A stretch of DNA of 64,000 bases, taken from contig OZ116698.1 of NCBI GenBank assembly GCA_964199315.1, forward strand, positions 34,286,001 to 34,350,000. Reading direction: 5' to 3'. This DNA is from Orbicella franksi (lineage: Eukaryota). Below the pieces are notes generated by a model that worked only from the letters and a program-made list of their open reading frames with translations, had not been told where the DNA came from and did not search any database. The position numbers and the translations under genes are program-made. Of the stretch, positions 1-64,000 are shown piece by piece (the first letter of the stretch is position 1; every line of letters starts with the position of its first letter).

Positions 1-53
1 TAAAAGTTTAGAAATTATCTGTCATGTTGACCGACCATTGCAAAAGGCCTGTT
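1..53. mobile_element. Terminal fragment of a MITE family (same family as 31236-32193)
   Basis: aaaagtttagaaattatctgtcatgttgaccgaccattgcaaaaggcctgtt is approximately the reverse complement of 31236-31285. Confidence 0.6.
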
Positions 54-3000
54 AAAAAGGTTATTGAAATACATGTAGAGATATGAAGCATTGGAGCTGT
101 AAAATACATTCGGGAATATTGGGACTAATTTACTGAACTATGGGCTTAACTATATAAGGATTATTTTCTAGTTCTGTGAAACATACAAATATGCATGTCT
201 GGTCTAGAATGCAGTTTATAACTGAATTTGTAGTTTAAGTTTCTTCCGCATGGATTCATGATTCAAAACCAACTTGGTGAAAGTATTTAGTCAGAGAATT
301 TATAAAATGCCTAATGAAATCAAGGAACTGTTTTCCTATCATTTAATAAGCCAATATTTATCGCTGACCAGTCACCTAGTCAATATTACAAAAGATCCCT
401 GTCTGTTTACTGTTACCCATTCTCAGTGCTTTTAAACCAAGCTAGATGAACAAAGTTCAAAGCAAAGGAAAAGGATAACATTTAATATCCTTTTAAAACT
501 GGAAGTATATAACTGAGACTGTTAGAAATGTCTGTAATATAAAGTACTCGGTAATGACAAAATATTTCAAAATATAAATATAAGTAATCTCTTAGATGAT
601 AGTGTGTTTTAGTCAGTGGGAAGGTTTCCTTCTTAAACATAGGAATAAATTGATTCATAAATTCAGAATCATTATGTTATGTTTGAAAAAAATGTAGATA
701 AAATTGTATTATCAGAATAGTATAAATCTGTGCTTGAAAATAAAACACATACTTAGGATAAATAATCGAATGTGTTTTCTATATCCTTACAACCTTACCT
801 CATCTTTATAAAAACAAAATATATTCCAATAGGAACCTAACACAAGGGGCTTCCCGGCTGTTACAATGCAAAAACGTTTTTTTTTTTCCAAGAAAGCGTT
901 TCTTTTAGCATTAACTAACAAAGTGTCCATACACTGTTTTTCCACTGATACATACATAAATGTTCACCCTGCTTAAGGAGAACATTAATTTTATGAAGAA
1001 TAACATACATTCATGTATGTAGGTGAACATGTATTACCAAGTCTGATATAAGCGGCTTCACATAAGTAATTTTCAACTGATTTATTCAAGGATAACAATT
1101 ATCATAAAAAGTGACATTCATCAAACAAGTTCTTTGAACACGTTTGGGTCACTGTAGAAACTTTAGAAGAAAGCAAATAATAAAAGTAAACTTGAAAGCT
1201 GTCTTTACATTGTTGCCTGTTTAAAACTTCCTATATAGGAACACCTTTTTGTAGAAAAAAATAAACAAAACAAAAAATGTTTGTTCACCCTGTAGTTTTA
1301 TTTCTTGTGATATGCTAATAAAACAAAAAGATAAATTTTGTGATTCTAGAAATGCAATTTAAGTATGCTCCAGTTGGTTAGACGGGACTGGACATGGGTT
1401 CATTATCTGCAGTCATTGAAGCAAAAATATATACTATTTTTGATGTTGAAATGAGGTACATTTTGATTAGAGCAAGTTAAGAAAACATATTTAATATTTA
1501 AGTAAACACATTTTCAGGTAAAATTTACTGAGGAGAATTGGTGCATCCATAACAAGACAATGCATTATGTTGGTCTATGTTTAAAGTTGAAATCATTTAA
1601 TATCAAGTCCAATATCACAAAAGACATCAATGCTTTAGAAATTAGCATTTTCTCAAGTGAAGGCTGGGTAAATGGATTTAGAAAATGTGCTGTTTTGAAT
1701 GTGAACATTTTCTTGAAACCTACAATTCACAAAACTGTAATTAAACATGAGAAACTATTGTTGCATGGAGCCATGTATTACCATGCTAAAGATTCAACTC
1801 ATTAAAAATTTTGTCTAGTGAGGAGTTACTCAGGCTTATGTGTTATTTAAAAGTTACAATATAAAATGAAAAATGAATTTTAGAACGAAAACCTCAATTC
1901 TATCTTAAAAAATGTCCACAATTATCCATTAAAATTCCAAAAAAATTGAAAATATCTCCATTTTTAACATTGTTATATTTCTTAATTTTTTTACTGCAGT
2001 TAAGTCATATTGAAGTAGACATCATTAAAATGACAAAAGCCAGTGTCGTTTCAGGTTAATGATCAATCCAAACAGTATTCTCTTCAACTGTGACTAAAAT
2101 AACAGCTTTAACCAGTTAAGGCAGTTGATTTTGTTTAAAATAAACAGCTAGTTTTATCTCAACAGGAAAATTGTCCTTGACTAGAAGTGCTATCTGTTCA
2201 CTAATGGAAAAATTATGGTAGCTGCAGAGCTTTATGTGTTTTACAATAACAACTGCCAATGATTTGAAAGTCTACAATACATTTTCTTCCCAAAATGTAG
2301 ATAACCACAATCACCATTATATTATTGCTGCAACACACATCATTCAGTGGCAAGTAATGAAGCTTTGCGCATAAAGAAACAAATTGGATTCAAAAGGTTA
2401 AATTCACAAAGCAGCAATTCCAAGCTCAAACCTATGAGTTCTGTCACAGGTTTTGCACATTTCATTAGTGTTGCATAATATTATACAGCCTTTTGTTGTT
2501 TACTAGTTTTGTCAGTGATTATTTTGGCACTGGCCAGCTCAATCAGATTTGTATAATTATGTAGAAAAGGTTCTACCACACACTTTTAAGCTGTAGTTAC
2601 ACTAACCTGGTAAAACCTAGTACCCTGCTAAGTGTGCCAAAGTACAAATGTGGGACATTTTCTATTAACATTTCCACTCGGAGACAAGTAATGAACTATG
2701 AATGAACAGCACTGCCTACATATATATCAAGTACCAGTACTGCTCAGTCCACGCCACTTTCTACTTGAATGGTGAATCCCATATAAATGCAGCCACATTT
2801 TAGGCTTTTGTCTTCGCTCAAATGTTACAAGCTTAAAGCAGCTTAGACAGCAAAAGGGAATGGCTGCACACTGGGTTTTTCCTTCACAGGCACAATTAAT
2901 GAAATTTTTTTGCGGCATATTAAATGGTGCAACACCCAAAACTGCTCAATAGATTTCATTTGAGTGGTTGCACAGAAGGTCTAAATCCAAAAAAATATAA

Positions 3001-4395
3001 AACCTCATTGCCCTGAGATATGAAATTATAACATAAAATAAGTTTGCCTTGGGTCATGAGTATTGTAACAAGAAAAATGTAGCCTTCTCAGTATTATTTC
3101 AAGATCATCAGGATATTTGAAGTTTCGTTTGTATCTCATAATGCATCTGATACTTCTCTCAAGTTGACAACGTTTTTTGCAGTTTATGATTGATGATCTC
3201 TTAAAAGTATTGCTTTCAGACAGGCAGGAAAAAATTTTGACCTAAATTTCTTTAGAAGAAAAACTTTTCTCTGCATGGTCAATTAAACCAGGCGGCAAAA
3301 TCACCCTCACAGCCAGTCAATTTTCCTATTGCTGGCCCTTAATAAAACCCCTGAGGTTCATTCTGTCAGAAGAAACTTAATGACATAAAAAATGGCACAA
3401 AATATTGTCACATAGTTCAATATTAACTGCAAGTCAGGAAAGGATGTGCCATTTAAAAATTTTCTCAATTAAGTGCCCCCGAGCATGTATTTCAAACTTG
3501 CCTTCATTGATCTACCATTTATTTGACTTTTGCAGTACATTCGAGGCTGGAGTTTATTAGACTTTTCATTTATTATTTTGAGAGCTAAATGTCTTGTAAT
3601 TATAGCTTACTAAGTTTATTATACCTTGAATACGAAATCCTTGAGGGTCTTATTTACAAATCTACCTGGGAGACATGGCATTTTCTCGGGACCTAGCGTT
3701 TAATACAGAGAAACTTTGGTATATTGATTATCTGCCTCTGTGTGTCCATCAAACATACTTTCTCACATTCCATGATATTATGCAAATCCCACAATTAAAG
3801 AATTAGACAGATGATTTCCAATTTCTAGATTAAAGAGTAGTGGACATATCTTGTATCGCGTTTCCCTTTCAAAGCTGATCGATCACCTGTGCTTATGATA
3901 GACAGCTGACAGTCAAGATCTGCTTGTTGATTATTCAGTCTACACAACCATATGTTGTAAGACAACTGACTTGTCTAAATTGGAAGTGATGAATAGCACC
4001 CCAATGTATGTTTTTCACCTGCTAAATGACATTGTCGATTATCTGCAAACTATTGGTCAAGAAATCAATTCCAATTTGTCAAGCACCTTTATAATTGTGT
4101 ATTGCCTTTGATGTAATTTACAATAGCTAGTGCAGCTCTCTACTGATTAAGAGGGGATTTTGCCATTAAATTAAATTGCTCAGTCTAATAGGTCTTAAAA
4201 TTGAAAATTTACAATATGGTATCATTCAGTTTACAATTATGCCCATTGTCAATTTGTGTGTTTTCGTATGGATTGCTGGCTGAAAGTTTTAATCACTTGT
4301 CCTTTAGTTTTGCCTCTTGTAAACTGCTGTTGATATAATTTTCCACTATATACGAAAGATAAATTACTCTCGTGTAATTTCAGTAATAAGCTAAC

Positions 4396-4409
4396 CTGTC
4401 TTGTCTCAT
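4396..4409 (-). CDS. Candidate first coding segment (ATG AGA CAA GAC AG|gttagc) of a second cistron, possibly MOCS2B
   Basis: ATG lies 1 nt after the MOCS2A TGA and is followed by a CAG|GTTAGC donor. No downstream MOCS2B exon was recognised in 1-4395. Confidence 0.4.
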
Positions 4410-4410
4410 T

Positions 4411-5477
4411 TCAACCACCGCTGATTGGTGGAATTACTGCGACTTCTTCGCCTCCTTCAAAAGTAATCTCTGAATCCTTTTCGATGTAGCTCTGATTTAC
4501 CGCGATCACAAGGTTTTCTTGAATAACTGCAAGGCTAACACAAAGATCGTGCACGCTTTGTAACGAAAGCAGAATGTGGCGCAACTACATTAACAGAAGG
4601 TTGTAAGTTGATGCATAAGCAACAAGAATAAAGATGTTTTCGAAATTTAATAATAAACTGACAGGAGGTTCGCAATCTGACCGCACTTGAATCAACAAGA
4701 ACATTAATTTCACATCGAGCTTACCTCGGAAAATTGTTGAGAATGTAGTGGATCAGGTCTCTCCCTTTGATTCGCTTTCCAACCGATATTTGTGCTGAAC
4801 GTTTTTCGACTAATTCGCGACTTTTAGCGAAGAACAAAACGGTGACCTGTGCAATGAGAAACAATGAACACACTTTTGAAGCTTCCAGTGTTACTATTTC
4901 GACTTATGCAAATACGCTAAATGTCAACAAATTTAATCCAAGTAGTTATCATTCGAAAGGCACTGATGTACACACGTACTCGTTCGGTATCAAAACGAGT
5001 AACGATCAGTTACAAAATAAAACCTTGTTTATGACGTGACAAATCATTGTAGCGGCAAATTCCTATTTTGTGAAGTTTCAGTAAAGATGAACTTGGAATT
5101 CACTATGGGATTAATTAACGATCAGATCGAGAACAAAACGTGTACATTCGTGATCACAATCATTCAATTCAACACGACCTCGATAGAAAGCGCAAGGCGA
5201 ACTTCGCCTTTCTTCACAGCGGGGGATTTAGCGCAAGCTAAGCTTTCATTCACAATATTATTATCGTGTACACTTAACTAAGAATATTTGTATTTCCATA
5301 AAGCCACACATGATTACGTCTCCAAGGACTTATGAGTCCAATACATGTACTTTTAAGTCTTACACATACAGTGGAAATCTGTCCCCAGAAGCGCATGCTT
5401 TCACAGTACAATTCAACGAGAGAAATCTGTTTTCTTACCTCTACTTGCTGTGTGGTGTCATTATTAAAGTGATCCAT
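4411..5477 (-). CDS. MOCS2A: Molybdopterin synthase sulfur-carrier (small) subunit, 3 coding exons: 5477-5439, 4846-4725, 4534-4411; 94 aa
   Basis: Manual splicing at GT-AG sites with consistent phases (39+122+124=285 nt) gives MDHFNNDTTQQVE-VTVLFFAKSRELVEK...NNFPS-LAVIQENLVIAVNQSYIEKDSEITFEGGEEVAVIPPISGG*. This has the MoaD/MOCS2A N-terminal V-L-[FY]-F-A motif and the diagnostic C-terminal VIPPISGG. Exon 1 is the least certain, chosen for its AG|GTAAGA donor and phase 0. Confidence 0.9.
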
Positions 5478-5721
5478 CAATGATCTTCGTAAAAGATGAA
5501 ATAGACAGCGTCCTGTTGGACTGATTATCTGTTATTAAAATTAGATGAAAATTAGTACAGCTTTTTATACATGTTGCAAAATTCTACCAGGCGTACAGAT
5601 GACTGACGGACAACATTTTAAGGATGTTTTTGATTGGTTGGTTACTTGTATCCAATAAGATCTTTTGTAATAAAGATATGGAAAATGCTGGAAAAGGGCG
5701 GGAAGCCGGGGACCGAGCCAA

Positions 5722-5916
5722 TAGGCCCTTTGCAGGATCCGGTCACATGGTACTGAATTAATTACGCCGGGACGCAAGTTACGCAGTGGGACTTCCAAAA
5801 CAAAGGAAAGTCGGGCTGGACTGTACGAGTTCCTTTGTTTTGGAAGTCCCACTGCGTAACTTGCGTCCCAGCGTAATTAATTCCGTACCATGTGACCGGA
5901 TCCTGCAAAGGGCCTA
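5722..5916. mobile_element. Palindromic MITE with ~87-bp near-perfect inverted arms
   Basis: taggccctttgcaggatccggtcacatggtac...caaaacaaaggaa / ttcctttgttttg...gtaccatgtgaccggatcctgcaaagggccta around a ~21-nt spacer, ~245 bp upstream of the MOCS2A ATG. Confidence 0.85.
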
Positions 5917-6074
5917 TTTCGAAGTTATGTTGAGACAAACTGCATTCTCCTCTCTTTCGCATCTCATCGCAGGGCCAGGGTGCAGTTTATACGATGACGA
6001 CTTTTACCGGCTATGAGACAATTCAAAGAACATCAGCGAAACAGCACTTGTCTTCACTTCTTGGTTTTTTAACC

Positions 6075-6231
6075 TAGACTACGAGTAGTCCCTCTTTCCC
6101 TTAGTCCGTCGTGCGTTTACGCGAAAGAAAGCTGCGAGAAAAAAATGGCTGCGCGAAACCATTTTTTCCTCGCAGTTTTCTTTCGCGTCACCCATGACGG
6201 ACTAAGCGAAAGAGAGACTACTCGTAGTCTA
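6075..6231. mobile_element. MITE with TAGACTACGAGTAGTC termini
   Basis: ~40-bp TIRs: tagactacgagtagtccctctttcccttagtccgtc ... gacggactaagcgaaagagagactactcgtagtcta. A truncated relative lies at ~20880-20997. Confidence 0.85.
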
Positions 6232-6457
6232 GGTTAACCTCACATGGGTTAACATGGGTTTCGGCATTAGAACTTCGTATAACTTCTAAGCTGAAGCTTA
6301 TATTTCGCTGTTAAGCTTATTTGGCTATCGCTTTCCAGTACTCTATGACATTTGAAATGTTTTATGTTTTTGGTCAAAGGCTTACAAAAAATGGAAAGGA
6401 CTGGAATGTCAACACCTTCCAAGACCACAGCCTGGAAAAAAAGGTTTTTTTGAGCTT

Positions 6458-6585
6458 AATAAGAATGAGAATGAGAATGAGAATAAGAATAAGAATAAGA
6501 ATAAGAATAGGAATAGGAATAGAAATAAGAATAGGTATCCATGGTATAGGAGTAGGAATAGAAATAAGAATAAGAATAAGAAAGT
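6458..6585. repeat. Degenerate hexanucleotide microsatellite (AAGAAT/GAGAAT/GGAATA)n
   Basis: Directly visible; it produces the spurious RIRIRI/FLFLFL ORFs. Confidence 0.95.
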
Positions 6586-6731
6586 AATAATCAAAGTTTA
6601 TGAGTGCGTTCGTTTTCTAGGTCTGTGATTAACTGAAATAACTGTCTGTTGCTGAAATCATTATCTTTGTGAACAGCTATCTTTATAGACAGATGTAACA
6701 TAATGACAAAGTCCACTATTTTTCTGTAGAT

Positions 6732-7310
6732 TACAGTCAAACCTCTAAAAAGCAGCCACTCTGGGGGGACGAGGCAACTGGCCGCTTCTTAAGCCCTGGC
6801 CAAACGGAGTCCAAAGTAGTCGCAAGAAGCCACAAGTTGAACTCGCGTAGAGACTTGCGTTGGGTGGCCAAACGGACTCGCAAGTTTCCTCGCAAGTACA
6901 CGCAGGTCGCAAAAAAAAAAAAAAAACACTTCAAGGCAGACATATCCTGTATTTCACCGGCTAATAATAGGTTAATGGACGTCACTCAACTTGCGTTGAC
7001 TAGGGTTGGGTGGCCAAACGGTGAAAAACTTGCGTCGACTTGCGTGCAAATTTGATCTCGACCAAACGGAGTCGCAAGTAGACGCAAGTTGAGAACTTGC
7101 TTCAACTTGCGATTCCGTTTGGCCAGGGCTTTTGAGGTATAAAACAAAACAAAATCACCCTTGGGACGGCAAGAAGCTGACCGCGGCCGCTTAATAGAGG
7201 TGGCCGTTGAATATAGGTTTTTATTACAGTGTATAGCTGACAATTTTCCCCGGGATTTTGGCTGCTGGCGGCCAAATAATAGTTGGTCGCTTAATAGAGG
7301 TTCGGCTCTA
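6732..7310. mobile_element. Non-autonomous Tc1/pogo-like element (TA-CAGT termini, degenerate) hosting a nested element
   Basis: Left end tacagtcaaacctct; right end agaggttcggctcta; subterminal cgcttaatagagg repeats. Confidence 0.6.
6791..7132. mobile_element. Nested non-autonomous TIR element (AGCCCTGGCCAAACG termini, Harbinger-like)
   Basis: TIRs aagccctggccaaacgga / tccgtttggccagggctt; internal ccaaacgg and cgcaagt repeats; left flank TTA, right flank TTT. Confidence 0.75.
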
Positions 7311-7934
7311 TTTTGATTTCCTTGCGTTATTGTTGACACGTTGCGTGACGGCTCCAGTTTCGGTAAGTCACAAGTTTAATAGAACATTTGCCTTCAAAAT
7401 TCATGCTAAAATCTCATTTTTACTTTTACTGGCAATTTTTAAGCATAAAGGCTAATTTTTAAAAGTACACTTGTGTTACATCTAGTATTCTAAGCTGAAA
7501 GCACAAATATCAGCTAGCATTTGCACTCATGTGCCGGTTTATCCGTGGTTTATCGTAAACAAACTCTGTGCAACTAACGACGGATTCGAATATTTCCGCT
7601 GATGAATAGAAATAGTCAGCATTTACATTACTGTGCCTTAAGGTCCGGTAATACGGGCAGCATTTTCTTCAACTTGTCTCGCAACATTGTTGCATTGCAA
7701 GTTGAAATCCTCTGTTGCGCGTATTACCACGTTTGTGACCAACTTGTCTCGCAGCAAAATACAGTGTTGCAAGTTGAGGCAACATGTTGCGCAAAGTAGA
7801 CTCGAGTTCTACTTTCTGCAACAAATTTTCGTTTTGCTGCTCCTATTACCACTGAAGCTACAACTTGTCTCGCAACAAATTTGAATTCAACGCTTCTAAT
7901 TGGCTGTCACGAAGCGCGGGAAATAAAAAAAAAA

Positions 7935-8230
7935 CATGGCGGACGGTGAAGACGAGCCTGAATTCGAGGTAGACCAGTAACTCTCGGAAAGTCATAATTT
8001 GCCCTGTACAAAGACCTCGAGGGCTATCATAGTCTTTGGGACACCTCGTTTGTCCCTTCAAAGCAAGCAGCAAAAAAGACAAAAGGCTTGGAAGAACTGT
8101 CGCAAAAATACAACTTTTCGCCTAGCTTCATACTGAGAAAACTTCGCTGGCACTGAAAATTAAGACTAAAATGATGGCCAGAAGTCGAAGTGGAAGTTCG
8201 TCGAAACGCTAAATTATATGAAAGAAGGAG
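7935..8230 (+). pseudogene. Decayed MADF/SANT-like accessory gene of the Harbinger element
   Basis: Fragments MADGEDEPEF, ALYKDLEGYHSLWDTS and KSKWKFVETLNYMKE are separated by stops and frameshifts and resemble MADF motifs. Confidence 0.5.
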
Positions 8231-8299
8231 CCATCTTTATTTACACACGATTGACCAATTATACGTGTAGAATTCCGCAGACTTGCATCCATAAGCAGG

Positions 8300-8598
8300 C
8301 TTCAGCAAAAGGTCAACATTCATGTCCCCCAGAATAATTAAATCACATCTATCAAGGATCAAAGTAGGCATACAGTTTTCGAGGTTGGAAATAAACTTGG
8401 TGAAATCAGCATTAGGTGCACGATATAAACAACAAATGAGAGTCGGCTTACATTTGGCGCGATTAAGTTCGATCCAGAGACATTCATTTTCACCAATATT
8501 TAAGTCGTTCCGTACGCGAAACGGTAGACCATCTCTCACGTAGATAGCAACACCTCCGCCTGATTTTGACCCTTCTCTATCCCGACGAACCAATGTAC
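8300..8598 (-). pseudogene. Fragment of an apurinic-like endonuclease from a CR1/L2-type LINE
   Basis: RRDR...GGGVAIYVR...ECLWIEL...CCLYRAPN...LIILGDMNVDLL are typical APE/EEP motifs. Confidence 0.85.
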
Positions 8599-9397
8599 TT
8601 TGCTGCCAGACAAGTTGGTCACAAACGTGGTAATACGTGCAACACATGGTTTCAACTTGCAATACAACAATGTTGCGAGACAAGCTGAAGAAAAATGTTG
8701 CCCGTATTACCGGACCTTTAGTTCTGGCTTACTCTTACAGATCTTGGCTTCAGAGTACTCTTCCATCGATTCAATTTTGAGCTTCGTTGGATAATGAACT
8801 ATTTTTGGCCACTGGAACTAAGTAATTAAAGTCAATATAATTTGTTTAATGTACTCAAAATATAGCCGTTCCCACGATTAAAATCACAATGCAAGGCGAT
8901 TCGAAGTCCTGGTCGTGAACAGAATAAATAGTTGTTGTCCCAGTTATGTAACGAAAGCACGTCATGTCGCATCCTGACAAAAGAGGCCACTCACGGTCCA
9001 GAATCAAACAACAAACAAGCGATCGCGAACGATCTAAAAAGCAAATCATCTTGTTTACATGTGCTTTGCGATGATGTTATTTGTTTTTGCCGGGCCAAAC
9101 AATATTACTCTAGTCTGCATTGGGACTGCATTCCCTTTTTTGTCGAATGCAATCAGAGTGAAAAACCAATTCGAAGAAGATTCCAAAACGTCGAAAACAG
9201 CGAAAGAAGCCACAAAAGAGAACAAGAATGACGTAGCAAATGGACACGAAATGTACAGCACATGGTTTGGCGATGATGTCATTCGTTTTTGCCCCTGCTG
9301 CGGGGCGGCCAAATCGGTGTTGCAAGATCTAAGGAGAACCGTCCCATGAAACTTGACTCAAGTCTGCATTAGGACTGCGTTCTACGAACGCAATAAT

Positions 9398-9403
9398 AAC
9401 AAT

Positions 9404-9462
<59 letters not shown>

Positions 9463-9500
9463 TGACAATAATGAAAATCAGAATAAGAATAAGAATGATA
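9398..9500. repeat. (ACAACG)n / (AATAAG)n simple repeat
   Basis: Directly visible; it follows an imperfect internal duplication at ~9065-9380. Confidence 0.9.
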
Positions 9501-11236
9501 ATATGCTCCTGTAATAATAAATAGTATTTTTATAGGGCCTATCCAAGTGTGATCTAGGTGCGTTACAAGTTATAAAATACAAATAGAATAATATTAAAAA
9601 ATAAAATAAAACAAGTTATGTTATTTGTTTGTTTGTACAGTGGAACCCCGTTAATATGGACATCAAGGGGACATGCCAAAATGTCCGTATTAACGGGGTG
9701 TCCGTATTAACCGGGGTCCTCGGAAAAAAGTCACGGACACGTGTTTTATCGATACAAACACTAAGGCCGACACTTGTACGACAACAAAACGTTTTAATAG
9801 TACTGTAAATTACAAATCATTAACTGTATCACTCTCGGACTAAAATAAATTTTATGTTGTACAGACTGTTCTTGAAATCAGTTGAAAAAGTCCATGACGT
9901 TACTTTACACAAGGAATATAGCAGAGTACTTTAGCAGCATTAAAATGGTGTTTAGCTTCTTCTGCAACTGGAACTGTAACAAGTTTAACTTTTCAAGATA
10001 AGTTTAAATTTTGTCTACTCTTCTTAAACTCCTCAGCAGACTCGTTCACTCATTCAAAGAAGTCTGTGACTTTTCGTTGTACTGACGCATTTAGTTTTCG
10101 ATTCAGCCAGATGTACAGAATGTTAGACACCTTGGAAAGGTTATTCGCTGCTGCCGTAAGGTTTTCATTTGTTAGATATTCCGTCACGTCCTCTAGCATT
10201 GCCATGGCTTCCTTCATTGACTTGACTTTGGGTTCCTTCGGCTGGGCATTGGCCTCAATAATATCATCGTCACTGTCATCGTCTTGTGAATTCTGGGAGG
10301 TGCATGTCGATAGACTAGAGAAAAATTCCTCTTCCCAATTAGCACTCAGCTCTTTGCACGTTGGCAGAATGGAAGTTGCTTCTAAGGCATCGACTGCTGA
10401 AGGTATATCTGAACCAGACCCGGAACTCGCATCACACAACAATGAATTCACCTACACCAATTCGCCTGATTCTAGGTCCTCGAATGGATCAAATTCGCGG
10501 TGTTCCGCAGGAAATGAAACGAGAGAGCCGTCTGCTGAAAGAAAACCTGCCTTAACAAAGCATTTCTTGATGGTTGATTCTGACACGTTTTCCCATGCCT
10601 GGGCAGCCCACCTTATGGCTTGTAGTAAATCCACAGACTTGCACACTTCAGTGGCAGAGTTGCAATCATCTGTTTTGCTGACGACATGTGTCAGCGTCAG
10701 TTTCATGTATTTCAGCTTAAATGTTTGGATAATTCCAAGATCAAGAGGCTGGAGTCTGGATGTACAATTTGGTGGAAAAGACACAACCTTGATGTGGTCG
10801 TATTTGCCTTTCATATCTGGAGGATGGCAAGGGACATTGTCCAGAAATAAATAACATTTCTTCGCTCTCGTGCTAATTTCCTGTTAAGCTTGGATAGTAC
10901 GTCATCAAGGATGTTAAAATCCATCCAGGCTTTTGGCTGACTGAAGTATGAGCAAGGTAGTTGAGACGTATCCCCGATTGCTTTAAAGCAATGCGGGCTT
11001 TTTGACTTGCCAGTGACAATTGGTTTTTCGCTACCATCCGCTGCATTAACAAAAAATGCGCACGTCACTCTTTCTTTGGACTTTTTCCCTCCAGTGCTGT
11101 AATATTCTAGAGCCAATAAACCAGCCAAAACTCGGGAACGCAACTCCATTTTTTTTCAAGCGACTGACAACGTGTTTCATCCGACCGAACGATTGGAAAA
11201 CTACTGGAGGAGCGGTTACACAGCTCACATTCTACA

Positions 11237-11250
11237 CTCCCCCACTAAGC
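11237..11250 (-). other. Polypurine tract of the Gypsy element
   Basis: gcttagtgggggag immediately precedes the 3' LTR on the minus strand. Confidence 0.75.
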
Positions 11251-12262
11251 CATGAAAACTAGTGCAATAAATCAACGACAAAACTTAGCTTGCAGTTCTT
11301 AAGTGTCTCTGTCCTAATAACCTAAAAAGTCACTTAATGACAAAATCAGCCAAGTATCGAGGCGCGTGTCTGTTCCTAGTAGGGTAACGCTTCTCTGGAA
11401 TGCCTTGGGTAGTTGATTGCACAGGAACAGCTGGCTCCCTTTGGGTTTCTTCCCACTGCAATTCTGGCTGTTCAACTGCCGGCGATGCTGGAATTGGGTC
11501 TGCTGGACCCTCTTGATCAGCAATAGGCGCTTGGGGAATGCAGGATCGCTGTATAAGGTGGTCTTGGTGACGTCTCAAGAGTCGGCCATCTTCTAGCTGA
11601 ACTGCGAAGGAAGTTGGACCCGTTGACTCTTTCAAGATTCCAGGTAACCACCTTGGTCCTCTTCGGAAGTTGCTTGCGTAAACTGCTTCCCCTTCCTGCA
11701 TGGTGCGTTCCTTAGCGTGCCAGTCATGTGCCTGTTTCTGAGAAGCTTGGCTTTGTGGCACTTTCCTTCCGATTTCCGGGTAGACTAGGTCTAGTCTTGA
11801 TCTGGGTTTCCTTCCTAGAAGTAATTCTGCAGGGGACACTCCTGTTGAAGTCTGTGGGGTGATTCTGTAACGAGCTAGAAATTCTGGAACTCGTGCCTCC
11901 ACACTTCCTCCACTCATCGTCTTCATTCCCTCCTTGAATGTTTGTACCGCTCTCTCAGCCAGTCCGTTAGACGCTGGGTGGTAGGGTGCTGTTCTGATGT
12001 GACGGATCCCGTTCTGTTTGAGGAAATCTCCAAACTCTTTGCTCGCGAAGTTGCTGCCATTGTCTGTGACGACAATTTCCGGTAGGCCATGTGTCGCGAA
12101 AGCGATTCTCAATTTCTCAATGGTAGCACTTGAAGTTGATGTATTCATTGGAAACGCCTCCATCCACTTAGAGTGGGCATCCATCACAATGAGAAACATT
12201 TTTCCAAGGAACGGACCCGCATAGTCTAGGTGGAGTCGAACCCAGGGTTTATGAGGCCATTC

Positions 12263-12491
12263 AACAACAACAACAACAACAACAGTTTATTTCTACTACT
12301 GTAAACAACTAAAAGAATTTACAAGATTGTAATTATAAATAAATAAATAAACAGTACAGTACATACAGTAGTGGGACACCCAAAATAACTAAAAAGCTAA
12401 ACTAGTTGGGTGACCGTAATTATAATAATTAAAAATGTAAGAGTCAGGAAAGAGGCACAACAAATACATTGGTACACATAAGATTGGAATA
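12263..12491 (-). mobile_element. 5'-truncated LINE 3' end with AATAAA and (GTT)n tail, inserted in the Gypsy integrase region
   Basis: Interrupts PLHPWE|WPHKPWVRLHLDYAGP; flanked by an ATTC duplication (12259-12262, 12492-12495); ends AATAAAC(TGT)n on the minus strand. Confidence 0.85.
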
Positions 12492-15470
12492 ATTCCCAGG
12501 GATGTAGAGGGGCTTCTGGCGGTGACTTCCTGTTTTCCTGGGAGGGACTGCACTGGTGAACCTTCTGCTCTAAGTCTGCATCCATTTTTGGCCACCACAC
12601 ATAACTTCTCGCCAACGCCTTCATACGGCAAATTCCAGGGTGTGTCTCGTGTAACTCTTCTACCACTCTTGCTCTTTCCTTAGGGGGGACCACTACTCGA
12701 TTGCCCCACAGCAAACATCCATCTTGAACACTTAATTCATCTTTCCTAGTGAAGTAGGACTACAATGCTTCATCTGAGTTGTGATTAGGCCAACCATGCT
12801 GAACGAACTTGATTACTTGTGACAGTATTGGATAACATCTGATTCCGGTTCTGATCTCATTCACACTCACTGGTGTTGAATTGAGGAGTTCCATTGCAAA
12901 CACAGTTTCTGCAGACAAAGGTGTAGTTGAAGGACTAACCGGCAAGGGTAGTCGGCTGAGGGCATCAGCATTGGCATGTTCTGGTCCTGGTTTGTACTCA
13001 ATGGAGTAGTTGTATGCAGCTAGAGTCAAGGCCCAACGCTGAATTCTAGCTGCTGCCATAGGGGGTGTGGCCTTCTTCTCATTGAACAATGATTCCAATG
13101 GTTTGTGATCAGTCACTAGACTAAAATGTCTGCCGTAAATGTACTGGTGAAATTTCTTCACACCAAATACCAGGGAAAGTGCTTCTCTCTCAAGATTGGT
13201 ATAATTTCTTTCTGCATTGGACGGTGTACTGGAAGCATATTCGATTGGATGTTCTGAGCCATCATCCATTCGATGTGAGAGAACAGCTCCCAAGCCATAT
13301 TGTGAGGCGTCGCATGCCAAGGTTAACTTCTTCTGACTTCTGGAAAGCCTGCATCTGCTCTTTACCCCAATGCCAGCGGGTTTCTTTACGTAGTAAATCA
13401 TGCAATGGAGCCAACACGCTCGACAGGTTAGGCAGGAATTTCTGGTAGTAGTTAATCATGCCTAGGTACGATTTCAGTTCCGACACATTCTTGGGTGCTG
13501 GTGCATTGGTGATCACTTCGACCTTGTCATCCAATGGTTGAATACCTTCTTTGCTGACCTTGTGACCCAGGTAGGTTACTTGAGGTTCCATGAACACACA
13601 CTTGTTTTTCCGAAGTCGCAAACCAGCACTTGCTAGTCGTTTCAAGACTTCTTCCAGGTTGTTTAAGTGATCTTCATCGCAGGCTCCGGACACTAGGATG
13701 TCATCCACCCGGACAATTACATAAGGAATGTTCTGCAGTAGATTCTCCATGTTCCGCTGAAATATTTCTGGTGCTGACGATATCCCGTAGGGTAGGCGGT
13801 TGTACTGGAACAACCCCTTGTGTGTGTTAATGGTGGTGTACTGTTTAGATTCAGCATCCAGAAGAAGCTGCTGGTAGGCGAGGCTCATGTCCAACTTCGT
13901 GAATTTTTCACCTCCTCCTAGTGTCGCCAGGAGGTCTTCAACCTTCGGGATAGGATAACTGTCCAGTTTTGAAACTTGATTGACAGTTGTTTTGTAGTCT
14001 CCGCAGATGCGAATTGAATCGTCTGGTTTCAGAATAGGTACAATGGGAGCAGCCCATTCCGAGAACTGAACCGGTTCAATCGTTCCCTCATCTTGTAGCC
14101 TCTTGAGTTCAGACTCAATCTTCCCTGTCATAGCATATAGCACTGGTCTCGCCTTCAAGAATTTTGGTTGTGCCTCTGATTCCACATGAATTTTCGCCTT
14201 TGGGCCCTTGAAGGTCCCAAGTCCTTCTCTAAACACTTCTGAGTACCGGTCAAACAATTTTTCAAGTGAAGACCCTTGGTTGTTTTTGACAACTTGCATT
14301 TTGAACAACTCCTTCCAGTTGAGTGTCAGAACTCTCAACCAGTCCCTTCCCAGTAAGTTAGGCCCAGATCCTTCCACCACGAGTGTTTGCAGTTCCACTT
14401 CTTATTTCTCATACTTCACAATAACATTCAAAGTTCCTATGACCTTGACTAATTCACCTGTGTACGTTCGGAGCTTCACTTTAGCAGTTTCCAATCGCTT
14501 TCGGTTCTTCACCAGATTCCCTGCAATAATTCTCTTGTAGGTTCCTTCGTTGATGATCGTAGCAGCGGCGCCAGTGTCCACTTCCATGCTCGTCTGAACT
14601 CCGTTTAGCTGTAGCTCGACTCGCAACGGTTCTCTCTCCGCGGCGTTTATGTGAAACATCGTGTATTCTTCGCATTCTTCCTCACCCGACTCGTCTGTTG
14701 CCTCCAGGTGATGTGTATTTCCAAATTTGCCGCTCTTTCGAAACTCAGGTTTACGCTTACCGAGACATTGGCTTGCCTTGTGACCTTTCTTACGGCATTT
14801 GTAGCACTCTTCGTCTTTATACCTGCACTTATCAGGATCGTGGAATTGTCCTCCACAACGATAACATTCTTTTGTCGGCCTTTTTGGATCCCTTGGTGGC
14901 TGTTTCGGTGGGTCTTGGGTCACGCGGTGAACTTGCGATTCTTCGGGTTTCTCACTCAGATTTCCAGCAATCAGATCCCGTGTATTCCTGTCGGCAATTT
15001 CCATCGCGGTGGCTAATTCCATCGCCTTCTTGAACTCTAGTTGACTTTCAGCAAGCAATCTCCGCTGTATCCGTTCGTCGTTCAATCCGCAAACCAGTCG
15101 ATCACGCAGCGTTTTCTCCAGTTGGTCGCCAAAGTCGCAGTGCTCCGATAAATTCCTCAGTTCGGCGACATACTGTTGTATTGTTTCTCCCTGCTGACGA
15201 AAGCGGCTGTTAAACTTGAAGCGATACACGATAGATGATGGTCTAGGATTCAAATGATTCTTTACCAAATTAACCAGCTCTACGAACGACTTGTCGGTAG
15301 GCTTCCTTGTATTAACCAAATTCCTGATGAGCAGAACCGCCCGTTTCTTGTTGTTGTCCGTAATCTCATTCGCCGCGAAATACTGCTCGAGCCGTTCGGT
15401 GTACTCAATGCAGCTGTCGTTCTCGTTGTATTACTCGATTTTCCCGATCAATGCCATGGTTTTGTCCGTA

Positions 15471-15481
15471 CCTCGTCGCCA
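15471..15481 (-). other. Primer-binding site TGGCGACGAGG (tRNA-Ser(GCU)-type)
   Basis: Lies 1 nt inside the 5' LTR. It is complementary to a ...CCUCGUCGCCA 3' end, which I recall as metazoan tRNA-Ser(GCU). Confidence 0.7.
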
Positions 15482-16400
15482 GTGTAATATTCTAGAGCCA
15501 ATAAACCAGCCAAAATTCGAGAACGCAACTCTATTTTTTTTCAAGCGACTGACAACGTGTTTCATCCGACCGAACGATCGGAAAACTACTGGAGGAGCGG
15601 TTACACACCTCACAACATTCTACAAGTGCACTGCTTTGATGCCTCGGCTAGAGATCTGTTTGGAAGTGCTCGAAAAAATTGCCCTGTCTCATCCATGTTA
15701 AGACGTTCTCTGGGGAGTAGCCGCTCAAGATAGTCGGTAGCCGCTCTTTCCAAGATGTTACAGTTTCTTCACTAACACCACCTGCTCACCACTTATAACT
15801 TTGCTTGTAATGTTGTACCTTTTCTTAAATCTGTCCAGCCATCCATTAGATGCTTTGAATGTCGAGTCACCGAGCTCTTCACTCGCTCGTTTGGCTTTTT
15901 CTTGCAGCATTGGCCCGGTAACTGGAATGTTCTTGGTTCTTGCTTTTTGGTACCACTCGTACGTTGCCTCGTCTACATTTTTCAACGGCGATGCTCTAGC
16001 CCGTTTAGAATGTGCATTCTTGTTCGCGCTGTAATCTTCCAATATTTCAAACCTCTTCGCTAAAATAGACTGAATTTGCGATTTGCCGCAATCAAACTTC
16101 CCAGCAATTGCTCGCACACTAGCATTTGGGTTTTCCTTTTTGTACTCAATGACCTGAACCTTTTCAGAAGCAGTTAAATCTCTTCTTTTGCGCTTAGCTG
16201 AAGGATGTGAAGCCATGATTGATGATCCGATGAATGTGGCGGCACGCTACCTTGTTCACTCACGTTGACTTGTGGAGACTGACAAGCTGTCACATACAAC
16301 CGCAAGCCGCAACTCAAAAGAAATACAAAGGTACTTTCAGGTCTAATTACACTTCACATTACAGAATTCGACAAAGCATCACGTGTGGGGACTGAAAAGT

Positions 16401-16985
16401 ATGTGTGACCACCGAATATTGAAAATTTCTTCCTGGATAAGAGAATTTCATGTTTACAAGGACTGGTGGACTCCTACAGGCGGTGAAATTTTGCCTTTGC
16501 GACCAGAGCCGGAAAATGGTGAGGACAAAAACGCAGTCGCCGTGCTAAAGGAAAGTCGAGTTATCGGCCACATTCCATATCACCTCGCAAACACCAAAAA
16601 CCGCACTGGTATAGTCACCCATTTTATTTCAAAGCCCACTAATCGTGGATCAGTTGAAGTATGTGGAAACGCAGTTAATCGGGGTGGAGGCCTTCGTATG
16701 GAAATACCGTGTGTTTATATTTTTGATGATCCTAGGAAGCACGTGGATATACTTGAACAATTAATAGACGTTGGCAACAACCCAGCAATACGAACGGAGG
16801 CCGATGCTGATAGTGGCAAGCATAAGACGTCAAAGAGGAAGAAGGCTACAAGCAAGGACTGTAGCAAAAGACCAAGAAAGTTAAACTTTTGTGTAAACGT
16901 ATCAGGCAGAAAACTTTATATAAGGACTGCAGACTGGGTAATGCACCGGAAGAAAGAACTGGTCAAATGCGTCACGCTATTTTGA
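16401..16985 (+). CDS. HIRAN-domain protein (~195 aa) encoded inside the Tigger element, divergent from the transposase
   Basis: SWIREFHVYKDWWTP..GEILPLRPEPENGEDKNAVAVLK...IGHIP...NRGGGLRMEIPCVY matches the HIRAN pattern (V/IRG.H.Y, EP.N..D..AVAV, GHVP). Basic C-terminus KRKK...KRPRK. First ATG is at 16401 (the ORF track starts at GTG 16383). Confidence 0.8.
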   Translation: MCDHRILKISSWIREFHVYKDWWTPTGGEILPLRPEPENGEDKNAVAVLKESRVIGHIPYHLANTKNRTGIVTHFISKPTNRGSVEVCGNAVNRGGGLRMEIPCVYIFDDPRKHVDILEQLIDVGNNPAIRTEADADSGKHKTSKRKKATSKDCSKRPRKLNFCVNVSGRKLYIRTADWVMHRKKELVKCVTLF

Positions 16986-17258
16986 CCAGGGTGCAAAATA
17001 TCTAATTAGCACATAATCATGACAATGACAATAGACACTGCACAGATACAAACAGTGTCCGTAAAGCGGGGTTGACGATGTATAAGAGTTTGTCGCTCGG
17101 GACACAGAAAAGTGTCCGTTGTCCGTGTTAACGGGTGTCCGTAATAAGCGGGTTAATTTTAGAAAAAATATATGAGCTTTTCGTCGGGGAAAACGAAACT
17201 GTCCGTAATATCGGTTGTCCGTATTAAGCGGGTGTCCGTAGAGCGGGGTTCCACTGTA

Positions 17259-17814
17259 CTAAATCTACCTCAAAATGCTAAGGCCGTTAAAATCTAATTG
17301 TGTCCTTAATTTGATTCCATTGTCACTTGTGTCTTTGGAGATATATCTAATAGATTGTTTTAACCAGTAAAGGTCTTTGATCCAGTCCTTAAACTGCTTG
17401 AGGAGGGAGATAAACTTGATGAACTCGATAAGCTTAATCAACTTCTTTATTTTAAAAATGGTCCTGTAACCAGGTGGTTGATTCATGATTGAAAAACGTT
17501 ACTCTGGCTTAAAAATGTAAAAATGTTAGTAAAAATTCTTTTTGTAAAAGTCCCAACGTTTCGGCTAAAACTTCAGCCTTCATCAGGGGAAAGTGACAAG
17601 GAATTTGTTGAAATCGCACGTTCTTATACTATGCAAATCGGCAAATCGGAGCTAATTATGTTCAGTCCCGTAGGGCTAAATTTAAAAATTCGTACGGCAA
17701 ACGCATACCATTAACACGATTCAGCGGATTCCTACAAGTGTTAATTTCTCATGCTCCTAAAATACGTCTGTTGCGCCAATTTGTGCTTGTACGTAAGATC
17801 TTTGAAGATTCCCA
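17259..17814 (-). mobile_element. 5'-truncated Penelope-like element flanked by a 25-bp target duplication
   Basis: GIY-YIG C-terminal tail DWESSKILRTSTNWRNRRILGA*EINTCRNPLNR..G..LP; hammerhead at 17551-17590; direct repeats at 17234-17258 and 17815-17839. Confidence 0.75.
17551..17590 (-). ncRNA. Minimal type I hammerhead ribozyme motif (Penelope-associated)
   Basis: UCCC-CUGAUGA-A-GGCU(GAAGUUUU)AGCC-GAA-ACGU-U-GGGA: core, stem II, palindromic ACGU stem III and 4-bp stem I. Confidence 0.75.
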
Positions 17815-18119
17815 GTCCGTAGAGCGGGGTTCCATTGTATTTATTTGCTTGAAATGTTTTATGCTCGACTGTCCAAAAAAAAGAACGAGAAAAATGAGTG
17901 CGGCATGTGCCTCGGTTTGCCTGCCTCTAGGTACGGCCCAGCCTTCAGTTAGATTCAATTTGATTAATTATGCCAAATCTGCAATTTAAATTTGACAAAT
18001 AGAGTAGCTATTTTTTTGAAAATTTCACTCCTTCGCTCCTTGCTTTACTCCTGTACTCCTTCCTTTGCTTTTTGTTAGACTGTGTGTACATCCACTGACC
18101 AGCACGTCCTGCAAAAGGA

Positions 18120-18346
18120 GCATTTTAAGGGAAAGCGGGGGAGGGGAGGGGGGGAAGGGAGGAAGTGTAAATCCCCCTTTCTTACCCAGTTTTTTGTTAA
18201 ATCCCATTTCCCAGCTGATTTTTTGCCTGAATCCCAGTCCCATTTCAATTTTTTTGTTTGTGATTTCTAATGCCAGCGATCCAATTTTCATTTTCCTATT
18301 TAAAAAAGCAGGCAAATCCCAGTTCCCTTTTTACTCTTTCAGACCC
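18120..18346. repeat. Dispersed repeat fragment with AATCCCA(G/T) subrepeats and a G-rich run
   Basis: Several aatccc(a/c) units and a ggggaggggagggggg tract; no intact TIR pair found. Confidence 0.4.
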
Positions 18347-20879
18347 CTCCTACTGACCTCATGCTTTGGTCATGCTATAGTAACATCTTACGTGACTTCC
18401 CATGCAGTCACATTATTTTACTCTCTAAAATCCCCCAAAAGGAGAGAAAGGAAGAACAAAAAAAAAACTGTCAGTGTTTCTTTGGAATTGTAGAAGTTCA
18501 GCTTATAGCACAAACTATTCTATAATAACTTTATTTCCTCTCCATAGAGCTGTTGTTTTTCTTCCCATCTTTGCCTGAGTGGACGTAACAGTCTCTGTGT
18601 CTGGAAGTGGCCACAGATCAATAGGAGAGTGGGTAACATTGCTGAAAACGTTCACTGTAAGATATTTTCAGGCATATGCACTGTATGATGTATTTTAATA
18701 CCACTTGCTAGCTTCTTAAAGATAATGGTATAATTTAGATTTTCTTTGGTACAGATTTGTTTTGACCGATATTAAGCTCAATTCACCATATACATGTAAC
18801 ACTGAAATTGTATAGTTATCTCATTTAATCGGCTTAATACCTGCACACAATAATTCAATGGCAGTTTTTGCTTGAATTTTGGGCAGAAAGATTGTGTGAC
18901 GAGCCATAAGACGTCTATGTTGGAGGCTGCTTAGACTTCTACTTTGTGCTCCATATTTTGGAATTTCATCCAAGCAAAACATAAATGTCACTCTGGCTGT
19001 GATGACTTAACCAATGTTTCGCTTAGAGATGCCCCCTCTCCAGCTCCGGCATAAAGCATCAGCATATGTTTATTCGAGGACATATAAAGGGTTTCAGTAG
19101 CCCAACAGCACGCCCCTACCCAAAGAGTTATACTGCCCTTGCAAATCAGCAGGTGACCAGTTACTTTATGCATGCTGGGTGCGGCGGGCAACTACTTTAA
19201 CCCAGCAACAGTCGGAATGAAATGACATAAACTCGCCTTTAATTATAGTAGATATACCAAAGCTGATCCAAGAGCTTTTTACAGAACGGGAATAAAGAAA
19301 ACTGCGTTAGCAGCAACCTCAGTCCCCAAACCATACCGATAGTGCACTCTGTACATGAGAAGTGACAAATCTTTCCCCTTTTCTGCCCTCGTGGGACCGT
19401 ACTTTTCTTCGAATATGGACGGGCAAAACTATTATTTATTCTTTTTCAAGGACTATAACCCTATTTCTACCTCAAGGAACGGCATCAGCTGCAAACGTTT
19501 CCTTTATGTGGTCTCTTTTGTTACTGATAGTTTTAAGCTTCGATCGTCTTTAAATAAAGAAAGCTTCTAAAAATGCATGGTCTTTAATAATGAACCTTAT
19601 CTCGGAAACGAGCACGGCGACCCCCATTTTGTTTCCTTCTTGTACTCTTGTCACTTGCGGCATGACAAGTTTCAAAAAAATCTGTACGTGGGAACATTTT
19701 GGACGCGAACGTCCTGAAAACAAAAAATGTTTTCCAAGGCGAAGTGCGAAGGTTTTATTCCAAAGCGGAAGGTTGTTGATGTCTGCGCGACGCGACGCGC
19801 AAGGGTAGGGTAGATCTCATGCTGCAAAGCTAGCGCTAGATGCGCACGTCGGGCTTGCGCTTTAGCACGTGCGTCTTACTGGAAAATACCCAGCGCTCTC
19901 AGGTCAGCTGGATTTAGTTAAACCTCCGCTAACGTACACCTAGCACTGGGCGGTGCGCGTTGTCCCTTCGCCTTCAGCCGTTATGTAAAAGTTTTCATTT
20001 TAACCTAAGTTTGATCTGGATGGAAATGTGCGTGTAGGTGAAACATATTTTCGTATGAATGGTTTCGTACGAAGACTCGTTTTTTCATAGAGTTTCTCGG
20101 AAACTCGAAAACGGCCTATGGTTTTGCTCATTAGAGAAACGATTTATTATTACCATAGGCTCCTGTTATTACTTAAAGTTTATTATTACCGTAAAATACC
20201 CATTTTTGCAAATCTGTGTGCAGTGTTCACGACGTTTCCGATTTTTTTTTCATCCAATCTAAACATTTAGCGAACAGCACCCGTGAACACCCATGCCTTG
20301 TTCAATGAGCTTACGTCATCATGTTGCTTGGCAACTTTGTCAACTAAAACCGCGGGCTCAATCAATTTTCAGGGACTTCCCTCTCGTACCCAGAATCCAT
20401 CTGCTCGTCACCAGATGGAGGCCTGGTCACCATCCGTTGAGCAAGAAACACGCGATAAGCCGTTTTTGCGTTCGCAAAACGCAGTTCGTAATCTTGGGTA
20501 CCCTGTAGTTTCAAGGTGACCAATTTTGACATTTTTTCGTCGAACGTCTGCATTTTCTGTGCCATTTTGAATGACGTCATTCGTCATATGCGCAAAGACT
20601 ATCGCGCACCTCGTGGTTTTCGTTGTAGTCTGAGCAAGTCTAAAAATCGTAAAGCGGATATCTAAAGACTACCTCGTGGTTTATAGTTTATCTTATATAT
20701 TCACGACTTTGAATCGCCATGGCTTGGGATGTTTAACGTGGGAACAGCTATATTTCATTGACTGTAGTTTGATTTCATTTGTTGATTAGTTCCAGTCGAA
20801 TATTGTCAGGAATCGGTGGAAAAGTACTCTGAAGGCAAGATCCAGGCAGTCATTTGCATCTCATTGAATTTGAACGGTG

Positions 20880-20997
20880 AGATAAAAAATGGCCGCGCGA
20901 AATCCTGGGGTGAGGAGCGCGCGGCCATTTTTTTCTTGCGGTTTTCTTTCGCGTCACACACGACGGACTAAGCGAAAGAGGGACTACTCGTAGTGTA
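20880..20997. mobile_element. Truncated copy of the 6075-6231 MITE family
   Basis: aaaaatggccgcgcgaaa...gttttctttcgcgtcacacacgacggactaagcgaaagagggactactcgtagtgta matches the right half of 6075-6231. Confidence 0.75.
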
Positions 20998-21483
20998 GTT
21001 TCTATATGCTTCGTTCTTACTAGAAGCGAAAATCGCTCCTTCGAATCAGTCGCACGGAGCTTGTTTATGATAATCGAGTTCGTGATTGCAAATGTTTGCT
21101 TACATTTGTGCTTCCAGCTTAGAATAATGTACGTAAAAAATATACTTTTAGAAATTACCTTTTACGCTTAAACATTACCAGTCAATGTGAAAATATTAAG
21201 CACGAAATTAGAAGGCCTATGTAAATATTTTTGTGAGTCTACGAAAACAGGCGCCGGCACGCAACGTATCGAACAAATCGCATTTTATACAGCGGACCTC
21301 TTCACTGACTTCACTGGTATAGATTATGACACTATGATATATCTGTCTGTAAAACCTCGGTTGTTGATGAAAAATGTCGATTTTAGCAGACAGAAGCTGA
21401 CAGTCAGCTAGTGAACTCAAAAGGTATACATATTAAAGTGAAGGCGTCGAACGCACTCATAATCTTTGATTACTACTAGTTAA

Positions 21484-21634
21484 TATACTAAAATTCTAAC
21501 TTGGCTCCGGGGCTTGGGGGAATAAAACAAAACAAATCGCATCGAGGCTGAGAAATGAATAATTGATTTCTTTTGTTTTGTTCCCCCAAGCCTCGGAACC
21601 ATGTTAGAATTTCAATATATCGAAAATCTCCTAT
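21484..21634. mobile_element. Palindromic MITE with a partly deleted left arm
   Basis: aaattctaacttggctccggggcttgggggaataaaacaaaa versus ttttgttttgttcccccaagcctcggaaccatgttagaattt. Confidence 0.7.
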
Positions 21635-24600
21635 TGGCGGAATGTTGGCCTCTCCTAGGAGATTGGTCCTTGAACTGATTAGCAAATTTCAAATAGCTCC
21701 GAACTGACTATCAAACACGTTCGTTGTACTACTGAACGCCATCTTGATTATTAGTTTGGACCAGTTGCCTAAGAGCAAGCCTCCTGTTTTTGAAATATTG
21801 CACGGAGTAATAAGTCTTGCAGACATGCAAACGGCATCAATAACAGTAATCTGATCTAGCGTAAATGAACTGTTGAAGAAAAATGATCTTTTAAAAGCTC
21901 CCCTTCCCTAAAGTTTAACAGCTGCTTATCGGCTGTGTGAGGACTTTGTCAACGCCGTAAAATTTCGCTTATCTCCCCCCGCCACCCCCCCTCATCATGA
22001 CGATAGACCCATGTGCCAAGGTAAAACCATTCTAAGTAATATCCCACCCTCCAAATTTCCCCATTAACCCACTAATTTAGGTCCTCGCATAAAACTGTAC
22101 AAAAAATTCGACTTGGCAACAAGTTATTTTCCAAGTATTGATTGCAGATGAAATATTTTTATCACAGTGGTTATGTAACAAGATGGTCTCGACTGGCCTT
22201 TAAAGTAATTTTCTTTTCAGCTCCGGCATTTCCAAGTGATCTCTATTCCGCCTAAGTCCCACTTGTGGGCCCGCCAAAAACCCCTTACGAAGTTTTGCAA
22301 GGCCAGTGCTTATCACCAGAAATCCGGTTATTCCTGCCATGTTCAGTGCCATGATTTCCTTTCGGTTCATGCGGAAGGATAACTACATTCAGCTTTCTAG
22401 TTCTCCAAAATAAGATTTTCGTGGTTGAATGAAAATACAGCCACAAGGCTCACAGACGAAGTACTTTTAGTCTCTTGTACAACTGATATAATTTGGATTT
22501 TCATGAGCTTTCGGTCAGAAATACTTTACCTTCATCGAGAGAGTGGATTATTGATTTATTGTTTCAAAGTGTCATTGAATAAGTTTCAAAATCAAGAGAG
22601 CCACAATTTCAATAAAATTACCAAAAGGTAATTAACTTGACAAGTAAATATTTTATGAAATTCTAGGACTTGGATTTTAACGATTGAACCTTTCTCTCAA
22701 CGCAGTGGCGTATTTACCTCGCAGGAATGTGGCAATCATAAAACCCTTTCGGAAAGTTTTGCTTCTGGTTTAAGCCCTATTCACTAGATTTTTCAGAATT
22801 ACTCTTTTTGGAAATCCTGAAAAACAATTGATGTCGCTTCATGCTTCAGACAGGAACTTGAAGCGCCGGCGTAGTCGTTATTTTCTTTGTTCGGAAAATT
22901 AAATTTTCAAGTGTTTCCTTTGATCACAGTATTGAATATTTTTTACTTGAGTTACTCAGTCGCTTGTATTTGTTTTTCAAAGTAAGACACTAATATAAAC
23001 GTAGTTTTGAATTCGTCTGTTACAGAACGAGTTCATCAGACAACTTGAATGATTTTTTTGACGCATTAAATTTCGTATCATAAGTGGAATTTGAGTTTTA
23101 GTAAGTGCCTTGTGACATTTCACGTTCGTAATTACTTTGTTACGATAAAACGCTTTGAATTTTATGATAAGTTCGAGGTCAGAACGTAAAATAAAATTTT
23201 GATTTGAAGTCATGATATCAAATGATTGATTGGAGCCTCGCCGCCAGCCAATAGCATAATCTAATTTATGGCCAAGTAAAACCCAAGCAGTGAATACGAA
23301 ACTTATTAGTAAATTAAGTTATCCTTCAATAGAACCTACCGCTCGTAATCAGTAAGAGATCCGTTTAATTTATCCATGCTTAGTGTTTTAACGCTTATCT
23401 CCATATAGAGTTTCTAGACTCTAGGGGTCCTTAAGTTCAGGCTTTATAGTCAAAGCTGCTTAGAATTTCTTGCCAGAGATTAAGACGCCGACGAGGAAAA
23501 AGGATAAACAAGCAAATTATTGTATTTAGCAAGAGAATGTCTTATGGGAAAATACAATCAAAACCAAAAGAAAATCCTGCTTAATTCTCTCAACATTTTA
23601 GGACGATCGCACAAAATATCTTTTCTGCCACAGATTTCGTCATCTTTAACAGAGATCCGCTTTGCGGTTCAATTTCTGATCGATTCCATTTTTTATCTCT
23701 TTTCCTTTCAGGTTTTCAAATATCCAGCTATTCTGGTCACTGATATCCGGTACACATTGTTTTTGTTTAACTTAGCAGTTTTTACTCTTTTACCTGAGAA
23801 TTTCGTTTTGACCTTCATGGCTCGAAAAAGTAACGAAGCTTGTTGTGAGTCACACGGCTATGAAAAGATAACACTGCACGTCCATTTCCTATTCCTTGCT
23901 ACACAATTGGAGCAATGACTTTTGGGAATATTTAAATTTGAACTGTGTGTTATTACTTAAAATAACTCGCTTCCTAGACAAAACAAACATCGTTTGTTTT
24001 GCCTAGCAAAAAAACATGGACGAAAAGGATCTCGTTAAAAAATACGGATAAATTGTATCGGAAGTGCGAATTAGTATCAAGAATACGTAAAATTCGCAAA
24101 CGTATCCAATTTTTTTTCTTTTTCGCGCAACGCCGAAAGATTTTAATTAGAACTACTAAAGACGGAAAATATTATTTTGAAAATAATTTGCAGTATGCGG
24201 AGTTGGAGTCAACGGGTAACTGCATATGCAGCGGTTCTTTTATCCAAGCGAGCCGTCGTAAGATCAATTTCTGACGCATTGGGCGATTATCAGGAGAGAC
24301 AATCTGTAAATGAGCTTGCAGTCTTTCTCTTTTTATCCTGACTATTCAGGATATTGCCATTTTTGCTCCTTTATTCCTTTCTCAGCGGAAAAAAGACCGT
24401 TGTTTTTGTTTCCTGTTTATTATCATTTAAGAAGAAAAGTTAACGAAACTTAAGTAATTTATAAACCGCACGTAAGTTCTTCGTTTGACTGCAAAATTGG
24501 TAACCTATCAGAAACGGTAACTTTTCAATGAAACGATTTAATTTGTGAGGTGAATCCATTAGGGCGGCGAATTGTAAGTTCCTTTGGTTGTAGTTTAATA

Positions 24601-25498
24601 TAATACCATCTTACTCGTCAATTTGATGGGTGACGTGAAACCCTGCTGTCGATTAAAGAAAGACAAGATTGTTTTAATTTTTTTGCGGCGAATCATTTTG
24701 TTCGCACACACGAGAAAACCTTTACATTATCCAGTGAATTTTTATTAACGGCCAGACTAACTTGGTCGACTTAAAATGAAGTCTTCGAAGTCTTAGAAAT
24801 GACAACCTTGTCTCAGTTGAAATAGATATGTTATAGCTTTTCGTTTTGTTTAATAGAGGGGCGCTTAAGATTGTAATCGTGAAAATTCAATTTTTTGCCA
24901 TCACGTAAAAGTAGATAGCAGCGGGATGAATGGCACTTATTGTGAGGTGAAGCCGTTAATGTTCGTTTTCATTTACATAAATTTATTTTTGGCGCTCTCG
25001 AGCCACCTGCTTTTCTGCGCAAGTTGTCAGAGCCGCCTCGAGGATTAAACATGAAAACAAGTCACTAAAACTCCGCCGGTCAACACCACAACAACCTAAA
25101 ATATGAGTGATACCCAGCGTTACTGCGTAAAAATTGAGTTCACTACAAGAAACTGAAGCTTTTCTATGATACTCTAGACCTGTCAGTATTTTTCAAGTCT
25201 CGCCTGTTAGCAGCGTTCAACTTAAAGTTTTAATAATTGAACATGAATTAGCAAGGCTATCGTGAATTTTACGCTGCAAATGATTGTTTAGCATTGAATG
25301 CACAGGGAGAAGCTAGGACTGAAGACTTATGCAGAAACCTCTGGAAGGAAGGAAGGAATTTAAAGAGCTTCTGAGGCACTCTATAACAAACGTCGAGGAA
25401 TCTGGGCTTTAAGTTCGTCAAATTGCTTGGAAGACTTGCTCTATTTCAGTGAAACTTCACAATTTTAAATCAATCGAGATGAAACACTGAGAATCACA

Positions 25499-25969
25499 AT
25501 GGTGAGGTTCGCACCGGTTATCTCTAGCGCAGCTGTGGCAAGGGCTCAGGTGAATAACCATCGTAACAGAGCTTCTGCCGCGAGGAATAAGGAGTTGACT
25601 ACACTGAAAAACGCGCCGGGTGGAAGAGTGAGGTTGCCTTCTTTATACCCTGCAGTGTCGCTAAGATCTTTACACTCACATCCAGGCAATGGGGAATCAG
25701 GAATGGAGTTCCACCAGGCCACAACGACCCGTTTTACAGAGCAAGCCTCTCTTGATATTACCGACAAAACTTACAATAGAGACAGGACAAGTGTTTTAAG
25801 AGAGTTGCGCGATAGAAACAGTGGCTCTTCGCCAAAAGTTAAAGGTACTCCGTTAGTGATTGGGGCTGCCGGCATTTTGCGGGCAGCAACGGCTTTCGCG
25901 GTAGATAACACAACAGCAGAAATTACAGTCCAACAAGCCGAAGAACAAATAGAAGAACCAGAATGCGAG
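25499..25969 (+). CDS. Nav candidate first coding exon 1a (157 codons)
   Basis: Long open frame ending GAG|GTAAAT in phase 0, compatible with exon 2. Only weak Nav N-terminal resemblance (RFTEQASL). Confidence 0.55.
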
Positions 25970-28900
25970 GTAAATAACTTCCGTATCTGAATTTCTAAAT
26001 GTTCTTATCAGTTTACTGTACATTTGTAGTTTTGTCTTTTGATATATTAGGGGCAGTGGTCGATGTGTCTTTGGGGTCAAGTCTTTTAACGAGAAGTAAA
26101 ATGATGATATTGGAGTTTTCTGGTCGCCATGCAAGGTGACAGTAAGGGATACAACACGACATGTATGCTGTCAGATGTTAATATTACGATGAGCTGGCCC
26201 GGCTACGCTAGACGAGCGACAGTAATTTTCTATCATTCTTTTTATTTTAACATCCGATTCACGGCATTTGAAGGTGTCTGTTAGCTAACCAGAATGCTTT
26301 TGTCTACACCATACTGCGCTATTCATTTGGGTTTCCGTCCTAATAACGCTAGCAACTGTAATAATTTTGCTGTTTTGGTTCAGTAATACCCGCTTCAGGC
26401 TAATCAAAACGCAAATATCTCTTTTCATTTCGTCACGTTGGTCTTCACATGTTTACTATTTTCTTTTTTGTTGTGTGACAAAGATGTTCATCAAATAAGT
26501 CAAACAAGCGTTTACGGGCAAGAACCAAGCGAAGCGAGTCCTTACAGTGACTTTAGGATCAATTTCGCCGTCTGTTTCACTATGTCAGCCCGTTCTTGGC
26601 TTTGTTCTCGGAATCATATTTTACCTCTCATGTAGATATTTTCGTTCAAAACAATAGCAAGCCAAACGAATGGCGGTGTTCGACGTTATGAGCATAACTT
26701 ATCCGAAAAGAAGCCGATATCATGAATTATTGCACTAGTTTGGAATCGACATTTCGACTTTCCAAATTAAATTTACATGGTCTGTATTAAATATCGTGCT
26801 TCGGGTTTGTATGCAAAGTGATATTCAAATTTTCATATTTTCTTTGCTGGCTGGAGTACGCTATTGAGTTGTCGCAAAAATCCTTTTTTTCTCATTTCAA
26901 ATTAAAGTTAGTTGCTAAATATTAGATATTTGCTTGTCTGTGAATGAAATTTGCGCGATTGAGATTCCACTCGATGCTTTTGATATGAATTTGTGTTCTT
27001 CTTTTGGTTGTCATGGCAGCGCTGTGTTTGGGTTTGGCTGAGTTCTTCCTCTCTATATATTGCCATTTGTCTTTTCATCTTTTGTGTCGTTTTTGGAGCT
27101 TAAAGGAAGCGGCAATGCGTTATTTAAACTTCTACTTCTGACACTGAATAAACTCTAACGTGAAATAACAGGTTACTGGTGAGATTCATATTCGCTTTGA
27201 GGAGTAGGCTATGTACCGGCTATGTACTGGCAGAGGGAATTTCATCAAAAGCTTAATTTTTCAAGGAAACGATTTTCAAGAAGAAAACCAAAAAGTAATT
27301 GGCAATGTCATGAGAAACGATTGCTGTTTTCGAATACCAGCGTATATTTATTCTTTGAAGTAGGCTATTTACATATATACTGTTTAAATTTAAATTAAAG
27401 TCGCCTGGGAGATCTTCGTCTATCGTTTTTTGACACCGCAGCAGTTGAAGCTCGTCCCGTCTTAGTAATATTTTTCAAAATTTTAATGTTTTGCTTTAAG
27501 AATACTTTGTTTCCAGAAGGCGTCTACTGCATGGCTTGGAAATATCCTTTGCCTGCCTCGTCATTTCAAATATTTAATTAATTTTGTTAAAATTTCCTTT
27601 CGCATGTTAATATTTCATGTTGGACCTTTTGTGCATGACATGGCCTCTGTTTCACTTATATATTAAAATATATTGGTCTGTCATTCGAAAAGAAAAATTT
27701 AATTTGATTCGTGCCTGTGGCTATCTTTTGTTATTTTTTTATGAATGATCTTTGCACTAAATTGCAGTCATCATGCATGCCTGCGAAAGAAACTGTTTTG
27801 CGTTTTCTATAGGTTGTTTTTTCGTTGCATCTTTGGTGGGCGTAAGCCAAAAAACCGGCTACTCTCAACTGACAGCTGCATGTGTGTCAATGGAATCGAC
27901 AAGAAGCCTGAGAACGTTAACGGATTTTCACATGCTCACTGAGTTTGAGCAAAAAATCAGCCTTTGCTCGCAGACTAGAAGAAAAATAAACTAAAACATG
28001 TATGCGTAAACGTGGGAAAATATGTGTGAATACCAGTAGTTTCATCGGAGTAAATGTTCCATTTGAATGATTATTTATTTCGATCCACTGAGAAGATATC
28101 TACTCTAAGGGTGATATGATCGAGAGAGTGTCGACAGTTTTGAGGAAAGTGCTGACAAGATAATAAATCACTTCAAAAAGTTAATTTTCCAACGAATTTT
28201 GCAGGTTTTATAGATAGTAATCGATAGGTAAGAACTGTACCTTGTTTATGCTAAATAGTGCGACTGACTTGGTTTTATTGTTTTGTGATGGTCAGTTTAA
28301 AGCTGAGTCATGCTTGCAACCTATTTGTCCAAAAAAAATTAATTACACATTGTGTCAGCGCTAACACCAACGCGTCAGCACGTTCTTGCTATAAGAAGCA
28401 AGAACATGATCCGAACAGTTAAATGGGACGACGTCAATTCTTTACGTAGTTAAAAGAAAATAGTAACAATAAGGAGGTTTCTTCATTTAAATTCTAAACG
28501 AACATTTCTCGGGATTTTTGTTGGTGAATGTCCTCTTAGTGACTCTCTTCCCCTACTATCGAATTTGACATTTAGGCAGTCGTCATAGCTTCACTGTAGC
28601 TTTCTCTCGTTTGGCCCACTCTCATGCAACACTTATCCAGTTTAGCGCGACTATGATGCGTCTTTTTTCCTTTATGCGGTGAAACCTCAGGTAATATTCC
28701 AAAAGACAATAGACTGATTCCTTATGTAAAGGCAGAGGTTTCTTCATTTGCTTACGTGCCACATTACTTCCAAACCGCTGGCTTCTCGCCTTTTACATAT
28801 ATTGAAAAATAAGAAAGTAATCATACATTCGAATAAATGCTTGGTTTTGGGAATGAGTGAAGATCACTACAGTCCATTTGGAACCTAGGTTTTTTTTTAT

Positions 28901-31900
28901 GTCGAATCAGTTCCAAGACTCTTCCAATTTAATAAGGTCTGTAGCATAGATTTATTGCAAAGAAAGTTACAGAGAAAAGTTGTTTCTTAAACCTCACTTT
29001 TCTTCCGAAAGCACCATTTGAATGTCTTTAGCACTCGACATTCGTAATTTGGTGAGAGCGCGTTCTCCCTCGCTCCGCTTCCGGCTCGTATGTTTTACCG
29101 CGCTTTGCAAAGGGTTGTGAGGTTTTAAGTTTTATTTTATTTGATTGAAGTCTGAAAGAAAAACTGGAGAAATCGCCATTTCGAGCAATTACTGAAGGCA
29201 AGTCCACGCCAAGAATCTGAGCGAGATGACCGTCGTGATTTGTTACCGGAAAGGGAGCTTACTGTACAATTTGTGAGCGACAGACATGGCGGGCGTAAAA
29301 AGTAAGTTCAGTGCTGTTATAAAGTCAATTGCGTTTGTCATGAATGGTCATTCATTCAACCCGTTCTTATGCCGCGGAATCGTTAATGGGGCCATATTCA
29401 TGACATAAACAGGTTTAAAACATCGCCAATCTGCTAATCGTTTACTTTGTAAATTACCTAGTTTCAGGTCTTAATTGCAGTGGGTTCGCGAAAGCCAGAG
29501 CGAAAAAGGACTTCATAAAAAGAAATGACATCAATCGATCTTTTACATTATAAATCACCTTACAAGTCTTAATCTTGCGAACAGCTCGTGAATGCTAAGG
29601 TCAAAATGGACTCTGAACAAAAATGACGCCAATCAAAGTTTTTACGTTATAAATTATCTCAGAGACGGGTTCCTAAAGGAAAGCTCGCGAAAGTGAAGAT
29701 GAAAATAAACTTTCTGGACAAAGAAAACAGATTTAAGAAATAAAAATATCCGGATTTGTTCTTCAAAAATGGCATATACTCAACCAGTTTGATCGCGAAT
29801 AGGAAAGGAGTTTAATCACTCCAAAATTTCAGACGAAAATACCATGATCATTGCTGGTTTATACAGAGCGCTAACTGAGAATCTTTGGATTACCACTGGT
29901 TTCTTTATCATAGTTACCCAAACTACAGTTGGGTAAGAGGTTTATCCTAAAGCAATATATAGCAAAGTAAAACTGGAAGATGTTCATTTTAAGGTGTGGT
30001 CAACAAAATATTCCTTGTTTATTCACTTTCCTATCTTAGTTTTACGGCTTGAGCTACAACCTTACCCTTGTTCTTCAATACATCAGGATAGAAAGACGTC
30101 AGTATTGAATTTTTTATATAACAGCTAAAGCAATCTTGGTTTAACAAAGGAAGTTGTCTCAGTTGCTGCTGGCATTGTGCTTAAATATGCCCACCTATAT
30201 CGGGATATTACAAGCAAGGTCAAGGGTACTAAAACTCTATCTAAACAAACTATAGCAAAACAATTGTTCAACTCAGACTAAAATTACAAAGCACCAAAAT
30301 AACGAATTTCACTCTGTTAAGTATTCATTGACAATTTATGTCTACTAGAATTCGCCAAGATAATTATTTAGAATGGCAAATGTCCTGCTACTCACATTCT
30401 TTTAGCTTTAAACTGCTTAATATTGAAGTTACTGTAATGTACTAGTAAATAATCTACGTATTATCTGCAAGTAGGTGTTGCATAAGGGGTAATTGTCAGT
30501 AAATATATCTCGTTAGACTTTCTCTGTGTATTTCGACTGAACTGTCTAGTAAGAGATTTAATTGTCGCAATGTTTTTCTCTCCCAAAATCTTACTGTGAA
30601 CTGTGTTTGTTATGCTGTCCCGGTCAAAAATAAATCCGAGATCTACGGAAAACTGGTTTAACCGGTCAACCGGTGAGCAAATACCGTTGTCCTCATGGAT
30701 ATTTGTGCTCGTTTCATGCATTATTTGTACTCTGCTAAATCCAACTGGTTATTAACACTCTTCGCAGGTCTTGACTTGTACCCAGTTGTTCAAAGTCAGA
30801 ACACATCATCCACTGGATAAACCACTATACAGTGGATAAGTGTTGAATAAAACAATCTGCACTATCCCCTGGATAGTGATTAATTCCGGTGAATACTTTA
30901 AAACTGGAGTCTGATGTATAGATGACTTTCTTGTCTCTGCCACTGTCATATTTCTGTTTGGTGTGCATTTCATAACAATTTAGTGGACACTTCTTTCAAC
31001 TGTTCTCTTTTAATCCTTAGCAATGATTTATCTCTGACTTTTAATATGTAAGGAATTGTGTTCACCGAGTTGTAGCCTCAAATCGAAACTGAACAAACGA
31101 GCTATTTAATGAACCAACCACGTAATCCGAAACTTACTCTGACCAGCGAATTACAATAGCTGAAAAAGGCGAAGGGCTAGACTCAAAACTCCAAAAACAG
31201 CAGCAAGGCTGGACTAAAATCTCAACACGGAAAAAAATAGGCCTTCGCAACAGTTGGTCGCGTGACTGATAATTTCTAAACTTTTGGCTACGGCTAAATG
31301 TATTTGAGAACTGGAAATAGCATGTTTTGAAGCAGCCAGAACGAGCCACAACACCAATTTTCAGACCAGTGCGATGTATATGTGCAAGGTTGAGACTAAA
31401 TGACGATTTAAATATTGGAAAAATTTGAAGGTTTTGTATGAGGGTTTGTATGACTTTTAGTCCACTGTAATCCACCGAGGAGTTTAAGATCTGTTGGAAA
31501 ATATCTTTTGGAAGTTCCTAGAGTACGTCTAAAAACTTACGGAGACTGAGCCTTCTCAGTTGCCGCCCCAAACTGTGGAATGATCTGCCTCTTGAAATTA
31601 AGTTAAGTCCATCGGTCGCCGTGTTTGAATCGCGTTTAAAAACTCATCTTTTCAGAATTGCTTTTAGATAGTTACGTCTATCTTAAAGTTTATACTTAAT
31701 TTAGTTTAAATTATTATATTTAGTTTTACTTTCATGACTGTAAAGCGATATAGAGCTTTGTACATACTCGCTATATAAATGAAGTTATTGTATATATTAT
31801 ATTGTATTGTATTGTTTTGTATTGCATTATTGAAAGCAAGGACGCTTTGCCCTCCAGAAACCTTTTCCGTTGTTAATCACCAATATTTAGATTTAGCCAG

Positions 31901-34900
31901 GACTTGTTTTTCTTGGATCAGAAACTCAGAAAATGATCAATTATGAGCATGTAATTGCTCAGCGTGTGGTTTCACTATTTTTCCAGTTAAATTTTAACAA
32001 ACCATACCCAGTAGCGAAACCATTTTTTTTTCCAAGATTGTAGAAATTACGCGGGCAATATATCAGGGATTTTCCAACGCGCCAGGGGTTAATTTTCGCT
32101 GAAATTTTGCCCTTGCATGTACTCCCTCCTTCTCCCCCAGAGTAATAACCTGACCTGCGCCGTCACGTCACCGACTGTTGCAAAAGGCCCATTACGACAA
32201 AGAATTACGACAACAAAGATTAAAGGTATTCGTACGCGCGAGCACGTTCTGGGCCACGAATGGCCAAAATAAAATGATGTAAAATCATGAGCGCGGACAA
32301 AACACAAACTAAGGCGAGAGGTGTGAGGTTAGAATTAAAAATTTGAAAGGTTCAAACAAATAACATGCAAATTGAACTGGGCAGGACTTAAGAATTAAGC
32401 ACATGATCATCAAAGAGAAAAATTATTGACTTAAAAAACGAATTTTAGTGTTGAATTCACTTTTCGTTATCAGTTCGTCATATATTTATATTGTGTGTTT
32501 GCCGTCATTCAAAATGGACGAAATCTGCTCTAATTATGACTGGCTCTTAGCAAGTTCGCTTGAAAATCCCGTTAATGTTGCCACAAGTAAAGCAGTGAAA
32601 CACGACTATTTGATATTTAGGAAATGTTAATTTAAATATATGAAAAAAAAAAGACTTGACTTTGTTCGTGTTTCACTCAAGTAAATTGACGAAGTTTGTA
32701 AGCGGCTGGTTTCCGAAGTTATCTGATGTACTCTGTAGTAAATCTGCGTATTTTTCTACAAGTGGTCTTTTTGTAAAAAGAAACGTGCCGCTAAGAATAC
32801 AGCATCCGTCCCATTTGACAACTTTGCTATTTCGTGCTGCATTTCATGCTGATTCACTATTCTTTGACTATTCCTATTGAGAGTTAATAATCCTTGCGTA
32901 AAAGAAGTGATTTCCTAAGACAACGTGAGTCGATTATATTTAGCTGCTCTGCTAAGTTGAGTATTTTTTCATCGGTGCAAATAATTTTCAGTATTTTGAA
33001 GCTCACCAAGGAATCGTAAGTCGCCATGGAAGAATGCCAAATTGACAATTTTACCATATCAAAATAATCGTATTTCGCGCCTAAAATAAGTGGAAAAGTT
33101 AAAAATGAAGATTTCATTGATAGCAACGGGTTTTCCAACCGCTAAAACAACATAAGACTTGTACTAGCCTTTTTATCACGGGTGGAGGTCAAACGCAACT
33201 GTCATTTTCACTAGCTGTTTTCTTTTTTAATGGCATTTCTAATGCTGTTGACGCGAGCGCTAATTTTTCTAAGTAATTAGCATTTGATTTTAAGAAAATA
33301 TACTCGAGCAGTGTTCGACTCTCTTGAGTTGTTGTACAACGACATACAAACGCTCACAGGCTTTTTATGCAGCTCTCAGGGATGTACCGTAACACATATT
33401 TGTTTATATGCGCGCAATTAATTCAGCTAAACCTCGATATGCGAAACATGATTAAGAGCGAATTTCCCCTGCGGCAGGTGCGACGTATAAAAAGGTTCCC
33501 ATGGTGATGGACCCTGATACGTCATATAATCTTTACACCAAACAAACTTCGTGTATGAAGTCTAAAGATGTACAGAAGTCCCAGAGTCGCTTAACCTGAC
33601 AGGAAAAAAAGCAAGGGCGAGAAGAAAATATTCTGGTGGCTTTTGGACTCTCTTGGGCACGCCTGCTTCTCGCTGAAACCATAAATTGATAATCAGAGAA
33701 CGATGCATGTTTAACAGCTCGGTACGACTGTCTAACCATGAAACGTGTTTTAATTTGTTTGCTGAGATGCAGTGGCAGAGGAAAACATTGTTGATGTTGT
33801 CATTCTATTGGCCGTCAGCGATAGAAAGGAGAAACGTTCGTTCAAGAAATCATCTCGGTTAAGCATTTAAAAAATGCAAATTCGACATCTTTGCCACGAT
33901 GAAATCAAGCGCCAGTTTTAGAATAACATCAAAGTCTTCTAATCTAAGCGCGAAAGTAAGTAACAGGAGTTTCAATCGTACCTTGTCGGGGACTTCTTTA
34001 AAAGGAATTTCTTTTAACTCGAACTCGAGTGACTCTCAAACATGCACCTTCGTGCCAATACCGCCGGAATATCTGCGTCAGCCACTGGAAGATTTCGATT
34101 CCCCGCAAACAAACGTAAGTCAAATAATTTCGTTAAATATTAGTCTAATGCGAAGTTTAAGTTAAATGCTTTCCTGCTTCCTGTATTCAGAAAGTCTGCC
34201 GTTGCCACCGATAATACAACACACAATTTCCCAGCCATTACTAATATACCTAAAGCGGGTATGGACAAAATCGGGCATACTGGTTATTTTTTTCAACCGT
34301 CAAACGTTGAAAACTTGCCATATAAATCTAGAAATTCCCCAAAATATAAAGTTTGGTGGCGTAAATCTCAGGATTATTTTGTGCTTTAAATTTTGCGACA
34401 GATCAGTTGTAAATGGCGAATAAGTGAGACAGAAAAGTTATCTCTTCTGATGATAATTCTTTATGATAGTCGATGGCGCGAACGAACTTGACTCGAGATT
34501 GGTTTACGCTTTACTCATTTTTAGCTGATATTAAAACTGTATAAATAGTAGCGCTTTCAATAATCTTATTCCTAGTGTATTTTTATTACCGAAAATAAAC
34601 ACTGTTCTCGAAAAAAAATAATTTAAACAGAAGTGCAGATCACCCGGGAAGAATTTTTTACTTTACATGTGTCATTTAAAATTATTTTCGGTGAGAGCGG
34701 AAGAAGATATTTTGTTTTCATGGCTATCAAATGTTAGGAATTAGGACTCTAAGCAAAGCTTGTAAATGCGTTCAACTTTCCTATTACGCAATATCGCTTA
34801 ATTCAGACCGATGTGCAAAATTAATTGTAACAAATCTTTGACGCGCGGAAGTTAGTTTATTGGTAAAGAGAGTTTTGGACGCAGAGAACCTCCCTAAAAT

Positions 34901-37900
34901 AAAATCGTTAATATTTATCTATCCAGCCAAATTGAACCAAAACGATTTCGCTTTTCAAGTTAATGTTCTCCGGCTCCAGTGCGTTATCTTAATGTAGAAA
35001 CTGACTGGTGACGTGAAGTCAATTGTATGAGCTTCAACTTCGACGCAAAAGATAACTGTTAAGCGTTGTTAAGGAAACATTAAACGAATACCGCAATTTC
35101 AATATTTAGGTACTTTGCTAGACGTTTCGACGCTCAATCCACGAAACCTTCCTAAAAATTAAATTGATAATTCGAGTTTGTAAATGTAATCCAGCGTTTA
35201 TTTTAGTAATACGTGAAGAAAATCTTCTTGAGAACAATGCCACAAAACAACTCATATTTACCTCCGACTGGACTGACAGATAACACAATTAAAGGAATTG
35301 ATAATTTAGATCGCGAATTCACATGCAAATAAAATACTTCTGTAAATTGTAAAATATTTATAAGCACCGCGTTTGAAAAGATGACCCCTTAGTTTTCATG
35401 GATAATGGACATGAAAGCTTGGAATGGAGTATTCAAATTCTCTTTAGAGAAAAAGACATAACTTCGATTTTTAATACCAACACAAATGTTTATTTACAGG
35501 AACGTTTTGCAACTAAAAACTGTTGTTAAACCCGATATAACTAGGGATAAAGGGCGACTTCTAAAAATATTCATCGCTAAACTGTTTCATGACATATGTG
35601 AAGAACAGTTTGCAATTTATGCCTCGGTCCCGAAGTAAATACAAATTGCAATTTTTACTCTGATATAACTAATATTAAAGCCCAGTCCACTGATATGGTG
35701 TGCAAAGAAAAAGTCTCAATTAAGACAGTTTTAGGAAAACAAATGCTTTAGCTTTGCAGAACAGACGGCAGTTTTCATGCGCGCATTGAATCCCTCGCTC
35801 GCCGGGAGAAGCCATCTGCGATTCGCGCAATGCCTCCCTGATGATGACTAAGCAGTATAGTGATTGTGGGGGATTAAATGAGTGGGAGAAGTCTTAGTTA
35901 ATAGAGGAGAAAGGTTATGCAAGCCCGGCAAACATTATGATCGTGCACAATCTCTTAGTTTGCGTTCATACATAACGCATGAATTAATTAACCGGACCTT
36001 TGCTGGTGGTCAGTCTCTCAGTTAGAAGTTAAGTGCTGTTGTGTTTTGTGCACGGTCAAGGCCAAAATAGCCAACAAAGAAATTTGCTGGACTTCATTTT
36101 AACCACTCCACCTATTGCAGATGAGAAACGGTTACTTCATTCATGTTCCCGGACAATTTTAACTTTGTTTTAGGGAAACAAGCGAAGCATACATTGCTAC
36201 CAAGAAGTGCATTTTATTGGCTTCAGTATTTCAGAGGGCAGAAAAATCTAATTGGTACAACAAATATGCTTAACCGGTACCAAGCTTCTCAAGAAAAAAT
36301 TATTTAAATACAGTGTCAGAAATTTCAAATCTTAATTTAACTTCCTATTGTGAACCCATTATTGGAGCTAATACGTTCATAAACTTCAGCAAGATTATTT
36401 TATGCATAAAACAATTTTAAAACCTGTTAAACAAACATATGTTAAGTTAACAAAACCTATTTTTAGGTTTGGCTGATGGGGTAATATTGATTATGTTTAT
36501 ATATACGCGTATCCATCTTGCTCAGTATACAATATGAAATGGTCGGACACACCTTTGTTTTATTGAGATTATTCACTGTACTGCAGATATTCCCGCTTTC
36601 CTTTCCTTGTCGCCACTTGCATGCTGAATAGATCGCCTTCAGTTATATCACGGGGTTGACCATAAAATAATTAATGACTGTCAAAAATACGATGACCTTA
36701 GAAATGTTCGAGAGTTGAATACTTAAATACTAAGATGGAAGTAACCTTTTGTGTGATTAGACACTAAAAAGCTGAAAATTTAAATTAGAAGCTGTTCATA
36801 AAAGATCCAAGACTATTTCATCGCAAGTATTGAACTTATTCCGCTGATGGTCTTAGACGGATTAAATTTGTGGGCCATTTTACGGTTAGCGCTCTCAACA
36901 GTCGTTCAATGGTTACTGTGACCACAGTTTTATACAAACATGCACGGTTCAAGCGTTTGAGCAGGACGAAATGACTTAGTCAGCTATAAATAACTTTTCT
37001 GTTTAGAATGGCAGAAGGACGGCAAATACTCGGCACGCCCTCAGCTCGCAGACCTTCCTTCTGGTCGTAAGCTAGTTATGTCTGATAATCTGTCCTACCG
37101 ACAGCAGATGTTCCCACAGGGACGGCGGAGCTGGGGGATGGCTGGGGGGTGTTTTAGCCCCCCCAGTTTCAAGCAAAAAATACATAAAATAATAATTTTA
37201 CAAATCTCTCCAGATCCCCTACAAGATAACGCCTCTGGCGCTCGCTTGTAAGCCCCCCAATTCAAAATACGCTCCGCCATCTCTGTTTCATATGCCGGAG
37301 CAGTATTCCAGCTAAATTTGATAAACTAACTATAGTAAGTCAGCTGTTTGAATACTAAACTTAAGTAAGTAACCATTCGTTTAGCAGGTCATTGGGGAAA
37401 CCCTCTTTGTGACGGCGCCAATGTCTAAACTTATGAAATTTGTTTCTTTTTCAGACATTTGTGATCGTAGCTTCTCGGCTTGGCAGGCAATACGTATTTA
37501 GATTTAGCAAGGAGAAATCATTATATTTATTTGGACCATTAAACGCAGTGCGGAAAGCAATAATTATTCTTATTACAAATCAGTATCCTTTTGAATATTG
37601 AATTTAAATTTATCATTGTCTTAGAGTGAGTAATGTAAATGTGATAAATAGACCAATAATCTTTTTCATTACATTAATCCCCTTTCACATTTGTGGATCT
37701 CCCTTAAAAGTGATTTTTTGGGGGAGCTATGACAAGACATAATGCAGTCATGGACTACAGTAATGGATCAGAGAAACCCGCCTACTCCAACTGACCAATG
37801 AAAATACGGTCTCCTTTTGAGAAGCCATTGAAATGTCGAAATGTGCGTGTTGCCTTTTGCCTCTGTTTCTAAGGGATTTTTTATGCTAAACCATTCAAAT

Positions 37901-40900
37901 GAAAATAAGTTTGATTGACATGAAAATAAACTTACAGGTGAACACATTTTCTATCAATCAGAATGGTCTCGAGCGAATAGTCGTGTTGGCAAAGAGACAA
38001 CAAGCAACTCGAGTTCGAAAATGGCCATTTTACGTGTTTTCAACAATCGAAAAACTTCACCTCCACTCTGTTATTATGTGATCGGCCAAACGAAGTTTTT
38101 CTACTTGTAACGACTGTTCGTAGCAGTTAACTTCCTTAACCTAACTGTAGATTTTTTGAATTATTTATACTTCTTACCATAATTGTAAATTGTATTTTTC
38201 TTGCCCTAAAAAACGCTCCAGAGGAACCAGAGTAAGTGATAATTAAGTTTAAAAATAATTAAAAATTAATTTATTAATTACGCCATGTTGTCAGGTTTTT
38301 TCTGATATTTCATTATATAAATGATTCAGGATCTTTTGATCCCAGGGGAATCGAGAACTTCGACGAAGGAAAAGAAGGCAGATTGGGCACAATGATTCGG
38401 TAATCAACTACTTGCTTTCAAGAGAACAAAAATTTGAGAAACTACCCTGAGGGACGTTTTGTACGGTAGGCCAGCGATATCTACCTACCAGGAAACACGC
38501 TCAATTATCAGTTGCCTAGACAGGTGCCTTCTGCAAAAGATCTTACAAAAGTGTACCCAACCATTTTTTTACCCAACTATTTGTTTCCTTTCAAACCGGT
38601 TTGACCAAAATATGATTGTATGCTGTCGCATTTAATTAATGTTTTTTTTCTATCATTAGGTACGTCTTCGCCGCAATATACACGGTTGAAATGATTCTTA
38701 AGATTATGGCTAAAGGCTTTTGTATGCACAAATTTGCTTATCTCAGGGATCCATGGAACTGGCTAGATTTTGTTGTTGTAATTTTGGGGTAAGTTTCACG
38801 ATGCTGTTTTTGTAAAGTAACCCTTTAGCTGTTGATGTATTTTTAACACTTTTAGAGAGGGAAAGGGAGAGGATAAACGTTCTTATTGTTCTCGAGTAAA
38901 CGTATAAACGTGTTCAAATATCTATTGATGTTCCGTAGTAGTTTAACCTTTTCTATCTCGACCTGTTCGAAATTTGTGAGGCCCTGCCAGGGGGTTAAGG
39001 GAACAAGGGGACACGAACCTTTTTTTTCAGGGAAAAGGGATAGCTTTGGATTAACCTACAGGAACACGGGATATCTCTACTATAACGGAACGTTTGCGAA
39101 AAATTTCAGGAAACGATAAGAACGAAGACGAAAATGCGAAATTAATTTTTTTAAAGGAATCAGAGAGTATTTATTTCAGGGAGGCTTCCATAGGTGTCAG
39201 TGTAAGAAAGGATTCACAGTGGTGACTGTCATTTTAGATGTGTTTTTTTTCTTTTTCTTAACAGGTATATTACTCTTATTCCTAACGTCTACAACTTGTC
39301 AGGGATTAGAACATTTAGAGTTCTTCGAGCTCTTAGAACTATTTCAGCAGTTGAAGGTGAGAACAGGACAAGGTCTCAATGTCTACTGTGCGGCCGCTGA
39401 GTACGGTGAAAGATAGGTTCCTCACAATCGTCCTTAGTCTAAGATTACTTCAATAAAAACGACGAGCTAGAAAGTTTGAAACCTTTCAAACACGTAGTTT
39501 TGAAACACTCGACCTAGGATACCCGCTTTTAATGTGTACCCGAAAGTTTGTATTCTCTTTTTAAAACTGAATATCTACAGTCGTTTGATCTAGCACTCTA
39601 CATTCAGTATTGAAATTTTGTCAATCTCCTGTTCAAAATATGAATTCCCCTTGCCAGTTTCCTCACATTTCTATGTAATGTTATTTCTGAGAATTTGGTA
39701 CTATATCATGACTCCTGATGAAAAACATGCACTAGTAGCCTTAACCAGTACTCTTCCTTTTTGATAGGTTTAAAGACAATGGTAAATGCTCTTCTCAAGT
39801 CCATGACCATGTTATCAGACGTCTTGATCCTCACACTGTTTTTCCTGTGTATCTTCGCCTTGGTTGGAATGCAGCTCTTTGTTGGACAGCTGAGAAATAA
39901 ATGCGTTGCCACGCCCATGCCACACAATTCGATTGGCTATGACAAATATATATCCAATCAAAGTAAGTGGCATCTGCCAATCACAATCTATTGCCACATC
40001 GTTTCTAAAATTGGAGTTTTTGTAGCGACTGATGACGCGACTTTTTAATCCAAATTGTTTTACATTATTTTAAGCACGGGATAAAAGGACTGTTTAACTC
40101 AACAAGTCAGATATCAGCTAGGTTCTTGTCTTGAGTGAGATAGATATTTAGAAGCCTTGAATTTGTACCCCTCTTTTCAGGTGTGTGGCTTAGATGTGAC
40201 AGCGACGAGCTTGTGGTTTGTGGAAATGCGTCAACTGCAGGGTAACAACAGTAATCAAAACTATAACAAAATTCTCGAACGTGATTGGCTATCAGCAGCC
40301 CGATTTGAGCATTAATTGGACAGTTTACGCGTCATGCTTGTAATTGGACAGTACGCGTCACTTTGCGCGCGCTGCTGCGGTGCACTTTGTTGAGTAAACT
40401 GCTGTGTTTTTCAGCATTCATAACGACGTTTAATTGTTCAGCACTCAATTGATGCTTTGTTCGTTTCTCGAATTTTGTCATAGTTTTGATTAATTGGTAA
40501 CAGGACATCGTGTCGTCCAATTCAGTCTGTAATCATACTCGTGATTAACAAATCGGACTCCCGCTTCGCGGTCGTCCGATTTTGTTAATCACTCGTATGA
40601 TTACAGACCGAATTGGACTCCACTCAGTCCTATTACCATTATTAATTCTTACCTTTATGTTTACCGAGCTCAAATTTCATTTGTAATTACCGTCTCTTTG
40701 ACGTGCGGTTGCTCGCACGTTGATTGGCTAAGACGTTTGGAAAACAAACAGAAAGATTTCAAACTTTTCTATAGCAACACCACTGACCTAGACGCAACAA
40801 TTGGATCATTGGATCGTCATTTTCGCTCTAAAAGCGAACCATGTTATCTTCATGTTACATCAAACAACTAATTAAACGGGAACGCTGTAAAACTCCTGTT

Positions 40901-43900
40901 TTCATTCACGAAATCCATTCAGTAATCTGCAAATAACAAATGGAGCGGGAAACGATCAGAAATATCAAAAACACCGTTTAACAGTCTTCTTCCTCCTTAC
41001 AGAAGTTTAAAGACTCTGAATACCTCACTTTGGACAGGAAAAGCGTTCGATACCAATAAATCTCCTAGTAAACATTTCAGCGTATAATTTTGCTGTACTG
41101 TTTTCCTCTCCTTTACTATTTTAATCCGTTCCAAGACCAGTAGAGATGCTCCGTTTGATGCGTAGTTTCTTGCTTAAACAATTTTAATTGTTAAAAATGC
41201 CTGATAGGATGAATTTATTTCAGGACCTGTCCTGCGAACTACACGTGTTTGTCAGTCGGTGATAACCCCAACTATGGTTACACTAACTTTGACAACTTCG
41301 CCTGGTCTTTGGTAACTGCTTTTCAACTAATTACAATGGACTTTTGGGAAAATGTCTTTAATTATGTGAGTATTCACCTTTTTCAATTTGTTTTTTGTAA
41401 GACGCTTTTTTCTTTTCCGCGTCGGCATATTTTTTCTAATCAAAGTATTTCTTAATATGGCTAATTAAACTGGAACTGAAAATAACTGTGATTTCAGTAG
41501 TTAGTCCAAGTGGTTTCGTGGCCTTTACATCACTTCAGCCAGGGTCCCTCTTTCAAAAGGGACCCTGGCTGGACATCAGGTTCGTTTGCACACTTTCTCA
41601 TATGTCCTATCGTAAGATTTCTATCTTATTGCTTAATAGAACTATTTTATCCTGTTTTACAGGTTCTTGCCTCCATGGGTTCTTGGTACGTGTTCTATTT
41701 TATGTTCGTGGTGTTTTTTGGATCTTTCTATCTCATTAATCTGGTGCTTGCGGTGGTTGCGGTTTCATATCAACAAGAAGTAGTGGCGATGCAAGAAAGG
41801 GTAAGAGATGTGTTACCAGGCAAAAACATTAAGCTGATATGTACTATTGGGATTATGTTCTGGTAGCTGCAAGCTACCAAGAGAGGATGGGTAAGAGAGT
41901 TAATCCTCTATGTAGACCTTATTCCCAAGGTGATCCCTCCCCTAGTGATGGTATACGTTCTTCCCACGGACAATTTTACCACACGCGTTGCGTAGATGTT
42001 TTTGTGGAGGATGAAAATACAAGTAAAGCCGCTTGGACTGTCCACGTGAGCAAAATCTGTGTCACAGGGTTGAGTATATGTAGACTCCCTGGGATTTTTT
42101 AAATAACTTGAGAGGGGTATAGAGAATAATACACGGCGGCGCAAAGATATGAATTTTATTTTTGAACATTGAAAACAATATTTTAGGAACGAACGAGAGC
42201 AGCGAGTGAGTAAAATATTGTTTTTGACATGAGGAAGCCAACGTGTAATTTTCTTATTCTACAGACAAACTGACTGTTTGCATAAACAGCCGCGAGAAAG
42301 CGGGAAATGACGTCATAAGTATCCATGGAAAATACGCCATTTTTGCTGTGTGCATAAGATATATGGGTTATTGACCAAGCGTGAGGTCAAGATGGCTGGA
42401 CATTGGTCAAGTTCCTTTTTTGCATGTTTATGGGCCCAGACGGAGACGAGGTCCATAAACTCGCAAAAAAAGAACTAGGCGAATATCAAGCCATCTTGGC
42501 CGAACAAGCTTGGTCAATAAAGGATTTGTTATATGGCTTTCGGGAAAATTTTTCTTGCGGGTAACGGCGAGTAGTCCCGAGCGGGCAAGATAGCTCCATC
42601 TTGCCAGCTCGGGTAGCCAATCACAGCGCAGGATTTGATTCATCTTGCCCTTTCACGGAGCTAGCCATATAATAATGTTCCTTATTCAGAAGTCTCTCGC
42701 GAAGCAATCTAGACCCTTCGCATTAATAGCTCCGATATTTGAATAACAATACTTATACACCCTAAGCCTAACATTCAGGTGATAAATCCTTTGTCTGGAA
42801 ACATAAACTCGAGGCTTAGGATGCATTTGTTATTCATCAAATTTAGGTCTATTTGTTTCCAAATCAAAGGCCAGTTAGAGTGTGAACATTAGTTTTACTT
42901 CCAGTATAACCTCTATAAGCCTGCCGAGTTTCCCTTGCTTGAGGTGTATTTAAAACTGTTCAACTTTTTTCAATTTACAGGATAAAAACTATGAAGAGCT
43001 CAAAACTGTTGTATCGTCGTACTCATTTCACGGGCGTGCTGTGCCAAAACTTCTTACTGAAAGTGGGAAATCAAAACAAGAAGCCCTGGTAACAAAATGC
43101 AAGCTTTCACTGTGTCTTCCTTGCTTCAAAAACTCTGCAAGCTCAAAACCTCACGAAACTAAGAACGCTACTAACACAGGAGAAATTGAAGGAAGTCACG
43201 CGAGTTTGCATTACTCGCCGTGTGGTTCTCATGTGATGGAAATGAACAATGTAACGGGGGAGTATTCTACGGTCAAGGATAAGAACGAAAACGTGGCCGA
43301 CGAGAAAGCATCGAATGGAAAAGACGTGCAAATACGATTAACTCCGATTATTTCTACACCCAGTCAATGTCAACCTATTAGGACGTCATTAGTACATGAT
43401 TCTATTTCAGAAACTAGTAGAAATTCAAATGCGAAATTTTTAGAAGTGAAGCCAACTTGGGCAAGAACGTTAACCGTAATAAGTGAACAGGAATCAACAG
43501 ACCCTGATAACCACTCTGTAAATTCAGATGACTGTAACGCAATTAAGCAAGTCAAATTCCCTGGGGTATCTCCGATTTCATCACCCGTGGGAAGTCCTCG
43601 GGGATCCACGGGGTGGGAACCCCAAGGAAAAGACGCTAAACACCGGAAGGAAGAGTTATCGAGGCGGAAATGTATTCGGAAACGTATTTCTAAACTGACG
43701 ATGGATCCGTTGTTTGATATGTTCATTACATTTTGTATTCTTGTTAACACTGTGTTTTTGGCCTTGGAGTATCATGGAATGAACGAGAATTTCAGAATGG
43801 CCTTGGATGTTGGAAATATGGTAGGTAATAATAAATAAACTAATTTAGCGATCCACCAGGAGATGCTGGTCAGTGCCGAGTGTCCTCCGGTGGGGGTGGG

Positions 43901-46900
43901 AGCCATGAGGATACCCTGACCCATCGGGAGACAAGGTTTTTCCCGGTGGGGCCGTGTGAATGCCATGACCTTGGTTAAAACTTGGAATTCCCGGTGGGAA
44001 CGAGGATTTGCCAGGTCTGGCCTGGTGTTTGAAGGTCGGATAACGCTATCTACTAAATAAATCGCTATCCAGTGGATAAATGTTAACAAAACAAAGCGTT
44101 CTATCCACTGGATAGTAATTTATCCGGGGAATTCCGTTATCAACCTTTCGAGCAACCCGGGCCTAGTGACTTGTTCTCACCATTAAAGAAATAACGTTAT
44201 TCAAGTAAAATTGAAAGCAGGGATTAACGTTCCTGATCAACTGTTTTTAGGTTTTCACATTCGTGTTCCTGCTGGAGATGGTGTTGAAAGTGACTGCGTT
44301 TGGTCCTTGTGGTTACGTGAAGAGTCGATGGAATATATTTGATGGCTTCATTGTAGTGATAAGCATCGTAGACCTCATTATCGAGCGAGTTGTTAAAGTT
44401 GGTAGTGGCGCTGGACTCAGCGTCCTTCGGACGTTCAGACTGGTAAGTGATTTGCAGTGGAACTAAGCTGACTTGTTTCTCAGTAGAGTAAGAGAGCGCG
44501 TCACGCCAAAGCTATTACACCGTACTCGGGTAAATTCTGTCCCATTTATATCAGTAAGTGGAACGTGGAAGATTGAGGAGTACTGGCCGCCATCTTGGCT
44601 GTAATCGAACGTCTTACTACTTCAGACCTGCTGGAAATTCTCCGTGATGCGTTGAAAAAAAAAACGTTAATATAGTAGCTACGTGCTTGTAAAACAGCCA
44701 TGAACTTAGTGTGGTTGGTGGAGAGAAGTGATGATCTGTTTGTAACACACTCCATTACCACAGTATTTTTTGTAAGCAGTATCCAACTTGGAGAGGATCT
44801 GTTAGTGATCCCAAAGATGAGAGGATAACCTAAGAGAGTGATTCCCGGTTCCCTGTGATAACTGTATTACATTTGTAACACATGGAACTTGTTATCTTTA
44901 CCATGTTGTCGTGAGCTTCAAGCTCACGGCGACATCCAGATTTCTCCCGTTTTGTTGTACAGCCACCACCAAGTTAAAACAATGAGCAAAAACAGGATGC
45001 TTTAAATATTACTGTTACTGATTTTATCACAGGACAAGAAGATAAGCCCTGGGAACTAGATCAAAATGTCAATATTTCATTTCTTTTCCAGTCTTCATTC
45101 TCTGCTCGATATCTCATGTGCACATTCTTGTATTTCAGCTGCGTGTTTTCAAGCTTGCGCAGTCATGGCAGACGATGAACATGCTGCTACGAACAATCGC
45201 CAGCAGCATCGGCCAGCTTGGTAACCTCACCTTGGTTTTGGGGATCATTGTTTACATGTTGGCAGTGGTCGGAATGCAACTGTTTGGGAGGTAATCATGT
45301 AAAACAAATGTTGCTTACTTGACTAAATAATCAATAAACTCAACAGACATATATTTTTTTCCTTTTCGCTAGTGTCTACACAGAAGACAAATTTGGTGGC
45401 GACATTCCTCGCTGGAATTTTAATGATTTTGGTCAGGCGTGCATGATGATATTCAGAGTACTATGTGGAGAGTGGATTGAACCGCTGTATGACAGCATGC
45501 GGGCGACGGGTCCTGAGTCCGTCCTGTTTTTCCTCACGGCTTTAGTCATTGGAAACTTTCTGGTGAGTCACGTGACAGATTTGCAGTACTGAAGGATTTA
45601 TCCTCCATAAACCTTATTCCCAAGGTAATCCTTCTCAAGCTATTTTTAAATCACTCCAGGCTTCAGAAATCCCAGGAAGGTCTAGAAATAACCAATCCTG
45701 TAGCGCAAATTTTGCTCACGTGGACAGCCCAAGCTGCGTCACACGTAATTTTCGAACTCCACGAAAACACCCACGCAACGTGCGTGGCAACATAATCCAC
45801 CGGAGATCTGGGTACCATTTCTAAAAATAGCTTGTGTACCTTAGGAGTACCGTTCATCCTCTCTTGTTTTGTTTCTAAGCCCGGTTATTCAAGGAAATTG
45901 GTAGATTTTGGCATATTTTCCTACTTAGACACCAATTAAATTGTTGCATACTAGCCAAGGATGACGTGATATTGTTTTTGCTATCGCTAGTAAGTAACAG
46001 TAGAAAAAGAAAAATCTTCTCGTGAAGCATTTAGTTTTTTTATCTATTTGTCCACGTTCAACGTATTCTGTAGTTATCATGTTACGAAAAGACATTTAAG
46101 TTTAGTTTTTAGTCCTTATCAGTTTAACTTAAAAACAAAATTGAATTGAAAAAAAAAACATGCATGTACAGAGAACGTCACGAAAAGTTATTCTATAGCA
46201 GAGAAGATTGTCTTGGAAATGTTGCCAATGGGTTAATGGCTAACTGACTGTTTTTTTACAAGGTGACGCACGGTGATAAAATCATTTTCCCCTCTTATAT
46301 CTCAGGTTTTGAATTTGTTTCTTGCTTTACTGCTTAACGCCTTCGCTCGTGAGTCTTTGCAAGATGAAGCAGAGAAAAGAGGGGAAAAACAGCCAAGCAA
46401 GTTTTATCAGGGGGTCCAGCGACTGAGTAGAGTTCTGCGTCTGAATAGTGTGATACCACGCCGAACACAGGTCAAGCCTACACAGCCTCCTGCAGACGAC
46501 GCACCCGGATCAGTGAAAAGTTCAGATAGCAAAGGTGATTTTGTGTAATTCTATAACTCGATATAACACAGATCCAACACGAGAACCAGCTCGATAGAGC
46601 CATAGAAACACTCACCTGTGGCTCGTGTTTCTTTAACTTAATTATATCTAGACCTTGGAGTGGAATGCTTGTAAACTCGCTGATTAATTACGTGCATTGA
46701 AAACAAAGTATTTTTAGAGCGTTTCAGCCAATCAACTTTAGGACGTGTAAATATGCTTTCGACGACTTAGTTAAAATTACTTTATTTTCTTTAACAGATG
46801 CTCTTAATAGTACCCCGGCGCTGATGAACGCAGTAACAGCTTTTCAAAAGAAAGGAAAACTCAACAGAGACACAGTCAAAAGGGTAAGAGCTTAATGAGC

Positions 46901-49900
46901 ACTTAGTCGATAATAACATGTTATGCAACATAGCTTTATTCCCTGTGTCACTTATCCTCTTTTACCTTTGCCATGTCCTCAGCTTTCGATCGCAATCGAA
47001 GCTGCGAAAAAGGACTCTACAGCATCCAGCGCCGTTCTCAGTTTGGCTCGTTCGTCGGCAACAATCACCAGCCCGCGGGAAAGTGTCCAGATGAATCGGG
47101 GTGAATCCTCGGGCGATCCCGCCATGACAGAGGTGCAGGAGTGCTGCCCGTGCTGGATGAAGCGCTGCACGTGTGACTGCATTGCTATGTGGAAAGAGTC
47201 CAGCGGTTATCGTGTTTGGAGAAGCATGCGCCATAAAATCAAGAAGTTGGTCGAGCACCGGTATTTTGAATGGGCGATTCTGCTGATTATTGTGGCCAGC
47301 AGTGTTACTCTGGTAAGTTGCCGCTATGGGTAACGGCATTACACCAAACTGAATACCTTATAGACTCTATGGTGTCTTCATTAAAACTTTCCTTCAATAA
47401 AGAATTGTTTTGTATATTTTTCAGGTTTTTGAGGACGTTCATCTTAACAATCGCCCAACACTAAAGAAAGTCTTGGATTATCTAAACATCGTATTTGCTG
47501 TGGTGTTTACTCTGGAGTTTCTCCTTAAAACAATCGGCTTGGGTTTTGTAACGTACTTCAAGAATGCCTGGAACTGCCTGGACGTGGTTATTGTTGCTGT
47601 AAGTAAAATGATCTGAACTGAACTCAACAGAATAGTCTACACGGTTGAAATGTCTCAAAACGTTCGGCTGTGAGATTAAGAGTACGGCTCGATCGTGTAA
47701 TATCCATAGATTTGTCGCGTGGGCGTGCTTGGGAAGTTGGGTGAGCATTCAAGAAGCGAGGGGTACTCTCGACTCTCCTTTGAGCAAACCGTACGCTTTT
47801 GTTTCTTGTGCTTGAAAAAGAGCCTTCAAAGATTTCCGAGAAGCGCGCTGACATATTTATATTGCAAAGGCGATATAACGAGCACAATTCGTGCTAACGT
47901 GCCAACATGTTGGCTTGTCAGATCCGAGGTTCCTTATGCGCCCAAGAAAAATCAGTGTCATGTCTGATGGAGGGTACATTATATCTTGTGTGCACCCTTA
48001 ACTTTTGGCCATACGTTCTTGGGGTATGGGACAATGATGGAATTACAATATTTTGCTTCTTGTTTCGAAGAAGTAACCATTTTCTCAAGTTTGATGTCAC
48101 AGTATTTTGACTCTGCTCTGCTTGTTTAGGTTTGTTTAGCAGACATGGGTTGCAGAATGTTCGCTACCCATGTTCGAATGTTCGCTAAAAATGTTTTGCT
48201 TATTTCGCAAATGACGTTTACGTTATTTCTCAATTTTCTGCTCAAAGTTCTTAAGCAACAGTTGTCATTCATTAACATTCTTTATTTTCAGATATCCATT
48301 CTCACGGCTGTTGAGTCTATTGAAGAACTAAACTCGGTAAGAATACTAAACAAATAATCGTAAACTGATCTTGTTGAAATAGGTATAAATATTCATTGAA
48401 TGCTCTAGAGTGATCAACATCGATTTTCTCTTTAAAATATTAATAAGTCGTCAAGCAGACAGGTGATGAGAATAAAGAAAATAATCATCTAGGAGATATT
48501 ATTTGATGTACCACCAAATTCTCAAAAGTAGCATTTAAAGAATGCGCAATTATAAAAAAAAGGAGAATTAATTTTTCGATCGTAGGACCATTTGAAACGC
48601 ACTTAGGAATGCTGTAGGTACTTCACGTGTAAAAGTGACTTAAAAGTACTTTAATGAAGTTATGAAGGAAAAGGAGCACTTTTTAACGCATGGGATGCCT
48701 AATTCAAAAATGTCGCGCTATAAAGATTATTTCTATTTCATCTAACTTGTGAAATTAAAATGTAACAACTTTAACCATTTTGGCAATATAAAATTATTGA
48801 GTCCGGAAAATATAGCAAGAGATTAGGCGTTCTTTTAGTAAACCTCTTTCTTCATATAATATTTAAAATAACAAAAAAGAAGAGAGTGAAAGGGAATATC
48901 ATTCTGATAATTATTTTGTAAAGAATGAGTAATAGGCCGCAATAATAATGAATCACATTATAATTATCCATGGTGACAAATGTTATAATTTGTTATTTGT
49001 ATTTTTCTTGCAGATTTCTGTCGCCACAGTGAAAAATCAGACCACGGATAACGACAGTAGCCTAGCTTCATTTCGTTCCCTGCGTACATTACGGGCGCTA
49101 AGACCTCTGAGAGCGATCTCACGCTGGGAGGGTATGAAGGTAAACAACTCTTCAACAAGAAAACTAACAATCCAATTTTCTGCATCTCATGAATATAAAC
49201 TGCTTCTCAATATTAAGGTTGCGTTCGTTCGGGAACCAAACATGTTAACTAAGGCGCTTTCCATTCAACCAAAAATTCAGGAACTTTCGAAACAGGCAAA
49301 CGTATACTACCGGAATTTTTTTTCAAAATTTAATCCGAAAATTGTTAAATTTCCAAAATGCAAATTATTCAACCCCAATTTCCCGGGGAATATCAAATGG
49401 AACGGGAATTCTCGGTAAGAAATTTGCGTACATTTGGGTATAACCCCCGATGAAAAAAGCCCCTAGTTAAAGTTTGTTTGGAGTATACAAGGAAAATTTA
49501 TTTGTCTCACAATTTCCAGCTGATTACTGCCGGGTTCAGTTTCTGCAAATTTCTTATAATAACACGAAATAACGAAAACAGCAACAACAAGGATCAAGAA
49601 CAACAAGTAAACATAGAAACAAATCCTACCTGGTGGGCACAGTACAGGCATTTAGTTTCGTTTCGTATGTATATTGCCCATTTTGAATTACATAATCCCC
49701 AGATAGTTGTTCGTTTATCAAAAGCATAAGGATTCTTAGGCACACAAAATATGATTTAATCTGAAAGAAACAGATCTATTGCATTCTGTAACCTGAGGTG
49801 CAGCAACAAATAAACAAAGGTAAATGGCCTTATAATCTTCTTAAATCCCTTCAACTGTTTCTTCCAAGGTTGTGGTGAATTCATTGCTGTTTGCAATCCC

Positions 49901-52900
49901 GGGGATCGGCAATGTGCTGTTGGTGTGTATGGTATTCTGGCTCATCTTCAGCATTGTCGGAGTTCAATTTTTTGGAGGACGATTTTACAAATGCGTCGAC
50001 AGTCAAGGGGAGCGCCTGCCGATCAGCATCGTGCAGAACAGATCGGATTGTGATAGGCTGGGATATCGGTGGATAAATTCTAATATCAACTTCGACAATG
50101 CTGGTAACGGATTTATCGCTCTTTTCCAAGTGGTGAGTCAATGATTTTTTTTTCCTTGAAAGTTTTGTAGGTGTACGGGCATCCCAGTCCCCGTGAGAAG
50201 TACCCAAGAACCACCTCAATTAACCCTCGGGGCTCTCACATTGACCTAGTTCCCAGACGATTTGCTTAAGGATCACCCTATCCTTTTCGGCTTTTCTTGG
50301 ACAACCCCGTTTCTGTGAGGTTTATCCAAAGATCACTGTAATGCTCCAGGTAGCGTGGGCGACTATGCCTCATGCCTGGGAGATCTACGCAAGGGTCACC
50401 CTATCCTGCCGGGATTTTCCTTCGTACTAACACAGGGAACCCAGTTCACGGAAGATTTACCCAAGGATCACCTCATGCCTCGGAGCTTTTCCAAAAGATT
50501 AACCAATCCCAGGGGTAGAAGCTATCCTCAAATGGACTGACTCCGTGTTGTGTTCTTTGTTTAGGCGACGTTTGAAGGATGGATGGAGATCATGAGGGAT
50601 GCTGTTGATGCTAGAGAGGTAGGACTAGTTTATATGCACAAATAACAAGATAAACGTCGACCATTGAAAATGTTATCGGTGTTTGATTTGTTAATACAAC
50701 AGCAGTGGCGGACGAACATTTCACCCGTATAGTTGGGTATTGGTATTGTCATTGTTATTATTAGTAGACAAAGAAGCAAAGCCCTTGCCATTTTTGAAAC
50801 TGAAGTAACTTTTGTTTAATTTATTTGATTAAAGTGATTCATTTCTTTATTCTGGAAAAATAACCGACCTTACATTTTTCACTTTTAGAGAATGCAGAAG
50901 ATAATATCTCAACCAGGAGGCACCTCTTTCAAAGCAGACAGTCAGTCTTGCTTAGCTTTATATTCAGTTTATGCGGATTTTTCTCTTTTTTTTTTCAGAT
51001 TGATGATCAACCGGAAAGCCAACACAGTTTTATTCCTTATTTCTACTTCGTCGTGTTCATAATTGTCGGTTCTTTCTTCACCTTGAACCTGTTTATTGGA
51101 GTCATCATTGATAACTTCAATCGATTGAAGAAACAGGTAAAAACTCATCAGTTTTGAAACATTTCGACTAGAGGTTTGCGACGCGCAATGCGTGAATTTT
51201 GTAAACTCTCGAGCACTCTTCCTGTCGTTTGGGCACAGTTGAATGGCATTCTATGAGAGTTCAGCTCTCTTGAACATTGGGACGGGTTTGGCAATCAACT
51301 TAAAATCACACTTTTTGTACAACAGAAATAGGAATGTATAACAACATAGTACTGAATACTACTAACTATGATAACAGGAAAAGGAATGCAACACAGACAT
51401 CTCCTTTACCCCTTTGGCGTCTTCTTTTGTCTGCCTGGAGATGACAGCTTTTATTTCTTACGCCTTTCCTTGTATTTACGTTCGGTTCCAGTATCTAGCA
51501 TTGTGTGGTGGTGTAAACTCCCGTTTGTAGAAGAGTTTCAAGTCACTTTCGCATATCTAAGTAGTGGCAGACGGTAAAGCCGCCCATGTGCGTCTCATAG
51601 ATTCCACTTTGACTTTTTGTGAATTTTTTTAGTACGAGGACAGTGGAGCACTAGACATTTTCCTGACACCGTCACAGAAGGCTTGGTTCAACACTCTGAA
51701 AAAAGCTGCTAACAAGAAACCAAAGAAAATGATCAGTAGGCCTCAGGTGAGTACTCAATGCAAGCCTTGCAAAAGGAAACTGGGGTCGATGCCAGCTTTC
51801 ACTCCCAAAGAATCAAGATACCGAACAAATAAATAACCTTTAAAAATTCTAAAATCTCTCACTGGATTATTTTTGTATTAAAATTTGTAATTATCGATTA
51901 TGGCTCTATCGCTCGCTCTATCGTTCCAACCGAAAAGGCTGTATCCGCAAAACCGCCAGTAACACTGATATATCTGCAACAACAACAACACTAAATGTCC
52001 TAAATGTTTCACGCCAAGACTGAGACTACTAATTTTATTAAAGGCTTACGAAACAAGATATTAGTGATTATTAGTCAGTCTTTGTAAGCTTTTCTTATAT
52101 CCTTATATGAAAATTTGACTAACTTTATTTGGGGTTTTAGGTTAAATGGCAAGCGAGGTTGTTCGATGTAATTCACAGCTCAAAGTTCGAGACATTGATA
52201 ATGGCGATGATATGTCTCAACATGTTGGTTATGATGATTCAACACCACGGACAGAGTGACGAAGTCGTCCTCACAATGAATATCCTTTTTTAAAACTGCT
52301 GCTGTGTGATTATGTACAAAAATATCAAGACCAAGTGAGTTGTCATTCATAAGAGTTAGAAACAACGGAAAAACACAGAGTACCAGAAAGCCAAAGAGAA
52401 GCCGTGTGATAGGTAAAGACGGGGGCGCAATTGGAAAAAATTCGAAAAGGATCACTGACATAATTTATTTCTTCTTTTTTGGTCAGTTCAAAATATTTCT
52501 ATCACAGAAACACAGAAATGGATGGCTTTTTAAGGTAATAGAAAACACTTTCCCTATTCAGTTGTAGAGTTAATTATATAGAGACCTGGTGAAGGTTTAA
52601 GGGAAATTGTAAAAACCTCTTGTACACGTATGGTTTTTCTTCATCTTAGACTTCCATTTGATTTCCCAGCTCAGTAGCAAGAAGCAAACATGATATGATG
52701 GTCTTGTTTATCATAGCCGCTGTCATTTCAAATCCTAAATCTATAAATATTGTTTTCTGAAAATGTGTATTCCTTAACTACGATCCCGACCTCTCTCGGG
52801 TCATCACATATAATAAACCTCGTATTCACTGCTATATTTACCCTGGAGGCTGTGGTCAGGATTGTTGCCCTCCGTCTACATTATTTCACGCAGCCGTGGA

Positions 52901-55900
52901 ATATCTTCGACTTTACCATCGTGATATTATCAATCATAGGTAAGTGGTACAAAGTAAAAGCAGGAAATAAACGATCTGATTGGCTACTGTAGGTCCTGTA
53001 GGAGTAGCGAACGTGCGTGTAACTAGAACTGAATCGGCCTTATTAACGCCATAGCCGCCATAATGGTTTTAATGTTATAACTCGAATTAGACAAGCAGAC
53101 AGCCCAAGGCAAACATTGACAAGAAGGTAATTTTAAACAAAGTAAGTGCGAAAGTGTTTCGACTACACCTGTCATTCACACTGTGCTCTGTACGTGGCTT
53201 CTGATTACACGAACTAAAGAAATAAAAGAGTGGTTTGACAGGCAAACATTTTTTTGACGCATGTCAAATGTAACGTGCAAGAAACCATGCACGCCCACAT
53301 GGTGATATGCTGGACTAGCATGCTGTAGTGCATGACTTTTAAAATGCGGTGTCAAAAGCGAAGATTGAACGATGAATCAGCACTGCATGAGTTCGATGGG
53401 AAAGGAAGGCCTAAAAATATGACTTACGCTTCATGTCCTTCATCTGTCACTTGCTATCGCAAGTCACTTCATATTTCCGCCCTTAATGCAGATTTTGCAG
53501 AAAAGAGATCGGGTCCATATTTTTGGTGTCCTGTTGCCCCGAGCTAAACTTCCCGGCATCTTCTTCCATCTCATTGTGCCCTAGGGTCTTTCTGTTCCCC
53601 CACCCTTAATGTCCCCAATCCCTAATCATCATGCTCCTCTAGCATGCAGAAGTTTCGTGTGATTACTGATTATTCAGCTTAAGGTAGGCGAATAGCTGGT
53701 GACTTTCATTTAAGATTTGACCCAGCAGTGCATTTTGTCTGACGACGAACTATGAACTAATGAAGGAGAGTTAGTGTCGTGTTTTTTCGTAAGGCAGGTT
53801 GTCAGCCGGACTGTAGGCTTGAATAGATTCGGCTGTGATATTGGCCTGTTTTACTACCTGCCGTCACTACTTTTTAAAATTGGCCCAGACATCGCTTTTG
53901 TGCCCGCTTTTGTCTTGTATTTACTCTTGCTAGGTAATGTCATTAGCAGAGGTTCTTTCACTCTGCTTTTTATGACGACATGTTGTCTTCGTGAGTATTT
54001 TGAAAGTAATACTGCTAAATATAGTAACAATTTTGTAAGTTCTTTGTCACTGGTGGACCTGGAAATGGATTTTCTTTTTGTCTTTTTTTTGCATAACAGC
54101 GACATAAACGAGGCAAACTAAAAAATAGCTCATCTCACACCAGGTTTTTAAAATAAGCTGCGCCTTTTATTTGTGGTTTCCAGTTAATAAGAACTTCCTA
54201 GTCAAACTTTTTTAACCATGCAGCCAAGACTGAGAACACTTCTAAGCCAAGACAAGACAACTATAGCATGAATTTTTGTAGTTTTACTAGTCAAGTTGAA
54301 TTATAATTTTGGGTCGTGTTACAATATAACTATAACGGCAAAATTCACTCTCCCATGTTTCACTTGAAATCACTTTCGAGTACATCTGAAGTATTGACGT
54401 ATTTTTTAAGTATTTCTGTGCCTCGAGACAGGAAATAATTTTGCCGTTTTAGTGGTAAATTAGCTTTCAAGTGCTTTAAAAGCACTTCAAGATATTAGTG
54501 CCGTCTGTTGCGGTGAGACTTTGAGCACAAAATTTATCATAACATCAAGTCTTTGCCGTCATGCTTATTGCTAGCAATTATTTCATACAGCACGCGAGCT
54601 CCAAACTTGACCCTGTTTTTATTTGTTTACAGTGTGATATTGGTTACGTGGTCGGGTTTTAAAAAGTCTCTTACGTAATCCCGAGGAAGGACTACATTTT
54701 CCCGTTGTCACTAGGACATCTTGTTTTTGACTCTTAAAACCCACTGAAATTTAGTTGCCTTTCACTTGCAGAAATTGAAATATTTGGTTTAGTATTGGAT
54801 AAGAACGATAACCACTATAAAATTGTTTAAAATGGATTCCGCTCAAAGTTCAAGCAATAAGTGCAAAAATTATTTACTAAAAATCTTCTCATAGCACGGC
54901 AACTTTTGGAATACAATTTAAATCAACTCACTTTAGTTAATTTCTCTTAGTGACCCCGCGATTAAACTCTCAAGCATTCTCGAGAAAGTTAATGTCAAAC
55001 CTCGTAAGAATGCTTAAAGCTTGTGTTATTGTGTTTTTAACTAACGCGAAACGCCAGTTTTAATTGAAATATGGATAACTTCAAGTTCAATTTTCTTTCG
55101 CGGGGTCAGCTTGGGAACTTAAGTCTGGATAAGTTCTTAACTGTATTAAAAATATTACCATGCCATGAGGTTTTTTTGGTAACTTAATTTTTGCCATTAT
55201 TGCTCGAATGTTCTGCGGAAATCTTCTTAATGTAGCTCTTTTGTGCGCAAAAATATATCAAGTAAATGAAGTTTCGCTTGTTGCGATTTCTCAGTTGATA
55301 CCGTTGTACGAATTTCAATCAAAGCCAGTTTTCAGTCATCTTGTTCTGAAATTAAACTTAATGTCGTTTCGGGTACAAACATTGCCAAGATATAGTGTAG
55401 ACCCTTTTTCACGCCACTTGAATTTGGCCCTCCTCTCCAGTTTTTTCGTGGTTCTCGCCTGGCTCATATTCGCAGTGCATTTTGCATAGATCATTTTGAA
55501 CAGTGGATTATATTTTTAGACTTATTGTTCCTTGTTCATTTTCCCTCCATCACTACTGACAATACTTGCTAGCTCACCCTTCTCTAAAGCGAGCTAAGGC
55601 CCAAGCGCAATTCCCGTTAAACTAACCAAACAGAACAAAAACAGATGTGTGCATTTATTTGTAAGGAAGGCATGTAAAAGGAAAAAAAAACCACACCATT
55701 AGCATTTCTGATCCATCGAAAAATACCGGCGCATTTTGATATGCGCTAATGGCGCGATCATGGCGGAACAATATTTGCGGTCAATTTATAAGTTTGGAAC
55801 TGACTTTTCAGGTTCCAGAACTCGGTCACGGCGGGAGTCAGGCGGGAGTATAATCTGCTTGCGTCATCAGGTCTTTTGATATTATGGCTCTCTTGGTGAT

Positions 55901-58900
55901 TTACGAGTGAAAATTTCTGCTCTTAGCGGATTCATTGAGCCCGCCCAAATTCGTCGCCTACAATATTGCAGAGTAATGTCAGAATTAAGCGAATGATTAA
56001 GTTTCATTTTGTACATTTGGTTAATAGTTCACCTGAGCAGAGATGAAAAATGTTTGGAAATATCTTTGAACTATCTTCTCAGCGGTAAATTAGCGAAGCG
56101 AGACAAGCGGCAGCTGTAATTTACTTGTCACTGCTAGCTGCCTTCAAAGCCCCAATTAACTCCCCTCCTCCACCCACTTCTCCGCCCCTTTCGAGAGCTC
56201 CCACCTCTTTCCACGACACGAAAGGCAAAACAAATTAACTCATAAACCAGAATCCTATTTAGTATATTTTTACGAGTTTGTATATTTTAAACTTCTTCCT
56301 ACCCCTCAAAACGTCTTGAAAAGAAAATGTTGCTAACGGTTGTTAGCAGAAAGATTGACAGCGCAGCTGAAGCGGAAATTAGAAAACCAAAATTGAGAGT
56401 CGGAAACTGGAAACATATTTTTTTACTTCTGTCGTCATAAGTTCAAATAGTTCTCCAATGCACAAACTTGAACGAAAATCGAATTCTCCTTACTGAATCC
56501 CATACATTTCCATACATGTGAGTTCTGAGAATTTAGTGTTACATCAAGACAATATCGCTTAGCTGACGAGTTTCTTTATTCTTGTAACCTGTCCGCCTTT
56601 ACAGTGTAAGTAAGGAGAACTTAATGTTTCACCTGATAGGACTTGACACTAACTTGCAGATACGGGCAGATACGGTGCTTATCATCAGCAAGAACTGAAA
56701 GAGAACGATAGACTATTAGGTTTCCATTCTGTTGGTCTAAATTTTAAATCAACATTCCAAGTATTCGTTGATCGCTAACCTACAGGCTGAAATTTGGCAT
56801 TTAAATAATCAAAAATATAAGAACCTGTTCAGCCTGGCAAAGAAAATTAGGTTCTTATACAAAAAAATCACTCCAATTTTGATGGTCTAAATTCTGGATT
56901 TTAATTGTGCGAGAATTAAAATTAAACGTGTGATTTACAAATTTACTTGTGCTTGCTGTAATGCTTGCTATATCGGCGAAACTGGTCGTCATTTTTCCAC
57001 GCGCGTCCGTGAACATTTCTCTTCAGACAAGTTCTCACACGTCTTCAAACACTTGCAAAGCTCAGAACGTTGTCGTCAATCTTGCTCTGCGGATTGTTTC
57101 GAAATCCTTGATTTAGCTCCTACTAAATTTCAACTTAAACTTAAGGAGGCTATGTATATAAATAGCTGTTATTGCAGTTGAGTCTGCGGTCAAAAATTCT
57201 TTTGTTTTAAAAGGCATGCAAACGAGGCGAAAGGGTCAATACAATGCAGAATAGCTGTTGTTGCAGTTATCAGTGGCTTGACACACAAACGAGGCGAAAG
57301 GGTCAATTCTGCATTGTATTGATCCTTTCGCCTCGTTTGCATGCCTTTTAAAACAAAAGAATTTTTGACCGCAGACTCAGCTGCAATAACAGCTATTGAC
57401 CCTTTCGCCTCGTTTGTGTGTGAAGCCGCTGATAACTGCAATAACAGCTATTGGGAAAAGCTCAATTTAAATCAACAAGTTCATCACGTCAACTTGACAC
57501 CTACGCTTGAGGCTTTATATTCTTTCAAACACTTTGTAACTCACTCAAATTTGCAGTCTATTTTTGTCACTTAATCATAATTAATTATGCATGTTTCGCC
57601 TAGTTGTTATATGGTCCTAACGGTTTTTCAACGGTTATTCTGTAACTGACGATGATGTTAGTAACATCGAAACATGTCTTATAAATTAAAAAATGTCGTA
57701 ATCTTCTTAAAACTTGTGAGAAACTTCTGACAAAAAATTGTTGTGTTTGTGTATATGTTTTCTTTGGTTTACATTGTTTGGATTTTCATTAGAAATGTTT
57801 TCAATAAAGCTACAGTGTGATACAGACAATTTAAAATCTAAATATCTTATGAAATAAAATATAGAAATGTATTGATGTTACTCTGAAAAATAAGAACCTG
57901 TTAAGAACCTAATCAGCCTGAATTGTGAAAAACTACCCTAAAAATATAAGAACCTGTTCAGTCTGAACTCGAAAATTCTAGGTTCTTAAATGCAGGTTTT
58001 TACTGTATACCTTCTCTGGTGGTTACAGCAGAAGTAGCCTAAGAGTTGAACTCGGAATTACTGGTAAGAATTAAATTTGTTGTTGTTGTTTTCTTTGTAG
58101 GAATTATCCTTGAGTATCTTGACTACAGTTTCATTGTCACCCCAAGTTTATTCCGCGTGGCTCGGGTATTTAGAATTGGTCGACTGTTACGCTTCTACAA
58201 AGGCGCCCGAGGTATCCGCAGGCTTCTCTTCGCTCTGGTCATCTCTCTTCCAGCGCTGTTCAACATTGGCGCGTTGTTGTTTCTTGTAATGTTCATATAC
58301 GCGATTATAGGGATGTCATCGTTCGGTTATGTTAAGAAGACTGGCGCACTGAACGATGTAGTGAATTTTGAAACGTTTGGCAGCAGTATGTTGCTGTTAT
58401 TCAGACTGTCTACTTCAGCAGGTTGGAATGACGTGCTTGAACCGCTATTGATAAAAACGCCTGACTGCGATGAAAATTATTTAGGACAGCCATACGGTAA
58501 CTGTGGAATACCATGGCTTGCTATTCTTTACTTCATCACGTTCATACTTTCGACTTTTCTCATTATCATCAACATGTACATAGCCATTATTTTGGAGAAT
58601 CTAAGCCAAGCCCACCAACAAGACGAAGTCGGGATTACAGACGATGATTTGGAAATGTTTTATGCCCATTGGGAACGTTATGACCCCGATGCTAGCCAAT
58701 ACATTCTTCATTCGCAACTGTCAGACTTCGTAGATGGACTTGAACAGCCATTGAGAATTCCGCATCCCAATAAATTTGCGTGCATTAATCTGAATATTCC
58801 CATTAAACAAGGCGATAGGATTCACTGTTTTGACGTGATGCAAGCTTTAGTGCGCAGGGTTATAGGAGATGTTGAAGAAGAAGACGGCTCTGTAGCATTT

Positions 58901-59230
58901 GCTCTCATGAAGTCCCGAATGGAACATCATTTTGTCAGCGCTTTCCCAAAGCGCGCAAAAACTCAAACGGAAAGTACAACATTGAAAAGAATTCAGGAAA
59001 TTCGAGCTGCTACCATCATTCAACGATCGTACAGACAATACCGCTTCCAATTGGAACTTCGGCGATTTAGGCTTCAAAGAAGTCAACAGTTTCATGAGCA
59101 TGGACAGAGTTCGTCTTCGTTAAGAGAGGAAGGACCCTCAGGGAGCGTTCAGGTTTTGGTGCAAGAAAGGGAACCTAGAAACGAGCCTCGAAATACGATT
59201 GTTACGATTACAGATAACGGCTTGTCGTGA
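25499..59230 (+). CDS. Nav2: Voltage-gated sodium channel alpha subunit, Nav2-type (DEEA filter), 25 coding exons per isoform; ~1823 aa from exon 1b or ~1908 aa from exon 1a
   Basis: Four 6-TM repeats with S4 arginine arrays; pore loops ITMDFWE, LCGEWIE, ATFEGW, STSAGW; DIII-IV DIFLT motif; C-terminal IQ motif (ATIIQRSYR). All exon phases join in frame when spliced by hand. The symbol is family-level; the paralog is not determined. Confidence 0.95.
30781..30907. mobile_element. MITE with internal ATCCA(C/G)TGGAT palindromes; related copy at 44019-44163
   Basis: cccagttgttcaaag...tatccactggataa...; the same motifs recur at 44019-44163. Confidence 0.6.
31236..32193. mobile_element. TIR-bounded non-autonomous element containing a LINE 3' fragment
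   Basis: aataggccttcgcaacagttggtcgcgtgac ... gtcacgtcaccgactgttgcaaaaggcccatt. Confidence 0.65.
31505..31830 (+). mobile_element. L2/CR1-type LINE 3' end
   Basis: [16 protein letters not shown](fs)[12 protein letters not shown]...[14 protein letters not shown] followed by a 3' UTR and an (ATTGT)n tail. Confidence 0.85.
33899..34114 (+). CDS. Nav first coding exon 1b (72 codons)
   Basis: gccacgATG with an in-frame stop upstream; contains [13 protein letters not shown] (Nav PLED motif); AAC|GTAAGT phase 0. Confidence 0.8.
37117..37285. mobile_element. Short TIR element (CAGGGACGGCGGAGC termini, hAT-like MITE)
   Basis: cagggacggcggagc ... gctccgccatctctg; no clean TSD. Confidence 0.6.
37455..37582 (+). 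CDS. Nav exon 2 (N-terminal cytoplasmic region)
   Basis: [42 protein letters not shown]; followed by U12 donor GTATCCTTT. Confidence 0.92.
37583..38150 (+). other. U12-type (minor spliceosome) GT-AG intron
   Basis: 5' site GTATCCTTT; branch point TTCCTTAAC at 38132-38140, 10 nt before AG. Confidence 0.9.
38151..38231 (+). CDS. Nav exon 3 (DI S1)
   Basis: [26 protein letters not shown]. Confidence 0.93.
38660..38788 (+). CDS. Nav exon 4 (DI S2-S3)
   Basis: [20 protein letters not shown]...[16 protein letters not shown]. Confidence 0.95.
38978..39188. mobile_element. Degenerate MITE with GGGAACA subrepeats
   Basis: gaggccctgccaggggg ... cagggaggcttc; internal gggaacaagggg and ggaacacggg. 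Confidence 0.5.
39265..39356 (+). CDS. Nav exon 5 (DI S3-S4)
   Basis: [30 protein letters not shown]. Confidence 0.95.
39768..39962 (+). CDS. Nav exon 6 (DI S5)
   Basis: [13 protein letters not shown]...[13 protein letters not shown]. Confidence 0.95.
40181..40241 (+). CDS. Nav exon 7 (DI turret)
   Basis: [20 protein letters not shown]. Confidence 0.9.
40251..40643. repeat. Dispersed repeat ending in a ~104-bp hairpin (40515-40618)
   Basis: gtccaattcagtctgtaatcatactcgtgattaacaaatcggac / gtccgattttgttaatcactcgtatgattacagaccgaattggac. Confidence 0.75.
41224..41365 (+). CDS. Nav exon 8 (DI pore loop, filter D)
   Basis: TCPANYTC...[12 protein letters not shown]...[13 protein letters not shown]. 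Confidence 0.95.
41663..41800 (+). CDS. Nav exon 9 (DI S6)
   Basis: [22 protein letters not shown]. Confidence 0.95.
41916..42117. mobile_element. MITE copy 1 (accttattcccaaggt terminus)
   Basis: Interior is the reverse complement of copy 2 at 45611-45850 (tgtccacgtgagcaaaat versus attttgctcacgtggaca). Confidence 0.65.
42118..42675. repeat. Cluster of dispersed non-coding repeat fragments
   Basis: Internal inverted pair ttgaccaagcgtgaggtcaagatggc / gccatcttggccgaacaagcttggtcaa; recalled as common cnidarian repeats, unverified. Confidence 0.5.
42981..43820 (+). CDS. Nav exon 10 (DI-II linker and DII S1)
   Basis: 840-nt phase 0-0 exon ending [27 protein letters not shown]...VGNM. Confidence 0.92.
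44019..44163. mobile_element. MITE related to 30781-30907
   Basis: ggcctggtgtttgaagg...tatccagtggataa...tatccactggatag...cctttcgagcaacccgggcc. Confidence 0.6.
44251..44442 (+). CDS. Nav exon 11 (DII S2-S4)
   Basis: [13 protein letters not shown]...WNIFDGFIV...LSVLRTFRL. Confidence 0.95.
45139..45290 (+). CDS. Nav exon 12 (DII S4-S5)
   Basis: [17 protein letters not shown]...[10 protein letters not shown]...GMQLFG. Confidence 0.95.
45373..45562 (+). CDS. Nav exon 13 (DII pore loop, filter E)
   Basis: PRWNFNDF...[14 protein letters not shown]...VIGNFL. Confidence 0.95.
45611..45850. mobile_element. MITE copy 2, inverted relative to 41916-42117
   Basis: Same terminus, reverse-complemented interior. 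Confidence 0.65.
46306..46534 (+). CDS. Nav exon 14 (DII S6 and linker)
   Basis: [13 protein letters not shown]... Confidence 0.93.
46798..46883 (+). CDS. Nav exon 15 (DII-III linker)
   Basis: A phase 1-0 exon is needed to join exons 14 and 16; [28 protein letters not shown] with strong splice sites. Confidence 0.85.
46983..47312 (+). CDS. Nav exon 16 (DII-III linker and DIII S1)
   Basis: ...[21 protein letters not shown]. Confidence 0.93.
47425..47598 (+). CDS. Nav exon 17 (DIII S2-S3)
   Basis: VFEDVHL...[15 protein letters not shown]. Confidence 0.95.
48292..48336 (+). CDS. Candidate 45-nt cassette exon in DIII S3-S4 ([15 protein letters not shown])
   Basis: tttattttcag acceptor, TCG|GTAAGA donor, phase 0-0, no stop; starts IS like the next exon. 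Confidence 0.5.
49014..49139 (+). CDS. Nav exon 18 (DIII S3-S4)
   Basis: ISVATV...[24 protein letters not shown]. Confidence 0.95.
49869..50132 (+). CDS. Nav exon 19 (DIII S5 and turret)
   Basis: [20 protein letters not shown]...[15 protein letters not shown]. Confidence 0.95.
50565..50618 (+). CDS. Nav exon 20 (DIII pore loop, filter E)
   Basis: [18 protein letters not shown]. Confidence 0.95.
50999..51136 (+). CDS. Nav exon 21 (DIII S6)
   Basis: [27 protein letters not shown]. Confidence 0.95.
51633..51746 (+). CDS. Nav exon 22 (DIII-IV inactivation linker)
   Basis: [24 protein letters not shown]...ISRPQ. Confidence 0.95.
52141..52279 (+). CDS. Nav exon 23 (DIV S1)
   Basis: [32 protein letters not shown]; followed by ATATCCTTT. 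Confidence 0.9.
52280..52807 (+). other. U12-type AT-AC intron
   Basis: 5' site ATATCCTTT; branch point TTCCTTAAC at 52770-52778; the AC at 52806-52807 is the only nearby AC that restores the frame (M-N-IINLVF). Confidence 0.85.
52808..52939 (+). CDS. Nav exon 24 (DIV S2-S3)
   Basis: [43 protein letters not shown]. Confidence 0.9.
57163..57450. mobile_element. Foldback element with interleaved inverted repeats inserted in the Penelope ORF
   Basis: TAGCTGTTATTGCAG...CTGCAATAACAGCTA; removing it restores ATG TAT ATA AAT TGG GAA AAG. Confidence 0.85.
57642..57682 (+). ncRNA. Minimal type I hammerhead ribozyme motif (Penelope-associated)
   Basis: GUAA-CUGACGA-U-GAUGUUA(G)UAACAUC-GAA-ACAUGU-C-UUAU: core, stem II, palindromic ACAUGU stem III, GUC cleavage triplet and stem I. 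Confidence 0.8.
58101..59230 (+). CDS. Nav terminal exon 25 (DIV S4-S6, filter A, EF-hand-like region, IQ motif, stop)
   Basis: [14 protein letters not shown]...LSTSAGWND...[12 protein letters not shown]...ATIIQRSYR...TGA. Confidence 0.96.
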
Positions 59231-59674
59231 TAAAATGTTTGTAAGTTACGATAGTCAGCTACAAATGACAAGCACGCTTCATTTCATATCAACAATCTTT
59301 AATGCATCAAGGTTTGTGATTCTTGACCAGAGCTTATAAAAACGTCCCTCATAAAACTCGCTACCAATCAAAACGTAGCTACCGTGACATTGAACTAACG
59401 GTTTTCAAGCAGCCCTGATCAACCTCATACATCTGAAATCAGTTAAGTTTGACTTTTTCAAAATTTTCTTTCGCTGATATCAACTTGATACAATTAGCAA
59501 AAATATTTGAATTTTAAAGATACATGTAAACCAAGATTTTAAATTGCTTTACAAAATTTACAACGCACTGGGATATGGGATGGAATAGTACTATTTTATA
59601 AAGCGGTGCAATTGACTGCCTTCCAATGATAGCTTTTTTTATAAAGACACTGTGTGTGCACATCACAATTTGTG

Positions 59675-59680
59675 AATAAA
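59675..59680 (+). terminator. Candidate polyadenylation signal (AATAAA) for the Nav gene
   Basis: First AATAAA I noticed after the stop, ~445 nt downstream. Confidence 0.35.
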
Positions 59681-62600
59681 AGATGTAGATTTTTTTTATA
59701 TCGTTTGCTGTATTCTTGCTTTTCGCGAATCGAGAGAGTTCGTATTGAAAGGGGGTGTGTTGGGTTATGGTGTAAAATATGGCCTGTATTTTTAAGTTAC
59801 TCACACGTAGCATGATAAACATAAACCGCTTATAGACTGTTTTGGTTCGGTCGGAAGGGAAAATATTTCTCCTTGATGAAAACTCAGACACTGACGGTTT
59901 GTGGACCATGACCTCGAACCAAATATTTTCTTCTTCGGGACTTGCGTGTGTGATTAATTCGCTTTCTTTGACGAGCCCGCCGCATCTTAATTCCACAGGA
60001 AAAATACGCCGCAAGAGTGTTAATTGTGCAAGTTGGGTATAAAGTTCAAGAGCAAACGACAGACGCTTGGCTTTTAATTCCACTTACGGAGCGGAACTCA
60101 TGGAAAGTTGCTATGCCTTGCGGTAACGGCTTGTTAATGGCATTTTTTGAGATTCTTAACGCTCGAGCTTACATAATTGCATAACCCAAATTTCACTCGA
60201 ATCGCGGTCACGAATCAGCTAGCCCCATCGGATCTCTTTCACTTCATTCCCCTGTGTCACTCTCATTTTCCCGTCGCCCTAATTCTCCTAAGTCCATCGG
60301 ATCCTTTTCCCCTCCATTCCCCTACTTCAGATTTCCGTCCCCTCCATTGTTCCTATCCCCATCTTTTAACAATGTCTGTCATCCCTCCTTTTCCTGCTCG
60401 ATTCTTTAAAGCGACTATCGTTCTCAAACCTCAAGGCGGCGACACTTGATAATTGCCCGAAACCAAAATAGTTCAGCCTTCCACAAATATTTATGGAAGA
60501 AAGCTTAGGCGATGAGATTAATGTACTATTTTAAGCATGGTTTGCGTTGCTCATCAAATGACTTCAGATTCATCATAAAAATAAAGCTAGTTTTCCATTT
60601 ATACCTGCGACCAATCGAAAGGTTCCAAAATGTATTAAAAAGAGTCTTTTCTAGGTCATGTTTATTTAGTATTCGGTTTATCCACGGCGTGGGAGGTAAC
60701 TTGTTTTGATCATTACATTAGTAATTTATTTACGTTAAGACTAATAAACTGTAGCAGGCAGATACAAGCAGAATGTCGCCTTTAGATTCACGTACTCTTC
60801 GAGAGCGGAAACACATTTTGGCCCATAGAATTGCTATTCTTTCTAGTGTTTTCTCAGGGACGTTTTTATATATGTTAACCTGTCGAACCTGAAATGTGGA
60901 AGGTTGTAATTTATCTTTGACGAAGGAGGAAATTGTCTCGATGGTCTCCTGTCTCGTTTAGAATATCTTTCTTGCGTGTCTGCCCTTTGGAACGTGCTTA
61001 AAAAGACAATGAAAAAGAAATACAATTCAAACTTTGTCGCGATTTAAAGATAAAGGAATTTTGCGTAGGTTTGTTTCGTAGCCAAGCGAGTCTTTTACTA
61101 ACTTTGTTCAGTTCTTGAAGACTGGAATAAAAAAGTAACCTAGTGTTTTAACCACAATTCAGTTTTTTAATTTAAAATGTGTTACAAGAGTGGAGGCTTT
61201 TCTGCTGGTTTCACATGTGCGAAGCAGCAACTTAAAAAACACTGAAGATAATCGGAGATGAGGCCACCTTAACGCTACCTTACGGTCATATCTGTGGCAC
61301 CGTGCCGCGAAACGAGATAAATGTCGCACATGACTATTGGTACAGTTGGTAAAATAAGAGCTATACACTACAAGACACTGTTTGCATTGGAGGTGAGATG
61401 ATAAATAGCTACTGAGTTATTTACTTTCTACAACTTCTACCTTTCATCAAACGTGAGCCCGTAAAAGCTGAATTACCCTAACCGGCCCCGCCCGTTAGAT
61501 TATACACCACAACCGCCGAATAACAAAAAGTGTTAATGTCTTTTGCATCGAAAAGGATTTGAAAAGCATCCAGATTTAGGCTGACAAGTTTATTCGGCAG
61601 GCGTTAGAGCGGTGTCTTTTACGCTTTGATGAGTCTTTGAGTGAGAGCACCACTCGACACGACATGAAAATGATGTCGGCAGTTTCAGACATTAAACGAC
61701 GTTAATTGCCCCGTTTGTTGTGTTCACTCAGACAGAGATATTCAAGGTATGCTTTCCGTGACGTCAATTTTAATACCAAGTAAAAAGCAAAGCAGGATAA
61801 TACTGCGAGTCAGTCGTTTGGTTTGTTATAACGGAACACAGTGGAGTGCTCGTTGCTAAACATTTGTAAGTGAAGCAAACTGAAGAAAACTGAAGTCAAT
61901 TTTACTGGTAAGTGAGCAGTTAGTGTTTATCGATGTTTATGTTGACTTCAGGGGATTTCACTAACAAATCACTTGCTTCAGAAAGTTTATTTTATTGTAT
62001 ACGATATGCAACGTAAAACTGACTATGAGCCCGTAACTTGGAGATACAGAAGGGATTTCGTCATTGTCTAGGCAGTCTGCGTGGGTTTTCAGGTACCTCA
62101 GTAGAAACATCAAGTCATGGAAGCTAATGAAGTCGTCATGTTTTCTTTGATTGTAACAACAAAATCACATTTTTGCTTCAATGCCACCGCTTGTTGTTGA
62201 CATTAACCAGTTAATTTGATCAGGTCAGTTTCACATTCATGTGTTACATTTTCGCAGGTTGTTTTAGAATTGAAGAGGTTTTACAGAGTTGTCTTTTAAC
62301 TAATTGTGATCTGCTTTCAACAAAGTCTTTCTCGTTTACATATGAACAAGTTTTAGTCAACTAAAATCATCAAACTGCAAACAGAACTTTTCTGATAGAA
62401 TAAAAACAACTGCTGCAGGCTCGGAAAAGAATAAGCATAATGATATTCTTTTGTTTGTTGAAACAATGGGGGCTAATGTTGGCCGCCAGTTTGTTATTTG
62501 TTTTCTTTCCACTGTTGATTTACTTCACTGTTCATCGGTAGCATTTTTTCACGTGTCCGAGACTTTTTCAAAAACGTGCAACAGAGAATCCTTTTCCATC

Positions 62601-64000
62601 GAACTTCGTCTTGGCGTGTTGAGGATAAATGTGTGCTTCAGCAGTTGAGATAACATAGCTCAATTCTATCGGTGATCTTTATCAAGAGTATTACTGACGA
62701 GAGGTCACAACATCTTTTGTAAGAGAGCCCATTATATTAACAAGAGCTTGTTCGTTTTCATTGCTCGTCGTGCTGCAAAAACGGGAACAGATTTTCTTAC
62801 AAACGGGATTGTCCTGGCTCAGAAAATTTGTTTCCTGAAGTTTTGGTTTATTGGCTTCCGCAAACTGAAAAAAAAAAATCAGTTTAAGTCCGCATGGATT
62901 TACTTAAACGAAAATGTCAGGCATTCACTAAGCCTCAATACGATACCGTATTTTGTAAAATGGCGTCATTTATCACTCTGATATGCTGACTGACCATTCT
63001 TGTAATTAAGTCCATTACGGGCTTGGATGGAGGTCAAGAACAACAAAAAAAATAAGCAAATAAAGACATCCAGTCTCTGAGACTAGCCAAAGCTTGACAA
63101 TATTCTGGAAACTATTGGCTGACAAAGAAGGACGAATAAGCCATATACGCTATGGGGCATCCCAGCAGCAGCAAAACACAGCAAAGTAATTCAGTCAGAG
63201 GTCCATCCGGCATAGACTTATTGACGACTCAGTGAGTACGCGAGTCGATTCACCGCACGATGTGGCGCAGTTTGCTTCACACAGTCTAAATCCGTAGGGT
63301 GTATTTCGAGTTTATCTCCCGAAAAACATTTTAGTCTCGAGTTGCTCTTTGAGAAATATCTAAAAAGACAAGTCCCAATTAGGCTAATCTGCAAAGATCT
63401 ACAAAAAATGCGTTATATTAAGAGCTTCTTAAAAGAGGAAACAAAGAATCAGGTGAAAGTTGGAGAGAAACATATAGAAGTCTAGTTATAAACAGAACAA
63501 AACCCCAACGGACGTGTTGCAGTCGAGGTGATGTATCTGTCCATTTGATCAGGGTTGGGTCTACACTCGATAACATCAAGCTCCGCCGCAAAAACAATGA
63601 AGGATACAGTATCGGCCCGGCTCAGCGGTCCACACGACATCAGATCAACAACATGGATGGATGGCTTTCCACTAAAAAAAACGTTGAATGCTTCAACAGG
63701 TTTACATCAGAGAAATTAAATTTAATTGTTATGTAATGTTATGTAAGGGATGGTAACTTGGTTATTAAATACCCTGGTGCGAAGAAATCAAAATGGCCGC
63801 TTGCTACCGCGTTTATAAACTTGCGTATTAGTTACATTCTCGATAATTCTTTCCAAATCGTGCACCACAAAACATTTTGTTCTGTTTTTGCCCTAGGCTA
63901 TCGAGCATTTAACTGAAGCATGAAATTACATTACAATTTCAGGCTTACAGACCATAGATAACCCTGGGTCAAATCACCAACAATAGTGTAAGAAAGGGCA

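What the first reader, a model, noticed from the sequence alone, without database searches (positions are those of the whole stretch)
9638..17256. Two-gene Tigger/pogo transposon carrying a divergently transcribed HIRAN-domain gene
Seen: within one TIR pair (TA|CAGTGGAACCCCG...CGGGGTTCCACTG|TA) a DD32D transposase runs on the minus strand, and a ~195-aa ORF (16401-16985) starts head-to-head only ~185 bp away on the plus strand. The ORF has HIRAN motifs and a basic NLS-like tail. It is still open, whereas the transposase has at least three frameshifts and an LTR insertion. Established: pogo/Tigger elements are usually described as single-ORF elements; HIRAN in HLTF/Rad5 binds free 3'-OH ssDNA ends and acts in fork reversal. 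Inference: this may be a family whose accessory protein binds the 3' ends made during cut-and-paste, steers insertion to replication forks, or biases repair of the excision gap. I know of no description of pogo+HIRAN elements but cannot exclude one. Caveats: some residues look non-consensus (IREFH rather than IRG.H), and the tail after KRPRK may be read-through from a 1-nt insertion, so this copy may be decaying neutrally.
Basis: partly seen in the sequence, partly recalled or inferred. Interest (0 to 1): 0.82.

Follow-up and report, generated by a model that had tools for sequence, protein, structure and literature searches.

The report
Tigger transposon with HIRAN accessory gene
This is a decayed copy of a coral "jumping gene" of the Tigger/pogo type which, unusually for that group, carries a second conserved gene for a small DNA-end-binding (HIRAN) protein, a pairing that recurs in many related elements and hints at a link between transposition and DNA replication or repair.

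Summary
Window 9638-17256 is a 3,087-bp Tigger/pogo element with TA duplications and 13-bp inverted ends. It is split by a 4,527-bp LTR retroelement. The DD32D transposase is broken by three frameshifts and one stop. A HIRAN ORF starts 184 bp away, head-to-head.

ORF2 is a real HIRAN domain: Pfam 26-27 bits, an AlphaFold model at pLDDT 80, and human HLTF HIRAN as the best fold match (Z 11.7). It is a family feature, not a one-off capture:
- Other corals hold 3,006-bp copies with both ORFs intact.
- Between lineages dN/dS is 0.17-0.21 for HIRAN and 0.12-0.15 for the transposase. Dead copies give about 0.85.
- HIRAN identity falls in step with transposase identity.
- In this genome about 33 HIRAN hits, of at least eight ORF types, lie beside a DDE_1 hit.
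- Distant relatives keep the pairing in convergent or tandem order.

The transposase ends in a PCNA-binding-type motif (QRKVTDFF). My inferred mechanism is a 3'-end-binding helper acting at replication or repair intermediates; this was not tested. I found no paper describing the pairing, and Repbase/Dfam could not be checked. First readers of this scan noted similar elements elsewhere in this genome. The window copy itself is decaying.

The parts
9636..9637 (.). Left TA target-site duplication
   Evidence: Sequence read. Other copies also have TA on both sides, at unrelated flanks.
9638..9650 (+). Left terminal inverted repeat, CAGTGGAACCCCG
   Evidence: pair I3, 95% complementary over 19 nt including TA. 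The same TIR occurs in L002, L003 and L068-L071.
9682..9732 (.). Left subterminal repeats (TGTCCGTATTAACGGGG-like); probable transposase-binding sites
   Evidence: the repeat finder family D3, shared with the right end. The binding role is inferred.
10053..11097 (-). C-terminal part of the Tigger transposase (about aa 198-546): DDE_1 domain, acidic region and C-terminal motif. One frameshift near 10860 and an in-frame stop at 10452-10454.
   Evidence: tblastn against the intact L068 transposase; Pfam DDE_1; ORF list.
10056..10079 (-). PIP-box-type motif QRKVTDFF at the transposase C-terminus
   Evidence: Q-x-x-[LIVM]-x-x-[FYW]-[FYWL] lies within the last 9-18 residues of 17 of the 28 aligned transposases; the window copy, not a row of that alignment, has it too. 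PMC4231638, citing Warbrick 1998, reports a C-terminal PCNA-binding domain in pogo transposase.
11098..15624 (-). Nested LTR retroelement that interrupts the transposase; not part of the transposon. LTRs at 11098-11238 and 15483-15624 (TG...CA). Flanking 5-bp duplication AGTGC at 11093-11097 and 15625-15629.
   Evidence: (family D1, 96% identity). Pfam finds protease, RVT_1, RT_RNaseH, Integrase_H2C2 and rve in Ty3/Gypsy order.
15625..16216 (-). N-terminal part of the transposase (aa 1-198): CENP-B_N and HTH_Tnp_Tc5 DNA-binding domains. Two frameshifts, near 15785 and about 15700.
16217..16400 (.). 184-bp region between the two divergent start codons; presumed bidirectional promoter
   Evidence: Coordinates. 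Promoter function is inferred and not shown. RNA-library contigs cover it, but strand and DNA carry-over are unresolved.
16401..16880 (+). ORF2, native 160 codons: HIRAN domain (about residues 5-125) plus a basic NLS-like tail ending KRPRK
   Evidence: Pfam HIRAN. AlphaFold model at pLDDT 80. HLTF HIRAN is the top fold match. Family alignments.
16881..16985 (+). Read-through tail specific to this copy: the native stop TGA is changed to TTA at 16881-16883
   Evidence: Alignment with L002, L068 and a deletion derivative.
17055..17243 (.). Right subterminal repeats (GTGTCCGTAAnGCGGGGTT-like, several copies)
   Evidence: the repeat finder families D3 and D5.
17244..17256 (-). Right terminal inverted repeat, CGGGGTTCCACTG
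17257..17258 (.). Right TA target-site duplication

Best explanation
Shown: the stretch is a dead copy of an autonomous two-gene Tigger/pogo cut-and-paste DNA transposon. The element is about 3.0-3.1 kb, with 13-bp TIRs, subterminal repeats and TA duplications. From a short central region it encodes two divergent genes:
- a DD32D transposase with CENP-B_N and HTH_Tnp_Tc5 DNA-binding domains, a DDE_1 core and a C-terminal PIP-box-type motif;
- a roughly 160-aa protein made of one HIRAN domain plus a basic NLS-like tail.
The second gene belongs to the element. It is kept inside the TIRs, is under purifying selection, and diverges in step with the transposase.

Inferred: the HIRAN protein enters the nucleus and binds free 3'-OH DNA ends, as the HIRAN domain of HLTF does. 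The ends it would meet are those made by, or used in, transposition: the short 3' overhangs at the excised donor site, and the 3' ends at the gaps flanking a new insertion or at primer-template junctions. Together with a PCNA-tethered transposase, this would couple transposition to replication-associated DNA synthesis and repair. The effect could be to favour repair of the donor break or insertion gaps, or to steer insertion, in a way that raises the element's copy number.

The window copy no longer functions. The many roughly 1-kb deletion derivatives must have been moved in trans.
For: Anatomy.

HIRAN identity:
- Pfam 26.4-27 bits against a cut-off of 24.7.
- A family profile hits HLTF HIRAN in the PDB at E = 0.002.
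- The model has pLDDT 80 and pTM 0.75.
- Foldseek's top 13 PDB hits are all HLTF HIRAN, E = 6e-6.
- VIA-align gives Z 11.7, rmsd 3.1 A over 114 of 121 residues. All solved HIRAN proteins score Z 7.8-11.7, and the next fold scores 4.2.

Family-level pairing:
- L002 in this genome keeps both ORFs.
- The exact 160-aa protein P0003 is listed in 92 blocks of the collection; the six places shown come from four assemblies, including Porites harrisoni. All six lie head-to-head with transposase ORFs, four of them 513-620 aa and two broken into pieces. L068-L070 are elements of 2,992-3,006 bp with TA on both sides.
- P0051, at 49% identity, is head-to-head with a 546-aa transposase.
- In this genome about 33 HIRAN hits lie 1-1.7 kb from a DDE_1 hit, nearly all divergent, against fewer than 1 expected by chance.
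- More distant relatives are convergent (L031, L032, L036) or tandem (L034, L035) with pogo transposases.

Selection:
- dN/dS for HIRAN is 0.21 (dS 0.44) and 0.17 (dS 1.07); for the domain alone it is 0.10-0.17. For the transposase it is 0.12-0.15.
- Private changes in 14 dead derivatives give about 0.85.

Co-divergence: identities to L068 for transposase/HIRAN are 85/81, 75/68, 41/47, 26/30 and 22/37%.

Pointers to mechanism:
- Family-invariant N40 and nearly invariant D43, G57 and H58 align with HLTF N91, D94, G109 and H110.
- N90A/N91A abolishes HIRAN function in HLTF (PMC11237066).
- The PIP-type motif is at the transposase C-terminus, and pogo transposase is reported to bind PCNA (PMC4231638).
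Against: - No biochemical or genetic test exists. DNA-end binding is inferred from the fold alone.
- By the HMMER alignment, the two tyrosines that stack on the 3' dinucleotide in HLTF (Y72, Y93; PMC4666394) are V and E/K in this family. The pocket may therefore differ.
- The Pfam match covers only profile positions 15-60 of 96.
- Transcription of the full-length element is not shown. PolyA raw reads cover only the deletion derivatives. Contigs from RNA libraries cover the whole stretch but could come from DNA.
- Gene order differs between distant lineages, so the two proteins need not act as a fixed unit.
- Many Tigger/pogo loci in the same genome have no detected HIRAN neighbour, so the gene is not essential to the superfamily.
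Confidence: 0.6

Rival explanations
1. Anti-host decoy. The element's stand-alone HIRAN competes with the host's HLTF/Rad5-type remodeller for 3' ends. This shields transposition intermediates, or the transposase-DNA complex, from being dismantled or reprocessed.
For: The best fold match is the HLTF HIRAN itself, and the protein lacks any motor or RING domain. HLTF uses its HIRAN domain to find a released 3' end and evict Cas9 from cut DNA (PMC11237066). By its title and abstract, PMC6511057 reports that HLTF restricts HIV-1 and is countered by Vpr. The genome has a canonical HIRAN exon scoring 79 bits, probably the host gene.
Against: There is no evidence that HLTF acts on DNA transposons. 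A decoy would still have to bind 3' ends, so this overlaps with the main explanation. The family differs at the two stacking tyrosines.
Confidence: 0.15
2. The HIRAN-fold protein is needed by the element but does not bind DNA 3' ends. It might be a regulator or inhibitor of transposition, a nuclear-import or assembly partner of the transposase as in PIF/Harbinger, or a binder of another ligand.
For: It is under strong purifying selection and has a conserved basic tail. The family has its own signature (S-x-IRGFHVY, NRGxGxGMEIPC) and non-conserved pocket tyrosines. PIF/Harbinger elements need a second, non-catalytic protein (general knowledge).
Against: Equivalents of the HLTF residues N91, D94 and H110 are kept. 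The fold match covers the whole domain, including DNA-bound HLTF structures.
Confidence: 0.17
3. Passenger. The ORF is a host HIRAN fragment captured once and carried along without function, or a host gene that merely lies next to a transposon.
For: The window copy carries damaging substitutions and a lost stop. The abundant 1-kb derivatives hold only a truncated ORF.
Against: - Between-lineage dN/dS is 0.17-0.21, against about 0.85 in dead copies.
- The ORF is intact inside the TIRs at many unrelated sites and in several species.
- HIRAN identity falls with transposase identity down to 22-37%.
- At least eight ORF types in this genome are paired with DDE_1.
Confidence: 0.03

Closest known systems
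Tigger family of the pogo superfamily (IS630-Tc1-mariner group), e.g. elements related to TIGD4/TIGD6
   Same: TA duplication and short TIRs. The transposase has CENP-B_N, HTH_Tnp_Tc5 and DDE_1. The DD32D spacing falls within the Tigger range DD29-36D (PMC7386202). Nearest named proteins are 'tigger transposable element-derived protein 4/6-like'. The C-terminal PIP-type motif matches what is reported for Drosophila pogo.
   Different: It carries a second, non-transposase gene inside the TIRs. PMC7386202 describes pogo elements as having one or two ORFs that encode the transposase. None of the pogo/Tigger surveys returned by the searches contains the word HIRAN.
HIRAN domain of HLTF/Rad5 (PF08797)
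   Same: Same fold: Z 11.7 to HLTF and 7.8-8.0 to Rad5. Equivalents of N91, D94, G109 and H110 are conserved.
   Different: It is a stand-alone protein of about 160 aa with a basic tail and no SNF2 ATPase or RING domain. The Y72 and Y93 equivalents are not aromatic by sequence alignment. It is encoded by a mobile element and is multi-copy.
Two-component eukaryotic DNA transposons such as PIF/Harbinger (transposase plus Myb-like protein)
   Same: A second, non-catalytic, probably nuclear DNA-binding protein is encoded inside the TIRs and conserved along with the transposase.
   Different: The transposase superfamily and the accessory domain both differ. Whether the accessory protein is required, or binds the transposase, is untested here.
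Tn7 TnsE pathway (bacterial)
   Same: This is a functional analogy only: a transposon-encoded factor that recognises 3'-recessed ends together with the sliding clamp (general knowledge). Here there is a 3'-end-binding fold plus a PCNA-type motif.
   Different: There is no homology. In this element the clamp motif sits on the transposase and the end-binding fold on a separate protein. Targeting to forks is not shown.

Membership tests
Tigger/pogo DNA transposon | Terminal inverted repeats flanked by a TA target-site duplication | tested here: met
   Copies at other loci and in other assemblies also have TA on both sides.
Tigger/pogo DNA transposon | Transposase with CENP-B_N and HTH_Tnp_Tc5 DNA-binding domains and a DDE_1 catalytic domain | tested here: met
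   Window fragments. L002 transposase ORF, 464 aa to a premature stop: DDE_1 122 bits, HTH_Tnp_Tc5 74 bits, CENP-B_N 30 bits.
Tigger/pogo DNA transposon | DDD triad with 29-36 residues between the last two Asp (Tigger range in PMC7386202) | tested here: met
   D176 and D316 are invariant and D283 nearly so in 28 aligned transposases, which gives 32 residues between the last two. Range taken.
Tigger/pogo DNA transposon | Evidence of mobility as a unit | tested here: met
   Full-length copies on three chromosome-scale contigs. At least 25 deletion derivatives of about 1 kb lie about 1.8% from their consensus. The six P0003 places shown lie in four assemblies.
pogo transposase PCNA-binding tail | C-terminal PIP box Q-x-x-[LIVM]-x-x-[FY]-[FY] | tested here: met
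   QRKVTDFF in the window copy, QTKVTDFF in L068, and similar motifs in most full-length relatives. Actual PCNA binding was not tested.
HIRAN domain (PF08797) | Pfam score above the gathering threshold | tested here: met
   26.4 bits (window) and 27.0 bits (L002) against 24.7. Only profile positions 15-60 of 96 are matched.
HIRAN domain (PF08797) | HIRAN fold (beta-barrel with two helices) | tested here: met
   Model pLDDT 80. HLTF HIRAN at Z 11.7, lp_0118 at 9.9, Rad5 at 7.8-8.0, next fold at 4.2. Foldseek E = 6e-6.
HIRAN domain (PF08797) | Asn pair N90/N91 needed for HIRAN function in HLTF (PMC11237066) | tested here: inconclusive
   The N91 equivalent is invariant (N40). The N90 equivalent is E.
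HIRAN domain (PF08797) | Stacking tyrosines Y72 and Y93 that border the 3'-dinucleotide pocket (PMC4666394) | tested here: not met
   By the HMMER alignment these are V19 and E/K42. Nearby aromatics F17 and Y20 are conserved, so a structure-based residue alignment might change this.
HIRAN domain (PF08797) | Binding of DNA with a free 3'-OH end | not testable with these tools
   Needs biochemistry.
Two-component DNA transposon (accessory protein required for transposition) | Second ORF inside the TIRs, conserved and under purifying selection across the family | tested here: met
Two-component DNA transposon (accessory protein required for transposition) | Accessory protein is needed for, or changes, transposition | not testable with these tools
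   Needs a transposition assay.

The most novel reading that the evidence does not exclude
A large clade of animal Tigger/pogo transposons runs a replication-coupled strategy with two parts: a transposase tethered to PCNA by its PIP box, and a separate HIRAN protein that reads free 3' ends. Together they would recognise clamp-loaded primer ends or post-excision 3' overhangs. That would make them a eukaryotic counterpart of Tn7's TnsE pathway, or a decoy against the host HLTF, and it would decide where the element lands or how the donor break is repaired.
Probability: 0.22. Interest if true: 0.9.

Novelty: new variant of a known kind. Interest (0 to 1): 0.72.

Why it matters
Tc1/mariner/pogo elements are usually described as carrying the transposase gene alone, with everything after DNA cleavage left to the host. 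Here a second gene is conserved, selected and repeatedly paired with the transposase. It has the fold that HLTF uses to grasp nascent 3' ends, and it sits in elements whose transposase carries a PCNA-type motif. This suggests that some of these elements take part in the replication or repair steps of their own transposition.

The idea can be tested directly with elements whose two ORFs are both intact (for example the L068-type 3,006-bp element in Porites). It bears on three questions: how cut-and-paste elements gain copies, whether HLTF-type factors restrict DNA transposons, and where stand-alone HIRAN proteins in animal genomes come from. If the accessory protein changes efficiency or insertion-site choice, it could also matter for transposon-based gene-transfer tools.

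Tried and rejected
- Complex prediction on the L068 transposase (546 aa) with its HIRAN protein (160 aa) gave no verdict: score 0.02 against a mark of 0.34, and the alignments were not used. This is not evidence for or against binding.
I judged adjacency from the coordinate tables instead.
- Names for distant homologues: the ten clusters looked up carry none.
- Literature: searches for HIRAN with transposase, transposon, Tigger, pogo, mariner, DDE, transposable elements or Repbase found no description of the pairing. The key HLTF structure papers (Kile 2015, Hishiki 2015) are not held. The role of D94 therefore rests on my memory.
- RNA evidence: one polyA run laid no reads. The other covered only positions 16450 onward, with loose ends at the 16481 deletion joint, so those reads come from the 1-kb derivatives. 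RNA-library contigs cover the full stretch but cannot show strand or exclude DNA.
- Rejected: the 132-nt direct repeat as a duplication of transposase sequence. It is the LTR pair of the nested element.
- Rejected: a 1-nt insertion as the cause of the long tail. It is a TGA-to-TTA change.
- The protein-atlas feature search gave only scores of about 0.90, in mixed bacterial and cnidarian clusters. I treated these as leads only.


Full report
**1. What is in the window**

TA|CAGTGGAACCCCG starts at 9636/9638, and CGGGGTTCCACTG|TA ends at 17256/17258. Both ends carry several copies of a TGTCCGTA-TAA-CGGGG-like subterminal repeat (families D3 and D5).

I aligned the window with a better-preserved copy from the same genome (L002, element 3,151 bp). 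The transposon proper is 9638-11097 plus 15625-17256, with a 5-bp overlap, which gives 3,087 bp.

The 4,527 bp in between (11098-15624) are a nested LTR retroelement on the minus strand.
- Its LTRs, 141-142 bp long, run TG...CA and are 96% identical over 132 nt.
- It is flanked by the duplication AGTGC.
- Its domains are protease, RT, RNase H and integrase, in Ty3/Gypsy order.

The transposase reads on the minus strand from 16216. A tblastn comparison with an intact relative shows frameshifts near 15785, about 15700 and about 10860. Comparison of the ORF lists with the L002 copy adds an in-frame stop at 10452-10454.

ORF2 starts at 16401 on the plus strand, 184 bp from the transposase start codon.

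**2. The transposase**

Pfam finds CENP-B_N, HTH_Tnp_Tc5 and DDE_1. The nearest named proteins are 'tigger transposable element-derived protein 4/6-like'.

In an alignment of 28 relatives, the catalytic D176 and D316 are invariant and D283 nearly so. The last two Asp are therefore 32 residues apart (DD32D). This falls within the Tigger range DD29-36D given in PMC7386202.

The protein ends in QRKVTDFF; the intact L068 relative has QTKVTDFF. A Q-x-x-[LIVM]-x-x-[FY]-[FY]-type motif lies within the last 9-18 residues of most full-length relatives. PMC4231638, citing Warbrick et al. 1998, states that Drosophila pogo transposase has a C-terminal PCNA-binding domain. Binding by the coral proteins was not tested. 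An earlier first-reader note on another piece of this genome (s1-231920) gave me the lead to look for this motif.

**3. ORF2 is a HIRAN domain**

- Pfam HIRAN scores 26.4 bits (window) and 27.0 bits (L002), against a cut-off of 24.7. Only profile positions 15-60 of 96 are covered.
- A profile of 21 family members hits HLTF HIRAN chains first in the PDB, at E = 0.002.
- An AlphaFold model built from that alignment has mean pLDDT 80 and pTM 0.75. Residues from about 137 onward, the basic tail, are disordered.
- Foldseek's top 13 PDB hits are all HLTF HIRAN (E = 6e-6). Next come the bacterial HIRAN protein lp_0118 and Rad5.
- VIA-align gives Z 11.7, rmsd 3.1 A, over 114 of 121 residues of HLTF HIRAN. 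It gives 9.9 for lp_0118 and 7.8-8.0 for Rad5, then drops to 4.2.
- AlphaFold DB cluster hits are small 'HIRAN domain-containing proteins'.

For the pocket residues I used the HMMER alignment.
- Family-invariant N40 and nearly invariant D43, G57 and H58 align with HLTF N91, D94, G109 and H110.
- N90A/N91A disables the HLTF HIRAN domain (PMC11237066).
- The two tyrosines that stack on the 3' dinucleotide in HLTF (Y72 and Y93; PMC4666394) align with V and E/K.
- The role of D94 in contacting the 3'-OH is from my own memory, because the papers are not held.

So fold membership is firm, while 3'-end binding is plausible but unproven.

**4. The second gene belongs to the element**

*Copies in this genome.* A DNA search finds two other full-length copies (L002, L003) and one partly deleted copy (L004). 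It also finds at least 25 derivatives of about 1.03 kb, in which positions 1-203 are joined to 2320-3155. These keep only codons 28-160 of ORF2. L002 has both ORFs: a transposase in one frame with one premature stop, and a 160-codon ORF2 ending KRPRK*.

*Copies in other corals.* The exact 160-aa protein P0003 is listed in 92 blocks of the collection, and the six places shown come from four assemblies, one of them Porites harrisoni. All six lie head-to-head with transposase ORFs: four of 513-620 aa and two broken into pieces. L068-L070 are elements of 2,992-3,006 bp with the same TIRs and TA on both sides, at unrelated flanks. In Oculina patagonica the two hits are consecutive gene models, G033496 and G033497.

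*Selection.* I used Nei-Gojobori estimates between lineages.

| Comparison | dN/dS | dS |
|---|---|---|
| ORF2, L002 vs L068 | 0.21 | 0.44 |
| ORF2, L002 vs L074 | 0.17 | 1.07 |
| ORF2, domain only | 0.10-0.17 | |
| Transposase | 0.12-0.15 | 0.55 and 0.80 |

As an internal control, changes away from the consensus in 14 gap-free dead derivatives give about 0.85, and these copies lie 1.8% from their consensus. This particular copy is decaying all the same. It has G->E in IRGFH and G->R in GLGMEIP, and its stop is changed from TGA to TTA.

*Co-divergence.* Identities to L068 for the transposase and for ORF2 fall together.

| Locus | Transposase identity to L068 (%) | ORF2 identity to L068 (%) |
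|---|---|---|
| L002 | 85 | 81 |
| L074 | 75 | 68 |
| L034 | 41 | 47 |
| L036 | 26 | 30 |
| L031 | 22 | 37 |

This fits long co-inheritance better than repeated capture.

**5. The pairing is much wider than this family**

P0051, at 49% identity, lies head-to-head with a 546-aa pogo transposase.

In this genome I compared the coordinate tables of a HIRAN protein search, a Pfam HIRAN search and a Pfam DDE_1 search. By my reading, about 33 HIRAN hits lie 1-1.7 kb from a DDE_1 hit.
- They belong to at least eight ORF types, with open frames of 128, 134, 147, 166, 174, 191 and 196 aa besides this family.
- All but one are on the opposite strand, in divergent order.
- My rough estimate of the number expected by chance, for about 100 x 150 hits in 497 Mb, is below one.
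- Five of the six copies of the 196-aa type have an intact 492-aa transposase frame beside them.

More distant relatives keep the association but in a different order.
- P0114 and P0117 (38% identity) sit inside a 3.16-kb TIR-bounded element, convergent with the DDE_1 gene, in two copies.
- P0157 is convergent.
- P0123 lies directly upstream of the transposase on the same strand, in two copies.

A profile search of 1.84 billion cluster representatives finds 1,820 proteins at E <= 1e-10, mostly 100-350 aa. They share the signature S-x-[IV]RG[FYH]H-x-Y ... EP-x-N-x-x-D ... VVGH-x-P ... NRG-x-G-x-G-x-E-x-P.

Many DDE_1 loci in this genome have no detected HIRAN neighbour. The gene therefore marks a clade, or several clades, and not the whole superfamily.

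**6. Expression**

Fourteen RNA runs from six studies hold about a third to a half of the sampled words of 15625-17256. That share is about what the abundant derivatives contribute.

When reads were laid on the stretch:
- One polyA raw-read run gave nothing.
- Another covered only positions 16450 onward, with loose ends at the 16481 deletion joint. Those reads come from derivatives.
- Contigs from a coral metatranscriptome cover the whole stretch at word depth about 45-55.
- A polyA library has low-depth contigs over the spacer and the 5' end of ORF2, one of them bridging position 16481.

Contigs cannot show strand or exclude DNA. Divergent transcription therefore remains unshown.

**7. Mechanism**

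Shown: a two-gene element whose second protein has a HIRAN fold and a basic tail, is selected, and is co-inherited with the transposase; and a transposase tail with a PCNA-type motif.

Inferred: the protein binds free 3'-OH ends. Tc1/mariner-type excision leaves short 3' overhangs at the donor site, and integration leaves gaps with 3'-OH ends (general knowledge). These, and clamp-loaded primer ends, are the obvious substrates.

I favour a helper role at these replication or repair intermediates, acting alongside a PCNA-tethered transposase. My confidence in the whole statement is about 0.6. For the part that ORF2 is a genuine accessory gene of the element, it is about 0.95.

Rivals are:
- a decoy against the host HLTF, by analogy with HLTF evicting Cas9 through a released 3' end (PMC11237066);
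- a role that does not involve 3' ends;
- a functionless passenger, which the data contradict.

The complex prediction gave no verdict.

**8. Novelty**

No paper in the searchable library links HIRAN with pogo, Tigger, mariner, transposase or Repbase. The pogo survey PMC7386202 speaks only of one or two ORFs encoding the transposase. Repbase and Dfam could not be consulted.

First readers of this scan noted similar two-gene pogo+HIRAN elements on other pieces of the same genome. Those notes are unchecked, but they agree with my coordinate analysis.

I class the finding as a new variant of a known kind.

Noticed in passing
window 11098-15624: Nested LTR retroelement on the minus strand, 4,527 bp. 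Its LTRs are only about 141 bp long and 96% identical, and it has the 5-bp duplication AGTGC. Protease, RT, RNase H and integrase frames are present but split. I described it only.
   Followed up: partly
window 9400-9480: A (CAACGA)n-type tandem array with 12-nt register lies just left of the transposon. The related string GACAATGACAATA recurs at 17021-17033, inside the element.
   Followed up: no
G000 loci L005-L030 (e.g. L016 1303-2336): A young family of non-autonomous deletion derivatives, about 1.03 kb each. At least 25 copies were scored out of 205 candidates, and they lie 1.8% from their consensus. Most keep an open but 5'-truncated HIRAN frame. These copies, not the full-length elements, are what polyA RNA reads match.
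   Followed up: yes
G000 C3:19912946-19914594, C6:4765172-4766829, C8:5555416-5557073, C8:20616784-20618441, C15:392525-394182: Another Tigger lineage, with an open 492-aa transposase frame and an open 196-aa HIRAN frame in divergent order. At least five copies give nearly identical scores, so the element may be recently active. The DNA could not be fetched.
   Followed up: partly
L034 and L035, 5001-7160: In another assembly the HIRAN ORF ends 1 nt before the start of the HTH_Tnp_Tc5/DDE_1 frames on the same strand. This could be a tandem pair, a spliced or fused arrangement, or a frameshifted one. A second HIRAN-like hit lies at about 9300-9590 on the other strand.
   Followed up: partly
AlphaFold DB entry A0A1X7V3B4: A 343-aa protein whose residues 3-142 match this HIRAN model is named for a ubiquitin-like protease domain. 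HIRAN of this type may therefore also occur fused to, or next to, ULP-type proteases known from other transposon groups.
   Followed up: no
G000 C7:7521895-7522128: The one strong canonical HIRAN hit in the genome (79 bits), probably the host HLTF/Rad5-type gene.
   Followed up: no
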